Positions 1-64,000 of a DNA stretch of 64,000 nt are shown here, piece after piece. The stretch's first letter is position 1, and every line of letters starts with the position of its first letter. The stretch is taken from positions 1,376,001 to 1,440,000 of the forward strand of contig OZ244070.1 in NCBI GenBank assembly GCA_965215605.1, in the 5' to 3' direction. Under the pieces are notes generated by a model. The model saw only the letters and a program-made list of their open reading frames with translations. It made no database searches and had not been told where the DNA came from. The stretch comes from an uncultured Candidatus Binatia bacterium. GTDB taxonomy: Bacteria > Desulfobacterota > Binatia > UBA9968 > JAJDTQ01. The position numbers were made by a program, and so were the translations under genes.

Positions 1-167
1 TTGGCCGCGTGAAACTCGGCGTTCTCCGACAGATCGCCGTGGGCCCGGGCTTCCTCGATGTCCCGGACATTCCTGGGCCGCTCAACGGATTTAAGGCGCT
101 GAAGATCTGCCAGCAATTGTTGATGCCCCTGCGCCGTCATCGGCACGGGGCCGTCGTTGTCCGCCAT
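1..167 (-). CDS. greA: transcription elongation factor GreA, N-terminal part (runs off window start)
   Basis: Not in ORF track; manual translation gives [55 protein letters not shown], containing the Gre signature [10 protein letters not shown]; GAGGTG RBS upstream. Confidence 0.95.
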
Positions 168-239
168 CTAGCTGCACCTCTGAGAAATTTCCGGGCAAGC
201 CGAGTCGCCTCCGCCTGCCCGTGGAATTCAGCCGGGGGG

Positions 240-267
240 AGTGTAACACCGGGCCGCGGGAAATCAA
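240..267 (-). promoter_or_regulatory. putative sigma70 promoter of greA
   Basis: Minus strand TTGATT-N16-TACACT with extended -10 TGn. Confidence 0.5.
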
Positions 268-348
268 AGAACGGGTTGGGGGGAAACCGGATTCCGGAGG
301 TCAGGATTGGGAGTCAGTGGCGTGAAAACGGATAACGGGTTCGGCGGT

Positions 349-1350
349 TCAGGATTCCCGCGGGGGGTTGGGCCAGGCGCGTTTGCCGGCGCCGAAGACG
401 TGGCAGGCGGTGCCGTGGCCGCCGAGGGCGAATTCCAGCTCGGGCTCCACCTCGACGCATTTCTGCTCGCGGAAGGGGCACCTGGGGTGGAAGTTGCAGC
501 CGGACGGGGGGTTGACGGGGCTCGGCACGTCGCCCTCCAGCACCATGCGGTCCTTCTTGGGATTGGGGTCGGGCATGGGCACGGCCGACAGCAGGGCGCG
601 GGTATAGGGGTGCCGGGCGTCGGTGTAGATGGCATTGCTGGGCGCGATCTCGACGATCTTGCCGAGATACATGATCGCCACCCGGTGGCTTACATGCTTC
701 ACCACCCGGAGGTCGTGGGAGATGAAGAAGAACGTGAGGCTCATGCTCTCCTGCAGCTCCTGCAGCAGATTGATGATCTGGGCCTGGATGGACACGTCCA
801 GGGACGATACCGGCTCGTCCGCGACGATGAACTTCGGCGACACGGCCAGGGCCCGGGCGATGCCGATGCGCTGGCGCTGGCCGCCGCTGAACTCGTGCGG
901 GTAGCGGTCGTAGTGCTCATCCCGGAGGCCCACCTTCTGGAGCAGCGACATGACCCGATCCCTGCGGTCGCTGCCCGAGGCCATGCGATGGATCTTGAGG
1001 CCCTCGCCGATGATGTCGCCGACTCTCATGCGCGGATTCAGCGAGGCGTACGGATCCTGGAAAATGATCTGCATGCGCCGGCGCAGGTCCCGCATCTCGG
1101 CGCCGGACACCCTCATGATGTCCCTGTCCTCGAACAGGATCTCGCCGGCCGTGGGCTCGATCAGGCGCAGGATGGTCCGGCCCAGCGTCGACTTGCCGCA
1201 CCCGGACTCGCCCACCACGCCGAGGGTCTCCCCATCCTCCACCGTCAGGCTGACGCCGTCCACCGCCTTGACGTCGCCCTTGCGCCGGGCAAGCAGCCCT
1301 TCCTCCACGGGGAAGTATGTCTTGAGGTTCCTGACTTCCAGCAAGCTCAT
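349..1350 (-). CDS. oligopeptide/dipeptide ABC transporter ATP-binding protein (OppF/DppF-like)
   Basis: Walker [20 protein letters not shown] Walker B, C-terminal GCNFHPRC oligo_HPY domain; start set at MSLLEVRNL. Confidence 0.93.
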
Positions 1351-1384
1351 GGGATAGGGTGTCCTGTCGTTCGGCGCGCCGCCT

Positions 1385-2347
<963 letters not shown>

Positions 2348-2575
2348 GCGCCGCGGACACTCCCTGCGAACCGGCCCTACCGCACCCGCGCAATGTACCA
2401 AAAAACGGCGGAGGTGCAAACGAGGTTCGTATTGCCTTTTGCTCGATAACAAGCCCGCTTGGCAAGGCTCCACGGAGAGCTTCAAGCGAGGTGTCGTCCG
2501 TGACCCCGTTTCCTTGATAGACAGGCTGAATCCTGTTAGACGCCAACGAGACAGGGGCTTACGCTCCCGGCCGTC

Positions 2576-2878
2576 ATGGAAGCGCCTGACCACAGCCACA
2601 CCGGCGACACGGACGCGCTCATCGAGCAGCTCGCCTTGGCGGTGCATGCCCGCCGCATGACCGTGCCGGCGATCCTCTTCCTGGAAGCCCACAAGCCGCT
2701 GACGTCGCTGTTCCATGCCGCGGCGGTCATGAGCCTGCCGATGCTGCTGCCGCTGTTCGGCGCCCGGGCGCGGGAGTTGCCGGCGTTTCTGCAGTCCCGC
2801 GGCAACGTCGAACGATTGATCCGCCGCATCGAGGCGCTGCAGGACACGGCAGCGGCGGCGAAAGGCGGCGCCGGCTGA
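2576..2878 (+). CDS. small hypothetical protein with central hydrophobic helix, first gene of the DUF6754/GlmL-like operon
   Basis: GC-rich coding bias; [12 protein letters not shown] segment; TGATG overlap with next gene. Confidence 0.75.
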
Positions 2879-3687
2879 TGGCGGGCTTCGAGAACGCCAC
2901 TCCCGCGGTGCTGGCGATCATGGCGCTCATGATCGGGCCGGTGCTCTGTTACATTCGCGTGGCGCGGCGCCGTCACGACCTGTACGTGCGACGCCTGACC
3001 GGGGTGGACGCCATCGACGAAGCCGCCGGCCGGTCGGCGGAGCTGGGCCGGCCCCTCTCCTTCTGTACCGGCATCACCAATGTCAGCCCGGTGCTGTACG
3101 CCTGCCTCGGGGTCCTCTACTACGTGGGACGCAAGGCCGCGCAGTACCGCTCGCGCCTGCTGCTGCCCCAGAACACTCCCGAGGTGATGGCCATCGCCGA
3201 GGACGTGCTCCGGGAAGCCTACCGCGCCGAGGGCCGTTCGGCCCAGTTCGACCCGCGCAACATCGTCTTTCTCTCCGAGGAGCAGTTCGCCTTCGCCGCC
3301 GGCTACATCGGGCTGGTGCAGCGGGAGCGCGTGGCCGGCGCCTTCCTCTTCGGCCACTTCGCCGCCGAATCGCTGATCCTGGCGGAGGCCGGACAGCAGG
3401 TGGGGGCCATGCAGGTGGGCGCCTCGGTGAGTCCCGAGCAGGTGGCGTTCTTCATCGCCGCCTGCGACTACACCCTCATCGGCGAGGAGCTGTTCGCCGC
3501 CTCCGCCTATCTCACCCGTGAGCCGGTCCAGCTCGGCAGCCTCTACGGGCAGGACCGGGCCAAGCTCTTCCTCTTCCTCATGATCGTGGCGGGCGTGGGC
3601 ATCGCCACCCTGAACTCCGTATGGCCCGATCTCGGCCTCACCAACCTGGACACGCTCATGCATCTCGGCTGGGGTTTCGGGTCATGA
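2878..3687 (+). CDS. DUF6754-like membrane-anchored protein
   Basis: N- and C-terminal TM helices around an alpha/beta domain; motifs [22 protein letters not shown] and [17 protein letters not shown] recalled from this family. Confidence 0.75.
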
Positions 3688-4733
3688 GCTTGCGGGCGCG
3701 TCTCATCAAGCTCGCCACCTTCCTGGGCGGCATCTATTTCTTCCTGGAGTTCGTTCTGCCGGGCACGGTGTTCGGGGTGAAAATCGACGCCTACCACGAC
3801 CAGATCTCCAACGGCTTCATCACGGTGGCGGCCATGGCCGCGGGGCTCGGGCTCATCAACCTGCTCATGCAGCACGGCTCGAGGATCGTCTTCCGGCGCC
3901 GGGGGTGGCTCTACAGCCTGACGTTGCTTGGCGGCCTCGCCATCATGATCGCGGTGACCCTCCAGGACTGGCGCGGCACCGGCCGGGTGGCAGAAGAGGT
4001 GGCGGGCATCTCCCGGCTGGCGGATTTCGCGGAGCGCATCAAGTCGGATCACGAGGCAACGGCGCGAGGGGTCCTGCCCGCGGCCGAGCGCAACCGCAGC
4101 CTCCGGCAGGCGGCGGACAAGCTGCTGGCGCGCATCGAGGACGAGAGCCGCGCCCTCGACCTCGACCGGTTGGGGCTCGGCAGCGCCGATCACGCGCTCG
4201 CGCGGCGCTACGTGGCGGAGGCTGGGGAAGGCGCCGCGGCGGCGCGCGCCGCGGCGGCGGGGCTGACGGTGACCGACGGCGAGGCGGCGGACCTGGCCGC
4301 CAACCTGGCGGTGGCGCGCGCCCTGCGGGGCCTTGCCGAACCCTGGCGCAACCTGCGCAGCCTCGAGTACGAGCACTCCAACCCGAAGCACGTCTACCGG
4401 CTGCTGTTCGAGGGCCTGTTCGTGGCACTGGGTTCGGCCATGTTCTCGCTGTTGGGGTTCTACATCGCGGCCGCGGCCTACCGCGCCTTCCGGGTGCGTT
4501 CCGCCGAGTCGTCGCTGATGATGATCGCCGCCGTGCTGGTCATGCTCGGGCAGATCCCCTTCGGCGTATGGATCTGGTCCGGGCTGCCGGACGTGAGGCT
4601 GTGGCTCCTGGAGGTGCCCAACTCGGCGGCGTTCCGGGCCATCACCATCGGCGCCGGGGTGGCGGGGCTGGTGATGGCGTTCCGCATGTGGTTCTCCATC
4701 GAATCGGAGTCCTTCGACCGGGAGGAGCCCTGA
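3684..4733 (+). CDS. multi-pass membrane protein with large Ala-rich helical insertion
   Basis: ATGA overlap with upstream stop; about 3 N-terminal and 3 C-terminal TM segments; YIAAAAYRAFRVRS motif. Confidence 0.8.
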   Translation: MSLRARLIKLATFLGGIYFFLEFVLPGTVFGVKIDAYHDQISNGFITVAAMAAGLGLINLLMQHGSRIVFRRRGWLYSLTLLGGLAIMIAVTLQDWRGTGRVAEEVAGISRLADFAERIKSDHEATARGVLPAAERNRSLRQAADKLLARIEDESRALDLDRLGLGSADHALARRYVAEAGEGAAAARAAAAGLTVTDGEAADLAANLAVARALRGLAEPWRNLRSLEYEHSNPKHVYRLLFEGLFVALGSAMFSLLGFYIAAAAYRAFRVRSAESSLMMIAAVLVMLGQIPFGVWIWSGLPDVRLWLLEVPNSAAFRAITIGAGVAGLVMAFRMWFSIESESFDREEP

Positions 4734-4734
4734 C

Positions 4735-5640
4735 GTGGACCTCGCCCGGCTCGACCGCCGCTGGATCTACCTGCTGGTTTTTCTGGCCTTGAGCGTGCCC
4801 ATCGTCACCCAATACACGGTGGAGCCGGCGCGCATGAGCGGCGCGGATCGATTCTTCGAGGTGGTGGACGGCATCGAGGCCGCGCCCGGCCGCTACGCCT
4901 TCGTGGCCATGGACTTCGGCCCCAGCACCAAGGGCGAGAACCAGCCCCAGGCGCGGGCGGTGGTGGAGCATCTGATGCGCAGGCGCATCCCGGTGATCCT
5001 GTTCTCGCTCTATTTCCTCGCCGAGCCGTTCCTCAAATCCATCCCCGAAGAAGTGGCCCGGCAACTCGAGCGCGAGCACCCCGGCGAGACCTGGGAATAC
5101 GGCCGCGACTGGATCAACCTGGGCTACCGGCCGGGGGCGGGCGTCCTCATCCAGGCGATCCCCAAGTCGGAGAACCTCGCCGAGCTGTTCGAGAAGGACA
5201 CCCGCGGCAACCGCATCTCCGAGCTGCCCGCCTTCAGCGGACTGCGCACGTTGCGCCAGATCGCCTTCCTGGCCGAGTTCACCGGCCTGGTGGGTGTCTT
5301 CGACAACTACGTCCAGTACTTCACCAGCAAGGACTACACGCCCGCGTTCGGCCACGGCTGCACCTCCATCACCATCCCGGAAGCGTTCATCTACCTCGAC
5401 TCGGGGCAGATCCAGGGACTGCTGGGGGGCCTGGCGGGGGCGGCGTGGTACTCGGAGCTGCTGCGCCAGCGCTACCCCCGGCGTCCGGTGGACGAGTCGC
5501 TGATGCTCAACACCGGCCTCGGCGTCGCCCAGCTCGTGGTCATCGCCTTCATCGTGCTGGGCAACCTGGCCGGGCTGCTGCGCCCTTCGGCGCCGCGGCG
5601 TGGACGGGAGAAGGGGCCCGGACAGGACACGGAACCATGA
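4735..5640 (+). CDS. membrane-anchored hypothetical protein (N- and C-terminal TM, soluble core)
   Basis: GTG start with GGAGGAG upstream; DRRWIYLL N-terminus; YLDSGQIQGLLGGLAGAAWY. Confidence 0.8.
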   Translation: MDLARLDRRWIYLLVFLALSVPIVTQYTVEPARMSGADRFFEVVDGIEAAPGRYAFVAMDFGPSTKGENQPQARAVVEHLMRRRIPVILFSLYFLAEPFLKSIPEEVARQLEREHPGETWEYGRDWINLGYRPGAGVLIQAIPKSENLAELFEKDTRGNRISELPAFSGLRTLRQIAFLAEFTGLVGVFDNYVQYFTSKDYTPAFGHGCTSITIPEAFIYLDSGQIQGLLGGLAGAAWYSELLRQRYPRRPVDESLMLNTGLGVAQLVVIAFIVLGNLAGLLRPSAPRRGREKGPGQDTEP

Positions 5641-6347
5641 CGGCCCTGGACACCTGGCATACGGCCACGGTCCTGGTGGGGGGCATCGGGACGCTGGCGA
5701 TCTTCAGCTTCCTGATCAAGGAGAACCCGTTCTTCCGGCTGTTCGAGCACCTGTTCATCGGCATCGCCGCCGGCTTCGGCATGGTCTTCGGCGTCAAGAA
5801 CTTCCTGTGGCCGAAGGTTCTGGTGCCGATGCTCGGCCTGGACATCGTCACCTATCCCGACGGCAGCCTCTCCCACGAGTACGACCCCCGGCTGCTGCTC
5901 TACCTCGCGCCCATGGTCTTCGGCCTCTTCTACTACTTCCTGTACTCACGGCGGTACGCGTGGCTCGCCAAGCTGGTCATCGGCTTCTCCCTGGGGATGA
6001 GCGGCGGGCTCGCCTTCAAGGGATTCTTCAACCAGATCATGCCCCAGGTGGCGAGCAGCTTCCGGCCCCTGGCGGTGTTCGAGGACGGCGCCCTGAATCT
6101 GGCCGGCAGCTTGGAGAACGCGTTCTTCATCTTCACGCTGCTGGCCGTCATGTACTACTTCTTCTTCTCGTTCCGGCACGAGAACCGGGCGGCCAACGGC
6201 CTCTCGCTCTCCGGCCGGTGGCTCCTGATGGTGTGCTTCGGGGCCTTCTTCGGCTCCACGGTCATGGCGCGCACCGCGCTGCTGGTGGAGCGGGTGCAGT
6301 TCCTGCTGATCGACTGGTACGGCGCGCTGGCGGGGCTGGTGACGTGA
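5637..6347 (+). CDS. integral membrane protein (about 6 TM)
   Basis: ATGA overlap; KENPFFRLFEHLFIG and FGAFFGSTVMAR motifs; highly hydrophobic. Confidence 0.8.
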   Translation: MTALDTWHTATVLVGGIGTLAIFSFLIKENPFFRLFEHLFIGIAAGFGMVFGVKNFLWPKVLVPMLGLDIVTYPDGSLSHEYDPRLLLYLAPMVFGLFYYFLYSRRYAWLAKLVIGFSLGMSGGLAFKGFFNQIMPQVASSFRPLAVFEDGALNLAGSLENAFFIFTLLAVMYYFFFSFRHENRAANGLSLSGRWLLMVCFGAFFGSTVMARTALLVERVQFLLIDWYGALAGLVT

Positions 6348-8182
6348 AAACCGACCCGGACACGCTCCGCACCGTGCTGGTCACCGACTGCGGCTCCACC
6401 ACCACCAAGGCGCTGCTGTTCGAGAAGACCCCCGAGGGGTGGCGCCAGACCCGCCGCGGGGAGGCGCCCACCACCGTGGAGCAGCCGGTGGCCGACGTGA
6501 CCGTGGGAGCGCTGAACGCTTTCGCCGAGGTGGAAGAGATCAGCGGCCGGCAGATCCTGGCGGCGGACGCGGCGGCGGGACGCGGCGCGCCGTTCGTCGA
6601 GTCGGGCGAGGACCCCGCCCACGGCATCGACCTCTACCTCTCCACCAGCTCCGCCGGCGGCGGGTTGCAGATGACCGTGGCCGGGGTGGCGCGGCAGATG
6701 AGCGCGGAGTCGGCGGAACGCGCGGCCTTGAGCGCCGGCGCCATCGTCATGGACGCCATCTCCGCCGACGACGGGCGCGAGGACCACGAGCGCATTCAGC
6801 GGCTGCGCCACCTGAGGCCGGACATCGTGCTGCTCACCGGCGGCGTCGACGGCGGCTCCCAGGAGCACGTGGTGGAAATGGCGGAGACCCTGGTGGCGGC
6901 GGCGCCCCGGCCCCGGTTCGGCGACTCGCTGCGGCTGCCGGTGATCTACGCGGGCAACAGCCACGCCGTGGACGACGTCCGGGGCATCCTCGAGAAGACC
7001 GCCCAGGTGGCGGTGGTGGACAACGTGCGCCCGACCCTGGAGGCCGAGAACCTCGGCCCGGCCCGGGAGGCCATCCACGAGTTCTTCCTCACCCACGTCA
7101 TGAGCCACTCGCCCGGCTACGACAAGCTGCTGCGGTGGACCCCGACGCCGGTGATGCCCACGCCGGCGGCGGTGGGGGACATGGTGCGCGGCTACGCCGA
7201 GAGCACCGGCCGGGCGCTCTTGTGCGTGGATATCGGCGGCGCCACCACCGACGTCTTCAGCGTCTTCGAGAACCGGGACGGCGAGCGAGTGTTCAACCGC
7301 ACGGTGAGCGCCAACCTGGGCATGAGCTACTCCGTGGCCAACGTGCTGATCGAGGCCGGCGCCGAATCCATCGGCCGCTGGCTGCCCTACCCACTGGAGG
7401 CCGCCGAGATCCGGGACCGGCTGCGCAACAAGATGATCCGCCCCACCTCCATCCCCCAGACCCTGGAGGACCTGTGGCTGGAGCAGGCGGTGTGCCGCGA
7501 GGCCCTGCGGCTGGCGCTGGTGCATCACCGCTCGCTTGCGGTGGGGCTCAGCGGCGTGCAGCAGCAGCGCGGCATCGCCGACATCTTCTCGCAGACCGCC
7601 GGCCGCTCGGACCTGGTGGACATGATGGGCCTCGACCTGGTCATCGGCTCCGGCGGCGTGCTCAGCCACGCCCCGGACCGCATGGCGGCCGCGCTCATGA
7701 TCCTGGAGGGGTTCGAGCTCCAGGGCTTCACCCAGATCGCGGTGGACTCCATCTTCATGATGCCCCACCTGGGGGTCTTCGCCTCCGTCCATCCCGAGGC
7801 CGCCCGGGAGATCTTCCTGCACGACTGCCTGGTGAACGTGGCCCACGCCGTCGTGCCGGTCTTCTCCCGCAAGCGGAGGCCGGGGTCGGTGCTGGCCGAG
7901 GTGTCGGTGGACGGCGCCCGGCCCGGCGCCATCACCGCCGGCGGCGTCGGCCACGTCCCGCTCGATGCCGGCGCCGCGGCGCGGATCATCATCGAGCCCG
8001 CGGGCCGGGACGTCGACGTGGGCGCCGGGCCGGGGACGGCCCTGCTGCGGGAGTTCACCACCGGACTCTGCGGCCTGATCCTCGACGGCCGCAACCGCCC
8101 GCTGCGAACCCCGGCGTCCCCGGACCAGCAGGTCGCGGAACGGCAGGCCGTCATGGAGGAATTGGGGCTCACCGGATCATGA
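6344..8182 (+). CDS. glutamate mutase L (GlmL/MutL)-like ASKHA-fold ATPase, 612 aa
   Basis: GTGA overlap; phosphate-1 TDCGSTTTK, SSAGGGL, LTGGVDGG, MPTP, phosphate-2 VDIGGATTDVFS, GSGGVL. Confidence 0.85.
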   Translation: MKTDPDTLRTVLVTDCGSTTTKALLFEKTPEGWRQTRRGEAPTTVEQPVADVTVGALNAFAEVEEISGRQILAADAAAGRGAPFVESGEDPAHGIDLYLSTSSAGGGLQMTVAGVARQMSAESAERAALSAGAIVMDAISADDGREDHERIQRLRHLRPDIVLLTGGVDGGSQEHVVEMAETLVAAAPRPRFGDSLRLPVIYAGNSHAVDDVRGILEKTAQVAVVDNVRPTLEAENLGPAREAIHEFFLTHVMSHSPGYDKLLRWTPTPVMPTPAAVGDMVRGYAESTGRALLCVDIGGATTDVFSVFENRDGERVFNRTVSANLGMSYSVANVLIEAGAESIGRWLPYPLEAAEIRDRLRNKMIRPTSIPQTLEDLWLEQAVCREALRLALVHHRSLAVGLSGVQQQRGIADIFSQTAGRSDLVDMMGLDLVIGSGGVLSHAPDRMAAALMILEGFELQGFTQIAVDSIFMMPHLGVFASVHPEAAREIFLHDCLVNVAHAVVPVFSRKRRPGSVLAEVSVDGARPGAITAGGVGHVPLDAGAAARIIIEPAGRDVDVGAGPGTALLREFTTGLCGLILDGRNRPLRTPASPDQQVAERQAVMEELGLTGS

Positions 8183-9294
8183 CCCAGGCGCTCACACCCG
8201 GACTTCAGGTGCTGGCCGGCACGGTGGTGCGGAAGACCCGCGAGTTGCCGGTGCCAGGGGAGACCCTGTGCCGGCTTGGCGACACCGTGACGCCGTACGC
8301 CGTGGTGGCCCGGGCCGAGCTGCCCGGCGAGATCACCATCCTGCGCATACCCGAGAGCCTCGGCATCGAGCCCCTCGAGGCGCTCAATGGGCTCAAGGTG
8401 GACGAAGGCGACGCGGTCGCCGAGGGCGATCTCGTGTGCGAGCACGTGGGACTGTTCGGGCTCTTCCGGTCACGCCTCCACGCGTCCGTGGACGGCACCG
8501 TCGAGTTCGTCGCCCGGCGCACCGGCCACCTGGGGCTTCGGCTGGCGCCCCACGCCATCGAGCTGCGCGCCTACGTGCCCGGCAAGGTGGTGGGGATCGA
8601 CCCCGGCAAGTCCGTCACCATCGAGAGCCGCGGCGCGTTCATCCAGGGCATCTTCGGCGTCGGCGGCGAACGCTACGGCACCATCCGCATGCTGGACGGC
8701 GGCCCCCGGACGGTGGTGGGCAGGAAAAGGATACCCGACGACGCGGCCGGACAGGTGCTGGTGGGAGGCACCCGCCCGACCCTCGAGGCCATCCAGCGGG
8801 CCGCGGAAGTGGGCGCCGCCGGCATGGTGGTGGGATCCATCGACGACCAGACCCTCACCGCCTACCTCGGATACGAGCTCGGCATGGCGGTGACCGGCCA
8901 CGAGGACGTCCCCCTCACCGTCATCGTCACCGAAGGCTTCGGCTGGCTGCCCCTGGCCGAGCGCACCCACTCCCTGCTCCAGAGCCTCGACGGCCGCGCC
9001 GCCTCCGTCAACGGCGCCACCCAGGTGCGGGCCGGCGCGGTGCGCCCGGAAATCATCGTCGCCCGTGACGATGTCGAGCCCGGCGGCGGGGAAGAGGACG
9101 CGGAAACCGGCCTGCGAATCGGCGCCCCCATCCGCATCATCCGGGTCCCCCACTTCGGCGTCACCGCGGAGGTGGCCGCCCTGCCCCCCGAACCCCAGCC
9201 CATCGAAACCGGCGCCCGCACCCGCGTCCTGGAAGCCCGGCTGCCCGACGGCAAGGTCGTCACCGTGCCGCGGGCCAACGTGGAACTGCTCTGA
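8179..9294 (+). CDS. hypothetical protein with barrel-sandwich-hybrid-like repeats and a KOW/SH3-like C-terminus
   Basis: ATGA overlap; VDEGDAVAEGD...ASVDGTV and AYVPGKV hybrid-like motifs; QGIFGVGGE; C-terminal IGAPIRIIR...VTVPRANVELL. Confidence 0.8.
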   Translation: MTQALTPGLQVLAGTVVRKTRELPVPGETLCRLGDTVTPYAVVARAELPGEITILRIPESLGIEPLEALNGLKVDEGDAVAEGDLVCEHVGLFGLFRSRLHASVDGTVEFVARRTGHLGLRLAPHAIELRAYVPGKVVGIDPGKSVTIESRGAFIQGIFGVGGERYGTIRMLDGGPRTVVGRKRIPDDAAGQVLVGGTRPTLEAIQRAAEVGAAGMVVGSIDDQTLTAYLGYELGMAVTGHEDVPLTVIVTEGFGWLPLAERTHSLLQSLDGRAASVNGATQVRAGAVRPEIIVARDDVEPGGGEEDAETGLRIGAPIRIIRVPHFGVTAEVAALPPEPQPIETGARTRVLEARLPDGKVVTVPRANVELL

Positions 9295-9331
9295 CCGCGC
9301 GGTGTCCTGTTACGGTGGCGGGCTGCCGTTG

Positions 9332-9360
9332 TTGCAATGGGGTGCCCCGGCAATCATACT
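9332..9360 (+). promoter_or_regulatory. putative sigma70 promoter of the yej-like operon
   Basis: TTGCAA-N17-CATACT about 60 bp upstream of the GGAGG-preceded ATG at 9420. Confidence 0.5.
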
Positions 9361-9419
9361 TGTTCCATGCGATGTCTCGGGCGCGGCGGTGGTTTTTGGC
9401 CTCGGCGAGGGGAGGTTCC

Positions 9420-11267
9420 ATGCGATCGAGTGGGGTAATGGCGGCGGTATTGTGGGCGTTGATTTCGGTCCTTGTGCCCGGACTCGGAGGCTCGAGCGAA
9501 GAGGTTCGACCCAGCCATGGCATCGCCATGCACGGCGACCTCAAGTACGCGCCGGACTTCAGGCACTTCGACTACGTGAACCCGCGGGCGCCCAAGGGCG
9601 GGACGGTGCGGCTCCAGGCCATCGGCACCTTCGACAGCTTCAACCCCTTCATCGTCAAGGGAAGCCCGGCGGCGGGCATCGGGCGCATCTACGAGACCTT
9701 GATGGCCGGGTCGGCGGACGAGCCCTTCAGCGAGTACGGGCTGCTGGCGGAGAGCATCACGGTGCCCAAGGACCGCTCCTGGGTGCAGTTCACGCTGCAT
9801 GCGGAGGCGCGCTGGCACGACGGCAAGCCGGTGACCGCGGATGACGTGGCCTGGACCTTCGAGACGCTGATCACCAAGGCCGTCCCGTTCTACCGCGGCT
9901 ACTACGGCGACGTGAAGAAGGTCGAGAAGCTCGACCCACGGACCGTACGGTTCACCTTCGCCGGCGGCGCCAACCGCGAACTGCCGCTGATCCTGGGACA
10001 ACTGGTGGTGCTGCCGAAGCACTACTGGGCCGGCAGGGACTTCACCAAGACGACCCTGGAGCCGCCCGTGGGGAGCGGTCCGTACAAGATCGGCGCCTTC
10101 GAACCCGGACGCCACGTGGAGTACCAGCGGGTGGAGGACTACTGGGGCAAGGACCTGCCGGTGAACGTGGGGCGCAACAACTTCGACCGCATCCGCCACG
10201 ACTACTACCGCGACGGCACCGTGTCGGTGGAGGCATTCAAGGCCGGGGAGTACGACTTCCGCTACGAGAACAGCTCCAAGAACTGGGCCACCTCCTACGA
10301 CTTCCCGGCGCTGCGGCAGGGCCTGGTCAAGAAGGAGGAGATCCCGCACGACCGCTCCACCGGCATGCAGGCGTTCGCCATCAACACCCGCCGCCCGCTG
10401 TTCCAGGACCGCAAGGTCCGGCAGGCGCTGGCCTATGCGTTCGACTTCGAGTGGTCCAACCGGACCCTTTTCTACGGGCAGTACCAGCGCAACCGCAGCT
10501 ACTTCGACAACTCGGAGCTGGCGGCCGCCGGACCGCCGGGCCCGGCGGAGCTGGCGATCCTGAAGCCCTACCGCGGCCTGTTGCCCGAGGAGGTCTTCAC
10601 CAAGGCCTACGATCCGCCCGCCACCGACGGCTCGGGACGCATCCGCGCCAACCTCCGCCAGGGGTCGAAGCTGTTGCGGGAGGCCGGCTGGGGCATCGAC
10701 AAGACCACCCGCAAGCTCACCCACCAGGCCACCGGCCGGGTCATGGAATTCGAGATCCTGCTGGTAAGCCCGCTGTTCGAGCGCATCGTCCTTCCCTTCA
10801 AGAAGAACCTCGAACGGCTCGGGATCGCCGTCAGCGTGCGCACCGTGGACAGCGCGCAGTACCGCCGCCGTCTGGACGACTTCGACTTCGACATGGTCAT
10901 CGGAAGCTGGGGACAGTCCCTTTCCCCCGGCAACGAGCAACGCGATTACTGGGGGTCGGACTTCGCCGACCGGCCCGGCAGCCGGAACCTCGCGGGCATC
11001 AAGGACCCGGCCGTGGACGCGCTCATCGAGGGCGTGATCAACGCACCCGACCGCAAGAGCCTGGTCAACCACGTGCGCGCCCTGGACCGCGTGCTCCAGT
11101 GGGGCCACTGGGTGATCCCCCAGTGGCACATCCCCTACGACCGCCTGGTCTACTGGGACCGCCTCGGCCGCCCGGAGACGACCCCCACCCAGGGGGTACA
11201 GTTCGACACCTGGTGGGTCGACGCCAGGAAGGCGGAGGAGCTGGAAGCGAAGCGGTCAGGGGGCTGA
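9420..11267 (+). CDS. yejA: peptide ABC transporter substrate-binding protein (YejA-like)
   Basis: Signal peptide; HGIAMHGDLKY..DF.HFDYVNP.APKGG, FDSFNPFI, SPGNEQRDYWGS; GGAGG RBS. Confidence 0.88.
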   Translation: MRSSGVMAAVLWALISVLVPGLGGSSEEVRPSHGIAMHGDLKYAPDFRHFDYVNPRAPKGGTVRLQAIGTFDSFNPFIVKGSPAAGIGRIYETLMAGSADEPFSEYGLLAESITVPKDRSWVQFTLHAEARWHDGKPVTADDVAWTFETLITKAVPFYRGYYGDVKKVEKLDPRTVRFTFAGGANRELPLILGQLVVLPKHYWAGRDFTKTTLEPPVGSGPYKIGAFEPGRHVEYQRVEDYWGKDLPVNVGRNNFDRIRHDYYRDGTVSVEAFKAGEYDFRYENSSKNWATSYDFPALRQGLVKKEEIPHDRSTGMQAFAINTRRPLFQDRKVRQALAYAFDFEWSNRTLFYGQYQRNRSYFDNSELAAAGPPGPAELAILKPYRGLLPEEVFTKAYDPPATDGSGRIRANLRQGSKLLREAGWGIDKTTRKLTHQATGRVMEFEILLVSPLFERIVLPFKKNLERLGIAVSVRTVDSAQYRRRLDDFDFDMVIGSWGQSLSPGNEQRDYWGSDFADRPGSRNLAGIKDPAVDALIEGVINAPDRKSLVNHVRALDRVLQWGHWVIPQWHIPYDRLVYWDRLGRPETTPTQGVQFDTWWVDARKAEELEAKRSGG

Positions 11268-11298
11268 GGGGCCGGGCACGAGATGACGTAGCTACTCC

Positions 11299-12414
11299 AT
11301 GTTCGCCTACATCATCCGCCGGCTGCTGCTGATCGTGCCGACGCTGTTCGGCATCATGGTGCTGAACTTCGTGATCATCCACTCGGCGCCGGGGGGGCCG
11401 GTGGAGCAGCTCCTGGCGAAGCTCCAGCAGACCGACGTGTCCGCCACCGAACGGTTCAGCGGCGGCGGCGACCAGCGGGAGGCAGGGCCGTCGGCGCAGC
11501 AGTCCAGCGACGCCGGCAGCAGCGCCGCCGGGCGGTACCGGGGCGCCCGCGGCATCGATCCCGAGTTCATCAAGGAGATCGAGCGCCAGTTCGGCTTCGA
11601 CAAGCCGGCCCACGAGCGTTTCCTGCTCATGATGGGCAACTTCCTGCGCTTCGACTTCGGCGACAGCTTCTTCCGCGACCGCTCGGTGGTGCAACTGGTG
11701 ATGGACAAGCTGCCGGTGTCCATCTCGCTGGGCCTGTGGACGACCCTGCTGGTGTACCTGGTGTCGATTCCGCTGGGGGTGGCCAAGGCGGTGCGGGACG
11801 GCTCGCGCTTCGACATCTGGAGCTCGGGGGCGGTGATCGTGGGCAACGCGGTGCCGGGCTTCCTGTTCGCCATCCTGCTGATCGTGCTGTTCGCCGGCGG
11901 CCGCTACCTCGACTGGTTCCCGCTGCGCGGCCTGGTGTCGGACAACTGGAGCGAGCTGGGCTTCTGGCAGCGCATCACCGACTACCTCTGGCACATCACC
12001 CTGCCGGTGGCGTCCATGGTCATCGGCGGCTTCGCCGGCCTCACCATGCTCACCAAGAACTCGTTCCTGGACCAGATCAACCAGCAATACGTGATGACCG
12101 CCCGGGCCAAGGGGCTGAGCGAGCGCCGGGTGCTGTACCGCCACGTGTTCCGCAACGCCATGCTCATCGTCATCGCCGGCTTTCCCGGCGCCTTCGTCGG
12201 CATACTGTTCACCGGCGCGCTGCTCACCGAGGTGATCTTCTCGCTGGACGGCGTCGGCCTGCTGGGGTTCGAGGCGGCCATCAACCGCGACTATCCGGTG
12301 ATGTTCGGCACACTGTACTTCTTCACCCTGCTGGGGCTGGCGATGAAGCTGGTGGAGGACCTGACCTACGTGGTGGTGGACCCGCGCATCGACTTCGAGA
12401 GCCGGGAGACCTGA
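11299..12414 (+). CDS. yejB: peptide ABC transporter permease (YejB-like)
   Basis: [27 protein letters not shown] loop TARAKGL, DPRIDF C-terminus. Confidence 0.9.
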
Positions 12415-12436
12415 GCGCCCCCCTGGATTCAACCGC

Positions 12437-15148
<2,712 letters not shown>

Positions 15149-15313
15149 CGCGCCTGCCCCGGCGTTCTTGCCAAGACCCCTGCTCAGAAAAGTTTCCGGG
15201 AGGGCTAAGGAATGGCCGCCGGGAGCCGATTTATTCCTTGACAGTCGTTCCATTTACTGTTGCAGTTATCCTGAGTGGCGCGGGCCGCCCGCGAGCACCT
15301 CGCAGGTTGAAAC

Positions 15314-15865
15314 ATGGGTTTGATCGTTACCGAATTGTATGACGCGCTGATCGAGGCCGGGGCCACCGAGAGAAAGGCCCGGGCCGCGGCTGCCGCCATC
15401 CCCCTTACGGAACATCTCGCCACCAGGGAAGATCTCGTGGCCACCGGCCGGCAACTCGCGGATCGGACCGCCGGCCTAGGGGTCGATCTCGGACAGGGGA
15501 TCGCAGACCTCAGGACCGAGATCAAGGAAGACACCGCGAGCCTCAGAGCCGAAGTCGACCGGCAAATCACAGAACTCAGAGCAGAAATCAAACAAGAAAT
15601 CGCGGAACTCAGAGCCGAGATCAAGGAAGAGATCGCGGAACTCAGAGCCGAGGTCGACCGGAAAATCGCAGAACTCAGAGCAGAGATCAAGGAAGACATC
15701 GCGGAACTCAGAGCTGAGGTCGACCAGAAAATCGCAGAACTCAGAGCAGAGATCAAGGAAGACATCGCCAAGCTGGACAAGAGAATCGCAGTGCTGAACC
15801 TGGGGGTGTTCAGCTTCGGCCCGGCGATACTCGCTCTGCTGGTCAAGCTGGCCTTCTTCCCGTAG
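15314..15865 (+). CDS. DUF1640/CCDC90-like head-neck-stalk-anchor coiled-coil protein
   Basis: Head LYDALIEAG, neck LATREDL, about 8 11-aa repeats (IAELRAEIKED), C-terminal TM ending LLVKLAFFP. Confidence 0.8.
   Translation: MGLIVTELYDALIEAGATERKARAAAAAIPLTEHLATREDLVATGRQLADRTAGLGVDLGQGIADLRTEIKEDTASLRAEVDRQITELRAEIKQEIAELRAEIKEEIAELRAEVDRKIAELRAEIKEDIAELRAEVDQKIAELRAEIKEDIAKLDKRIAVLNLGVFSFGPAILALLVKLAFFP
15500..15770 (+). repeat. 33-bp coding tandem repeat (about 8 imperfect copies)
   Basis: Unit like atcgcggaactcagagccgagatcaaggaagag. Confidence 0.85.
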
Positions 15866-15919
15866 GCCGGTTCAGCCCCTTTTCCGGGCTCCGGGCAAGC
15901 TTGACCCGGGACTCGCGGT

Positions 15920-16714
15920 TCAACCGGTCGGTGACGGGAGCGGGACCCTCACGACTCCCTCGGGCAGTTTCTGGACGAAGTGGGATTCGGGCAGGGCGAT
16001 GTTCAGTTCCGGTTGATCGTAGCGGATCTGGTAAAAGCGCTGGAGCGGCGGGGTTTCCAGGGTGATCTTCAGGGGAAAGCGTCCGAACGGGGTGTCCGAG
16101 AAATCCTCGAAGGTGGCGACGTACCGGGGTTCCCCGTCGGGGCCGACGCGCCGCCAGCCGGTCGGCGCCTTGCCCTCCGGATCGAAGGTGAGGACGTCGG
16201 CGCCGCCGTCGGCGCGGGTGCGCCGCAATGCCAGCGACTTCGCGTCCCACCCGGCGCCGGAGTCCACCGGCGGCAGGCCCATGAGCAGGGCGACCATCTC
16301 GTCCAGCTCCAGGAGAATCTGGGTGGCGCGGAACAGGTTCTCACGGGAAGTCCTGCCGCGGTAGTAGCGCGCCTGGGACGGCAGGAACCCGGTGACGTGG
16401 CCGTCGTCCACGGTGACGATGAGCGAAGCGCCGACCACGGAGAACGCCTCGAGCCGCAGCCTGTGGGGTCTGCGCACCAGCACGGCGGCGTCGAAGGAGC
16501 CTTTTTCCCGGCTCACCCGATAGTTCACCCGGGCCAGGCTCCGGAGCGATTGCAGCGCCTGACTCCGCTCGGCCAGCCTTGAAGCGAGGCGGGGGTCGGG
16601 AAGGGCCGGGGGTTGGACCTTGGAGACGGGCGCGGGCTCGTGGACCACACACCCCGCCAGCAGGCCCCCGGCGCAAAGAATCGCCGCGATCTGGCCGATT
16701 CGCATCCTTCGCAT
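15920..16714 (-). CDS. outer-membrane lipoprotein, LolB/DUF4292-like fold
   Basis: Lipobox LLAGC; RPHRLRLEAFSVVG; position directly downstream of a TPR gene as in TPR-lolB loci. Confidence 0.65.
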   Translation of the reverse strand: MRRMRIGQIAAILCAGGLLAGCVVHEPAPVSKVQPPALPDPRLASRLAERSQALQSLRSLARVNYRVSREKGSFDAAVLVRRPHRLRLEAFSVVGASLIVTVDDGHVTGFLPSQARYYRGRTSRENLFRATQILLELDEMVALLMGLPPVDSGAGWDAKSLALRRTRADGGADVLTFDPEGKAPTGWRRVGPDGEPRYVATFEDFSDTPFGRFPLKITLETPPLQRFYQIRYDQPELNIALPESHFVQKLPEGVVRVPLPSPTG

Positions 16715-16718
16715 CCGG

Positions 16719-18455
16719 TCAAATCCCTTCGAGCTCGCGGATCTTCGAACCGATCCGCTTCACCTGCTCGGCCTCGGTGGCCGACTTGAGCGCGTCGCGA
16801 TAGCTTTGAAGCGCCTTGTCGGACTGGCCGGCCTTGACGTACGCGTCGCCCAGGTGCTCGATGATGACGGGGTCGTCCACCACCAGATGCACCGCCTTCT
16901 CGAGCTGCTCGATGGCCTTCGCGTAATCCCCCTTGCGGTAATAGACCCACCCCAGGCTGTCGATATAGAAGCCGTCGTTGGGAGCGATCTCCAGCGCCCG
17001 GATAATGAGCCGCTCGGCGCGGTCGATCTCGATGCCCAGATCGGCGTAGGTGTAACCCAGATAGTTCAGCGCGGCGGCGTTGTCCGGGTTCAACTCGATG
17101 GCCTTCTGCATGTGCTCGATGGTCCTGTCCTTGTCCTTGTTCTGGTCGTAGAGGGCGCCCAGCGCGAAGTGGAGCCGGTCGCTCTCGGGATCCAGCTCCA
17201 CCACCTTGTGCATGGTCTCGATGGCGTTGGGGAAGTCCCCGGCCTCGCGGTACAGCTCCGCGAGGAAGCGCAACAGCTCCTTGCGCCGCGGGCCGTCCCG
17301 GTCCAGGGCGGCCCGGACCGCGGCCACGGCATCCGGGAACCGTCCCTGCCGCTCGTGGATGGAGGCGAGCTGCACCCGCGAGTCGACGAAGTACTCACTC
17401 TCCGGAGGGATGCGCGAGAAATGCGCCACCGCCCTCTCGCCGTCCTCCAGCCGGCCGTAGGCCAGGCCCAGGAAGAAACGGGCGCGCTGGTCCTCCGGCC
17501 GTTCCATCAGGGCGAGGTTGAATTCCGTCACCGCCTCCTCGAGGCTGCCGAGCTCGTAGTGAACGAGCCCGACCTTCATGCGCACGGCGCCGGGCGCCGC
17601 CTCCACGGAGCGCAGGCGGTGAAACTCGGCGCGGGCTTCGGAGAGGTCCCGCCGGTCGGAACGAACCCGCCTCACGGCCCAGGCGTTCCGTGGATCGACC
17701 TTGAGAACCTTCCCGTAGGTCTCCAGCGCCGCGCTGCGCTTGCCGCGGAACTCGCGGACCAGCGCCAGCTCCGTCAGCACCGGGACGGACGAAGGGTGGA
17801 GCTTGAGCGCGGCCGCGTAGCTCTCTTCGGCGCCGCCCAGCTCCCCGGCCTCGGCCAGCACCCGGCCGAGGTAGTAGTGTCCCAGAGGCGATCCGGGATT
17901 GCGCTTGACGTATCGTTCCAGGTGCTCGCGCGCCTTGCCGGTCTCTCCCTGGCCGATCCGGATGGCGCCCAGGTAGAGGAGTGTCTGGGTGTCTTCGGGA
18001 TACAGATCGAGAAGCTTCCGGTACCACGGGACCGCCTGCGAGACCTCTCCGGCGGCGCCGTGCAACCCGGCCAGCAACCGGAGTCCGTCCCGGTTCTTGC
18101 CGTCGAGCCTCACCGCGGCCTCTGCCGCCGCCAGCGCCTTCTCCGCCTCTCCCAGGGCAAGCCAGGACCTGGCCAGTCGGGCATGCAGGAAAGCACTGGA
18201 CGGATCGTGCCGGCTGGCGGCCTCGAGATGCCGGTGCGCCGCTTGCGAATCGCCTCCGATCCGATCCAACCGGGCGCGCAGAAAGCGGTACATCGCCCCG
18301 GCCTCGGCCGGGACCGCGGCCTTTTCTTCATTCGCAAACGGGCCGGATGGCGCCTCGGGAACCGGCTCCACCGGGACGCAACCGGCCAGGAACCATGCGA
18401 AAACGATTCCCCAGCCAACGGACCGCAGGCTATTTCTTCGACGGGTAGTATGCAT
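16719..18455 (-). CDS. tetratricopeptide-repeat lipoprotein
   Basis: Lipobox FLAGC; many TPRs; ALNYLGYTYAD and YIDSLGWVYYR C-terminal motifs. Confidence 0.9.
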   Translation of the reverse strand: MHTTRRRNSLRSVGWGIVFAWFLAGCVPVEPVPEAPSGPFANEEKAAVPAEAGAMYRFLRARLDRIGGDSQAAHRHLEAASRHDPSSAFLHARLARSWLALGEAEKALAAAEAAVRLDGKNRDGLRLLAGLHGAAGEVSQAVPWYRKLLDLYPEDTQTLLYLGAIRIGQGETGKAREHLERYVKRNPGSPLGHYYLGRVLAEAGELGGAEESYAAALKLHPSSVPVLTELALVREFRGKRSAALETYGKVLKVDPRNAWAVRRVRSDRRDLSEARAEFHRLRSVEAAPGAVRMKVGLVHYELGSLEEAVTEFNLALMERPEDQRARFFLGLAYGRLEDGERAVAHFSRIPPESEYFVDSRVQLASIHERQGRFPDAVAAVRAALDRDGPRRKELLRFLAELYREAGDFPNAIETMHKVVELDPESDRLHFALGALYDQNKDKDRTIEHMQKAIELNPDNAAALNYLGYTYADLGIEIDRAERLIIRALEIAPNDGFYIDSLGWVYYRKGDYAKAIEQLEKAVHLVVDDPVIIEHLGDAYVKAGQSDKALQSYRDALKSATEAEQVKRIGSKIRELEGI

Positions 18456-18657
18456 GTAACGTTGCTATTCGTATTGAGAAAACTGCTATCACAGGTGTCA
18501 TGACCGGTCAACGAGGGCGCCCGACCGATGCAGATCCATTCGGAAACCGGGCTATCGAGCAGCCCTGCCGCCCGCTGGCGGCCGCGCTTGTTGACAGGCC
18601 CGCGGGCTGACATACATCATGAATGAATTCCGGGGCGCGGGTTGAAGGAGCTCGACG

Positions 18658-20676
18658 GTGACCGATTCGCCGGAGGCGTTGAAGGCAGAGATCCGGGAGT
18701 TGACCGACAAGGTGGCGGAGCACGGCTACCGCTACCACGTCCTGGACGACCCGCGAATTACCGATTCCGAGTACGACGAGCTGTTCCGGCGTCTGTCGAA
18801 GCTGGAGCGGGAGCATCCGGAGCTGGCCCTGCCCAACTCGCCCACGGCCAAGGTGGGGGGGCCGCCGCTGGACAGGTTCACCACCGTGCGGCACACCCTG
18901 CCGATGCTGTCGCTGGACAACATCACGAACCGGGACGAGCTGGCGGAGTTCGAACAGCGGATCCAGCGTTTTCTCAAGACCGCCGACCCGCTGGAATACG
19001 TGGTGGAGCCCAAGATCGACGGCGTCGGCGTCGAGCTGGTGTACGAGGACGGCGAACTGGCGGTGGCCTCCACCCGGGGGGACGGGGTCGACGGCGAGGA
19101 CATCACCCAGAACGTCCGCACCATCCGCTCCGTGGCCCTGTCGCTGCGCCGGGACGGGGCGCCGGCGCCGCGGCTGCTGGCGGTGCGCGGCGAGGTATTC
19201 TATCCCACCGCGGGCTTCCAACGCCTCAACCGGGATCGGGAGGAAGCCGGCGAGTACGTGTTCGCCAACCCCCGCAACGCCGCCGCCGGCGCGCTCAAGC
19301 AACTGGACTCCAAGATCACCGCCAGCCGCCCGCTGGACCTCTTCTGCCACGGCATGGGCGCGGTGGAGCCGGCGTCGTTCGCCAGCCAGGCGGATTTCCT
19401 TTTCAAGCTGGAGGAATGGGGGCTCAAGCCGGTGCCCCTCACCCGGGCGTGCCGGGGCGTGGACGAGGTGGTCGCCTATCAGGAGGAGATGGAAGGCCAG
19501 CGCGACGCGTTGCCCTACGAGATCGACGGCGTGGTGCTCAAGGTCAACAGCCTGGAGCTGCAGCGGCGCCTGGGGCAGATCGCCCGCTCGCCGCGCTGGG
19601 CCATGGCTTACAAGTTCAAGCCGCGCCAGTCCACCACCCGCATCCTCGACATCCAGCCCCAGGTGGGGCGCACCGGCGCGCTCACGCCGGTGGCCAGCCT
19701 CGAGCCGGTTCAGTTGGCGGGGGTCACGGTGCGGAACGCGTCGCTGCACAACATGGACGAGATCCAGCGCAAGGACATCCGCGTCGGCGACACCATCGTC
19801 ATCGAGCGCGCCGGCGACGTGATCCCCTACGTGGTGCGGGTGCTCGCCGGCGAGCGCGGCGGCGGCGAGCGGCCCTTCGAGATGCCGGCCCAGTGCCCCA
19901 TGTGCGGCTCCCGGGTCTACCGCGAGGAGGGCGAAGCCGCCTACCGTTGCGTGGGGCTGTCGTGCCCGGCCAAGCTGAAGCAAAGCCTCGAGTTCTTCGG
20001 CTCCCGCCACGCCCTGGACATCGAGGGGCTGGGCGAGAAGCTCATCGACCAGTTGGTGGAGAAGAAGCTCGTGGCGGACAGCGCCGACCTCTTCGGGCTC
20101 GACGAGGACACGTTGTCGTCACTGGAGCGCATGGGGGCCAAGTCGGCGCAGAATCTGATGCGGGAGCTGGAACGCAGCAAGGACGCCACGCTGTCGCGGT
20201 TCGTCACCGCCCTGGGGATACGGCACGTGGGCGAAGCCACGGCCAAGGTGCTGGCGGAGCACTTCGGCACCCTGGACGGCATCATGGGCGCGGGCGAAGA
20301 GGCCCTCACGGAGGTGCGGGACATCGGCCCGGAGGTGGCCAAGAGCATCGCCGGCTTTTTCGCGGACGCGGGCAACCGAGGGGTCATCGACAAGCTGCTG
20401 GCCCACGGTTTCCAGCTCAAGGCGGAGGCCCGGGCCGAGGGGGCGCTGAGCGGGAAGAGCTTCGTGCTCACGGGGAGCCTGGAGACCATGTCCCGCAGCG
20501 AGGCGCAGAAGATGATCGCGGCCCTGGGGGGGCGGGTGTCGGGGAGCGTCAGCGGCAAGACCGATTACGTGGTGGTGGGTGCGGACCCGGGGTCGAAGGC
20601 GGCCAAGGCGGAGGAGATGGGGGTCCGGGTTCTTGACGAGGATGGGCTGCGGGCTTTGCTGGAGGGGGGGGGCTGA
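18658..20676 (+). CDS. ligA: NAD-dependent DNA ligase
   Basis: EPKIDG adenylation motif, TRGDG, FANPRNAAAG, C4 zinc finger, HhH motifs, BRCT; AAGGAG RBS before GTG. Confidence 0.98.
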   Translation: MTDSPEALKAEIRELTDKVAEHGYRYHVLDDPRITDSEYDELFRRLSKLEREHPELALPNSPTAKVGGPPLDRFTTVRHTLPMLSLDNITNRDELAEFEQRIQRFLKTADPLEYVVEPKIDGVGVELVYEDGELAVASTRGDGVDGEDITQNVRTIRSVALSLRRDGAPAPRLLAVRGEVFYPTAGFQRLNRDREEAGEYVFANPRNAAAGALKQLDSKITASRPLDLFCHGMGAVEPASFASQADFLFKLEEWGLKPVPLTRACRGVDEVVAYQEEMEGQRDALPYEIDGVVLKVNSLELQRRLGQIARSPRWAMAYKFKPRQSTTRILDIQPQVGRTGALTPVASLEPVQLAGVTVRNASLHNMDEIQRKDIRVGDTIVIERAGDVIPYVVRVLAGERGGGERPFEMPAQCPMCGSRVYREEGEAAYRCVGLSCPAKLKQSLEFFGSRHALDIEGLGEKLIDQLVEKKLVADSADLFGLDEDTLSSLERMGAKSAQNLMRELERSKDATLSRFVTALGIRHVGEATAKVLAEHFGTLDGIMGAGEEALTEVRDIGPEVAKSIAGFFADAGNRGVIDKLLAHGFQLKAEARAEGALSGKSFVLTGSLETMSRSEAQKMIAALGGRVSGSVSGKTDYVVVGADPGSKAAKAEEMGVRVLDEDGLRALLEGGG

Positions 20677-20793
20677 GGGGCGGGGTGGAGAGGATGGGGG
20701 TGTGGATGGGGGTGTGGTGTGGAGGAAGGGGGTGTGGTGTGGAGGAAGGGGCGGGGAGGACCGGGCGTGGAGGACCGGGCGTGGAGGACCGGC

Positions 20794-20925
20794 GCAGGGA
20801 TCGGGGCAGGGATCGGGGCAGGGATCGGGGCAGGGATCGGGGCAGGGATCGGGGCAGGGATCGGGGCAGGGATCGGGGCAGGGATCGGGGCAGGGATCGG
20901 GGCAGGGATCGGGGCAGGGATCGGG
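20794..20925 (+). repeat. 12-bp tandem repeat (GCAGGGATCGGG) x11
   Basis: Eleven identical units counted directly. Confidence 0.95.
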
Positions 20926-20987
20926 GGCAAGGCCCCGTGATGATGGAGGGCGGACCCAACATCATCACGGGGCCTTGCCCCCGATCC
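20918..20987. repeat. perfect 28-bp inverted repeat (long hairpin)
   Basis: ggatcgggggcaaggccccgtgatgatg (20918-20945) / catcatcacggggccttgcccccgatcc (20960-20987). Confidence 0.92.
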
Positions 20988-21091
20988 TTGGCAGCGGCGT
21001 CGTGCCGGGGCCTGACCCCGGGTTCGGCTCTGTCTTCACCCCGGGTTTGACCGGGGGTGACGGAGGCAGGGGGCCGGGACAGGTTCGGATT

Positions 21092-21925
21092 ATGCTTTAC
21101 GTGGTTGCGACGCCCATCGGCAATCTGGAGGATATCACGTTGCGCGCGTTGCGGGTGCTGCGGGAGGTGGATCTTATTGCGGCGGAGGATACCCGGCAGA
21201 CCCGGAAGCTGCTGGCCCGGTACGACATCGACACGGCGGTCACGAGCTACCACGAGAACAATGAGCGCGCCAAGGCGGATGCGCTGGCGCGGCGGCTGGA
21301 GGCGGGGGAGGATATTGCGCTGGTTTCGGACGCGGGCACGCCTACCATCTCGGACCCGGGGTATCATCTGATCCGGGCGGCGGCGGAGAAGGGGGTGGCG
21401 GTGACACCGGTGCCGGGGGTGTCGGCGGCGGTGGCGGCGCTGAGCGTGAGCGGGCTGGCCACGGACCGGTTCGTGTTCCAGGGGTTCCTGCCGGCGCGGC
21501 AGGGCAAGCGGCGGGAAACCCTGCGGCAACTTCAGGGCGACGACCGGACGCTGGTGTTCTACGAGGCGCCGCACCGGATCCGGGAGGCGCTGGCGGACAT
21601 GCACGAGGTGTTGGGGGACCGGGCCGCGGCGGTGGGCCGGGAGCTGACCAAGGTGCACGAGGAGTTGCTGCGGGGGACGCTGTCTCAACTGGCGGAAGCA
21701 CTGGAAGAGACTCCCGCGCGTGGGGAGTTCGTCATCGTTGTGGAGGGGCGCGGCGAGACGCCGCGGGTGGACGAGGAGGCATTGCGGGCGGAGATCGGAA
21801 AGCTCCTGGAGGCCGGCCGCTCGGCCAACGACGCGGCCAAGCTCATCGCGCAGACGTTTTCGCTGGTGAAACGGGACGTCTACAGGTTGGTGCTGGAGGT
21901 TGCCAAGCGGCGGTTGCGACCCTAG
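21092..21925 (+). CDS. rsmI: 16S rRNA (cytidine1402-2'-O)-methyltransferase
   Basis: LYVVATPIGNLEDIT.RAL, AAEDTR, VSDAGTP.ISDPG, RELTK.HEE. Confidence 0.96.
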   Translation: MLYVVATPIGNLEDITLRALRVLREVDLIAAEDTRQTRKLLARYDIDTAVTSYHENNERAKADALARRLEAGEDIALVSDAGTPTISDPGYHLIRAAAEKGVAVTPVPGVSAAVAALSVSGLATDRFVFQGFLPARQGKRRETLRQLQGDDRTLVFYEAPHRIREALADMHEVLGDRAAAVGRELTKVHEELLRGTLSQLAEALEETPARGEFVIVVEGRGETPRVDEEALRAEIGKLLEAGRSANDAAKLIAQTFSLVKRDVYRLVLEVAKRRLRP

Positions 21926-21944
21926 ACCCGGGGAGGTCCTGCCA

Positions 21945-22232
21945 TCAAGCCCGGCTGGCTCGGATCTCTCCCCGCAACTCGGAGAACTCCCGCGCCAGGT
22001 CGTGAAGCTTCTTCTGCAAACCGTCTATCCTGCCTTCCAGGCGATCGATCCTGATTTCCAGACGGTCGATCCTGACCTCCAGGTGGTCGATCCTCGCGTC
22101 GAGTCGGTCGATCCTGCCTTCCAGACGATCGATCCTCGTGTCCAGACGCGTCTCGAGCCGGACCATTACCCGCCAGTTGAAAGCGGCAAGGGCTATGCCG
22201 ACCCCGATTATTGTGATCATCTCACCCGTCAC
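21945..22232 (-). CDS. small N-terminally anchored coiled-coil protein with 7-aa repeats (RIDRLEG)
   Basis: TM IITIIGVGIALAAF then 21-bp repeats; GAGGA RBS 6 nt before GTG; own promoter. Confidence 0.75.
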   Translation of the reverse strand: MTGEMITIIGVGIALAAFNWRVMVRLETRLDTRIDRLEGRIDRLDARIDHLEVRIDRLEIRIDRLEGRIDGLQKKLHDLAREFSELRGEIRASRA

Positions 22233-22267
22233 GTGCCGTCCTCAAATGCCGTGCGTGAATATGTCCC

Positions 22268-22296
22268 ATACTAGTTAATTCGGCATGAGCGGTCAA
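22268..22296 (-). promoter_or_regulatory. sigma70 promoter of the small coiled-coil gene
   Basis: Minus strand TTGACC-N17-TAGTAT. Confidence 0.65.
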
Positions 22297-22315
22297 TTCT
22301 TTAATTGTCGTTTTC

Positions 22316-22335
22316 AAAAAGGCGGAACTGCCGCC
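22316..22335 (-). terminator. intrinsic terminator after nadE
   Basis: Minus strand GGCGG-CAGTT-CCGCC-TTTTT. Confidence 0.6.
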
Positions 22336-22357
22336 CAAACCCCTGGAAGCGAGGGAG

Positions 22358-23173
22358 TTACCTGCCCCAGTCGCGGGAGTAGCGGAAGTCGCGGTCTATG
22401 GTGCGGTGGGAGACCTTGGCGATGACCGGGAGGCGGCGCTTGAACTGGGAGGTCCGGATGCGGCGGGCGATGTCGTCGACGAAGCCGGGCTCGAAGCCGG
22501 CGGCGATGAGCTCGGGGCGGCCGTAGCGCTGGTCCACCATGCGGTAGAGCAGCTCGTCCACCGCGCGGTAGCTGAAGCCCAGCTCGGCCTCGTCGGTCTG
22601 CCCGGCCCACAGGTCGGCGGAGGGTTTCTTGTCGACGATGACGTCGGGGACGCCGACGGCCTCGCTCAGGGCCCATACCTGGGTCTTGTAGAGGTCCCCC
22701 AGGGGGTTGAGGGCCGACGCCATGTCGCCGTGGAGGGTGCCGTAGCCCAGCAGCAGCTCGGTCTTGTTGCTGGTGCCGGCCACCAGCGCGTCCCACCGGG
22801 CGGAGTGGTCGTAGAGGATGGTCATGCGCTCCCGGGCCATCTTGTTGCCGCGCCGCTTGGGGTCAGCATCCGGAAACGCCTCGAAATAGGCGTCGATCTG
22901 GGCGGTGATCTCCACGGCCGCGGAGCGGATGCCGCTCTTCTCCACCACCAGGCGGGCATGCTCCAGGCTCTCGGCGCTGGAAGCCCGGTAGGGCATCATG
23001 ATGCCCAGCACCTGCTCCGGCCCCAGGGCCTCGGCCGCCAGCATGGCGCTCAGGCTGGAATCCACCCCGCCGGAAAGGCCCACCACCACCCGCTCGAGGC
23101 CGACCTTGCGCACCTCGTTCCGGATGAAGGCCACCAGGATCCGGCGCAGCAGTGACACGTTGGTGGGAATCAT
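22358..23173 (-). CDS. nadE: NAD+ synthetase (stand-alone synthetase domain)
   Basis: [10 protein letters not shown]-loop, [32 protein letters not shown]. Confidence 0.95.
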
Positions 23174-23188
23174 CGCCCCTCTGTTTCC

Positions 23189-24034
23189 TCAGTCGCGGCG
23201 GATGCGCTCCAATTCCCGGATGGTGAGGTCCACGTCCTCGTCGCGCAACAGCGGCGCGCGGGTGCGCTTGCGGCGCGCCACCTCGTGGGAGACCTCCCCG
23301 ACCAGGAAGGCCTCCTCGTAGTAGTCCGCCTTGCACACCGCGCGGCCGAAAGGGTCGAGGATGCCCGAGCCGCCCCAGAAGCCCACGCCGTCCTCGAAGC
23401 CCACCCGGTTGGCGTGCACCACGAACAGGCCGAAGGTCTCGGCGTAGCTCCGGGTGATGAGCTCCCAGTAGCGCGCGTTGTCGTCCTGGTCGGCGCCGTC
23501 GGTGACGCCGCGCAGCGGGCTCGACGACGGACAGAGGACCGTCAGGGCGCCGTCAAGGGCGGCCAGGTAGACGGTGGACGGATGCCACAGGTCTTCGCAG
23601 ATGAGCAGCGCCAGCCGGCCGTGGCGGGTGTCGAAGGCCCGCAGCCGGCCGCCCCGGGCGAAGTAGCGCTGCTCGTCGAACATGCCGTAGGTGGGCAGGT
23701 ACACCTTGCGGTGGACGTGCCGGACCTCGCCGTCCTCCAGGTAGACCGCGGCGTTGAAGAACCGGTGGTCCGGGCTTTCCAGCACGAGGCCGGCCACCAG
23801 CGACACCTCCCGGCTCAACGCCTTGAGCCGCTCCATCTCCGGGCTCTCCAGCCGCACCGCCACGTCCGGAACCATGTCCCGCAGGAAGTAACCCGTGAGG
23901 CTCAGCTCGGGGAACACCACCAGCTCCACGGCCGCCGCGGCCGCCTCACGGACTCCGGCCTCGTAGAGGTCCATGTTGGCGGCCACGTCCCCCAATCTGG
24001 GGTTGATCTGCGCCATGCCCACTCGGAACGACAT
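23189..24034 (-). CDS. carbon-nitrogen hydrolase (nitrilase fold), probable glutaminase subunit of NAD synthetase
   Basis: Catalytic triad FPEL / RKVYLP.YG.FDE.RYF / ICEDLW; directly upstream of nadE. Confidence 0.88.
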   Translation of the reverse strand: MSFRVGMAQINPRLGDVAANMDLYEAGVREAAAAAVELVVFPELSLTGYFLRDMVPDVAVRLESPEMERLKALSREVSLVAGLVLESPDHRFFNAAVYLEDGEVRHVHRKVYLPTYGMFDEQRYFARGGRLRAFDTRHGRLALLICEDLWHPSTVYLAALDGALTVLCPSSSPLRGVTDGADQDDNARYWELITRSYAETFGLFVVHANRVGFEDGVGFWGGSGILDPFGRAVCKADYYEEAFLVGEVSHEVARRKRTRAPLLRDEDVDLTIRELERIRRD

Positions 24035-24127
24035 GAGAGGGGGGCTAACACATTTACGCCATTTCGTCACCCCGGCCCGGGAGCGCCGATGGAACCCCTC
24101 CTGGAATTCGGGAACACCATCGGCTAC

Positions 24128-25207
24128 ATGGAATCCATGGACGGGCTCACCGAAAGAGTGGCGGAGAAGGCGGCGCGGGTGTTCGGGCGGGGGGCGCGGT
24201 TGACGGGGCTGGCGGCGCTGGCGGGGGATGCTTCGTCGCGGCGCTATTTCCGGGCGGCATTGGAGGGAGCGGGGGCGCCGGGGTCGGTGATGGTGATGCA
24301 GTGGAGCGAGGTGGGGCTGCCGGTGTCGTCGGAGGAGCTGGCGGTGTTCGACGAACTGCCGGAGGAGCTGCCGTTCCTGAACGTGCACCGGTTCCTGCAA
24401 GGGGTGGGGGTGCGGGTGCCGGCGGTGTACGGGCACTGGGTGGACGAGGGGCTGCTGCTGCTGGAGGACCTGGGGGACGTGAGCCTGTGGGACCGGGTGC
24501 GGGAGGCGCCGGAGGAAGAGGCGGCGGCGTGGTACCGGAAGGCCGTCGACGAGCTGCTGGCGCTGCAGATCCTGGGCACCCGGGCGCGGGACGACGGCTG
24601 CATGGCGTTCCGGCAGGCATTCGACCGGCGGCTCTATCTCTGGGAGCTGGCCCATTTCACCGAGTATGGGCTGGAGCGGGGGGACAAGGGGAGCCTGCCG
24701 GTTTCGGAGCGGCAGGTGCTGGATGCGGCCTTCGAGGGCATGGCCGAACACCTGGCGGGGCAGCCGCGGGTATTGAACCACCGGGACTACCACAGTTGGA
24801 ATCTCATGGTGCATGACGGCGCGGTGGCGATCATCGACTTCCAGGACGCGCTGCTGGCGCCGCGCCAGTACGACCTGGCCTCGCTGCTGAACGACCGGGA
24901 GACCGACCGGGTGGTGACGCCGGCGCTGGAAGAGCGGCTGGTGGATTACTACATGGAGGCTGCCGAGGCTCTGGGCGAGCCACCGCCGGACCGCGGCGCG
25001 TTTTGGGAGACCTACCTGTTGTCGGCGCTGCAGCGGGACCTCAAGGTGGTGGGCCGCTTCCGCTACCTCGACCTGGTGAAGGGCAAGCCGGGCTACAAGC
25101 GCTACATCCCGCCGACCCTGGAGCGCATCGGCCGAAACCTCCGGCGCGCGCCCGGCCTGGAGCGCCTGCGGGCGCTTCTGGCGGAGCATTTCGAGGAAAT
25201 CCCGTGA
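24128..25207 (+). CDS. amgK: aminoglycoside-phosphotransferase-fold sugar kinase, AmgK-like
   Basis: LAGDASSRRYFR, LEDLGD, HRDYHSWNLM, IIDFQDA, YDLASLL; coupled to a MurU-like gene; start may be 24137. Confidence 0.8.
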   Translation: MESMDGLTERVAEKAARVFGRGARLTGLAALAGDASSRRYFRAALEGAGAPGSVMVMQWSEVGLPVSSEELAVFDELPEELPFLNVHRFLQGVGVRVPAVYGHWVDEGLLLLEDLGDVSLWDRVREAPEEEAAAWYRKAVDELLALQILGTRARDDGCMAFRQAFDRRLYLWELAHFTEYGLERGDKGSLPVSERQVLDAAFEGMAEHLAGQPRVLNHRDYHSWNLMVHDGAVAIIDFQDALLAPRQYDLASLLNDRETDRVVTPALEERLVDYYMEAAEALGEPPPDRGAFWETYLLSALQRDLKVVGRFRYLDLVKGKPGYKRYIPPTLERIGRNLRRAPGLERLRALLAEHFEEIP

Positions 25208-25941
25208 GGGCGATGCTGTTCGCGGCCGGGCTGGGCACGCGGCTCCGGCCCCTCACCGACAGCCTGCCCAAGTGCCTGGTGCCGGTGAACGGCCGGCCCA
25301 TGATCGACTACCCGCTGCTGCTGCTGCGCCACTACGGCGTCCGCGAGATCGTGGTCAACGTGCACCACTTCGCGGACCGGGTGGAGGACTACCTGGGAGA
25401 CGGCTCCCGCTTCGGCGTGGAGGTCGCGTACTCCAGGGAAGAGACCCTGCTGGACACCGGCGGCGGCCTGCTGGGGGCGCGTCGGTTCCTGGATGACGGC
25501 ACCTTCGTGGTGGTGAACAGCGACGTGCTGATCGATCTGCGGCTGGACCAGGTGCTGCTGTTTCACCGGCGGCGGCAGGCGGCCGCCACCCTGGTGCTGC
25601 GGAAGGATCCGGAAGCGGAGGCCTACGGGGCCATCTGGACGGACGGACGGGGCGTCATCGGGCGGTTGCTGGAACACGAGGCGCCCGGCCGGCCCTCGGG
25701 GAAGCTGGAACGGTACATGTTCACCGGCGTCCACGTGCTGGAGCCGGACATCTTCCGATACATGGAGGGCGCGGAGCCTTTCAGCATAACGCGGTCAACG
25801 TATCCGGCGATGCTCAGGGGAGCCGAGCGGCTGTGCGGCTTTCGGTTCGACGGTGAATGGCAGGACCTGGGGACCCGCGAGCGGCTCAGCGCCACGGAGC
25901 AGCGGCTCCGGGACGGCGCCTGGAAGCCGCACTTTCTCTAA
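25204..25941 (+). CDS. murU: nucleotidyltransferase, MurU-like
   Basis: GTGA overlap; AMLFAAGLGTRLRPLT..PK, LDTGGG, W.DLGT. Confidence 0.75.
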   Translation: MRAMLFAAGLGTRLRPLTDSLPKCLVPVNGRPMIDYPLLLLRHYGVREIVVNVHHFADRVEDYLGDGSRFGVEVAYSREETLLDTGGGLLGARRFLDDGTFVVVNSDVLIDLRLDQVLLFHRRRQAAATLVLRKDPEAEAYGAIWTDGRGVIGRLLEHEAPGRPSGKLERYMFTGVHVLEPDIFRYMEGAEPFSITRSTYPAMLRGAERLCGFRFDGEWQDLGTRERLSATEQRLRDGAWKPHFL

Positions 25942-25988
25942 CCGCCCGGATTCTTGAGGGCACGGGCATTTCGTCCAGGGTGGGCGGG

Positions 25989-26372
25989 TTATTGGTTCCC
26001 CTGATGGGCCGGCACGGGAAACCTCGCCAAGATCGCATTCATGGTGCCAGCCATGTCATCGAACCTCCGGTTCATGCGACTCTCCAACTGGACAAACCGG
26101 TCATCGATCTGCTTGAACCGGTCATCAATTTGTTTGAACCTGTCATCGATACGATCAAACTGGCGTTCCAGACGCCGCTCCATGCGATCGAACCGGCCGT
26201 TGATTTCGGTGTACAGGGACTGAAAGTTGTCGATCCGCCCGTCCAGCCGGTTGACCTCGGGTGTGACCTGGGCGTTGATGGCCCACAAACCCAACGCCGC
26301 CAGCGATGCAAACACCGTCACAGCAGCGGCGATCACGCCGGCATATTCCTTCAGCCTCTCCATGGTCCTCAT
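25989..26372 (-). CDS. small membrane-anchored coiled-coil protein, copy 1
   Basis: N-terminal TM, IDDRFKQ repeats; true start possibly 26363 (MERLKEY). Confidence 0.8.
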   Translation of the reverse strand: MRTMERLKEYAGVIAAAVTVFASLAALGLWAINAQVTPEVNRLDGRIDNFQSLYTEINGRFDRMERRLERQFDRIDDRFKQIDDRFKQIDDRFVQLESRMNRRFDDMAGTMNAILARFPVPAHQGNQ

Positions 26373-26383
26373 TCCTCACTTTC

Positions 26384-26412
26384 AGTGTATGAATGAAGAA
26401 TCGGCCGGTCAA
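26384..26412 (-). promoter_or_regulatory. sigma70 promoter, copy 1
   Basis: Minus strand TTGACC-N17-TACACT. Confidence 0.7.
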
Positions 26413-26469
26413 GTATTTTCTTTAGCCCGAAGGCGGGACCGTCGATGGCGAGGGCGATGTTGTTGAGGG

Positions 26470-26832
26470 TTATTGGTTCCCCTGATTGGCCGGCACGGGA
26501 AACCTCGCCAAGATCGCATTCATGGTGGCAGCCATGTCATCGAACCTCCGGTTCATGCGACTCTCCAACTGGACAAACCGGTCATCGATCTGCTTGAACC
26601 GGTCATCGATACGGTCAAACTGGCGTTCCAGACGCCGCTCTATGCGATCGAACCGGCCGTTGATTTCGGTGTACAGGGACTGAAAGTTGTCGATCCGCCC
26701 GTCCAGCCGGTTGACCTCGGGTGTGACCTGGGCGTTGATGGCCCACAAACCCAACGCCGCCAGCGATGCAAGCACCGTGACAGCAGCGGCGATCACGCCG
26801 GCATATTCCTTCAGTCTCTCCATGGTCCTCAT
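26470..26832 (-). CDS. small membrane-anchored coiled-coil protein, copy 2 (one heptad shorter)
   Basis: Paralog of 25989-26372. Confidence 0.8.
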   Translation of the reverse strand: MRTMERLKEYAGVIAAAVTVLASLAALGLWAINAQVTPEVNRLDGRIDNFQSLYTEINGRFDRIERRLERQFDRIDDRFKQIDDRFVQLESRMNRRFDDMAATMNAILARFPVPANQGNQ

Positions 26833-26843
26833 TCCTCGCTTTC

Positions 26844-26872
26844 AGTGTATGAATGAAGAATCGGCCGGTCAA
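26844..26872 (-). promoter_or_regulatory. sigma70 promoter, copy 2
   Basis: Minus strand TTGACC-N17-TACACT. Confidence 0.7.
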
Positions 26873-26944
26873 GTATTTTCTTTAGCCCAAAGGCGGGACC
26901 GTCGATGGCGAGGGCGATGTTGTTGAGGACGGCGTGTTGGCGGG

Positions 26945-26973
26945 TTGCAATCGGCCTTGCCGAGAATTAGAAT
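26945..26973 (+). promoter_or_regulatory. sigma70 promoter of the 27034 gene
   Basis: TTGCAA-N17-TAGAAT. Confidence 0.65.
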
Positions 26974-27033
26974 TCTGGAACGCGCTTTAGAATTTGTGCT
27001 CCTTGCCGATTGATAGAGGCAAGGAGGATTGTC

Positions 27034-27579
27034 ATGACCGAATTCGAAACCGCAACCGTTGCCTACCAGAACTCTACCATAGCCTTCCAGACTGCCACGA
27101 CGGCCTTCCAGGAAGCTACGATGGCCTTCCAGGAGGCTACGATGGCCTTTCAGAATGCTACGCTGGCCCATCAGGCCACGGCATTGTCCTATCAGGCAAC
27201 CGCGTTGTCCTATCAGTATGCCGAACTGTGGATCTCCGGTAGTGTCGGAGCCGCCCAGTGCCTCCTCATCGGGTTCGGGCTTTGGTTCATGAACCGGTCG
27301 GCCAAGCGGCGAGACGTGCAGCACGCGGAAATGATGGCCGTTTATGCGAAGCGGCACGAGGAAGCCATGGCCGCCGATGCGAAGCGGCACGAGGAAGCCA
27401 TGACCGCCGATACGAAGCGGCACGAGGAAGCCATGGCCGCCGATACGAAGCGACACAACGAAGTCATGACCGCCGTTGCGAAGCGGCACGATGAGTTCAT
27501 GGCGAAACACGAAGAGGTCATGGCCGCCTTGGCACTGGGCCACAAGGAAGTCATGGCTGCGCTCTCACAACCCCAGTAG
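27034..27579 (+). CDS. bitopic repeat protein: 7-aa repeats, TM helix, then 11-aa KRHEEAM repeats
   Basis: AGGAGG RBS; AFQEATM-type heptads; TM AQCLLIGFGLWFM; KRHEEAMAADT-type repeats. Confidence 0.8.
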   Translation: MTEFETATVAYQNSTIAFQTATTAFQEATMAFQEATMAFQNATLAHQATALSYQATALSYQYAELWISGSVGAAQCLLIGFGLWFMNRSAKRRDVQHAEMMAVYAKRHEEAMAADAKRHEEAMTADTKRHEEAMAADTKRHNEVMTAVAKRHDEFMAKHEEVMAALALGHKEVMAALSQPQ

Positions 27580-27685
27580 GCTGGCGCCCCGGGTGACGTT
27601 GTGTGGAGGCGGAGTGAGGTTATGTGGAGACCGGGGTGGGTTGTGTGGAGGCCACGGCTTGAGGTTTGCCGTTGCGGTTCCTTGG

Positions 27686-28348
27686 TCAGCGGTTCCTGTC
27701 CCTGCTGTTGTCTCTCTTGCCTTCCAGGTATTCGCTGTGCTCTTTGTCCGTCTCTGCTTCGTAGAGTTGCTGGGCGATTCGGTACAGCAGGTCCTCGCCC
27801 GCCACGATGAGCGCCGATTTCCGTGAAACGCCTTCGCGGGCCAGGGAAATGTTGCGCCGCAACGCCCTGCGGACCGCTCCCTTCACGTCCCAGAACTCCG
27901 CGGTGTACTCCCGGTAGCCATCGCGAGTCGCCCTGGCGAGCAGCGTCAGCCCGCCCTTGAAGCTCGCGAGACCGCTGTCGTCTTCGCCCTGCCGGAATTG
28001 GGTCAACCCCAACACCAGCCACCCGATCTCGTCGTTCTTGTTGACCGCCAAAGCGCGCTTGAGCACCTCCAGCGCCGCGGTGTACCGGCCCATGTGGTAG
28101 TAGGCCCGTCCGAGCTGCGTCAGGCTGTCCCGGTAGGTGGGGTCGCGGCTGACCACGTACTGGAGATCCACGATGGCCTTCCGCGGGTTGCCGCCCTGCC
28201 GGCTCTTGCTCAGCTCGTTGACCGCGTCGATGTACTTTCCGCCCACGCCGATGCCGGCCGGCCTCCAGCAGCCCGCCAGACCAGCCGCCGCCAGCGCCAA
28301 CACCATAAACTTGACCGTCAACCGGCTTATCCTCTTGCCCGAATCCAT
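27686..28348 (-). CDS. TPR-containing lipoprotein
   Basis: Lipobox LAGC; LGRAYYHMGRY..AL and WLVLGLTQF TPR-like helices. Confidence 0.75.
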   Translation of the reverse strand: MDSGKRISRLTVKFMVLALAAAGLAGCWRPAGIGVGGKYIDAVNELSKSRQGGNPRKAIVDLQYVVSRDPTYRDSLTQLGRAYYHMGRYTAALEVLKRALAVNKNDEIGWLVLGLTQFRQGEDDSGLASFKGGLTLLARATRDGYREYTAEFWDVKGAVRRALRRNISLAREGVSRKSALIVAGEDLLYRIAQQLYEAETDKEHSEYLEGKRDNSRDRNR

Positions 28349-28456
28349 TCTGCGATCTCCACGAATCCCGGACGTTCCCCGAACGCCACCCGTCCAATAC
28401 CGTACTCTCTGACCATATAAGCGAAGTCCCTTTCGCGGTCAAACAATGCTCCAGGC

Positions 28457-28492
28457 AAAAAAAGGGCCGCCCGATCAGGGCGGCCCTTTTTT
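28457..28492. terminator. intrinsic terminator downstream of the porin gene (bidirectional form)
   Basis: A7-GGGCCGCCC-gatca-GGGCGGCCC-T6. Confidence 0.9.
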
Positions 28493-28510
28493 GCTTGAGT
28501 GAGCGACAGC

Positions 28511-30088
28511 CTAGAACCGGTACTCTGCTGCCAGAGTGAAGGTGTTGAAGCTGTCGGCACCCGTCCGTGAGGCTACGGCATCGAAGTCGGCGTGACACAC
28601 CGCCATGTCGCAACTGTAGTTGTCCCAGATACCGCTGAGCTTGAGCCAGCCGCCGGGGACATAGAAGTCGACGATGAGGCTCGTGTTGGTGATCTCGCCG
28701 CCCTTCCTAAGAACGCGCGTATCAGGGGTTGTGTCGGTGGCACTGTCGTCAGTCATCTCTGGGTTATCACCTGGGGTCATTTGATGCATGACCATGGTTC
28801 CGCGCTTCTTGATGTCGACAACGGTGTATGTCGGAGCGACTGAAATTCCGCCTTCGCTCGAGCTACCGCCCAATGTGCCGGTCTTGGGACTCCACAGCCA
28901 CATACGGACCCCAAGCCCCAACTCGTTGACTTCGCGATCCTCCATATCGGGCGTCGACGCTGCAACTCCTCGCGTCGAAAGATTCGGCCCGACCAACGTG
29001 TCTTTTCCCTTGACCTCTTCGTTGGTGTAGGAGAGTTTCTCCGCTGCGTAGGTCACCGCCTTCATGCCCGCATCCGCGTCGGCGTCCCACTTGACCATAT
29101 GGGCGGTCAGATTCAGGAACTTCACGGGGCTCCAATCCAGACTGTGGCCGTAGTACTTGTGGTCGCCCATTACTGTCCCGATGTCTGCCAACTTGACCGA
29201 CTTCGTCCTGTGGACGGTCCCGAGCGTGCCGACGCCTTCATTGTACCCGTCCTTAAGGCTCTCGTACGCGAACTTGTACGTGAAGCTGCTCATGTTGATG
29301 CCGCCCATCCCGTCCTTTGCGCCGCCCATGGGCTTGATGCCGATGGAGGCCGCGAACGAACGGGAATCGTCGGTGGTGGGCGGAGAGGAGCCGTACTCGT
29401 CCAGCTCGTCGTGGCCCATGGCGAAGTTCAGGTGAGAGATCTTGGCCAGCCCCATGGCGGGAAGGCTCTTCCACGACAGCACGATGCTGCCGTCCTGCGC
29501 GCCGCCCATGGCGAGGGCGTCGGAGAAGATCGCGTCTTCAGCGCTGAACAGGCTCTTGGAAATGCCCGAGAAAGAGGGGTTGTAGCCCCATCCCAGACTG
29601 GGCATGAACGGGTTGATCTTGTTGAAGTTCAGATAGCCGTCACCGTCGAAAGCGACGGTGGTCTTGCCGTTGAACGTCCAGTTCACGGCATAGAACCCCT
29701 GCTGCGAGGTAACGTTGATGGACGGCCGGAAACGGCGCACACGCATCTGACCGTTCTGGTAGCCATCCTTGACGTTGTCGTCCGACGTGTAGAAAGTCGA
29801 ATAGACCTGCAGGCGCTGCCCGAACTTGATGCTCCAGTTGTTGTCCGCCGCGGCGATGGTGAGGCCTTTGCCGGCCTTGTAGCTGAACTTCGGTGCCTTC
29901 ATCTCGGCCGCGAGGGCGCGGTCTTCGCTGGCGACCTGGTTCTGCTTCAACTGGGCAAGCTCGCGCTCAAGGGCTTCGATCCGGGTATCGACGTCAGCCG
30001 CCTGAACGGGAGACGCCACGAGCGCCATCGCTCCCATAAAAACCAGGGCACTCGCCAATCCTAATGCCCTCTTCGCGATGTTGGTCAT
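28511..30088 (-). CDS. outer-membrane beta-barrel porin (OprO/P-like N-terminus)
   Basis: Signal peptide (VQA), short coiled coil, KGLTI...WSIKFGQRLQ and RVRRFR strands, C-terminal EYRF; AAGGAGGAGG RBS. Confidence 0.75.
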   Translation of the reverse strand: MTNIAKRALGLASALVFMGAMALVASPVQAADVDTRIEALERELAQLKQNQVASEDRALAAEMKAPKFSYKAGKGLTIAAADNNWSIKFGQRLQVYSTFYTSDDNVKDGYQNGQMRVRRFRPSINVTSQQGFYAVNWTFNGKTTVAFDGDGYLNFNKINPFMPSLGWGYNPSFSGISKSLFSAEDAIFSDALAMGGAQDGSIVLSWKSLPAMGLAKISHLNFAMGHDELDEYGSSPPTTDDSRSFAASIGIKPMGGAKDGMGGINMSSFTYKFAYESLKDGYNEGVGTLGTVHRTKSVKLADIGTVMGDHKYYGHSLDWSPVKFLNLTAHMVKWDADADAGMKAVTYAAEKLSYTNEEVKGKDTLVGPNLSTRGVAASTPDMEDREVNELGLGVRMWLWSPKTGTLGGSSSEGGISVAPTYTVVDIKKRGTMVMHQMTPGDNPEMTDDSATDTTPDTRVLRKGGEITNTSLIVDFYVPGGWLKLSGIWDNYSCDMAVCHADFDAVASRTGADSFNTFTLAAEYRF

Positions 30089-30302
30089 GTCCTCCTCCTT
30101 GTGGGTAAAAATAGACCTGCCTAAAAAATTACGCATTGGAGCGTTTTACTAATTCTACGGACGGTAAGCAATGGTCGGAAAGTACTGTTTTATATCCAGG
30201 GACGCCGAATGTCGCTCGATTGGCAGGTCAAAGGTTGCAGTTTTCGACGAAAATGGATAGGTATTCCTTGTTGGGCGTTACGCCTTGCGGGAGAAACCGT
30301 TC

Positions 30303-30965
30303 ATGGACTCGATAAAGGTTGCAATTGCCGATGATCATACCCTGTTCCGCGCCGGATTGAAACGGCTGCTGGCGCGGGAAAAGGACCTAGTGGTGACGGG
30401 CGAGGGAGAGAGGGCGGAGGAGGTCGGGTCCGCAGTGGCCAGGGGCAAGGCGGACGTGCTGCTGCTGGACCTCAGGATGCCCGGAGGGGAAGCGGTGCAG
30501 ACGCTGCTGGAGCTTGGGGAAAGGCACCCGGAGACGCGAACGGTGATCCTCACCGCGTTCGACGACGAGGACGCGGTGCTGGAGACGGCCAAGGCCGGGG
30601 CGCGGGGCTACGTGCTCAAGGGGGTGTCGCCCACAACCCTGTTCCAGGTCATCCGGACCGTTCACCAGGGCGGCATCTGGATCGACCCGGGGCTGCCCCA
30701 GGCCGCCGAGTTCACGGCCATCGCGGCGCGCCATGCCCAGGCGCGGCCGGCGAAGAAGGAGCCCGACGGCATCGACGCCCTGAGCCGGCGGGAGCTGGAG
30801 GTGCTGAAGCTCGTGGCCGAGGGCCTGTCCAACCAGGAGGTGGCGAACCGCACCTACATCAGCGAGCACACGGTGAAGAACCACCTGAACAAGATCTACG
30901 AGAAGCTCGGGGTGGAGAGCCGGATCAAGGCGGCGCTGGCGTTCATCCGGCGGCGGCAGGGGTAG
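30303..30965 (+). CDS. NarL/LuxR-family response regulator (orphan)
   Basis: IADDH, LLDLRMP phospho-acceptor, GYVLK, LSRRELEVL...TVKNHL HTH. Confidence 0.93.
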   Translation: MDSIKVAIADDHTLFRAGLKRLLAREKDLVVTGEGERAEEVGSAVARGKADVLLLDLRMPGGEAVQTLLELGERHPETRTVILTAFDDEDAVLETAKAGARGYVLKGVSPTTLFQVIRTVHQGGIWIDPGLPQAAEFTAIAARHAQARPAKKEPDGIDALSRRELEVLKLVAEGLSNQEVANRTYISEHTVKNHLNKIYEKLGVESRIKAALAFIRRRQG

Positions 30966-30978
30966 GGACCGGGGGCCG

Positions 30979-32250
30979 TTACGGGAGCGCCGCGCGCTCC
31001 GTCCCTCTGGCTTCGTCCACGCGGTACACCAGGGCGAGGCCGATGACGAAGAACACCACCACCACGGCCATGCCGGCGCGCTGGGAGGCGAACAGGCGGG
31101 TCAGTTCGCCCAGCAGGAAGGGGCCCATGAAGGCGGTGGCCTTGCCGGAGAAGGCGAACAGGCCGTAGAACTCGTTCCGCCTGGCGGGCGGCACGAAGCG
31201 GCCCATGAGGGAGCGGCTGGCGGCCTGATTGGGGCCGCCGCAGAGGCCGATGAGGAGCCCGGCAGCCCAGAAGAGCGCCCGGCTGCGGGTGAGGAGCGCG
31301 GTGGAGGCGGCCACGATGAGCCCAGTCAGGCTGATCTGGATGGTGCGCTTGCCGCCCAGCCAGTCGTCCACGAACCCCAGGCCGAAGGCGCCGATGCCCG
31401 CGGCCACGTTGAGCACGAGGCCGAACACCAGCAACTCCTCGAAGGTGAAGCCGAAGGCGCCGGCGGCGTAGATGCCGCCGAAGGCGAAGACGGTGTTGAG
31501 GCCGTCGGCGTAGAAGAGGCGGGCCAGCAGCAGGCGGAAGATGTCGGGGTAGCGGCGGATCGCGCGGAAGGTGGCGGCGAGCTGGCGGAGGGAGCCGGCC
31601 AGGGACGCGCCCGAGGCGCCGGCGGGCGCGCGCCTTTCCTTCACCCACAGGAACAGCGGCAGGCTGAAGACGGCAAACCACACGGCCACCAGCAGGTTGG
31701 TGGCGCGGATGTGCTGGTGGCCCTCCTTCGAGAACCCGAACCAGGGGGTCTCGGCGTCCACGAAGCCCACCAGCGCCAGCGCCAGGGCGGACAGGCCGCC
31801 GGCGTAGCCCAACGCCCAGCCGTAGCCCGACACCCGCCCGATGCGGTCCGGCGGCGCCACCTCGGGCAGGAAGGCGTTGTAGAAGACCCCGGCCATCTCG
31901 AAGGCGATGTTGCCCAGGGTGAACCAGAACAGCGCCCACGCCACCTGACCGGGGGCGGCGGTGTAGAGCATGGCCGCGCCCGCCACGGCGACGGCGGTGA
32001 AGAAGCCCAGGAAGCGCTTGCGGTAGCCGCCCCGGTCGGCCAGGGCGCCCAGCACCGGCGACATGAGCGCCACCGACACCGCCGTGATGCCGACGCACCG
32101 GGACCACTGCCACGTCCCCGTCACCTCGTCCGGGGCGATGACCTTGGTGAAGAAGGCCGCGTAGATGAAGGTCACCACCAGGGTGGTGAAGGCGGAGTTG
32201 GCGAAGTCGTAGAAACACCAGGCGGCGACGGCGCGGCGGGAGGCGGGCAT
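30979..32250 (-). CDS. MFS transporter, UMF1/Atg22-like
   Basis: AWCFYDFANSAF, YNAFLP, G..SG.GWALGY.GG, QAASRSL; about 12 TM. Confidence 0.88.
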   Translation of the reverse strand: MPASRRAVAAWCFYDFANSAFTTLVVTFIYAAFFTKVIAPDEVTGTWQWSRCVGITAVSVALMSPVLGALADRGGYRKRFLGFFTAVAVAGAAMLYTAAPGQVAWALFWFTLGNIAFEMAGVFYNAFLPEVAPPDRIGRVSGYGWALGYAGGLSALALALVGFVDAETPWFGFSKEGHQHIRATNLLVAVWFAVFSLPLFLWVKERRAPAGASGASLAGSLRQLAATFRAIRRYPDIFRLLLARLFYADGLNTVFAFGGIYAAGAFGFTFEELLVFGLVLNVAAGIGAFGLGFVDDWLGGKRTIQISLTGLIVAASTALLTRSRALFWAAGLLIGLCGGPNQAASRSLMGRFVPPARRNEFYGLFAFSGKATAFMGPFLLGELTRLFASQRAGMAVVVVFFVIGLALVYRVDEARGTERAALP

Positions 32251-32306
32251 GGGGGGCGATGCTACACGGGACGGGGGGTGGATGCCAGCCCCGGCCCCGC
32301 CGCCCG

Positions 32307-32342
32307 CCGCGTATTGCAAACGCGCCCGGAATCGGCTGAAAT
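32307..32342 (+). repeat. 36-bp direct repeat, left copy
   Basis: ccgcgtattgcaaacgcgcccggaatcggctgaaat, identical to 34265-34300. Confidence 0.95.
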
Positions 32343-32473
32343 CAAACCGTGGGCTCGTGACTTGGAGACGAGCGCAAGTGAGGCGGAGGCCTTGGCCAAT
32401 ATAGGGGCCGCCATCCAGGCCGGTTGATGGCGGCGGAGTCCGGCACGATGGATACCACGGGATAGGTGGCGCT

Positions 32474-33829
32474 ATGGGCGCGATTAACAGGTTTTTTCTT
32501 CGAGATGTCCGCTGTTTTGAGGGCAGCCATACGTTCGAGATACGGCCCTTGACGTTTCTTGTCGGCGAGAACAGCACGGGTAAGTCAACTGTCCTCGGCT
32601 CTCTCCATGCGCTGGGGAGTTGCCTCGAATACCGCTATGCCGATATCGATTTCAATTCCGAACCATACCAGATGGGGGCCTTTGCCGATATCGTCAGGAG
32701 ATCGCGACCCAGAAAACAGGATTTTCAACTGGGTCTGGAAATCTCTACGGACGGGGGCGCCACAGTACAATTCTTCGTTACCCTGACCGAGAAGGAGAGA
32801 GGCTCGGAACCGCTCTTTCGTAGTGCGCGGTGGGTCTTCGACGATGGAGAGATCGAGTTGTCGGCCCTTGACGATGATCAGGACGAAAGGGGCCGCGGTT
32901 TCCATGTGACACAGAACTCCCCGGATCATTTTCATATCCGACTGGACAACGCCAGCGTTTGGCAGTTCGTCTTGGTCGAGCTTCCGTATTTGGGTTCACA
33001 CCTTGAGAATGAGAAGGCCGAGCCGTCCGATGCCTCGCAGCCTGACTCGAGTATGGCAGCGAAAAACCTGCAAGCTTTCGTAAACCGGAAATGCTCCGAG
33101 GGTCGCGGGACCCGCGGAGCATATCGATTCGGACCCTTTTTTGGTTTACGTTCGTCTTCGATCCGGAGCATCGCACCTGTACGTTCGAAGCCGAAGCGGA
33201 CTTATGATCCCCTCAAGGAGACGGAAACCCCGGACGGCAGCGAGATTCCGGTAGCGTTGATGAACCTGAGTATTTCAAGAAAAGCAGAGTGGACGGAACT
33301 CAGGACGCATCTTCTGGATTTCGGTCGGGCTTCCGGTCTGTTCTCCGACATCGCTATCCGTAGGCTGGGCGGTTCGGGGGGGGATCCGTTTCAGTTGCAG
33401 ATAAAGGTTAGCGGTCCGAGGGCCAATCTGATGGATGTCGGTTACGGCGTCAGTCAAGTGCTGCCGATCCTTGTCCGAATCCTTACCGGACGTCACGCCA
33501 CGTTTTTGTTGCAACAACCGGAAGTTCACTTGCACCCGAAGGGCCAAGCCGAACTCTCGTCCCTTCTGGTGGACGTTCATCGCAGCCACGACAACTCGTT
33601 CGTCATCGAGACACATAGCGACCATATGATCGATCGCGTCCGCATCGAGATACGACGAGGCAGGATCAAACCGGAGGACGTTTCACTGATTTATCTTGAA
33701 CCCGTGGGCAATCACGTGCGGACTCACAACATCACCTTCGACAGGCGCGCGAATATGGTCGGCGTTCCTCAACATTACCGCGGTTTCTTTCTCCACGAAG
33801 CGGATCGGTTGCTTGGGCTGACGGATTGA
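32474..33829 (+). CDS. ABC-type/AAA_21 ATPase with DUF3696-like C-terminus
   Basis: PLTFLVGENSTGKS, DVGYGVSQVLP, LLQQPEVHLHP, IETHSDH. Confidence 0.88.
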   Translation: MGAINRFFLRDVRCFEGSHTFEIRPLTFLVGENSTGKSTVLGSLHALGSCLEYRYADIDFNSEPYQMGAFADIVRRSRPRKQDFQLGLEISTDGGATVQFFVTLTEKERGSEPLFRSARWVFDDGEIELSALDDDQDERGRGFHVTQNSPDHFHIRLDNASVWQFVLVELPYLGSHLENEKAEPSDASQPDSSMAAKNLQAFVNRKCSEGRGTRGAYRFGPFFGLRSSSIRSIAPVRSKPKRTYDPLKETETPDGSEIPVALMNLSISRKAEWTELRTHLLDFGRASGLFSDIAIRRLGGSGGDPFQLQIKVSGPRANLMDVGYGVSQVLPILVRILTGRHATFLLQQPEVHLHPKGQAELSSLLVDVHRSHDNSFVIETHSDHMIDRVRIEIRRGRIKPEDVSLIYLEPVGNHVRTHNITFDRRANMVGVPQHYRGFFLHEADRLLGLTD

Positions 33830-33832
33830 AAA

Positions 33833-34246
33833 ATGTGCGTGATCCTGGATGCCAACAGCTACAGTGACTTTCTCGACATGGGACATGCAGGCATGCGGCC
33901 CCTTCGGGAGTGGTTGAGGACGCGAGGGAAACTCGTCTACGCACCAACCGAAAAGATGAGAGCGGAGCTCGAAAGCCACGGACCCATGAAGAAGCGGTTG
34001 ATGGAATACTCTCAGGCGGGTCGGATCAAGGAAGTCGATCAGGCCGAGGTTATTGCCAAGGAGGACGTATTGACGGGTCTCGCGTCCGATGACGGGCACA
34101 TTGTAGCACTCGCGCTCGTTGCTGGAGTGAATGTGCTTGTTTCACATGACAAGAACCTGCATGAGGACTTCAAGAGAATCGTCAATGGCAGGGTATATCA
34201 GAATGAAAAACACAAACATCTCCTGCGACGAGACACCTGTCCTTGA
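33833..34246 (+). CDS. PIN-domain protein (putative ribonuclease)
   Basis: ILDAN, SDDGHIVALA and LVSHDKNL acidic PIN pattern; 3 bp after the ATPase stop. Confidence 0.7.
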   Translation: MCVILDANSYSDFLDMGHAGMRPLREWLRTRGKLVYAPTEKMRAELESHGPMKKRLMEYSQAGRIKEVDQAEVIAKEDVLTGLASDDGHIVALALVAGVNVLVSHDKNLHEDFKRIVNGRVYQNEKHKHLLRRDTCP

Positions 34247-34264
34247 GCATCGTCAAGGGCGCCT

Positions 34265-34300
34265 CCGCGTATTGCAAACGCGCCCGGAATCGGCTGAAAT
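34265..34300 (+). repeat. 36-bp direct repeat, right copy
   Basis: Identical to 32307-32342. Confidence 0.95.
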
Positions 34301-34339
34301 GAAACTATCACTCCTTGTCTACATTTCAGGAGGGCCTCG

Positions 34340-34810
34340 ATGAGTTGCGCACAGCGAATCCGGCGGGCGGTGGTGCCCGTGGTGGTCATGGCGTTCCTGG
34401 CGGGGGCGGCGGGCACGGCGTGGGCCGTGGACCCGGTGTTCTCCACCTATCTGGGGGGCGCCATCCGGGGGTACGACCCGGTGGCCTACCACGCGGAGGG
34501 GAAGCCGGTGAAGGGCAAGCGGGCCCACCGGGCGGAATGGAAGGGAGCCACGTGGTCCTTCGCCAGCGCGGAGAACAAGGCGCTGTTCGAGGCTGACCCG
34601 GAGAAGTACGCGCCCAGGTACGGCGGCTACTGCGCCTGGGCGGTGAGCAACGGCTACACCGCCTCCGTCGACCCGGACGCCTGGAGCATCGTGGACGGCA
34701 AGCTGTACCTCAACTACAGCCTGGGGGTGCGGCAGCAGTGGTCCGGTGACATCCCCGGCAACATCGCCAAGGGCGACGTCAACTGGCCCAAGCTGCTGGC
34801 GGGCAAGTAG
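34340..34810 (+). CDS. secreted YHS-domain protein
   Basis: Signal peptide; AIRGYDPVAY, F.ADPEKYAPRYGGYCAWA, DGKLYLNY; AGGAGG RBS. Confidence 0.88.
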   Translation: MSCAQRIRRAVVPVVVMAFLAGAAGTAWAVDPVFSTYLGGAIRGYDPVAYHAEGKPVKGKRAHRAEWKGATWSFASAENKALFEADPEKYAPRYGGYCAWAVSNGYTASVDPDAWSIVDGKLYLNYSLGVRQQWSGDIPGNIAKGDVNWPKLLAGK

Positions 34811-34832
34811 GCGGCCGCCGGCACGGCCGGCT

Positions 34833-35981
34833 TCAGGGCCAAAGCCCACCCGACCGCAACGCCTCGAGAAACCGTTTCACCGGCCACACGTCAATGCCGT
34901 CTTCGGTGCGGAAGGCGCGCCGGCCGTCGTGGACCAGAACGCGCCGGACCAGTCCCGGCAGGTCCTCGATGGCGCGCAGTCCCCTGAGCAAGGCGGTGTT
35001 GTACCGTCTCGCGGCCTTGGCTTCGACGGCGAGGTATTCGCCGTCGCGGCGAAGCAGGAAGTCGACCTCGGTGCTCGATTCCGCCGGCGCCCAGTAGTGG
35101 ATGCTGTCGAATATCGGCTGCTCTTCCGCGTGGGCGCGCAGCAGGCCGAGGATCCAGCCCTCGAACAGGGCGCCGCGTTCCTCCGCGGACACGGGCCCGA
35201 GCTGGCGTTTCACGGCTCGCACCACGCCGGGGTCCACCCAGTAGAGCTTGGGCCGGCGGCGTTCGCGTACCCGCAGCCTGGCCTCGAAGGCCGGCAGGCG
35301 CCAGGTGAGCAGCGTGTCTTCGAGAATGTCCAGGTAGCCGGCGACGGTGGTCCGCGCCACGCCCGCGTCCCGGGCGATGCCCGCCACGTTCAACGCCTGT
35401 CCGTGCAGCAGGGCGGCAATGGGCAGGAAACGAACGAAACCGGGCAGGTTGCGGACCGCGGCCTCCGCGCGGATTTCTTCCCGCAGGTATAGCTGCGTAT
35501 AGCTTTCGAGGACCTCGCGACGGTTGTCCGCGGTCCAGACCACGGGGAGGCTGCCGTACATGAGCACTTCGTCCAGGTTGAAGTCACGGCCGAGTTCCCG
35601 CGGGACGAGGGGGTACATGGCCTTGCGGACGGCCCGTCCGGCCAACAGGTTCGTGCCCGCGGTCTTGAGCTTTCGCGCACTGGAGCCGAGCAGCGCGAAG
35701 CGCAGGCCGCGTTCTTCGATCTGCCTGTGCACCTCGTTCAGCAGCGCGGGGATGCGCTGCACCTCGTCAATGACGACCCAGTCGCCCGGCGCGGCGGTGG
35801 AGACCAGGTCCCGGAACAACGACGTGTCGGCCAGGAGATCGTGAAACAGGGCTTCGTCGAGCAGGTCGAAGCGCGGCGCGTCCGGCAGGGTCACGCGCGC
35901 CCACCAGCTCTTGCCGACGCCGCGCACGCCGAACAGGAAGAAGCTGCGGGCCGGCGGCCGAGTGATTCGGCTGTATACCAT
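34833..35981 (-). CDS. AAA_14 + DUF4143 ATP-binding protein
   Basis: GVRGVGKS, IDEVQR, LGSSARKL, LAGRA, KLYWVDPG, EVDFL...VEAK nuclease-like C-terminus. Confidence 0.9.
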   Translation of the reverse strand: MVYSRITRPPARSFFLFGVRGVGKSWWARVTLPDAPRFDLLDEALFHDLLADTSLFRDLVSTAAPGDWVVIDEVQRIPALLNEVHRQIEERGLRFALLGSSARKLKTAGTNLLAGRAVRKAMYPLVPRELGRDFNLDEVLMYGSLPVVWTADNRREVLESYTQLYLREEIRAEAAVRNLPGFVRFLPIAALLHGQALNVAGIARDAGVARTTVAGYLDILEDTLLTWRLPAFEARLRVRERRRPKLYWVDPGVVRAVKRQLGPVSAEERGALFEGWILGLLRAHAEEQPIFDSIHYWAPAESSTEVDFLLRRDGEYLAVEAKAARRYNTALLRGLRAIEDLPGLVRRVLVHDGRRAFRTEDGIDVWPVKRFLEALRSGGLWP

Positions 35982-35988
35982 GTTGTTA

Positions 35989-36017
35989 AAAATAGCCGAA
36001 AAGTGACGGCATAACAA
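35989..36017 (-). promoter_or_regulatory. putative sigma70 promoter giving a near-leaderless transcript
   Basis: Minus strand TTGTTA-N17-TATTTT, 7 nt before ATG 35981; no SD. Confidence 0.45.
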
Positions 36018-36136
36018 TCATCGCGGAGACGGCGCGCGGATAACGGTTGCGCTGCTCTTGCATTGAATTCGGCATCGAATTCGGTTACGCATTCCAGAGG
36101 CATTATCCTACAGGGCGGCATCGGAACGGAGCCACC

Positions 36137-37090
36137 ATGAAGTACTCGAAGCACGACGCCAAGGCCTACGCCCGGGAGCACATGAAGGGCGTCTGGGCGG
36201 CGGCGATGAACCCTTTCAACGACGACTTCTCGTTCAACGAGGAGGGGCTGCGGCGGAACATCCGGCACTGGGTCGACGACCTGGGGATCGCCGGGCTCTT
36301 CATCGCCGGCAAGCAGGGGGAGTTCTTCTCCATGTCCCTGGAGGAGCGCAAGCGGAACTTCGAGATCGCGGTGGAAGAGACCCGCGGCAAGGCCGGCACC
36401 ATCATGTCGTGCTCGGACCAGAACTTCGACACGGTGGTGGAGCTGGCGCGGCACGCCGAGGCCGTGGGGGCGGACTACATCGTGGTGCACGCGCCCATGC
36501 TGCACTTCGTCAGCGACCGGGACGACGCCGTCTACCACTACTACAAGGCGGTGTGCGACCGGGTGGACATCGGCATCGCCATGTGGAGCCACCCGGACTC
36601 GGGCTACCTGATGAGCCCGGAGCTGTGCCAGCGGGTGGCGGAGCTGCCCAACATCGTCGCCATCAAGTACTCGGTGCCCCGGCCCATGTACGCGGACCTG
36701 ACCAAGCTGGCCGGGGACCGGCTCATCGTCAGCACCGCCTCGGAAGAGGAGTGGCTCGACAACATCGTGGAGCTGGGCTGGCAGCTCTACCTCTGCTCCT
36801 CGCCCCCCTACCTGCTGCAGACCCGGAACGACCGGCGCATGCACGAGTACACCCAGCTCGCCCTGGACGGACAGGGCGAGCTGGCGCGCCAGGTCCGGGA
36901 CAGCCTGAACCCCGTCCGGGAGGCCATCGCCAGGTCCCGCCCCGGCGGCAAGCCCCACGCCCACCAGAAATACTGGCAGGAGCTATTGGGCCAGGTGGGC
37001 GGGCCGGTCCGCCCACCGTTCCTCCCGCTCACCGAGGAGGAGAAGGGACGGACGCGGGAGGCCTTCGAGGGGTGCGGGCTGAGGGTGTAG
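36137..37090 (+). CDS. dihydrodipicolinate synthase-family aldolase (not canonical DapA)
   Basis: AGKQGEFFSMSLEERK, Schiff-base lysine in NIVAIKYS; lacks GTTGE. Confidence 0.85.
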   Translation: MKYSKHDAKAYAREHMKGVWAAAMNPFNDDFSFNEEGLRRNIRHWVDDLGIAGLFIAGKQGEFFSMSLEERKRNFEIAVEETRGKAGTIMSCSDQNFDTVVELARHAEAVGADYIVVHAPMLHFVSDRDDAVYHYYKAVCDRVDIGIAMWSHPDSGYLMSPELCQRVAELPNIVAIKYSVPRPMYADLTKLAGDRLIVSTASEEEWLDNIVELGWQLYLCSSPPYLLQTRNDRRMHEYTQLALDGQGELARQVRDSLNPVREAIARSRPGGKPHAHQKYWQELLGQVGGPVRPPFLPLTEEEKGRTREAFEGCGLRV

Positions 37091-37122
37091 GGGAAGCCAT
37101 TTCCCAGGGTCCGGCCTCCCCC

Positions 37123-38325
37123 ATGCACGTCGCGTTCGTCATCCCCTACCTCGGCGGCAACGGCGCCGAGCGGGTGGTCTACCGGCTTGCCCGCGGTTTC
37201 GCGGCGCGCGGCCACAAGGTGGACATCGTCCTGTTCCACACCATCATCCACCGGAGCCTTCCCGAGGAGGCGCGGGTGTTTCTTGCGGGAGACGCGCCGG
37301 ACCGGCTCACGGAAGAACGAAACGGGGACGTGCTCGCGCGCTCGGTGCGGTTGCGCGCACGTCCCGGCCCGCGGGACTGGATGCGCGCGGCCCGCGCCTT
37401 CGGCTGGAACCCGCTCTGCCTGCCCGGCAGCCGCCTGCTCCGGCAGACCCGGGCGGTTGCCTCGTACATGGAGACGGAACGTCCGGACTGCATGCTGCCG
37501 CACCTCACCCGTTCCCAGGCGGCCACGTTGCTGGCCGGCCGCCTGCTGGGCGGGCACCCGCCGGTCATACCGACGGTGCACAGCGACGTTCATCACCGGT
37601 CGCGCCGAGACCGGCAGAGGTCCCGGCACCTTGCCGGCGGCGCGGCGCACTTCGTCGGGGTGTCCCGCGGGGTTTCCGACAGCCTGGCGGACGCCGCCGG
37701 CATTCCGGCGAAACGCATCACCACGATCCACAACCCGGTATTCATGCCGGACATCCGGACGCGGGGCGGGGAGCCCGCGGACCACCCCTGGCTTTCGGAC
37801 GGCGGTCCGCCGGTCATCCTGGCGGCGGGCCGGCTGACCAGGGAGAAGGACTACCCGACGCTGATTCGGGGGTTCGCGCTGCTGGCCGCGCGGCGACCGT
37901 GCCGGCTGGTGATCCTCGGACAGGGAGAACAGCGGACGAAGATCGAGCAGCTCGCCGCGAGCCTGGGCGTCGCCGGCCGCGTGTCGCTGCCCGGATGGGT
38001 GGAGAACCCGTTCGCCTTCATGTCCCGGGCATCCCTGTTCGTGTTGTCGTCGATCTATGAAGGGCTGCCGAGCGTCCTGGTCGAGGCCATGGCGTGTGGC
38101 TGCCCCTGCGTCAGCACGGACTGTCCCGCCGGCCCCCGGGAGATCCTCGAGGACGGGCGGCTGGGGCCTCTCGTTCCGGTGGGCGACGAGGGCGGGTTGG
38201 CAGACGCCATGGAGCGGGTGCTGGATCGGCCGCCCGACGCCCACGCGTTGCGGGAACGGGCCGAGGACTTCTCCGGCGAGGCGTCGGTGGCCGCTTATGA
38301 GGCGTTGATTTCACGCTTCGTGTGA
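37123..38325 (+). CDS. GT4-family glycosyltransferase, paralog 1
   Basis: GGNGAERV, AGRL..EKD, SSIYEGLPSVLVEAMACG. Confidence 0.92.
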   Translation: MHVAFVIPYLGGNGAERVVYRLARGFAARGHKVDIVLFHTIIHRSLPEEARVFLAGDAPDRLTEERNGDVLARSVRLRARPGPRDWMRAARAFGWNPLCLPGSRLLRQTRAVASYMETERPDCMLPHLTRSQAATLLAGRLLGGHPPVIPTVHSDVHHRSRRDRQRSRHLAGGAAHFVGVSRGVSDSLADAAGIPAKRITTIHNPVFMPDIRTRGGEPADHPWLSDGGPPVILAAGRLTREKDYPTLIRGFALLAARRPCRLVILGQGEQRTKIEQLAASLGVAGRVSLPGWVENPFAFMSRASLFVLSSIYEGLPSVLVEAMACGCPCVSTDCPAGPREILEDGRLGPLVPVGDEGGLADAMERVLDRPPDAHALRERAEDFSGEASVAAYEALISRFV

Positions 38326-39530
38326 TTCCAGTGCATGTCGCGTTCACCATTCCCGACCTCGGCGGGGGCGGCGCCGAGACCGTGGTGCTCAACCTGGCGG
38401 AGGAGTTGCTTCGCCGCGGGCACCGGGTCGACATCGTCCTGCTCCAGGCGATCGTTCAACGTCATGTTCCCCAAGGAACACGCCTCTTCGTCGCGGGCGA
38501 CACGACGGAGTTGTCGGTTCCCGGGAAGGTGGCACCCGAGACCCGGCCACAAGTGATCGAGGCGCCCACGACCTCGACATCCGCCGACTGGATACGCGCG
38601 GCAAGGGCCTTGAACCGGGACCCGCTCTGCCTGCCCAGCATGCGGCTGGTGCGTCAGGCGCGCGCGGTGGCATCCTACATGGAACACGAGAAACCGGACT
38701 GCGTTCTCCCCAACATCCGCCGCGCGCAGTTCGCCACGCTGCTGGCGTGCCGGCTGTTCAAACGGCATCCGCCCGTGGCGCCGATCGTCCACAATCTCGT
38801 CCGGGGCCGCCGGCACCTGCGCCGGCTGCGTCACCTGGCCGGGGACGCCGCGGGTTTCATCTGCGTATCCCACGGCATCGCCGCCAATCTGGCCGCCGCC
38901 GTGGGAGTCCTGGCCGACCACATCACCACGATCTACAATCCCGTGGTTACGGCGGAACTGCACGCCAAGGCATCGGAACCGCCGGCCCATCCCTGGCTTG
39001 AGGACGGCGGCCCGCCGGTCGTCGTCGCGGCGGGGCACCTGGAAGAGCGCAAGGACTTCGCAACGCTCATCAGGGCCTTCGAGCGCCTGACCGCGCGCCG
39101 TGCGTGCCGGCTGGTCATCCTCGGCGAGGGGAAGCAACGGCAACAACTCGAAACGCTCGTCACGGACCTCGGCCTCGCCGGCCGGGTCTCGCTGCCGGGA
39201 TGGGTCGAGAACCCCCAGGCGCTGTTTGCCCGGGCGTCGCTCTTCGTGCTTTCATCGGTCCACGAAGGGCTCCCGACGGTGCTGATCGAGGCGCTGGCGT
39301 GCGGCTGTCCCTGTGTCAGCACGGACTGCCCGGCCGGCCCGGCGGAGATACTGCAGCACGGATCATTCGGCCCCCTCGTTCCGGTCGGCGACGAGGCCGC
39401 GCTGGCGGAGGCCATGGATCGGGTCCTCCAACGACCACCGGACAGGAACCGGCTGCGGCAGCGGGGGGCGGACTTCTCGGCACAGAAGGCCGGCGATGAC
39501 TACGAGCAGTTGTTGGGGAGCCTGGTCTGA
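38322..39530 (+). CDS. GT4-family glycosyltransferase, paralog 2
   Basis: GGGGAETV, SSVHEGLPTVLIEALACG; GTGA overlap. Confidence 0.92.
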   Translation: MIPVHVAFTIPDLGGGGAETVVLNLAEELLRRGHRVDIVLLQAIVQRHVPQGTRLFVAGDTTELSVPGKVAPETRPQVIEAPTTSTSADWIRAARALNRDPLCLPSMRLVRQARAVASYMEHEKPDCVLPNIRRAQFATLLACRLFKRHPPVAPIVHNLVRGRRHLRRLRHLAGDAAGFICVSHGIAANLAAAVGVLADHITTIYNPVVTAELHAKASEPPAHPWLEDGGPPVVVAAGHLEERKDFATLIRAFERLTARRACRLVILGEGKQRQQLETLVTDLGLAGRVSLPGWVENPQALFARASLFVLSSVHEGLPTVLIEALACGCPCVSTDCPAGPAEILQHGSFGPLVPVGDEAALAEAMDRVLQRPPDRNRLRQRGADFSAQKAGDDYEQLLGSLV

Positions 39531-39578
39531 TTTGCCATGGCCGGACATGGGAGCGTGACTTCGTGAAGGGAACCGTGC

Positions 39579-40859
39579 GTGCATGTCGCTCTCGTCATTC
39601 CTGATCTCGGCGGCGGCGGCGCCGAGCGCTCGATGCTCGCGTTGGCGGGCGGGTTGATCGAACGCGGCCACAAGATCGACCTTGTCCTGTTCCGGACGCG
39701 GATTCACTACGCGGACGAGGTCCCGGACGGCGCGCGCCTCTTCGTCCTGTCGAGCCGCCGGCCGGACCGGCGCACGGTGGACAGCGCCGGCAAGGTGTTG
39801 CCTCGACTGACTCCGGTCTCCTCGGCCTCGACCCCGCTCGACTGGGTCCGCCTGGCCGGCGCGCTCCATTGGGACCCACGCTGCCTGCCCGGCAGGCTCC
39901 TGGCGCGCCAGGCCAGGGCCGTGGCATCCTATGTCGCACGGGAGAACCCCGACTGCGTGCTGCCGAGCCTTCCCCGCCCCAAGATCGCAACGCTCCTCGG
40001 GTGCAGCCTGTTGGGCGATGCTCCTCCCGTGGTGCCCACGGTACGCAACATCATTCGATACAGCGACCGGCAGAGGCGGCAAGCCGGGCACCTGTTCCCA
40101 AGCGCCGCGCACTTCATCTGCGTATCGAACGGCGTGTCCGAGAGTCTGGCCTCGTCCATCGGAATCCCTCGGGACAGGATCGCGACCATCTACAACCCCG
40201 TGGTCACCCGGCATCTCCGCGCGGGGTCGAGCCAGCGCCCGAACCATCCCTGGCTGCGGGACGGCGGCGCGCCGGTCGTGCTGGCTGCCGGACGGCTGAC
40301 GCCGCAGAAGGACTACCCTACCCTGCTCAAGGCCTTCGCGCGCCTGGCGGCGCGGCGCCCGTGCCGGCTGATCATCCTCGGTGAAGGGGAATGCCGGGAT
40401 GAGCTCGAAAGGCTGACCCATGAGATGAAACTGACGGATCGGGTCTCCCTGCCGGGCTGGGTGGAGAATCCGTTCGCGTTCATGTCCCGGGCGGCGCTGT
40501 TCGTGTTGTCGTCCCTGCACGAAGGCCTGCCCGGGGTCCTCATCCAGGCCCTGGCCTGCGGCTGCCCCTGCGTCAGCACCGATTGCCCCGCGGGTCCCTC
40601 GGAGATCCTGCGGGACGGGGAGGTCGGCCCGCTGGTTCCCGTCGGCGATGAGATCGCGCTGGCGGATGCCATGGCACAAGTCCTGGATGAACCTCCGGAC
40701 CCGCAAAGGCTGAAGGAGCACGGGGCGAGCTTCTCCGAAGAGCGGGCGGCGGCGGCGTACGAAGACCTGATCTCGTCCGTGGTGGGGACGGGCGGCCGGC
40801 ACGGCCGAACAGGGGCACGGGCCGAGACATCGAAGCAGACGGCATGCGCATCGTCCTGA
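39579..40859 (+). CDS. GT4-family glycosyltransferase, paralog 3
   Basis: GGGGAERS, AGRLTPQKD, SSLHEGLPGVLIQALACG. Confidence 0.92.
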   Translation: MHVALVIPDLGGGGAERSMLALAGGLIERGHKIDLVLFRTRIHYADEVPDGARLFVLSSRRPDRRTVDSAGKVLPRLTPVSSASTPLDWVRLAGALHWDPRCLPGRLLARQARAVASYVARENPDCVLPSLPRPKIATLLGCSLLGDAPPVVPTVRNIIRYSDRQRRQAGHLFPSAAHFICVSNGVSESLASSIGIPRDRIATIYNPVVTRHLRAGSSQRPNHPWLRDGGAPVVLAAGRLTPQKDYPTLLKAFARLAARRPCRLIILGEGECRDELERLTHEMKLTDRVSLPGWVENPFAFMSRAALFVLSSLHEGLPGVLIQALACGCPCVSTDCPAGPSEILRDGEVGPLVPVGDEIALADAMAQVLDEPPDPQRLKEHGASFSEERAAAAYEDLISSVVGTGGRHGRTGARAETSKQTACASS

Positions 40860-41683
40860 TCAATCTCGAGCGGGCTCAGGACCGCCGCGCCACGATGGCG
40901 CGCGAGTTCGCCGCCGCCGGCCTTCGGTACGAGGTCAAGACGGCGGTGGACGGCCGCGAGCTCTCGGAGGACCAGCTCGCCCAGGTGGACCGGGACGGCC
41001 GGCGGCGCCTCGGCCTCCGGCCCCATGACAACGGCTCCATCGCCTGCTGGCTGAGCCATCGCGAGGTAATGCAGGATCTCGTGGCCAACGGCCCGGAGAT
41101 GGCGGCCGTGTTCGAGGACGACGCCCGGCTGACGCCGAAGCTCCCGGAGGTCCTCGACGCCCTGGAGGGCAAACCGTTCTCCTTCGATGTCGTCTCGCTG
41201 TACCGGGGACACCCCCGGCGCGCCTTCATCCCGTGTGCCTCGCTGACGGAAGACTGCGCCGCGGGCCGCGTGCGGTATTCGGACACGGGCACCGTGGGGT
41301 ACGTCATCACGCGCCAGGCCGCCGAGCACTTCCTGCGGAACAACTCCAGGATGGTGCTGGCCGTGGATCACGCCCTGTTCCGTTTCTGGGCCAGCGGCCT
41401 CAACACGTTCTACGTCGACCCGCCCGCGGTCCATCACGGCGGCGCGGCCGACTCCGATATACACGGAGACCGCCGCGCCGCCAGCGCGACGCAACGGGAC
41501 AACGACAGCTTACCGCTCATCCTGTGGCGGCGGGCGGTGGCCGGGGGCCGGCGTTCGGTGAGGAAGCGGCTGGCGTTCCGGAGGCTTCTGCACGGGGACA
41601 TCGGGGTGACGCGGTGGGCGAAGGAGTGCGAAGGGACCCCCGCGAAGGGACCTTCCGAGCGACGGGCAACGATCTCCAGGTAA
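40844..41683 (+). CDS. GT25-family glycosyltransferase
   Basis: INLERAQDRR, AVDG, IACWLSH, VFEDDA, GTVGYVI. Confidence 0.9.
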   Translation: MRIVLINLERAQDRRATMAREFAAAGLRYEVKTAVDGRELSEDQLAQVDRDGRRRLGLRPHDNGSIACWLSHREVMQDLVANGPEMAAVFEDDARLTPKLPEVLDALEGKPFSFDVVSLYRGHPRRAFIPCASLTEDCAAGRVRYSDTGTVGYVITRQAAEHFLRNNSRMVLAVDHALFRFWASGLNTFYVDPPAVHHGGAADSDIHGDRRAASATQRDNDSLPLILWRRAVAGGRRSVRKRLAFRRLLHGDIGVTRWAKECEGTPAKGPSERRATISR

Positions 41684-41695
41684 CGGGCCGAAGAG

Positions 41696-42463
41696 ATGAA
41701 GAGCCGCCAAGAATCGCTCAAAGAGTCCGCCAGGGACTTCTATCTGAACGCCGAGAGGTTCGCGGAATACGAGGCGAAATTCCGCAAGGGCAAGAATTTG
41801 CTCGATCATTGTATCGAGGACGAGTTGTTACGCCACGTGTTTACCCACTACGTGCGGACCCCTCCCCAAGTGCTCGAAATCGGCGCCTATTCCGGCCGCA
41901 TCACGCGGAAACTGAGCTCCTACGCGCCGCACATCACCGTCTCCGACACGTCGGCCGACCTCCTCCGTCACTTCGACCGTCCGACCCTGGTCCTGGACTT
42001 GGCGGCGGACCCCCATGACGTGGAGGCGGTGCACGCTTACGACGTCATCGTCTCCATAGGCCACCAAATCAGCCTTTCGTGCGCCATCTCCAACGCGATC
42101 GCGATCTTCGACCGCCTGCTGACGCCCGACGGGATACTGATCTTCGACATCTGGAACGACGCGCTGCCGGGAAAGTACGATCCGCCCTACGCCCTGGAGA
42201 AGGCCGGTCGCCCGCACGTACAGGAACTCCTTCGCCTCCAGGGTTTCCGTCTGCTCGAGTACCGGTCGGGTTGCCGTATCCCTTACCGCTTCCCGAAGAC
42301 GTTCTCCCGGCTGTTCAGGCGGAGCAGCAACCGTTTCCTGTTCTCCTGTCTGACGATGTTGGAGAGCCGCCTTTTTCAGTTCCGGCTGTTCGACGGCCGC
42401 GAACAGAACCAGTACTTCATCGCCGCAAGGTCGGCCGAAGCGGGCTCCGGAGCCGCCGACTGA
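41696..42463 (+). CDS. class I SAM-dependent methyltransferase
   Basis: VLEIGAYSGR motif I, YDVIV, LLTPDGILIF. Confidence 0.8.
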   Translation: MKSRQESLKESARDFYLNAERFAEYEAKFRKGKNLLDHCIEDELLRHVFTHYVRTPPQVLEIGAYSGRITRKLSSYAPHITVSDTSADLLRHFDRPTLVLDLAADPHDVEAVHAYDVIVSIGHQISLSCAISNAIAIFDRLLTPDGILIFDIWNDALPGKYDPPYALEKAGRPHVQELLRLQGFRLLEYRSGCRIPYRFPKTFSRLFRRSSNRFLFSCLTMLESRLFQFRLFDGREQNQYFIAARSAEAGSGAAD

Positions 42464-42485
42464 CCACCCTGCCGCACCTGCCGCC

Positions 42486-43337
42486 ATGGGTAATTTCGTC
42501 CTCACAAACGACCCGGACCACGGGCTCCTGCCAAACTACCGCAAGGTGTTCCGCGAATTGAGCAGACACGAGATCTTCGTCACCACATCAGTCTTTTGTA
42601 CCCTGAAGGACGACGGCTCACCCCTGTCGAGACACTGCCGCGCGAACGAAACCGACTGCCTCGCCAATGATGCGTACCGGGACTTCATGCTGGAGCTCAA
42701 GGATTTCGGGCACGAGATTGCGTATCACGGGTACTCCCAGGTCAGCGACACGCGCGACGAGTTCCAGGAAGGAATCGAACAATTCCATCGAGCCTTGAAG
42801 GAGTACCCGAAGATATACGTTGAACACGGCGGCCATCCCGAAAATCAACCGCCGGGGATGTGCAAGAAAGAGAACCTCAAGGTGCAAGGATCCTCGCCGG
42901 ACAGCCCGCATTTCGTGAAGGATGTCGTGAGGGACGTGTTCGACCTGGTCTGGACTCATGACTACCTCCTCGACGGAGACGATCCTCCACTCCCCGCAAA
43001 GGACATCTTTCAGATGCAGGACGGAATCCGCTACTTCAGGAGATGGGCGCTGGCGGATGTCGAAGAACTGTTGACCGGGCTGTCCGGAAACCGGAATACA
43101 ATCGTGGGGTATACCCACTTCGGCTACCGCGGGTATGAACCGCGACCGTGGTATAGAAAACCCTTCCGAAAGGAATCCTGGCTTGGAAAGCCTCCTCCCC
43201 ATGGTCTGGAATGGTGGAGCAACAGGAGCCTGCGCAAGACGGCGAGTCTATTGGCAGAACTTCTGAATGGACATGATTTGAAAAGCCTTACCCTTTCCGG
43301 TTTGTGGAGGGCGACGACAGGGAGCACGAGGACGTGA
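42486..43337 (+). CDS. polysaccharide deacetylase-like (NodB-fold) protein
   Basis: TNDPDH and GHEIAYHGY metal-binding pattern, YTHFG. Confidence 0.55.
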   Translation: MGNFVLTNDPDHGLLPNYRKVFRELSRHEIFVTTSVFCTLKDDGSPLSRHCRANETDCLANDAYRDFMLELKDFGHEIAYHGYSQVSDTRDEFQEGIEQFHRALKEYPKIYVEHGGHPENQPPGMCKKENLKVQGSSPDSPHFVKDVVRDVFDLVWTHDYLLDGDDPPLPAKDIFQMQDGIRYFRRWALADVEELLTGLSGNRNTIVGYTHFGYRGYEPRPWYRKPFRKESWLGKPPPHGLEWWSNRSLRKTASLLAELLNGHDLKSLTLSGLWRATTGSTRT

Positions 43338-44320
43338 CGGTCAAACTCGACATCCTTCTGCTGCAACCGGACTTCAGCCGGTACAAGGGCGCGTACTACC
43401 AGCACCAGTTCACCCAGGCGTTGGCGCGGGTTCATCGGGTGTTCCGGTACGGCCCGAAGCTGGACGGATACGACCCGGCGCATACCATCGACGACGTCCT
43501 GAAGCTCTGTCCTTTCGAACCCCAGCTCATCTGCTTCGGCGCCGGCTGGGAGGTGGAGGACCCGACCATTCCGGAGGTCGATCCCCACCCGGCCATCAAT
43601 GTCGCCAAGGCCGGGGTGCCCAGCGTGCTGGTGCTCAACAAGGAGTACAAGAAGCTCGAAGAGAAGTTCCGCTTCGTGCAGGACAACCGGATCCGGCTGG
43701 TTTTCACGACCCACCACAACTACAATGCCTGGGAAGGCGAGGTGGGCGTCCCCTTCATCCACTTTCCCTTCGCGGTGGACCCGGAACTGTTCCAGGACTA
43801 CGGCGAGAGGAAGCGGTACTCCTTCGGCTTCTCGGGCTCCCTGCACACGCAGTGGACCGATGTCAGGGCCCGGGTCAAGGACCGCATGTTCTGGAAGTGG
43901 CCGATCAAGCGGCCGCGGTATTGGGGCATGAGGGTCTTCTGGTCCGAGGGGGGGCGGCTGCGTATCTTCCGGCTGCCGCTCAACGAAGACTACGCCCGCA
44001 CCATCGGACGGAGCAGGATCTGGCTGTCGACGCCCAGCGCCGTGGAACTGGTGGGGACCCGGTTCTACGAGATCATGGCCGTGAAGAGCCTGCTCATGTG
44101 CAGCCGGTCCCCGGCGTACCAGGGCCTGTTCGAGGAGGGCAAGCACTGCGTGATGTTCGACCCGGATCTCGGCGACTTCGACGACACGCTGTTCCACTAC
44201 CTGCGGCACGAGGACGAACGGGAGGCAATCGTGGACGCCGCATACGATCACGTCCTCCGGGAACACACCTGGGAGAGGCGGATCGAACAATTTACCGAGG
44301 CGGTCACGGCGATTCTCTGA
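43334..44320 (+). CDS. glycosyltransferase, CgeB/Glyco_trans_1_2-like
   Basis: GTGA overlap; PFAVDPELF, RFYEIMA, EHTWERRI C-terminal pattern. Confidence 0.75.
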   Translation: MTVKLDILLLQPDFSRYKGAYYQHQFTQALARVHRVFRYGPKLDGYDPAHTIDDVLKLCPFEPQLICFGAGWEVEDPTIPEVDPHPAINVAKAGVPSVLVLNKEYKKLEEKFRFVQDNRIRLVFTTHHNYNAWEGEVGVPFIHFPFAVDPELFQDYGERKRYSFGFSGSLHTQWTDVRARVKDRMFWKWPIKRPRYWGMRVFWSEGGRLRIFRLPLNEDYARTIGRSRIWLSTPSAVELVGTRFYEIMAVKSLLMCSRSPAYQGLFEEGKHCVMFDPDLGDFDDTLFHYLRHEDEREAIVDAAYDHVLREHTWERRIEQFTEAVTAIL

Positions 44321-44340
44321 CGCCGGGCGAGGCGGAGGCC

Positions 44341-45402
44341 ATGGAGACGGTATACGACCATTATGAAGACAAACGCGTGCTGGTGACCGGGGGAGCCGGC
44401 GCCATCGGGTCGAATCTGACCCGGAGGCTGGTGGAGCTGGGCGCGAGGGTGACCATCCTCGACGACCTGTCCTCGGCCGAACGCTGGAACGTCCCGTCCT
44501 CCCCCAACGTGTTGTTCGTGGAGGCGAGCATCCTGGACGAGGTGGTGCTCAAGCGGGTCTTCTTCGAGCGGCCGGACGTCGTCTATCACCTGGCGGCGTT
44601 CTTCGCGAACCAGAACTCGGTGGACCATCCGGAGCGGGACCTGGAGGTCAACGGCATGGGAACGCTCAGGCTGCTTCAGTACGCCTCGCTGGCCGGCGTC
44701 CAACGCTTCGTGTACGCGTCGTCGGGATGCTCCATCTACGGCGGCGACGCGCCCCTGCCGTTGCGCGAGGAGTTCGTCTCCCTTCATCTGAGCACGCCCT
44801 ACCAGGCCACCAAGATGCTGGGGGAACTGTACGGCAACTTCTTCTACCACCACTACGGACTGAAGGTGGTGAAACCCAGGTTCTTCAACTCCTACGGACC
44901 GGGCGAAGTGCCGGGACAGTACCGCAACGTGATACCGAACTTCATCTACTGGGCAATGAAGGGACTGCCGCTGCCCATCACCGGCAACGGGGACGAAACC
45001 CGGGACTTCACCTTCGTGGGCGACATCGTCGACGGGCTGCTGCGGGCGGGCGTCGCGGAGGAGGCCGTCGGGCAGGAGTTCAACCTGGCATCCGGCCGCG
45101 AGACCCGGATCGGCGATCTGGCCGAGATGGTCAACGCGGCCACCGGCAACAAAGCCGGGGTCCATTTCGTCTCACGGCGGAAATGGGACACCAAGAGCAG
45201 GCTACTGGCGTCGGTGGACCGGGCGCGGGAGCTGATCGGCTACGAGCCCGGCACCGGCTTCGAAGAGGGGCTTGCGCTGACGGTGGCGTGGTTCAAGGAC
45301 AACTGGCAGCTCATCGACGGCGGCGCCCGTTTCCAGCCGGGCGCGTCCGCCGCGGTCCGCGAGGTCGCCGGCCCCCACACCGCGGGGAAAGCCGGCGGCT
45401 AG
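44341..45402 (+). CDS. NAD-dependent nucleotide-sugar epimerase/dehydratase
   Basis: VTGGAGAIG, YASS, YQATK, RFFNSYGP, TRDFTFV.D; GGAGG RBS. Confidence 0.92.
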   Translation: METVYDHYEDKRVLVTGGAGAIGSNLTRRLVELGARVTILDDLSSAERWNVPSSPNVLFVEASILDEVVLKRVFFERPDVVYHLAAFFANQNSVDHPERDLEVNGMGTLRLLQYASLAGVQRFVYASSGCSIYGGDAPLPLREEFVSLHLSTPYQATKMLGELYGNFFYHHYGLKVVKPRFFNSYGPGEVPGQYRNVIPNFIYWAMKGLPLPITGNGDETRDFTFVGDIVDGLLRAGVAEEAVGQEFNLASGRETRIGDLAEMVNAATGNKAGVHFVSRRKWDTKSRLLASVDRARELIGYEPGTGFEEGLALTVAWFKDNWQLIDGGARFQPGASAAVREVAGPHTAGKAGG

Positions 45403-45418
45403 ACCACAACCCCCTGCC

Positions 45419-46603
45419 ATGACCTCATCGCGCAAGCCCACCAGGGTCCTCGCCGTCTTCGGCACCCGTCCCGAGGCGATCAAGATGAGCCCGATCCTCC
45501 ACGTGCTCCATGCCAGGGCCGCAAGCGGGGACCCGGTTCGTCATGCGGTGTGCGTCACGGCCCAACACCGCGAAATGCTGGACCAGGTGCTGGAACTGTT
45601 CGGCATCCGGCCCGACCACGACCTGGACCTGATGACCGAGGACCAGACGCCCACGGCGGTCGCGGCCGCGGCCCTGGGCAGGATCGAGCCGGTGCTCGCG
45701 GCCGAGGAGCCCGACTGGGTCCTGGTGCAGGGAGACACCAACACCACGGCGGCCGCTGCGCTGGCCGCGCACTACTCGCGGGTGCGGGTGGCCCACGTGG
45801 AGGCCGGGCTCCGGACCCACGACCGCTGGCAACCGTTTCCGGAGGAGACCAACCGGAGGATCGTCAGCGCCGTCGCCGACCTGCACTTCGCTCCCACGGA
45901 GGCGGCCCGGCGCAACCTCCTGAACGAGGGCGTCCCGGAGGAATCCATCATCGTCACCGGCAACACGGCCATCGACGCCCTCGACCACGTCCTGTCCACG
46001 CCGCCGCCCCCGGGCGTCCGCGACATCCTGGCGCGGGCGGCCGGCTCCGGCCGGCCGGACCGGGACAAGCTGATCCTGGTCACCGCTCACAGGCGCGAGA
46101 ACCTGGGGGAACCGCTGGTCCGTATCTGCACGGCCATCCGGGAGTTGGCATCCCTGTATCCCGGACTCCAGGTGGTCTTTCCCGTGCACATGAACCCCGC
46201 TGTCCGGGAAACCGTCAACCGGATACTCGCGGGCATCAAAAACGTCCAACTGACGGCGCCGCTGGACTACGCCTCCATGGTGCACCTGATAGACGCCGCC
46301 TACCTCGTCCTGACCGATTCCGGCGGAATCCAGGAGGAGGCGCCCAGCCTGGGCGCGCCGGTGCTGGTCATGCGCGAGGTCACGGAGCGTTCGGAGGGCG
46401 TCGACGCCGGCGTCGCGAGGCTCGTCGGGACGGACACCCGGCGGATCGTGGACGCCGCAAGAAGCCTGCTGGAGGACCGGCGCGAGTACGAGGGGATGAC
46501 CACCGCGGTCAACCCGTACGGCGACGGCCGCTCCAGCCCCCGCATCGTCCGCGCCCTGCTCGGCGAGCCCGCCGGGGAATTCACCGGCGCGCCCCTGCGC
46601 TGA
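45419..46603 (+). CDS. wecB: UDP-N-acetylglucosamine 2-epimerase (non-hydrolysing)
   Basis: FGTRPEAIKM, QGDT, HVEAGLRT, HRREN, TDSGGIQEEAP, NPYGDG. Confidence 0.96.
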   Translation: MTSSRKPTRVLAVFGTRPEAIKMSPILHVLHARAASGDPVRHAVCVTAQHREMLDQVLELFGIRPDHDLDLMTEDQTPTAVAAAALGRIEPVLAAEEPDWVLVQGDTNTTAAAALAAHYSRVRVAHVEAGLRTHDRWQPFPEETNRRIVSAVADLHFAPTEAARRNLLNEGVPEESIIVTGNTAIDALDHVLSTPPPPGVRDILARAAGSGRPDRDKLILVTAHRRENLGEPLVRICTAIRELASLYPGLQVVFPVHMNPAVRETVNRILAGIKNVQLTAPLDYASMVHLIDAAYLVLTDSGGIQEEAPSLGAPVLVMREVTERSEGVDAGVARLVGTDTRRIVDAARSLLEDRREYEGMTTAVNPYGDGRSSPRIVRALLGEPAGEFTGAPLR

Positions 46604-46604
46604 C

Positions 46605-47738
46605 ATGCATTTCCTGTACACGGCCCCCAGGTTCCACACCAACCAACACTTCGCGGTGAAGGCCCTCCTCGACGCGGGGCACGAGGTCTCCTTCCTCGCC
46701 CTCGCGCGCGGGCAGAGCGAGGAATACCAGGCGTTGGACCCGACGGTGCTGGGGTTCTCGCCGGCCCAGGAAAGAATTGCGCGAGCCCTCGGAGGGAAGC
46801 GGCACGACACTCGATGGCCGTCGACGCGGCTACCGCCGCCTCGCGCCCTGTGGGAGGAACTGCGGCGACGGCGGCCCTCGGTGGTGATCGTCCGCGATCC
46901 CCTTTCCGCCTACGGACGGCTGGCGGCCTTCATGGCCGCGGTGCTGGGTCACCGTTTGATCCTGTATACCCAGGTTCCCCTGCATCACCCCCTGGGCCGC
47001 AGGGTGAAGCGATGGCGGAAGTTCGCGACTTCCGCGATGCTCCGGATGAAGGGAGCTCATTGGATCACCCCCGTGCTCGGTGCGGCGGACAGACACCCGG
47101 CTCCCCGCAACTGGCACTACCTGCCGTTCGTGATGGAGCCCCAGACCGCGCCCGACAAGAGGTCGTGGTTTCCCGACGACACCGTCCGCATCCTGACCGT
47201 GGGGAAATATGAGCCCCGGAAGAACCACGACCTGCTGCTTCAGATGGTGGCGAAACTGTCCCGACGGCATCCGGTACGCTGCACGGTGCTCGGCGAATGC
47301 AGCAACTCCGACCAGGAACAGCAGTTGGCCCGCCTTCGGGACCATGCCGCCGAGTTGGGGCTTGGCGAGCATGTTTCGTTCAAGGTCAACCTGCCCTTCT
47401 TCGAAGCGCAGGACGAGTACCGGCGACACGACGTGTTCGTGCTGGCCAGCCGCAGGGAAGCCGCGGCGGTGTCGCCGCTGGAGGCCATGGCGCACTCGCT
47501 TCCGGTGGTGTGCAGCGATTCCAACGGCACCGAATGCTACATCCGGCCCGGCGAGAACGGGTTGGTGTTCCGGACGGACGACGAAGCGGACCTGGAAGCT
47601 TGCCTGGAAAGGATTGTCGGGGACCGCGAGGGGTTGGTCCGGATGGGAGCGCGCGGTTACGAAATCGTGGTGGACGAACATGCCCCCGGGCGGTACGTCG
47701 AGGCGCTGCTGTCCATCGTCGAGGGGCGCCGCGGGTAG
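46605..47738 (+). CDS. GT4-family glycosyltransferase
   Basis: VGKYEPRKN, DVFVLAS..EAAAVSPLEAMA, ENGLVF. Confidence 0.88.
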   Translation: MHFLYTAPRFHTNQHFAVKALLDAGHEVSFLALARGQSEEYQALDPTVLGFSPAQERIARALGGKRHDTRWPSTRLPPPRALWEELRRRRPSVVIVRDPLSAYGRLAAFMAAVLGHRLILYTQVPLHHPLGRRVKRWRKFATSAMLRMKGAHWITPVLGAADRHPAPRNWHYLPFVMEPQTAPDKRSWFPDDTVRILTVGKYEPRKNHDLLLQMVAKLSRRHPVRCTVLGECSNSDQEQQLARLRDHAAELGLGEHVSFKVNLPFFEAQDEYRRHDVFVLASRREAAAVSPLEAMAHSLPVVCSDSNGTECYIRPGENGLVFRTDDEADLEACLERIVGDREGLVRMGARGYEIVVDEHAPGRYVEALLSIVEGRRG

Positions 47739-47938
47739 GGTCGTCGCCCTAGCTCGCCGTCATTTGAGGCGGACCCCGACTACCGGTTCGAGGGTCTCGG
47801 CAACCTTGTTCGCAAAGCCCGCACCGACTTCGGTGCCATCGTCAAGTTTGTGGATGTCGAGAAGCCTCCGGGTCTGGCGCACCTTGCCTTAGGGTCCTTG
47901 AAGATGCTTCGCGGCGTACAGGGGACTGGAATACTCTC

Positions 47939-47967
47939 TTGTCCTCCGCCGGTGGAATAGCTATGAT
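47939..47967 (+). promoter_or_regulatory. sigma70 promoter with predicted +1 on the start codon (leaderless)
   Basis: TTGTCC-N17-TATGAT-N6-ATG(47974). Confidence 0.6.
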
Positions 47968-47973
47968 TGGATG

Positions 47974-48390
47974 ATGACCGAGGCCATCGCCTTCGACACT
48001 CATCGCTTCGTCAAACGCCTGACCGAGAGCGGCTTCACCGAGAAGCAGGCCGAGACGCTAGCCGAAGAGCACGTCGCCCTCCTCAATACCAACCTCGCCA
48101 CCAAGGCCGATGTCGAAGCGTTGCGGCAGGAAACCAAGGCTGGCATCGATGCCCTGCGGCAGGAAACCAGGGCTGGCATTGATGCCCTGCGGCAGGAAAC
48201 CAAGGCTGCCATTGATGCCCTGCGGCAGGAAACCAGGGCCGACATCGCCAGGGTTGAGGCCGGTATCGAAGCGCTGCGGCAGGAAACCAAGGCTGCCATT
48301 GAGGCGGTGAAAGCCGACCTTGTGAAATGGCTGTTCGGCGGGATGATCGCCCAGGGCGGCCTAATCGTCGCGCTCGTCAAACTTCTTTAG
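47974..48390 (+). CDS. DUF1640/CCDC90-like coiled-coil membrane protein, copy A (138 aa)
   Basis: FDTHRFVKRL.ESGFTEKQAE head, LATKAD neck, ALRQETKA repeats, C-terminal TM LVKW...ALVKLL. Confidence 0.9.
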   Translation: MTEAIAFDTHRFVKRLTESGFTEKQAETLAEEHVALLNTNLATKADVEALRQETKAGIDALRQETRAGIDALRQETKAAIDALRQETRADIARVEAGIEALRQETKAAIEAVKADLVKWLFGGMIAQGGLIVALVKLL

Positions 48391-48494
48391 CCGCGCGCTT
48401 CTCCCAAAGGCATCGAGACGTTTGCGATCACGATTTTCTCCGATGAGTCAGTGGGTTGCAGACCTCCAACTGGCCCGTTCGCCGCGCCAGGGCC

Positions 48495-48619
48495 GTGTCG
48501 CCCCCCGGAGGCCATGGCGCACTCGCGTCCGAATGAGCGCGCACGGTTACGAGATCGTGGTCGACGAACACGCCCTCGGGAAGTACGTCGACGCGTTGCT
48601 GTCGATCATCGATGCCTAG
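48495..48619 (+). pseudogene. internally deleted 3' remnant of a paralog of the 46605-47738 glycosyltransferase
   Basis: Matches 47469-47504 (EAMAHS) joined to 47637-47720 (GYEIVVDEHA.G.YV.ALLSI). Confidence 0.75.
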
Positions 48620-48641
48620 CGTCCCATGGAGTTGCTCTGAC

Positions 48642-48905
48642 ATGAGATTCTTGGTCGGTTTCGTTTCGTTCGTGTCCTCCATCGCCGCCGCCGGGCCGGC
48701 GCACGCCTATCTCGATCCAGGTTCCGTGAGCTTGTGGATCCAGGGGATCGTGGCCGCCTTGGCCGGGGTCGCCCTCACCTGGAAGCACTGGTACTGGCGA
48801 CTGCGGAGCTTTTTCGGCCGGAACGGGCAGCGAAAGTCGAAGGCCGACAACTCGGGCAGCAACCCGCGCGCCCCTGAAAATGAGGGAACCCTCTCTGGTG
48901 GATAG
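48642..48905 (+). CDS. small membrane protein with AYLDPG motif
   Basis: Signal-like N-terminus ending AHA, YLDPGS, hydrophobic helix, basic tail; overlaps the next gene. Confidence 0.75.
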   Translation: MRFLVGFVSFVSSIAAAGPAHAYLDPGSVSLWIQGIVAALAGVALTWKHWYWRLRSFFGRNGQRKSKADNSGSNPRAPENEGTLSGG

Positions 48906-50304
48906 AGCGGGCGGCTCGTTCCGCGATCCGGAAGGGCACGTCTTCATCGCCTCGGACCGGGTCTTCAGGGGCATCGCGCACCAGGCCGCGGATCGTCTCC
49001 GCGCTTTTCTCCGGTCCGACTTCTTCAGGGAGCGCACCGGCACGCGCATCGTCGAAACACGAGAGGTCGCCCCGGAGGTGGCGATGGCGGCGGGCGTTCC
49101 CGAATCCGAGGTCCGTGCCTGGGCCATGTGGGTAGAGCACGAAACGCTCCCCCTGATCACCTATCCCTACGAGTGGTCCTTCGAGTCTTTGAAGCAGGCG
49201 GCATGTCTCACCCTGGACCTGCTCGTGGACGCTCTCAGGAACGGCTACACGCTGAAGGACGCCTCGGCCTTCAACGTGCAGTTCATCGGTTCCCGCCCGA
49301 TATTCATCGATGTGCTCTCGTTTACCGAGTACGAGGAGGGGGCTCCCTTTCTCGGCTACAAGCAGTTCTGCGAGCAGTTCTTCGCGCCGTTGTGCCTGAC
49401 CGCGTTCGCCGGCATCGAGTTCAACCCGTGGTTCCGGGGACGGCTTGACGGCCTCGACCTCATCGAGGTGTCGCGGGCACTCCCGTTCGCCACCCGCTGC
49501 CGGCCGCAGGTGTTGATGCACGTTCATTCCCAGGCGTGGGCGATGCGGAAACTGGGGTCCTCGTCGGCGGAAGCGGGCGCGATCAGGAACCGGCGCCGGA
49601 TTCCGCGCCGGAACCTGATCGCGCTCACCGACAACCTCCGGCGGTACACCGGAGGGCTGGCGCGCGGCGGGCGCACCTACTGGCAGAAATACGCGGCCCA
49701 CAACTCCTATGACGACCGGTCCCGGACGAGCAAGACGCGTACGGCGCGAGACTTCGTGACGAAAACCAAACCGGCGCTACTCCTGGACCTGGGCTGCAAC
49801 ACCGGCGAGTACTCGAAGGTTGCCATCGACGCCGGCGCCCGCGCGGTGGTCGGCGTCGACAGCGATGGCGGGGCGCTGGAGGTGGCCGCCACCGAGGCCC
49901 GGCGCGACGGTTGGCCGGCACAGTTCCTCTTCTGGGACATCGCAAATCCATCGCCCGACCTGGGGTGGCTGCGGGAAGAGAGGCCAGCCCTGGAGAAACG
50001 GCTGAGCGGGGTGGACGCCGTGTTCTGCTTCGCGCTCATCCACCATCTCGTCATCGGCCGGAACATTCCCATGGAAGAGTTCGTTCGATGGGTCTGCGGC
50101 CTGGCGTCAAGGGGGCTGATTGAATTCGTCCCGAAACCGGATCCGATGGCCCAGGGTCTCCTGCGCGACCGCGATGACGTCTTCGAGGGGTATGATAGGG
50201 AGAACTTCGAACGGGCCCTTGAAGAACACGCTGAGATCGTGACGGTCCATGACCTGGATCCGACCACGAGGACCGTCTTCGAATTCCGGAGACTCGAGCC
50301 ATGA
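48880..50304 (+). CDS. NoeA-like protein: kinase-like N-domain + SAM methyltransferase
   Basis: SFRDPEG.VF, TYPYEWSF, LKDASAFNVQF, IFIDVLS; C-terminal LDLGCNTGEYS, ALIHHL, IEFVPK.D. Confidence 0.8.
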   Translation: MREPSLVDRAGGSFRDPEGHVFIASDRVFRGIAHQAADRLRAFLRSDFFRERTGTRIVETREVAPEVAMAAGVPESEVRAWAMWVEHETLPLITYPYEWSFESLKQAACLTLDLLVDALRNGYTLKDASAFNVQFIGSRPIFIDVLSFTEYEEGAPFLGYKQFCEQFFAPLCLTAFAGIEFNPWFRGRLDGLDLIEVSRALPFATRCRPQVLMHVHSQAWAMRKLGSSSAEAGAIRNRRRIPRRNLIALTDNLRRYTGGLARGGRTYWQKYAAHNSYDDRSRTSKTRTARDFVTKTKPALLLDLGCNTGEYSKVAIDAGARAVVGVDSDGGALEVAATEARRDGWPAQFLFWDIANPSPDLGWLREERPALEKRLSGVDAVFCFALIHHLVIGRNIPMEEFVRWVCGLASRGLIEFVPKPDPMAQGLLRDRDDVFEGYDRENFERALEEHAEIVTVHDLDPTTRTVFEFRRLEP

Positions 50305-51842
50305 AGATTCCCTCCGCAGACTTCCTTCGTCCCGCCGTGGCAGTGAATCCCGTGCACGCGATATGCCTGTTTGTCCTTCTGCAGATCTATTTCGCCAGCA
50401 ACCTGCTCTCGTTCGGGTTCTGGAAATCGGGCGACGGCGTGTTCGAATACATGCTCGTATTCTACGGAGCATGGCTCGCCGGGCTTGTGCTGCTACTGTC
50501 GTTGTTTCTGGCCAAAGGCCGACGTTTCAACCGATCGTGGCTCCCTCTGGCGGTCCTGGTCGTTCTGAGCATTCCGTTTGCCTGGGACGTCTGGATTCGA
50601 TCCATGGAGATCGATAGCAGCGCGGTGCGGAAGGCACTTCGCGTCTTGCTCTTCGCAGTCATGTACTTGTACTTCCGCATCGGGCTCCGGCGGGTCCGCG
50701 GAACAGCCTGCGCCCTCCTCCTCGTCGGCGTGCTATCGTTCGCGTCGCACGCCGGGCTTTCCCTCCCCACCGGGTCATCCCGTGACTTCGATACGGTCGA
50801 GATGGACAAGAGGCCGAACATCCATGTCATCATGCTGGATTCGTTCACGCACTCGGCCTTCTCACGCGAATACATGGGCGTCGACAATACCGCTGCGGAC
50901 TATCTGGCAACGCTCGGCGACACGATCAACGCGGGCAGCCTGGGATTCGTCGAGAGTGTCCCCACCAGCCGCTCCTGGAGCACGCTGTTCAATCTGGGGC
51001 GGGAGAACCGCGATCGCGGCGTCTTTTCGGGTTCATCGCCGAGCCGCTTGACCGTATTGCTGCGGCGAAACGGTTACAGCATCAGCACCGGGTTTTCCAA
51101 TGAGTTTTTTGGTTGGAGGAAGGGCGACTTTGTCGACCATTACTACAAGGGGAAAGCTCAAGAGTTGAAATACGACCTCGTCTGTGTGTCCCCGTACGGA
51201 AAACTCGGGTTCTGTTCCGAATTCTCGCAATCCGTTTTCTCCGGATTCTACGTCGCGGAATCCGAGGACGAGGACAAGCGCGAGAACAGGACGAAGGAGT
51301 GGCCCGAAACGGTCCTCGATCTGATCGACCGCGCGGAACGGAGCGCAACAAGCCCCCTGTTTTCCGCCTTCTACATTTATTCGCCCATCGGGCACGCTTC
51401 GTGGGATTTCCGCAAGGAAGACAGGGAGATGCTTGCGGCATATACACGACAATTCGTCGAGGGGGTGCGACGCGCACATCAGGTGATTGAAGACATTGAC
51501 CGCTTGAGGAGGCGATATTCCGATTCCATCTTCATCGTTTCCGGAGATCACGGGCCGTTTCAGACCCGGTATACGCGGCGACGTGGGCGGGAAAAAGACC
51601 GCCGGTTTTACGTCCTCGGTCAACACAGCGTGGCGGTGGCGTTGCTGAACGCCTCAAACCTGTGCCCGTGGTCGAGGGACTGGCTGACCCGGCAACGGTA
51701 TCTGACCCCGAGCCGCATGCTCGTCGCATCCCTCGCCTGTGACGGCGACAACAGACGTTTGACCGAGCATTTCACGGACAACGAGGAGTTCATACGGCTC
51801 GGCAACTCGTTCGCCACAAGCGGAGCGAGTTCGCCGGACTAG
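50301..51842 (+). CDS. membrane-anchored sulfatase/alkaline-phosphatase-superfamily protein (NoeB-like)
   Basis: ATGA overlap; about 5 N-terminal TMs; PNIHVIMLDS and IFIVSGDHG. Confidence 0.7.
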   Translation: MKIPSADFLRPAVAVNPVHAICLFVLLQIYFASNLLSFGFWKSGDGVFEYMLVFYGAWLAGLVLLLSLFLAKGRRFNRSWLPLAVLVVLSIPFAWDVWIRSMEIDSSAVRKALRVLLFAVMYLYFRIGLRRVRGTACALLLVGVLSFASHAGLSLPTGSSRDFDTVEMDKRPNIHVIMLDSFTHSAFSREYMGVDNTAADYLATLGDTINAGSLGFVESVPTSRSWSTLFNLGRENRDRGVFSGSSPSRLTVLLRRNGYSISTGFSNEFFGWRKGDFVDHYYKGKAQELKYDLVCVSPYGKLGFCSEFSQSVFSGFYVAESEDEDKRENRTKEWPETVLDLIDRAERSATSPLFSAFYIYSPIGHASWDFRKEDREMLAAYTRQFVEGVRRAHQVIEDIDRLRRRYSDSIFIVSGDHGPFQTRYTRRRGREKDRRFYVLGQHSVAVALLNASNLCPWSRDWLTRQRYLTPSRMLVASLACDGDNRRLTEHFTDNEEFIRLGNSFATSGASSPD

Positions 51843-52609
51843 CCTTTGCTCCTATTGCGATAGAGCGCGGTGGTGCGCGGGATGCCGAACTGCAGGAGGC
51901 GGAATCCCGCTTCCACGAGGAACTCGTTCACTTCGACGAACGTATGAGCCTCCTGACGGCCACGCTCCGGCCCGCAATCCACGGTGACGAAGTCGACAAA
52001 CGGCAGAAGCCCGGTAGCGCCCTCCAGAATCTCGGGTTCGGCGCCCTCACCTTCCACCTTCAGGACCACCGTGCCCGTGCGGGCCGAGAGGTCGACCGCC
52101 GCGTCGAGACGTACGGCGTCTACGGTTCGGCGTACCACGGTGTCACCCGGGTCGATGACCGAACTGTCGGCGGAGTCGGGCTTCGAAAAGAACTCCAGGG
52201 TGGTGTTCCGGTTCCAAAGCGCCTTCCGGATCGTCTTCGGTTCGCCTTCGTAGGCGTTGAGGTCGACGCAGCGGGCCTCGACGGTTTCCGGCTCGAACGC
52301 CAGGTATTCCACGTTCTTCGATCGAGCCCAGATGCCCAACTCGCCGATATTCGCGCCGCAGTCGATCAAGAGGCTGCCCGCTCCCATCGGCACGTGCTGC
52401 AGGTGGTACGCCTGGACCAGTTGCTCCATCAGGCGGCCGATACCGCGTTTGTATCGAAGATGGCGGCCACGGCGGCAAAAGAAGAGCCGGCCGGTGGCGT
52501 CGGAGGCATGGAGGATCTCGCCCTCGTCGAACGGCGCCAGACGTAGAGGCCGCCCCCTGACGAAATTGCGGGCGTTCACGATCCGGCAGTACAGCGCGAG
52601 TGGAGTCAC
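51839..52609 (-). CDS. FkbM-family methyltransferase
   Basis: IDCGANIGE, AFEP, RLD, LKVEGEGAEPEIL.G. Confidence 0.85.
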   Translation of the reverse strand: MTPLALYCRIVNARNFVRGRPLRLAPFDEGEILHASDATGRLFFCRRGRHLRYKRGIGRLMEQLVQAYHLQHVPMGAGSLLIDCGANIGELGIWARSKNVEYLAFEPETVEARCVDLNAYEGEPKTIRKALWNRNTTLEFFSKPDSADSSVIDPGDTVVRRTVDAVRLDAAVDLSARTGTVVLKVEGEGAEPEILEGATGLLPFVDFVTVDCGPERGRQEAHTFVEVNEFLVEAGFRLLQFGIPRTTALYRNRSKG

Positions 52610-52724
52610 ATCAGGAACTTTCCGTTTCGCCGGGTCTCTCGCCGCAGATGTGTCCGTTTGATCGACCTACCGTCTGGTAGCGAAGAAACGGGCATGGTTG
52701 CCTGTTGTCGCCGCCAGCGTAGTG

Positions 52725-53579
52725 TCACAATGCTGTCAAGCGTGCTCTCGAAGACGCAATCGCTCCGGGCAAGTCCCCTTCTGCCTTTTCCAAACGCCGC
52801 AAGGCTTTGCGGACCGGATCCCTTTCCGGGGCGAGCCTTCGGCGTAGCGATGCCCAACGCTTCTTTGCGTAGACTGCCATCTTGCCGCCGACAGTGAACG
52901 GCGCGACATGGTCGTGCAGATGGCGGCCGTACCCGAGATGGCGGCAGGCCGGGGCCGCGAGAGCTGCGTGGGAAAAACCGAGTTTTTGATAGCAGTTGGA
53001 TACGAGTCGTTCGGTCACTCCAACATTGCGGTAAGGGCCTATGATTCTGTAGTCACGCATTCGTCGCAATCCGGGATTGAATGACAACCCCGCCAAGGGG
53101 CGAAACGAACGATCCATGATGAAAGGATCCAGGGCAAAAAATCGGACCCCCGAAAACGATAGAGGCCCGGGAAGACATCGATTCGAGGCAAAAAATTCTT
53201 CGCGACCGTTGAAGTCCGCCAAGTTCACCATGGAAAAACAGTCGAACTCCTTCAGAATGGTGAACGACTCCTCGACAAATTCGTCCGCAAAAAACTCCCA
53301 GTCATCCTCGCAATGGAAAATCCATTCGGTTTCTATTGCTTGATACAGCCGGTCGATGCTTTTCACCTGCCCCAAAGGCGGATCGTTGATGATGACGTCA
53401 ATCTTTCCGAAATACCCTGTAAACTGTCCGATGACATCGCGTACACGCGGGTCGCCTGAATCCTCGACGACGAGCACTCCCGCAAGCGGCCCGTCCAGTC
53501 GGGGCAGGAGCGTGCGCAACGTCCGTTCCAGAAGATCGAATCGTCCGCAACTCGTCAACGCAACGGTGTAAGGTTCCAT
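52725..53579 (-). CDS. GT-A fold (GT2-like) glycosyltransferase
   Basis: TSCGRFDLL.RTL, IFHCEDDWEF, SFNPGLRR, HLG.GRH. Confidence 0.8.
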   Translation of the reverse strand: MEPYTVALTSCGRFDLLERTLRTLLPRLDGPLAGVLVVEDSGDPRVRDVIGQFTGYFGKIDVIINDPPLGQVKSIDRLYQAIETEWIFHCEDDWEFFADEFVEESFTILKEFDCFSMVNLADFNGREEFFASNRCLPGPLSFSGVRFFALDPFIMDRSFRPLAGLSFNPGLRRMRDYRIIGPYRNVGVTERLVSNCYQKLGFSHAALAAPACRHLGYGRHLHDHVAPFTVGGKMAVYAKKRWASLRRRLAPERDPVRKALRRLEKAEGDLPGAIASSRARLTAL

Positions 53580-53826
53580 TCCAGGCATTCCTAGCCACAA
53601 AGACCGAATCCCTGCCTCCAGATTCCGTCTGAGTCAAGCGAGGCGATGTGTATCGAACTCGGCAAAGACCATCGGTCCCCATGGGACTCGGCCTCCGCCG
53701 GGAAAGATGCCTTTATAGCGGCATGCCCCTGGCTTTGCCAGCAGCGGCAGTGGAGGGAGCCGACCCGAGGAAATCGCGGATCTCCGGATCATCACCCCCA
53801 TCGCCGACCAGCAACCCCGATAGTCC

Positions 53827-53855
53827 TTGTCGCGTGTCAATGCCGTTGCTATGAT
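53827..53855 (+). promoter_or_regulatory. sigma70 promoter (extended -10) with predicted +1 on the start codon (leaderless)
   Basis: TTGTCG-N17-TATGAT (TGc extension)-N6-ATG(53862). Confidence 0.62.
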
Positions 53856-53861
53856 TGGATC

Positions 53862-54320
53862 ATGACGGAAGCAATCGCCTTCGACACTCATCGCTTCGTC
53901 AAGCACCTGACCGAGAGCGGCTTCACCGAGAGACAGGCCGAAACTCTCGCCGAAGAGCACGTCGCCCTCCTCAATGCCAATCTCGCCACCAAGGCCGATG
54001 TCGCCAGGGTTGAGGCCGGTATCGAAGCGCTGCGGCAGGAAACCAAGGCTGGTATCGATGCCCTGCGGCAGGAAACCAAGGCCGACATCGCCAGGGTTGA
54101 GGCCGGTATCGAAGCGCTGCGGCAGGAAACCAAGGCTGGTATCGATGCCCTGCGGCAGGAAACCAAGGCCGACATCGCCAGGGTTGAGGCCGGTATCGAT
54201 GCGCTACGGCAGGAAACCAAGGCTGCCATTGAAGCGGTGAAGGCTGACCTTGTTAAATGGCTGTTCGGCGGGATGATCGCGCAGGGTGGTCTGATCGTCG
54301 CACTCGTCAAACTTCTTTAG
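53862..54320 (+). CDS. DUF1640/CCDC90-like coiled-coil membrane protein, copy B (152 aa)
   Basis: Near-identical head and anchor to copy A with a different repeat order. Confidence 0.9.
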   Translation: MTEAIAFDTHRFVKHLTESGFTERQAETLAEEHVALLNANLATKADVARVEAGIEALRQETKAGIDALRQETKADIARVEAGIEALRQETKAGIDALRQETKADIARVEAGIDALRQETKAAIEAVKADLVKWLFGGMIAQGGLIVALVKLL

Positions 54321-54645
54321 CCGCGCGCTTCTCCCAAAGGCATCGAGATTCGCGATTCCGAGCCATTGAGGGACACGGTTGCGCCGGGTTATGAGTCCCG
54401 GCATGGTGTTGCAACAGTGTTGAACCGACGAGTTGACGCTGAGTCTTCAGCCTGTCACCTGCTCGTTTGCGATCACGATTTTCTGTGCTGAGTCAGTGGG
54501 TTAAAGACTTCCAACTGGCCCGTTCGCCGCGCCGGGCCGCCGCCAATCGAGGAAATCGACGCCAGTTGATGGATAACCGCCATGGACTGTTGCGGAGCCT
54601 TGGACAGCCTATGGAGACGATTCCGAACCGCTTCGTCGTGCGTCC

Positions 54646-55482
54646 TTGGACCGCAAACTCGCCGAACTGCGCGTGGACGGTCCGGCACCGGAGTGGTATC
54701 GCCGGTCATGCGACATCCTGAGGGGCGGCGACGGCGGCGAACATGGACTGCTTCTCTACAAGCTGGTCCGTCAGCACCAAGTCGAAAATCGGCCTCTTGT
54801 GGTTCTGGATGTGGGCACCGCCAGAGGGTTCTCGGCCGTAACCATGGCCCGCGCCCTGTGCGAAACGGTCTCGGGTTGTATCTACACCATAGACGTCGTC
54901 GACCACCATCAAGCGCGCAACTGGCACGTCGAGAAGCAACCGCCGGGGGATCCGTTGGCCGGAATGACGCTCAGCCGGGCCGAGATCTGGCATCGATGGT
55001 ATTCGCATGAAGCGGACTTGGTCTCGCCGCTCAAGGGCCGCTCCTGGGATCTCCTGGCCGTTTGGACCCACGGACCCATCGATGTCGCCTTCCTCGACGG
55101 TGACCACAATCATGCGGCGGTCAGCAAGGAGCTTGCGCTGCTGAGCCCCTTGATGGCCCCCGACGGAGTGATCGTGCTGGATGACTATCACTTGGTGGCC
55201 AATGTGTTCCGGCTCCGGTCACGGCTCGTCAACCGGCTTGTCGCCGAGATCGGCAAGGGCTTGAGGGGTCCATGGCCGGCAGCCGCGCAGCGCTTGCGTC
55301 TCGGTACGGACAACGAGTTCGTCGTGGTGAAGCAGAAATTCTCCGGCATCACGGCCGCGGTTCACGAGTTCCTCGTCGGTCAACAGGATCGGTGGGCGCT
55401 CGAGGTCGTACGGATGCCGGCGCAAGGCGAACAGGAAGACGAAGACTATGGCTTGACCGTCCTTACAAGAGCAATGGACTGA
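54646..55482 (+). CDS. class I SAM methyltransferase (Methyltransf_24-like)
   Basis: VLDVGTARGFS, IDVAFLDGDH, GVIVLDDY; start uncertain. Confidence 0.8.
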   Translation: MDRKLAELRVDGPAPEWYRRSCDILRGGDGGEHGLLLYKLVRQHQVENRPLVVLDVGTARGFSAVTMARALCETVSGCIYTIDVVDHHQARNWHVEKQPPGDPLAGMTLSRAEIWHRWYSHEADLVSPLKGRSWDLLAVWTHGPIDVAFLDGDHNHAAVSKELALLSPLMAPDGVIVLDDYHLVANVFRLRSRLVNRLVAEIGKGLRGPWPAAAQRLRLGTDNEFVVVKQKFSGITAAVHEFLVGQQDRWALEVVRMPAQGEQEDEDYGLTVLTRAMD

Positions 55483-55492
55483 CTGGAACCCT

Positions 55493-56218
55493 GTGCGCTG
55501 CTTCCGTAACAACAGGCAACCGAAGCGGTTGGAACGCCAGTTACAGAACTTCGACGACAAGGCGCAAGGCACCATTTCGCAGGTTCAACCCTTCACCATG
55601 CTGTCGATGGACCGCGTGTTCACCCTGATAGAAGCTGCGCGGTATGTCGCCCGGTATTCCATACCGGGCGCCGTCGTGGAATGCGGCGTCTGGCGCGGCG
55701 GAGGCGTCATGGCGATGGCGAGGACCCTTCGCCAGCTCGGCGTGACGGACCGGCCCTTCTATCTGTACGACACCTTCGCCGGAATGACGGAACCGACTGA
55801 AAAGGACAAGAAAATCGACGGGACGGCGGACGCGCGGGAGCACTACCGCCAGGTCCGGACGGGACCGGATTCTTCTGATTGGTGCCGCGCCGGCCTCGAG
55901 GAAGTCATGGGCAATTTGGACACTACCGGCTATGATCCGAAACGCATCGTGACCGTGGAAGGACGAGTCGAGGATACGATACCCGCCACCGTGCCCGAGG
56001 AAATCGCGATCCTGCACCTGGACACCGACTGGTACGAATCGACACGGCACGAAATGGAGCACCTGTTCCCGAGGCTCGTGTCCGGGGGCGTCCTGATCGT
56101 CGACGACTACCATCACTGGGCCGGCAATCGAGAGGCCGTCGACGAGTACCTGGCAACGGCGGATGTCCCCGTCCTGCTGACCAAGGTGGATTCCAGCGTG
56201 GTGGGTGTGCGGCCGTGA
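55493..56218 (+). CDS. TylF/MycF/NovP-family O-methyltransferase
   Basis: VECGVWRGG, YDTFAG, LHLDTDWYEST, GGVLIVDDY. Confidence 0.92.
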   Translation: MRCFRNNRQPKRLERQLQNFDDKAQGTISQVQPFTMLSMDRVFTLIEAARYVARYSIPGAVVECGVWRGGGVMAMARTLRQLGVTDRPFYLYDTFAGMTEPTEKDKKIDGTADAREHYRQVRTGPDSSDWCRAGLEEVMGNLDTTGYDPKRIVTVEGRVEDTIPATVPEEIAILHLDTDWYESTRHEMEHLFPRLVSGGVLIVDDYHHWAGNREAVDEYLATADVPVLLTKVDSSVVGVRP

Positions 56219-56224
56219 CGTGAT

Positions 56225-57673
56225 TTAATGGCCTGCCGGAATGTCCCTGACCGTCTCGGTCGTGTCTTGGAGAGTAACCCCAAGCCGGTAAGCCAACACC
56301 ATTATCAACCAAGTGGGGTTCGTGATCCCGTTGGAAGGGAACACGTTCGATCCCACGCAGTAGAGATTTTCGAAACCTCTCACTCTTAGGTCGGTATCCA
56401 AGGTCCCGTACGTCTCCCCATCCACAATCGGCGTGGTACAGCTTGGATGCAACCCGGTGTAGACGTTCTTCTCGCCGAGTTGCCCAAGGCTCATATTCCT
56501 GACGTTCGCGCCAAACAATTCTTGCAGTTGCGACTGATGCCCAAGAATCGTGCCCGCATCCAGCCGATGGCTGATGTCTATCTTCTTCAAACCGAATTCG
56601 TCCTCATTCGATGAAAGGGATACCTGATTGCAGTCATCCGGCGGCTGCGAGAAGAACAACTCCAGGGACCGAAGGCCGCGGGCGGTCCCCCTGACCGCGA
56701 GTCGTGCGAAGCGGCGAGCCCAACGGTTGACGTGCCGGTCCATGAACGCCATAGCGACTTTCATCACGATGTGCCGCGTCCGGTACATCGTGCGCCGAAA
56801 GACCTTGATCGCCGGCGCCGGTGCGTCGATCTGAACGCCCACCATCCCCTCGTCGCTCTCCAGAACCAGACAGTCTTCCAGGTTGCCGTTTTCATTGCTT
56901 GTGGTCTGCAAGTACCCCTTCAGTATGTTGGCGAAGGGGTCGACCGACTCCATGCGCCCCACGTTGAAATGGAGGTGGTCGCAGAGTTGACCGTAAGCGG
57001 TACGGCCATTGCTGGATTCGAGACCGGGAGCGAGCAGGTTCAACAACAGATGGGTGTTGCCCAACCCGCCCGCGGCCAGGATGACACCGTGGCGTACGGA
57101 TACCGTCTTTCGGCACCCGGCTCTCGAACCCAGTTCGATGGACGTCACCCGCCCACGTGAGCTTGTCAGGCCGACGAGGCTGTGTTCCTCCAGGACATCT
57201 ACGTTCGGCGCATGTTCCAGGTTCAAATACTCGTAAAGATTTCCCCAGTTGGATCGGTACGACCTGTGAAACACCGCACCACTCGCATGCTGACGTATGT
57301 CGTGCAGCCAGGAATGCGGCACTCCAAATCTCTCAGCCAACCCCGCCGAGAACCGTCGCAACTCTTCAAAACCTACCGGCCAGTCCTTCAGCTCTTGCGG
57401 CGTGGGTAGATATACCTTGCCGGACCACAACGCGGTGTTGCCTCCGAGGGCGCCGCTGAACGCGGGCGTGTAGTGGGTGGGGCATTGGCTCACAAACGGG
57501 AGCGGTTGTCTCACGGCCGGGGACGCCGCGTGGTGCGTAGCGATATCCGCCAACAGGATCGACGACGTGGCGGGTAGTGAATGCGCCAGGACGCTGCCCG
57601 CCGCACCCGTTCCGACGATCACGTAGTCGTAGGTGTCGCGCATGGTTCTGTCGGCCGGGTCCCCGACGGTCAT
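56225..57673 (-). CDS. GMC-family FAD oxidoreductase
   Basis: YDYVIVGTGAAG, LGGNTALWSG, ILAAGGL, HPSCTT, NLYCVGSNVFP...NPT; TGATG overlap. Confidence 0.85.
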   Translation of the reverse strand: MTVGDPADRTMRDTYDYVIVGTGAAGSVLAHSLPATSSILLADIATHHAASPAVRQPLPFVSQCPTHYTPAFSGALGGNTALWSGKVYLPTPQELKDWPVGFEELRRFSAGLAERFGVPHSWLHDIRQHASGAVFHRSYRSNWGNLYEYLNLEHAPNVDVLEEHSLVGLTSSRGRVTSIELGSRAGCRKTVSVRHGVILAAGGLGNTHLLLNLLAPGLESSNGRTAYGQLCDHLHFNVGRMESVDPFANILKGYLQTTSNENGNLEDCLVLESDEGMVGVQIDAPAPAIKVFRRTMYRTRHIVMKVAMAFMDRHVNRWARRFARLAVRGTARGLRSLELFFSQPPDDCNQVSLSSNEDEFGLKKIDISHRLDAGTILGHQSQLQELFGANVRNMSLGQLGEKNVYTGLHPSCTTPIVDGETYGTLDTDLRVRGFENLYCVGSNVFPSNGITNPTWLIMVLAYRLGVTLQDTTETVRDIPAGH

Positions 57674-58746
57674 CAATTGACGCCTTTCAAGAGTTTCCTC
57701 TTGATGCGGCCAAGACCGAGAGCCTTGAACCCGCAGTGCTGCAAGACACGTGTGGCGATGCGGCGATCTCCAGTCCCAATGCCCGCCCTCAGCAGCGATA
57801 CAAGGCCGTGCCGTGGCATGTACGAAAGATTCGGCGGTTGAGCGAAACCGAACCTCCGGCGGCCGAGGTTCGCCCACGCTTTCGAATAGGCGTCCAGGGA
57901 ACTCCAGAGCGCGTCGTCGCGCGGCATGTTCACGACTTCGACGAGCTTGTCGAGCTGCCAACCTTTGGAGAGGGACATCACCAGCAGGTCCGCCTTCGGA
58001 TGATGCAGGGCATAGAACAGTCGCGCGGCGTCTTCGGTGATGTCGAGCTCGTCGAGCAGGCCGGTCAAATTGTCCCGCTGGGCCCGAAAGGTCTCCGCCG
58101 GTTTGGTGTACCTTGACGGAGGACAGTACCAATCGCCGAATCGTTGAATTCCGTCACCAAAGGCCCGCAGAAAGATCATCTTCTCACCGTCGACACGCCG
58201 GGCAAGGAAATCCTCGGTGAACTCCCGTTCGACCAGGGAGCAATGAACAGCCCAAGAGACATCTTCGCGGCCGGCCAGCGGCTCGAAACTGTTGCAGTCG
58301 TGGTACAGAGGGGAGAAATAGAAACGCGAAATCCCGTACTTGCGCTTCATTCGGTCCAGGAAGGCAAAGAAATCGGCGGTATGATGGTTTTGCAGCATGC
58401 GCAGCGGTCGCAGGTCTCCGGCTATCTGCACTTCGAAAAACGGTACGTCGGGAAACAACCGTCTGGTCAGCCGGATCTGCAGTTCCGGCATCGCCGCCTC
58501 GGAGAAATCCACTTTCGCAATGGTGCGGCCTCGCGCGTGTTCAGGAATGTGAAACCGTTTCAAGTATTCGAACGAACGGCCATAGGTGGGCGAAACATGC
58601 AGGTGGGCATGGTGTTCCAGAGCACGAAGGATCGTTTCGCACATCCGGACCTTGTAATCCTTTGGCAAGGGTCTACCCAACCTGCCAGTGCCGACGGCGA
58701 GGCTACGGAGGTCCATCGTGCTTGAAGTGAGCGTGTCAAAGGTCAT
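57673..58746 (-). CDS. divergent aldo/keto reductase-fold protein
   Basis: AVGTGRLG, HVSPTYGRS, IAKV, CSLVERE, RAFGDG and YALHHP follow the AKR motif order. Confidence 0.55.
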   Translation of the reverse strand: MTFDTLTSSTMDLRSLAVGTGRLGRPLPKDYKVRMCETILRALEHHAHLHVSPTYGRSFEYLKRFHIPEHARGRTIAKVDFSEAAMPELQIRLTRRLFPDVPFFEVQIAGDLRPLRMLQNHHTADFFAFLDRMKRKYGISRFYFSPLYHDCNSFEPLAGREDVSWAVHCSLVEREFTEDFLARRVDGEKMIFLRAFGDGIQRFGDWYCPPSRYTKPAETFRAQRDNLTGLLDELDITEDAARLFYALHHPKADLLVMSLSKGWQLDKLVEVVNMPRDDALWSSLDAYSKAWANLGRRRFGFAQPPNLSYMPRHGLVSLLRAGIGTGDRRIATRVLQHCGFKALGLGRIKRKLLKGVN

Positions 58747-58946
58747 TGGAACTCGCTTTCCGGCGCAAATAGCTCAAATTGACGGAGTTTGCCATACCTC
58801 CCCCCTTGGCGGCGACGGCGTCGAGGTTCCGGAAGGGTTGCGGCTATCGTTTACTTGGGGGATAATCCCCGAGTACGAACATGGGACAATTCCTTGGGCG
58901 CCGGCATGAGGCCGGCGCGTGGACGGCTATAGCAAAGGAGGATGGT

Positions 58947-59939
58947 ATGAAGTCTCGAATAGTGGGCGTTCTGGCGGGCGCGTTTCTGGTGCTGGCCCTA
59001 GGTGCGGCGGCGCAGGCGAAGTGCGGCAAGGTGTCGATCTCCGAGATGAACTGGGACTCGGCGGCGGTGGCGGCGCACGTGGAGGCCATCATCCTGGCGA
59101 AGGGATACGGGTGTCAGGTGGAGTTGGTGCCCGGCGACACGGTGCCGACCGTGACGTCCATGACCGAGAAGGGTGAGCCCGACATCGCCCCGGAGATCTG
59201 GATCAATTCCGTCAAGGAAGTCGTGAACAAGGCGGAGAAGGAAGGACGGCTGAAAAAGGCCGGAGAGATCCTGAGCGACGGCGGCGAGGAAGGCTGGTGG
59301 GTGCCCGAGTACGTGGTCAAGGCAAACCCGGAGCTCACCACGCTGCAGGCTGTCATGAAGCGCCCCGACCTGTTCGCGGACAAGGAAGAGCCCGGCAAGG
59401 GCCGCTTCTACGGCTGTCCCTCGGGATGGGCCTGCCAGATCATCAACGCCAACCTGTTCAAGGCCTACGAGCTCGACAAGGCCAAGTTCACGCTGTTCGA
59501 TCCGGGGTCCGGCGCCGGGCTGGCGGGAGCCATCGCCAAGGCCTACGAGCGCAAGGAGCCCATCTTCACCTACTACTGGGCGCCCACGTCGGTGCTGGGC
59601 AAATACCCCATGGTGAAGCTCGGCGGCATGAAGCACGACCCCGCGACGTACAAGTGCATCACCGACAAGGACTGCGCCGACCCGAAGCCTAACATGTACC
59701 CGAAATCCGCGGTGCTGACCTACGTGGTAGGCAAGTTCGCGGAGAGGGAGCCGGATGCGTTCAAGTTCGTGTCGAGCGTGTCGTGGCCCAACTCGGTGGT
59801 GAACAAGCTGCTGGCGTGGAAGGCCGACAAGAAGGCCGACGCGAAAGAGACCGCGGACCATTTCATAAAGACCGGCGGCGACGTGTGGACGAAATGGGTA
59901 TCGGCGGACGTGGCGGCCAAGGTGAAGGCCGGCATGTAG
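58947..59939 (+). CDS. glycine betaine/proline-type ABC substrate-binding protein (orphan in window)
   Basis: Signal peptide, MNWDSA, PEIW, GCPSGWAC, YYWAPT; AAGGAGG RBS. Confidence 0.88.
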   Translation: MKSRIVGVLAGAFLVLALGAAAQAKCGKVSISEMNWDSAAVAAHVEAIILAKGYGCQVELVPGDTVPTVTSMTEKGEPDIAPEIWINSVKEVVNKAEKEGRLKKAGEILSDGGEEGWWVPEYVVKANPELTTLQAVMKRPDLFADKEEPGKGRFYGCPSGWACQIINANLFKAYELDKAKFTLFDPGSGAGLAGAIAKAYERKEPIFTYYWAPTSVLGKYPMVKLGGMKHDPATYKCITDKDCADPKPNMYPKSAVLTYVVGKFAEREPDAFKFVSSVSWPNSVVNKLLAWKADKKADAKETADHFIKTGGDVWTKWVSADVAAKVKAGM

Positions 59940-59981
59940 CGGCAGTGCAGGCGCGAAGAACGGCCTGAGTATACTGTCGAA

Positions 59982-60013
59982 GGTTCCTGGAGGCAGGGTT
60001 GTCTCCAGGAACC
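59982..60013. terminator. 14-bp stem hairpin downstream of the substrate-binding protein gene (no U tract)
   Basis: ggttcctggaggca-gggt-tgtctccaggaacc. Confidence 0.4.
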
Positions 60014-60187
60014 GCTCGCCGACGGGTTCCTGTCCTCGGAGCCCGCGCCGGGGGCTTCCGGACTCCTACCGCCAGTCTTGCGCATCCTTCCTGGGAAATT
60101 TTCTTCTCCTTTGGAGTGTGAATATACTCCTCAGCATAAGAACACTCATTCCGCTTCAAGGTCAGGAGTCCACGAAAGGAGACCGCC

Positions 60188-60922
60188 ATGTACGGGCACC
60201 GCGCGCGCATCGGATACACGTCGCCGCCCATCGTCACCGAGGTCTTTCCCTACGAGTTCTACAAGATGGCGCCGCCGGGGATCACCCTGGCACTGACCAC
60301 CCTCATGGTGGCGCGGCACTCGGCCGAGTCCGGGGAGGCCGAAGAGAGCTGGAACCACGCGGTCCGGGCCACCCGGGAGATGGTCCGGGCCGGCGTGGAC
60401 ATCATCGTCTTCGGCGGCGGCCCGGTGAACTACTCCGGGGGCGCCCAGCGGGTCGAAGACGCCATGCAGGCGCTGAGGGACGAGTCCGGCATCCCCGTCA
60501 CCAACAGCACCACCGCCTACCACCAAGCGGACGCCGTGCTGGGGGCGAAGGTCGTGGGGTCGGTCACCTACTCATCGGCGCCGGGAAGCACCGAGCACCT
60601 GCCCAACGAGCGCTTCACCGACCCGGACAAGACCGCCCTGGTGGGCCAGAAGTTCGCCGGCGTGCCGTTCATCGAGGTGGGCGCGATCCCCTCCGAGGTG
60701 CCGCTGCGGCTGGCCCGGGAGCTCAAGCAGGAACACCCGGACATCGACACCATCCACCTGGGCTCCCCCCACTGGGCCACCGGCGCCGTCATCGAGACCC
60801 TGGAGCAGGACCTCGGGGTCAACGTCGTGCAGGGCAGCCAGGCCATCCTGTGGTGGGCGCTGCGCACCCTGGGGATCGAGGACCGCATCGCGGGGTACGG
60901 AAAGCTGCTGAGGGAGCACTAG
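60188..60922 (+). CDS. maleate isomerase/arylmalonate decarboxylase (Asp/Glu racemase) superfamily protein
   Basis: MYG.RARIG..SP, GIPVT, IETLEQDLG.NVV...QAILWWALR...GYGKLL; AAGGAG RBS. Confidence 0.8.
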   Translation: MYGHRARIGYTSPPIVTEVFPYEFYKMAPPGITLALTTLMVARHSAESGEAEESWNHAVRATREMVRAGVDIIVFGGGPVNYSGGAQRVEDAMQALRDESGIPVTNSTTAYHQADAVLGAKVVGSVTYSSAPGSTEHLPNERFTDPDKTALVGQKFAGVPFIEVGAIPSEVPLRLARELKQEHPDIDTIHLGSPHWATGAVIETLEQDLGVNVVQGSQAILWWALRTLGIEDRIAGYGKLLREH

Positions 60923-61066
60923 GCGGCCCGCCGGGCACCCGTGCCCCACCCCTCCCGCCGCCGCCCGGTCCGTCCCTTTACCTCCACCGGCGACCGGAGT
61001 AGATTCCCCCCTGCCAACTCTGGACCACCGCTCCCCGAGGGCGAGCGGAACAGACCGGGAGGGGAA

Positions 61067-62083
61067 ATGCTGCCCGACATGCCACGAGAACAGCGGCTGG
61101 AGCTGCTGCGGAAGATGCTCATGATCCGGCGCGCGGAAGAGCACGTCGTCCGGTTCAACGAGGAACACGAGGGCCTCATCCGGGGCCACTTTCACATCTA
61201 CATCGGCCAGGAGGCCACCGGCGCCGGCGTCTGCGCCGCGCTGGCCCCGGAGGACTACGTGTTCAGCACCCACCGGAACCACGGGCACGTCATCGCCAAG
61301 GGCGGCGACCCCGGCAAGGTGCTGGCGGAGATCATCGGCCGGGAGACCGGCTACTGCCTGGGGCGCGGCGGCACCTTCCACGTGGCGGCGCCGGACCTGA
61401 ACATGCCCCACACCTCCGCCATCGTCGGCGGCAGCACGGCCCTGGCCTCGGGGGCGGCGCTGGCCGCCCAGTTGCAGGAGACCGGCGCGGTCACGGTGGC
61501 CTTCTTCGGCGACGGCGCCATGGACGAGGGGGTCTTCTACGAGAGCCTGAACATGGCCAGGCTGTGGGAGCTGCCGGTGATCTTCCTGATGGAGAACAAC
61601 TACCGGCGGGCCGGACGGGTCAACGAGGGCGCCAACGACCTGGCCAAAATTCCGCGGGCGCTCAACGTCGAGACCACCACGGTGGACGGGGGCGACGTCG
61701 GTCAGGTGTACGGCACGGTCAGGGAGCTGGTCCGGCGCATCCGGTCCGGCGAGGGACCGTTCTTCGTCGAAGCCAGCACCCATCCGTGGCCGGGCAACGA
61801 CGGCGCCCATCCCGAGCTGGTGGGCGGGGTCACCGACATCGAGTGGGCGTGGGACCCGAGCCCGGTGCCCGAGAAGGTGCGGCCCTGGTATGCCGAGGGC
61901 GACGGCATCCTGGCCTACGCGCGGGAACTGGCGGAGAGCGCGGACTGCGACCGGGACACGGTGGTGCGGGTGGACGAAGAGGTGCGGCGGGAGGCCGACG
62001 CCGCCGCGGAGTTCGCCCTGACGAGCCCGCTGCCGGCGGCAGCGGAAGCGGTCAAGTACGCGTACGCGGGAAGGGGTGACTAG
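61067..62083 (+). CDS. TPP-dependent dehydrogenase E1 alpha subunit (AcoA/PdhA-like)
   Basis: HIYIGQEA, THRNHGH, FFGDGA...ENN TPP motif. Confidence 0.9.
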   Translation: MLPDMPREQRLELLRKMLMIRRAEEHVVRFNEEHEGLIRGHFHIYIGQEATGAGVCAALAPEDYVFSTHRNHGHVIAKGGDPGKVLAEIIGRETGYCLGRGGTFHVAAPDLNMPHTSAIVGGSTALASGAALAAQLQETGAVTVAFFGDGAMDEGVFYESLNMARLWELPVIFLMENNYRRAGRVNEGANDLAKIPRALNVETTTVDGGDVGQVYGTVRELVRRIRSGEGPFFVEASTHPWPGNDGAHPELVGGVTDIEWAWDPSPVPEKVRPWYAEGDGILAYARELAESADCDRDTVVRVDEEVRREADAAAEFALTSPLPAAAEAVKYAYAGRGD

Positions 62084-62085
62084 CC

Positions 62086-63063
62086 ATGGCGCGCGAGATG
62101 ACGTTGGGGGAGGCTCTGGTCGAGGGATTGGCCGAGGCCATGGAGCAGGACTCGCGGGTGGTGCTGATCGGCGGCGGCTTGGTGAGCTCGGGTCCGGCCG
62201 CGGCTAAGTTCCGTTCGGTGCGCGAGCGCCACGGACGCCGCATCAAGTCGCCGCCCATCGCCGAGCTGGGCTACTGCGGCATCGCCGCGGGGGCGGCCAT
62301 GGCCGGGTTGCGGCCGCTGGTGGACATCGGCACCGCGACGTTTTCCTACGAGGCCATTCCGCAGATCAACAACGAAGCGGCCGTCGCCTATTCCAACTCC
62401 GGCGGCCGGACCAACGTGCCGGTGACCTACTTCATGCGCTACGGCATCCGGGGCGGCGGCGGGGTACAGCACTCCGGCAGCCCCCAGCCTTGGTACTGGA
62501 ACACCCCGGGGCTGCAGGTGGCCATGCCCGCCACGCCGGCGGACGCCAAGGGGCTGCTGCGGACGGCGCTGCTGAAGAGCCAGGACCCCACCATGTTCTT
62601 CGCCCACGAACGGTTGCTGGGCGAGCGCGGACCGGTGCCGGACGGGGAGTACGAGACGGAGTTCGGACAGGCCGCGGTGGCCCGGGAAGGCAGCGACGTC
62701 ACCATCGTGGCCGCGGGCGTCCAGGTGCCCCGTGCGCTGGCGGCCGCCGAAGCCCTGGCCGCGGACGGCATATCGGCCGAGGTGGTGGACCCGAGGACGC
62801 TGGAGCCCCTGGACACCGGCACGCTGCTGGCGTCGGTGGGGAAGACCGGACGGCTGGTGGTCACCGACGAGAGCCACGACAACTGCGGCGTCGCCGCCGG
62901 GCTGGCCGCGCTGATGGCGGACCTGGCCTTCGCAAGCCTGAAGGCGCCCATCAAGCGGGTCGCCATCCCCCACGTGCCCGTGCCCTTCGCCGTGCCCCTG
63001 GAAGACTACGTGACCCCGACGGCCGGACGCATCGAGGAGGCGGCGCGGGCGGTGATGGGGTGA
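62086..63063 (+). CDS. TPP-dependent dehydrogenase E1 beta subunit
   Basis: PIAE, GLRP, QHS, PATPADAKGLL, DPRTLEPLD, SVGKTGRL. Confidence 0.92.
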   Translation: MAREMTLGEALVEGLAEAMEQDSRVVLIGGGLVSSGPAAAKFRSVRERHGRRIKSPPIAELGYCGIAAGAAMAGLRPLVDIGTATFSYEAIPQINNEAAVAYSNSGGRTNVPVTYFMRYGIRGGGGVQHSGSPQPWYWNTPGLQVAMPATPADAKGLLRTALLKSQDPTMFFAHERLLGERGPVPDGEYETEFGQAAVAREGSDVTIVAAGVQVPRALAAAEALAADGISAEVVDPRTLEPLDTGTLLASVGKTGRLVVTDESHDNCGVAAGLAALMADLAFASLKAPIKRVAIPHVPVPFAVPLEDYVTPTAGRIEEAARAVMG

Positions 63064-63106
63064 GGGGGGACCCTCCCGGGGTCCAGTGGCGGGGCGGCGG
63101 GGCCGC

Positions 63107-63859
63107 CTATTCGGACTCCCGGTACTCCCGCGCGAACGCGCACAATCGTTCCACGCACAACTCGAACAGCTCGCCGCCCTTCTCGGGGGTGGCGAGGGTG
63201 GAGTCGCCCATGACGCCCGAGGGCGACAGGTCCTCCCGCGGCGTCTGGATGTAGCCCCCTACCCTGCGCACGAAGTCGGGCATCTGCGGGCCGAGGTGGG
63301 TTTCGAGGCTGCCCTGGGCGGCCAGCTCCCCGCGCAGATGCTGGTTGATGGAGGTCTCCACCGCGCCGGCGTGGCCCACGCGGCCGCCCGGCATGTTCTC
63401 GTCCGGGAACAGCCGGTCCATGTCCTCGTTCACCAGTCCGAACCAGTTCAGCACCACGATCCGGATCCCTTCCTCGTCCTGAAGCGCCGACACCGTCGCC
63501 CGCGACAGCGCCACCTGGCCGCCGTGGCCGTTGAACAGCGCGATGCGCGTGAACCCGTGCCGGTGCACCGACCGGACGATCTCTCGGATCAACGCCGACC
63601 AGGTGCCGGCGGTGAGGCTGATGCTGCCGGGGAAGTTCTTGTTGCTGGGCGTGAAGCCGAAGGGCACCGTGGGCCCCACCAGGATATCCGGGTCCCGCCG
63701 CGCCGCCGCCCGGGCCATCTCCTGGGCGAAAAACGCGTCCGTGTCCAGCGGCAGGTGATGCCCATGCTGCTCGATGACGCCGATGGGAATGATCACCACG
63801 CACCCCTTCTCGGCGCACTCCTTGATCCGCGGCCAACTCAGTTCTTGCCATATGGGCAT
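63107..63859 (-). CDS. creatininase-family amidohydrolase
   Basis: PIGVIEQHGHHLPLDTD, NGHGG, GHAGAVETS, SPSGVMGD..LATPEKG; AGGAGG RBS. Confidence 0.92.
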   Translation of the reverse strand: MPIWQELSWPRIKECAEKGCVVIIPIGVIEQHGHHLPLDTDAFFAQEMARAAARRDPDILVGPTVPFGFTPSNKNFPGSISLTAGTWSALIREIVRSVHRHGFTRIALFNGHGGQVALSRATVSALQDEEGIRIVVLNWFGLVNEDMDRLFPDENMPGGRVGHAGAVETSINQHLRGELAAQGSLETHLGPQMPDFVRRVGGYIQTPREDLSPSGVMGDSTLATPEKGGELFELCVERLCAFAREYRESE

Positions 63860-64000
63860 CGTGGTCCTCCTGGCGGTTCACGGCGCTTCCCGCCGGTTTG
63901 GGACGCGGGCTAGGACTTCCTCGCCGAGCCTCGGCGGCGAGAGCTCGCCCGCTTCGGAGCATCCGCGTCCGTGGATCGCCCCGTTACCCACTCCATCATC

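Follow-up and report, generated by a model that had tools for sequence, protein, structure and literature searches.

What does a protein labeled 'glutamate mutase L' do in an operon of membrane proteins? In prokaryotes, ATP-driven uptake of solutes is generally ascribed to ABC and ECF transporters and to P-type ATPases. The stretch of DNA analyzed here, 64,000 nucleotides from an uncultured Candidatus Binatia bacterium (the window), contains seven genes, g1 to g7 (Table 1), for which an earlier sequence-only reading proposed a new ATP-dependent membrane complex built on the GlmL fold. We put the probability at about one half that they encode an ATP-driven solute importer of new architecture, organized in the manner of group II ECF transporters and made of unrelated parts. 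The operon appears to be undescribed, as that reading suspected: searches for DUF6754, PF13941 or 'glutamate mutase L' together with transporter found no characterizing paper in the article texts of a largely open-access literature.

Table 1. The seven genes of the operon, with positions in the window
Gene	Position	Strand	Length (aa)	Predicted features	Family
g1	2576..2878	+	100	helical, single weak hydrophobic stretch	none
g2	2878..3687	+	269	two spans, cytoplasmic Rossmann-like domain	DUF6754 (PF20539)
g3	3684..4733	+	349	six-span membrane protein	none
g4	4735..5640	+	301	two spans around extracytoplasmic domain	
g5	5637..6347	+	236	six-span membrane protein, N-terminus outside	
g6	6344..8182	+	612	long GlmL/MutL-like protein	ASKHA
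g7	8179..9294	+	371	soluble g6 partner: barrel-sandwich-hybrid domains, central alpha/beta domain, C-terminal KOW domain	

The seven ORFs share one orientation from 2576 to 9294. Their junctions, from g1 to g7, are -1 (TGATG), -4 (ATGA), a gap of +1, -4 (ATGA), -4 (GTGA) and -4 (ATGA), in exact agreement with the five overlaps and one 1-bp gap described earlier. Because each gene has conserved homologues in the same neighborhood of other genomes, we regard all seven as real; every one is single-copy in the source genome. The further suggestion that the overlaps point to a stoichiometric complex does not stand. Overlaps are not conserved everywhere (one cassette, L041, has gaps of 31, 21 and 35 bases), so they are evidence of an operon, not of stoichiometry. 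No sigma-70-like promoter was found, and terminator-like sites occur at chance level. Hydropathy agrees with four membrane proteins and a small, partly hydrophobic one: clear spans number two in g2, six in g3 and two in g4, with one weak stretch in g1; in g5, five spans exceed the threshold and loop charges and the structure model give six. Pfam and NCBIfam bear out the absence of ABC, P-type and mutase families from g1-g7. Nor does any of the seven match a BPD_transp-family permease in Pfam; the same ABC and permease families were matched among flanking genes, showing that the scan works.

The presumed motor is g6. It matches Pfam PF13941 ('MutL') at E 2.3e-121 and 406 bits against a cut-off of 27, and falls under all three NCBIfam cut-offs (213.8 against 475, 208.5 against 600, 175 against 204). 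It carries the nucleotide motifs DCGSTTTK, DIGGATTD and GSGG, which we take to be phosphate 1, phosphate 2 and adenosine; among 45 g6 members these are kept in 43, 39 and 43, respectively. The phosphate loops are thus intact, as first noticed. By these motifs g6 belongs to the ASKHA family, and ATPase activity is predicted; for the fold itself the signals are weak Pfam matches, to Hydantoinase_A in 37 and MreB-like_C in 25 of the 45 members. Homology to GlmL extends over about 490 residues at 27-31% identity to annotated GlmL, with a profile probability of 100% over 425 columns; g6 is longer by about 115 C-terminal residues. It shares its nucleotide motifs with GlmL/MutL (PF13941, NF040745, TIGR01319) and with the ornithine-cluster protein Or-4 (NF040744), to which it is also homologous. 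GlmL, however, sits between glmS and the mutase E gene, whereas g6 adjoins or is fused to g7 and is tied to DUF6754. In a FastTree tree of 41 sequences, four mutase-linked short forms make up a clade with support 1.0, and g6 of the window sits among g7-linked forms whose uniting branch reaches only 0.72. Judged by sequence, g6 is separate from mutase-linked GlmL and Or-4.

Is the operon a unit? The order g2-g3-g4-g5 is kept after 96 of 100 DUF6754 copies with room downstream (40/40 from metagenomes, 56/60 fetched from genomes). Of 80 loci centered on g7, just 9 repeat the full order from g1 to g7, and in 33, some on short contigs, g7 stands without the other genes. Often g6 and g7 lie far from the cassette, and g1 adjoins g2 in some lineages and g6 in others. 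Four loci (L016, L020, L032, L043) have tandem paralogous ATPase pairs in the order 6-7-1-6-7. The conserved unit is therefore two modules, a multipliable cassette g2-g5 and an apparently shared ATPase module made of g6-g7 and g1. Conservation across phyla, which the earlier reading expected, holds for the gene set and not for a single seven-gene operon.

The two modules keep company closely. We tested co-occurrence in 50 of 80 genomes, all 50 carrying g7; DUF6754 is present in 50/50 and PF13941 in 49/50. In the source genus, g6 and g7 are missing along with g2 in two members and present along with it in two others; 2 of 24 members have lost the system. None of 16 other members of the order and none of 250 other members of the phylum carries it, so that within the source phylum one genus only has gained it. 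Elsewhere it is common in Armatimonadota, WOR-3, Zixibacteria, Cloacimonadota, Bathyarchaeia and digester Bacillota. DUF6754 had no match in a plasmid collection containing 10 GlmL-like records.

Copy numbers suggest how the modules relate. In four genomes of Bacillota and Bathyarchaeia, DUF6754 copies outnumber long g6 genes by 10 to 4 (G045), 11 to 3 (G058), 9 to 3 (G066) and 10 to 5 (G081), and nearly all these copies lie in full cassettes. Many cassettes with few ATPases is, at the level of gene counts, an ECF-like pattern. Group II ECF transporters, which we take to share one EcfAA'T motor among many S components, follow the same genomic logic of many diverged membrane modules and few ATPase modules. 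The parts differ, however: here there is no ABC ATPase, no subunit matches an ECF family in Pfam, and each repeated cassette comprises four subunits, whose soluble domains lie on either side of the membrane. Searched for an S- or T-component fold, the g5 model retrieves nothing above Z 5.8.

The cassette itself offers few familiar features. A firm DUF6754 member (PF20539, E 1.2e-81, 274 bits against a cut-off of 27), g2 is predicted to begin outside, cross the membrane, form a cytoplasmic Rossmann-like domain (about residues 38-214) and cross again; DUF6754 is a family without assigned function. The model of g2 (pLDDT 94.2) has a generic Rossmann-like fold. Its structural matches are tied at Z 9-10.4 (rmsd 3-4 over 110-150 residues) and include phosphoglycerate kinase, Sir2, short-chain dehydrogenases, RCK, USP and transhydrogenase domain III; Foldseek gave no match at E 0.001. 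The g4 domain, distantly like that of g2 (E about 2e-4, profile probability 48-50%), is predicted from loop charges to be extracytoplasmic, in the opposite orientation. Both termini of g3 are predicted to lie inside, with a conserved AAYRAFR loop; the usual form has 205 residues, and this lineage adds about 140 outside. In the Atlas the short g3 falls in unnamed clusters only. The g5 model is confident locally but not globally (pLDDT 93.9, pTM 0.64), and its fold search (best Z 5.8, best E 1.4) does not imply a new fold. Paralogy of g3 and g5 was considered and is unsupported, with no convincing homology signal (profile probability 6%). Pfam, NCBIfam and structure searches found no curated family or solved relative for the membrane parts beyond DUF6754, and searches of solved-structure sequences with g6, g7, g2 and g4 gave nothing significant (best E 0.007, a KOW motif). 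Across 117 paired cassettes mean identity is 43% for g2, 36% for g5, 35% for g3 and 30% for g4, making g2 the most conserved subunit and g4 the most variable. The same 117 cassettes yield 112 covarying inter-chain pairs at z>5 against 30-40 in shuffles, a procedure that also removes kinship, so that shared descent may account for the excess. An apparent g4-g5 fusion in L159 has a further short fragment of g4 in a different reading frame and is probably a sequence error; longer g4 fusions were absent among 8000 candidates of 579-2000 residues, which is weak evidence.

What connects the cassette to the ATPase? Across 113 g7 members, domain signals at E up to 0.5 (RnfC_N in 76, Biotin_lipoyl in 63, KOW in 24) support the barrel-sandwich-hybrid assignment made earlier, and in the Atlas g7 falls in clusters labeled BSH/KOW. 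Fusion of g6 and g7 in four records ties these two together; g1 is a candidate adaptor or membrane anchor. Interface prediction, which the sequence-only reading had proposed as a check, tentatively links g2 to them. The complex g6(8-497) + g7(4-298) + g2(30-232) scores 0.46, against 0.00 for the best of three controls and 0.00 when g6 is replaced; runs share at least 88% of contacts, and partner pLDDT is at least 70. On the calibration set, 116 of 157 solved complexes cleared the mark, as did 2 of 215 mismatches, although the range at or under 0.60 holds only 18 of the 157 and both mismatches, and a three-chain job is unlike the calibration. The model thus lends weak support to a tie through g2, a candidate docking site of the ATPase. 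With cross-phylum conservation and independence from mutases (below), this partly supports the complex first proposed on the GlmL fold, though not as one fixed unit.

Genes beside the cassettes hint at a cargo. In G045, G058, G066 and G081, all from peptide-rich lineages and including kin that are not independent, 19 of 37 cassette loci have a peptidase or amidohydrolase no more than two ORFs away. The rate in control stretches is 3 of 20 (Fisher p=0.010); these controls were hand-picked and searched with Pfam alone, under a stricter E-value than applied to cassette neighbors in their second pass. DUF885, unconfirmed as a peptidase, was never the sole basis for counting a locus. The neighbors seen most often in these Bacillota and Bathyarchaeia loci are amide hydrolases, and GntR or RpiR regulators occur at 5. 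Related cassettes from different sources keep related neighbors: a D-aminoacylase-like gene beside both L125 (G045) and L131 (G058; support 0.999), and a gamma-glutamyltransferase beside both L123 and L284 (support 0.911). The likely cargo would be short peptides and N-acyl, gamma-glutamyl or D-amino-acid derivatives. Among 40 further loci (4 genome-fetched, 36 metagenome), peptidase neighbors number 6, the background level, three of them in one clade; G073 has none at its 3 cassette loci. The window's own cassette is not part of the hydrolase-linked clade, so for it this cargo is an extrapolation.

On the importer model, the four products g2 to g5 would assemble into a single membrane unit with some 16 spans; of its two related Rossmann-like domains, the variable one (g4) would face outside and the conserved one (g2) inside. 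The soluble motor, g6 and g7 aided by g1, would serve several such units. A solute would be caught outside by g4, the candidate substrate-capture domain. The motor may then dock on the cytoplasmic domain of g2, as the complex prediction weakly suggests, and ATP binding and hydrolysis, by analogy with the family, would make the actin-like cleft of g6 shut and reopen, tugging on g2 much as reactivases remodel client proteins. Next g3 and g5 would switch access and free the solute inside, where, in Bacillota and Bathyarchaeia, neighboring hydrolases may cut it. Transport itself we infer, because no membrane subunit resembles a solved transporter. A fuller version falls somewhat short of even odds. 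Here an ATPase of the actin/Hsp70 fold, either a descendant or an ancestor of the B12-enzyme reactivases, would directly power import by remodeling a Rossmann-like domain in a pseudo-symmetric membrane unit of four subunits. One motor would serve up to ten interchangeable substrate-specific units, and the peptide-scavenging bacteria and Bathyarchaeia that carry them would possess a primary active transporter of a new class.

Could the machine work outward instead? A surface polymer, lipid-linked precursor or protein might be exported, or the envelope remodeled, with g6 as motor or scaffold like other actin-fold membrane proteins. The weak docking result fits this equally, in some lineages g2 has Fibronectin-III or larger exported domains at its N-terminus, and single-copy cassettes in Armatimonadota and the window's clade sit among housekeeping genes (in Armatimonadota-type loci nucleotidyltransferase, PRPP synthetase and RecO). 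SLBB-domain genes directly upstream in L271 and L289 would also suit export, but that is 2 of 40 loci in one subclade. The 9-11 diverged copies, often with their own hydrolase and regulator, suit substrate-specific uptake better, and gain by one genus with loss in 2 of 24 members argues against core envelope biology there; we think export unlikely. ASKHA proteins are often kinases, and g6 might instead modify the solute, as a kinase or an ATP-dependent amide-activating enzyme like hydantoinase or oxoprolinase A, with the cassette as channel or carrier and g6-g7 trapping the cargo. The commonest neighbors are indeed amide hydrolases, and among the 45 g6 members weak matches reach Hydantoinase_A in 37 (best E 4e-6) and Hydant_A_N in 28 (best E 3e-4). 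Yet g6 of the window scores 16.8 bits against hydantoinase A, below the Pfam cut-off of 22.9, and no hydantoinase B subunit occurs among g1-g7 or the neighbors scanned. The nearest characterized relatives of g6 are protein-remodeling factors, few g6 copies serve many cassettes with unlike hydrolases, and the nearly invariant columns of g7 hold no conserved His for a phospho-relay. Such coupled chemistry is improbable.

Equally doubtful is a cassette that acts as an ion-driven secondary carrier or transmembrane sensor, which g6-g7 only regulate, reset or assemble. Inverted inside and outside halves, as predicted for g2 and g4, are typical of secondary carriers; the g2 fold ties with RCK, USP and other regulatory domains (Z 9.0-9.5), and g6 and g7 are frequently distant. 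Those matches are tied with many unrelated Rossmann folds, however, and near-strict co-occurrence, co-loss and the conserved motifs point to an obligatory role. Finally, the database label would make the system a cobalamin importer or a reactivase serving a B12-dependent enzyme. The homology to GlmL is genuine, 4 of 45 g6 members show weak B12-binding matches (best E 0.013) and 2 weak EutA matches, and the source genome has two B12-binding proteins over cut-off, about 1.8 Mb from the locus. But glutamate mutase E (GlmE) and PF09043 are both absent from that genome (G000, 97% complete), and the PF09043 search detects its target in 5 other genomes. GlmE exceeds the cut-off in 0/50 g7-carrying genomes and PF09043 occurs in 5/50; in 4 of these 5 a separate short PF13941 gene, without adjacent g7, lies about 2 kb from the PF09043 gene. 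The g6 insert lacks DxHxxG in 41 sequences, the idea that it mimics GlmS is unsupported (E 0.22 against one GlmS), and the NCBIfam scores fall short. The system is independent of B12 mutases, in keeping with the earlier view that no strict tie exists. This reading is largely refuted and very hard to credit; the label is a mislabel that can suggest B12 pathways where none exist.

The importer model has instructive relatives. DdrA-DdrB, the diol/glycerol dehydratase reactivase, and EutA are ASKHA ATPases that remodel a client through nucleotide cycling. Their clients, however, are soluble B12 enzymes, and a DdrA-like swivelling domain in g7 is only a lead (RraA, E 0.8; PA domain in 2 of 113 members). 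GlmL is described as a chaperone that reactivates its mutase (PMC4682846). The g7 barrel-sandwich-hybrid domain resembles, weakly and family-wide, the N-termini of RnfC and NqrA, and Rnf/Nqr also have inverted membrane subunits; yet g1-g7 contain no flavin- or iron-sulphur-binding family, the nearly invariant columns of g7 include no Cys, and hybrid domains occur in many unrelated proteins. If the model is right, an ASKHA-driven importer would add a class of ATP-driven uptake, with membrane subunits that have no solved relative. Cassettes with a dedicated hydrolase next door supply candidate substrates and make the question testable. With up to 11 DUF6754 copies per genome in poorly studied lineages, the system may therefore serve sediment and digester microbes as a principal route for taking up the products of protein breakdown. 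The genomes that hold 9-11 diverged cassettes measure 1.7-3.0 Mb.

The seven co-oriented genes g1 to g7 comprise a membrane cassette (g2-g3-g4-g5) and an ATPase module (g6-g7, plus g1). The sequence-only reading described them as seven ORFs with six junctions, and our re-examination agrees. Pfam names g2 as DUF6754 (E 1.2e-81) and g6 as PF13941 'MutL' (E 2.3e-121), and finds a weak RnfC_N match in g7; g1, g3, g4 and g5 have no match in Pfam or NCBIfam at E 0.1. We found no description of the system in the open-access literature searched. We take it to be new as a system and infer its function.

How tightly are the seven genes bound together? The earlier claim of a seven-gene unit holds for the cassette but not for the whole. 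Among g2 copies with 3.3 kb downstream, g2 is followed by g3, g4 and g5 in 40/40 metagenome copies and in 56 of the 60 copies fetched from genomes; the complete 1-to-7 order, in contrast, occurs at only 9 of 80 loci, and the order of the blocks is swapped in others. The four exceptions to the cassette order are two apparently broken copies and two copies in one archaeal genome. At 33 of the 80 loci, g7 stands without any other gene of the system. g6 and g7 are fused in the records P0161, P0251, L208 and L209, and g1 lies beside g2 or beside g6 according to lineage.

An optional eighth gene encodes about 150 residues, with two membrane spans and then a beta-rich domain; in Armatimonadota, Bacillota and other lineages it often sits immediately ahead of g1 or g2. 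It has 37 ORF matches (some duplicates) and no Pfam match, and was not found in the window's genome. Loci L016, L020, L032, L043, L206 and L207 each carry two paralogous g6-g7 pairs in tandem; at L206 and L207 the nucleotide motifs of one g6 are degenerate, which hints at an active/inactive ATPase pair. At L159, L160, L247 and L261 a duplicated g2 precedes a single g3-g4-g5, and two g2 subunits may be present per complex.

Cassettes outnumber motors within genomes. Four genomes (G045, G058, G066 and G081) contain 10, 11, 9 and 10 DUF6754 matches and 4, 3, 3 and 5 long g6 copies, respectively; 38 of these DUF6754 copies were fetched, most of them within complete cassettes. Cassettes can be short: that of L133 totals 952 residues. 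Paralogous cassettes of one genome share 27-46% identity. g2 is better conserved than g3, g4 and g5 in 89, 89 and 81 of 102 pairs, and g4 is the most variable subunit (117 paired cassettes). ECF transporters are shared-motor transporters, and the pattern of many cassettes and few ATPases is alike in both. The parts are unrelated, however: the system is ECF-like in its genomics, yet it is not an ECF transporter.

Structure prediction gives weak support for a link between the two modules. The cytoplasmic domain of g2 was modelled together with the cores of g6 and g7 as a three-chain complex, with a score of 0.46 (runs 0.46, 0.48 and 0.42), compared with 0.00 for the best of three controls; the score was also 0.00 once g6 was replaced. 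Contacts agreed between runs to at least 88%, with a partner pLDDT of at least 70. In the calibration, which differs from this job in that the latter has three chains and its own alignments, 116 of the 157 solved complexes attained the mark, as did 2 of the 215 mismatches; at a score of 0.60 or less, only 18 of the 157 did so, together with both mismatches. We know of no solved complex of this kind from which the prediction could have been remembered. The result makes an action of g6 on g2 somewhat more likely.

Loop charges averaged across alignments predict the orientation of the membrane subunits. The g2 domain is placed inside, with 3.9 K+R following the first span versus 0.7 preceding it. 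The g4 domain is placed outside, with 2.6 ahead of its first span and 3.2 behind its last; g3 is predicted to have both termini inside and g5 its N-terminus outside. Long forms of g2 begin with apparent signal peptides, and three of seven g2 extensions tested have a fibronectin III match, features that fit an outside N-terminus. The g2 model contains a high-confidence Rossmann-like domain between two spans, with no standout relative in structure comparisons. A profile alignment of g2 with g4 starts at both N-termini and spans 94-116 columns (E about 2e-4, probability 48-50%), which is suggestive of an inverted repeat. Modelled alone, g5 is confidently helical without a fixed global shape, as might be expected of a subunit held by its partners. 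Cys196-Asp197 of g2 belongs to a Cys-Asp pair that is nearly invariant across DUF6754. In the window's clade, g3 carries about 140 extra Ala-rich residues, probably extracytoplasmic and with no Pfam match.

The neighbours of the cassettes suggest a cargo. For 40 cassette loci we looked at the flanking ORFs, at most two per side. Of 134 such ORFs, 22 short ones were left out; the other 112 were searched against NCBIfam and 49 of them also against Pfam. Near the cassettes lie D-aminoacylase-like amidohydrolases, gamma-glutamyltransferases, creatininase-family proteins, TldD/PmbA, racemases and epimerases, peptidases of families M14, M19, M20, M24, M81, S9 and S10, and GntR/RpiR regulators. A peptidase or amidohydrolase is present at 19 of 37 loci in G045, G058, G066 and G081 (20 if one beta-lactamase-like gene is included) versus 3 of 20 control stretches with 65 ORFs (p=0.010); at the three loci of a further genome, G073, there is none. 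Related cassettes have the same type of hydrolase next to them even when they come from different sources. L123, L125, L131 and L142 are among the hydrolase-linked cassettes. Among 40 further loci from other lineages (87 ORFs scanned), only 6 have such a neighbour, and the window's cassette clade is without the hydrolase link. For one large clade, import of a peptide-like solute is therefore supported; for the window's copy it is an extrapolation.

DUF885 genes recur with known peptidases beside cassettes (L122, L143 and L144), a neighbourhood that offers a lead to the function of that family. In one subclade (L271 and L289) an SLBB-domain gene immediately precedes the cassette on its upstream side; in another (L074 and L259), genes with a carboxypeptidase-regulatory-like N-terminal domain lie directly downstream, and the one in L074 also carries a TonB-receptor plug.

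In the most likely mechanism, to which we give a probability of about one half, a solute would be captured by g4, the g6-g7 motor would dock onto g2, and ATP-driven closure of the cleft would switch the g3/g5 core, releasing the solute inside. An export machine, or one that builds the envelope, is an unlikely alternative. We think it more doubtful still that the cargo is trapped by chemical modification, or that the cassette is a secondary carrier or sensor with a regulatory ATPase.

Least plausible by far is a B12-related role. GlmL is a true homologue of g6 (probability 100% over 425 columns in profile comparison), and g6 scores below all three NCBIfam cut-offs. A passage of PMC4682846 describes GlmL as a chaperone that reactivates the mutase, and one annotated glmL is flanked by glmS and the gene for mutase E. 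The absence of a B12 mutase beside the operon, remarked on from the sequence, extends further: neither glutamate mutase E nor the lysine/ornithine aminomutase domain (PF09043) was found in the window's genome (97% complete), and in a sample of 50 of 80 g7-bearing genomes, long contigs favoured, GlmE reached the cut-off in none. PF09043 occurs in 5 of the 50. Four of these five have a PF09043 gene with a short PF13941 gene (455-495 residues) about 2 kb away, and no g7 adjoins the short gene; g7 adjoins the long PF13941 forms. The short forms make up their own clade (support 1.0). We class g6 as an ASKHA protein and a member of PF13941, but not as a GlmL; Asp15 of the window's g6 lies in the phosphate-1 motif. 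An archaeal g6 clade (L075, L155, L210 and L213) has the phosphate-2 motif GLGGATTN, versus DIGGATTD.

A g7 profile searched against species genomes gave at least 564 confirmed relatives among 599 stretches. The best 80 of these include records labelled Binatia, Bdellovibrionales, Armatimonadota, Bacillota, WOR-3, Zixibacteriota, Cloacimonadota, Fidelibacterota and Bathyarchaeota; the closest named loci among the matches listed are Candidatus Binatia assemblies (g7 identity 88% and 75%). DUF6754 was present in all 50 g7-bearing genomes tested and PF13941 in 49. DUF6754 occurs in 22 of 24 members of the window's genus, in 0/16 remaining members of the order and in 0/250 genomes drawn from the phylum; neither of the two members of the genus that lack it has g6 or g7. 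In an unrooted tree, the window's cassette is nested among Bdellovibrionales-labelled and similar records (support 1.0), and the simplest reading would be that the genus gained the whole operon horizontally.

Coordinates of features in the window and, for the eighth gene, at other loci
Feature	Position	Strand	Remark
Oligopeptide ABC ATPase genes	349-2348	-	upstream of operon
g2 Cys196-Asp197	3463-3468		
Extra residues of g3	3960-4400		
Family-5 binding protein, permease, 903-aa ORF joining permease to two ABC domains	9420-15148	+	downstream of operon
183-aa ORF	15314-15865		
Eighth gene	L159:5842-6315; L074:7276-7749; L016:3480-4169		others also found

The window's operon is flanked by divergent oligopeptide ABC ATPase genes on one side and a family-5 binding-protein ABC importer on the other. 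These peptide ABC genes may be a chance association, because the operon site is inherited within the genus. The fusion of a permease to two ABC domains is probably real, since this place is taken in L009 and L010 by ORFs that are similarly long, at 909 and 947 aa. Farther downstream, the 183-aa ORF has 11-residue coiled-coil repeats, a hydrophobic span at its end and weak apolipoprotein and CCDC90-like matches.
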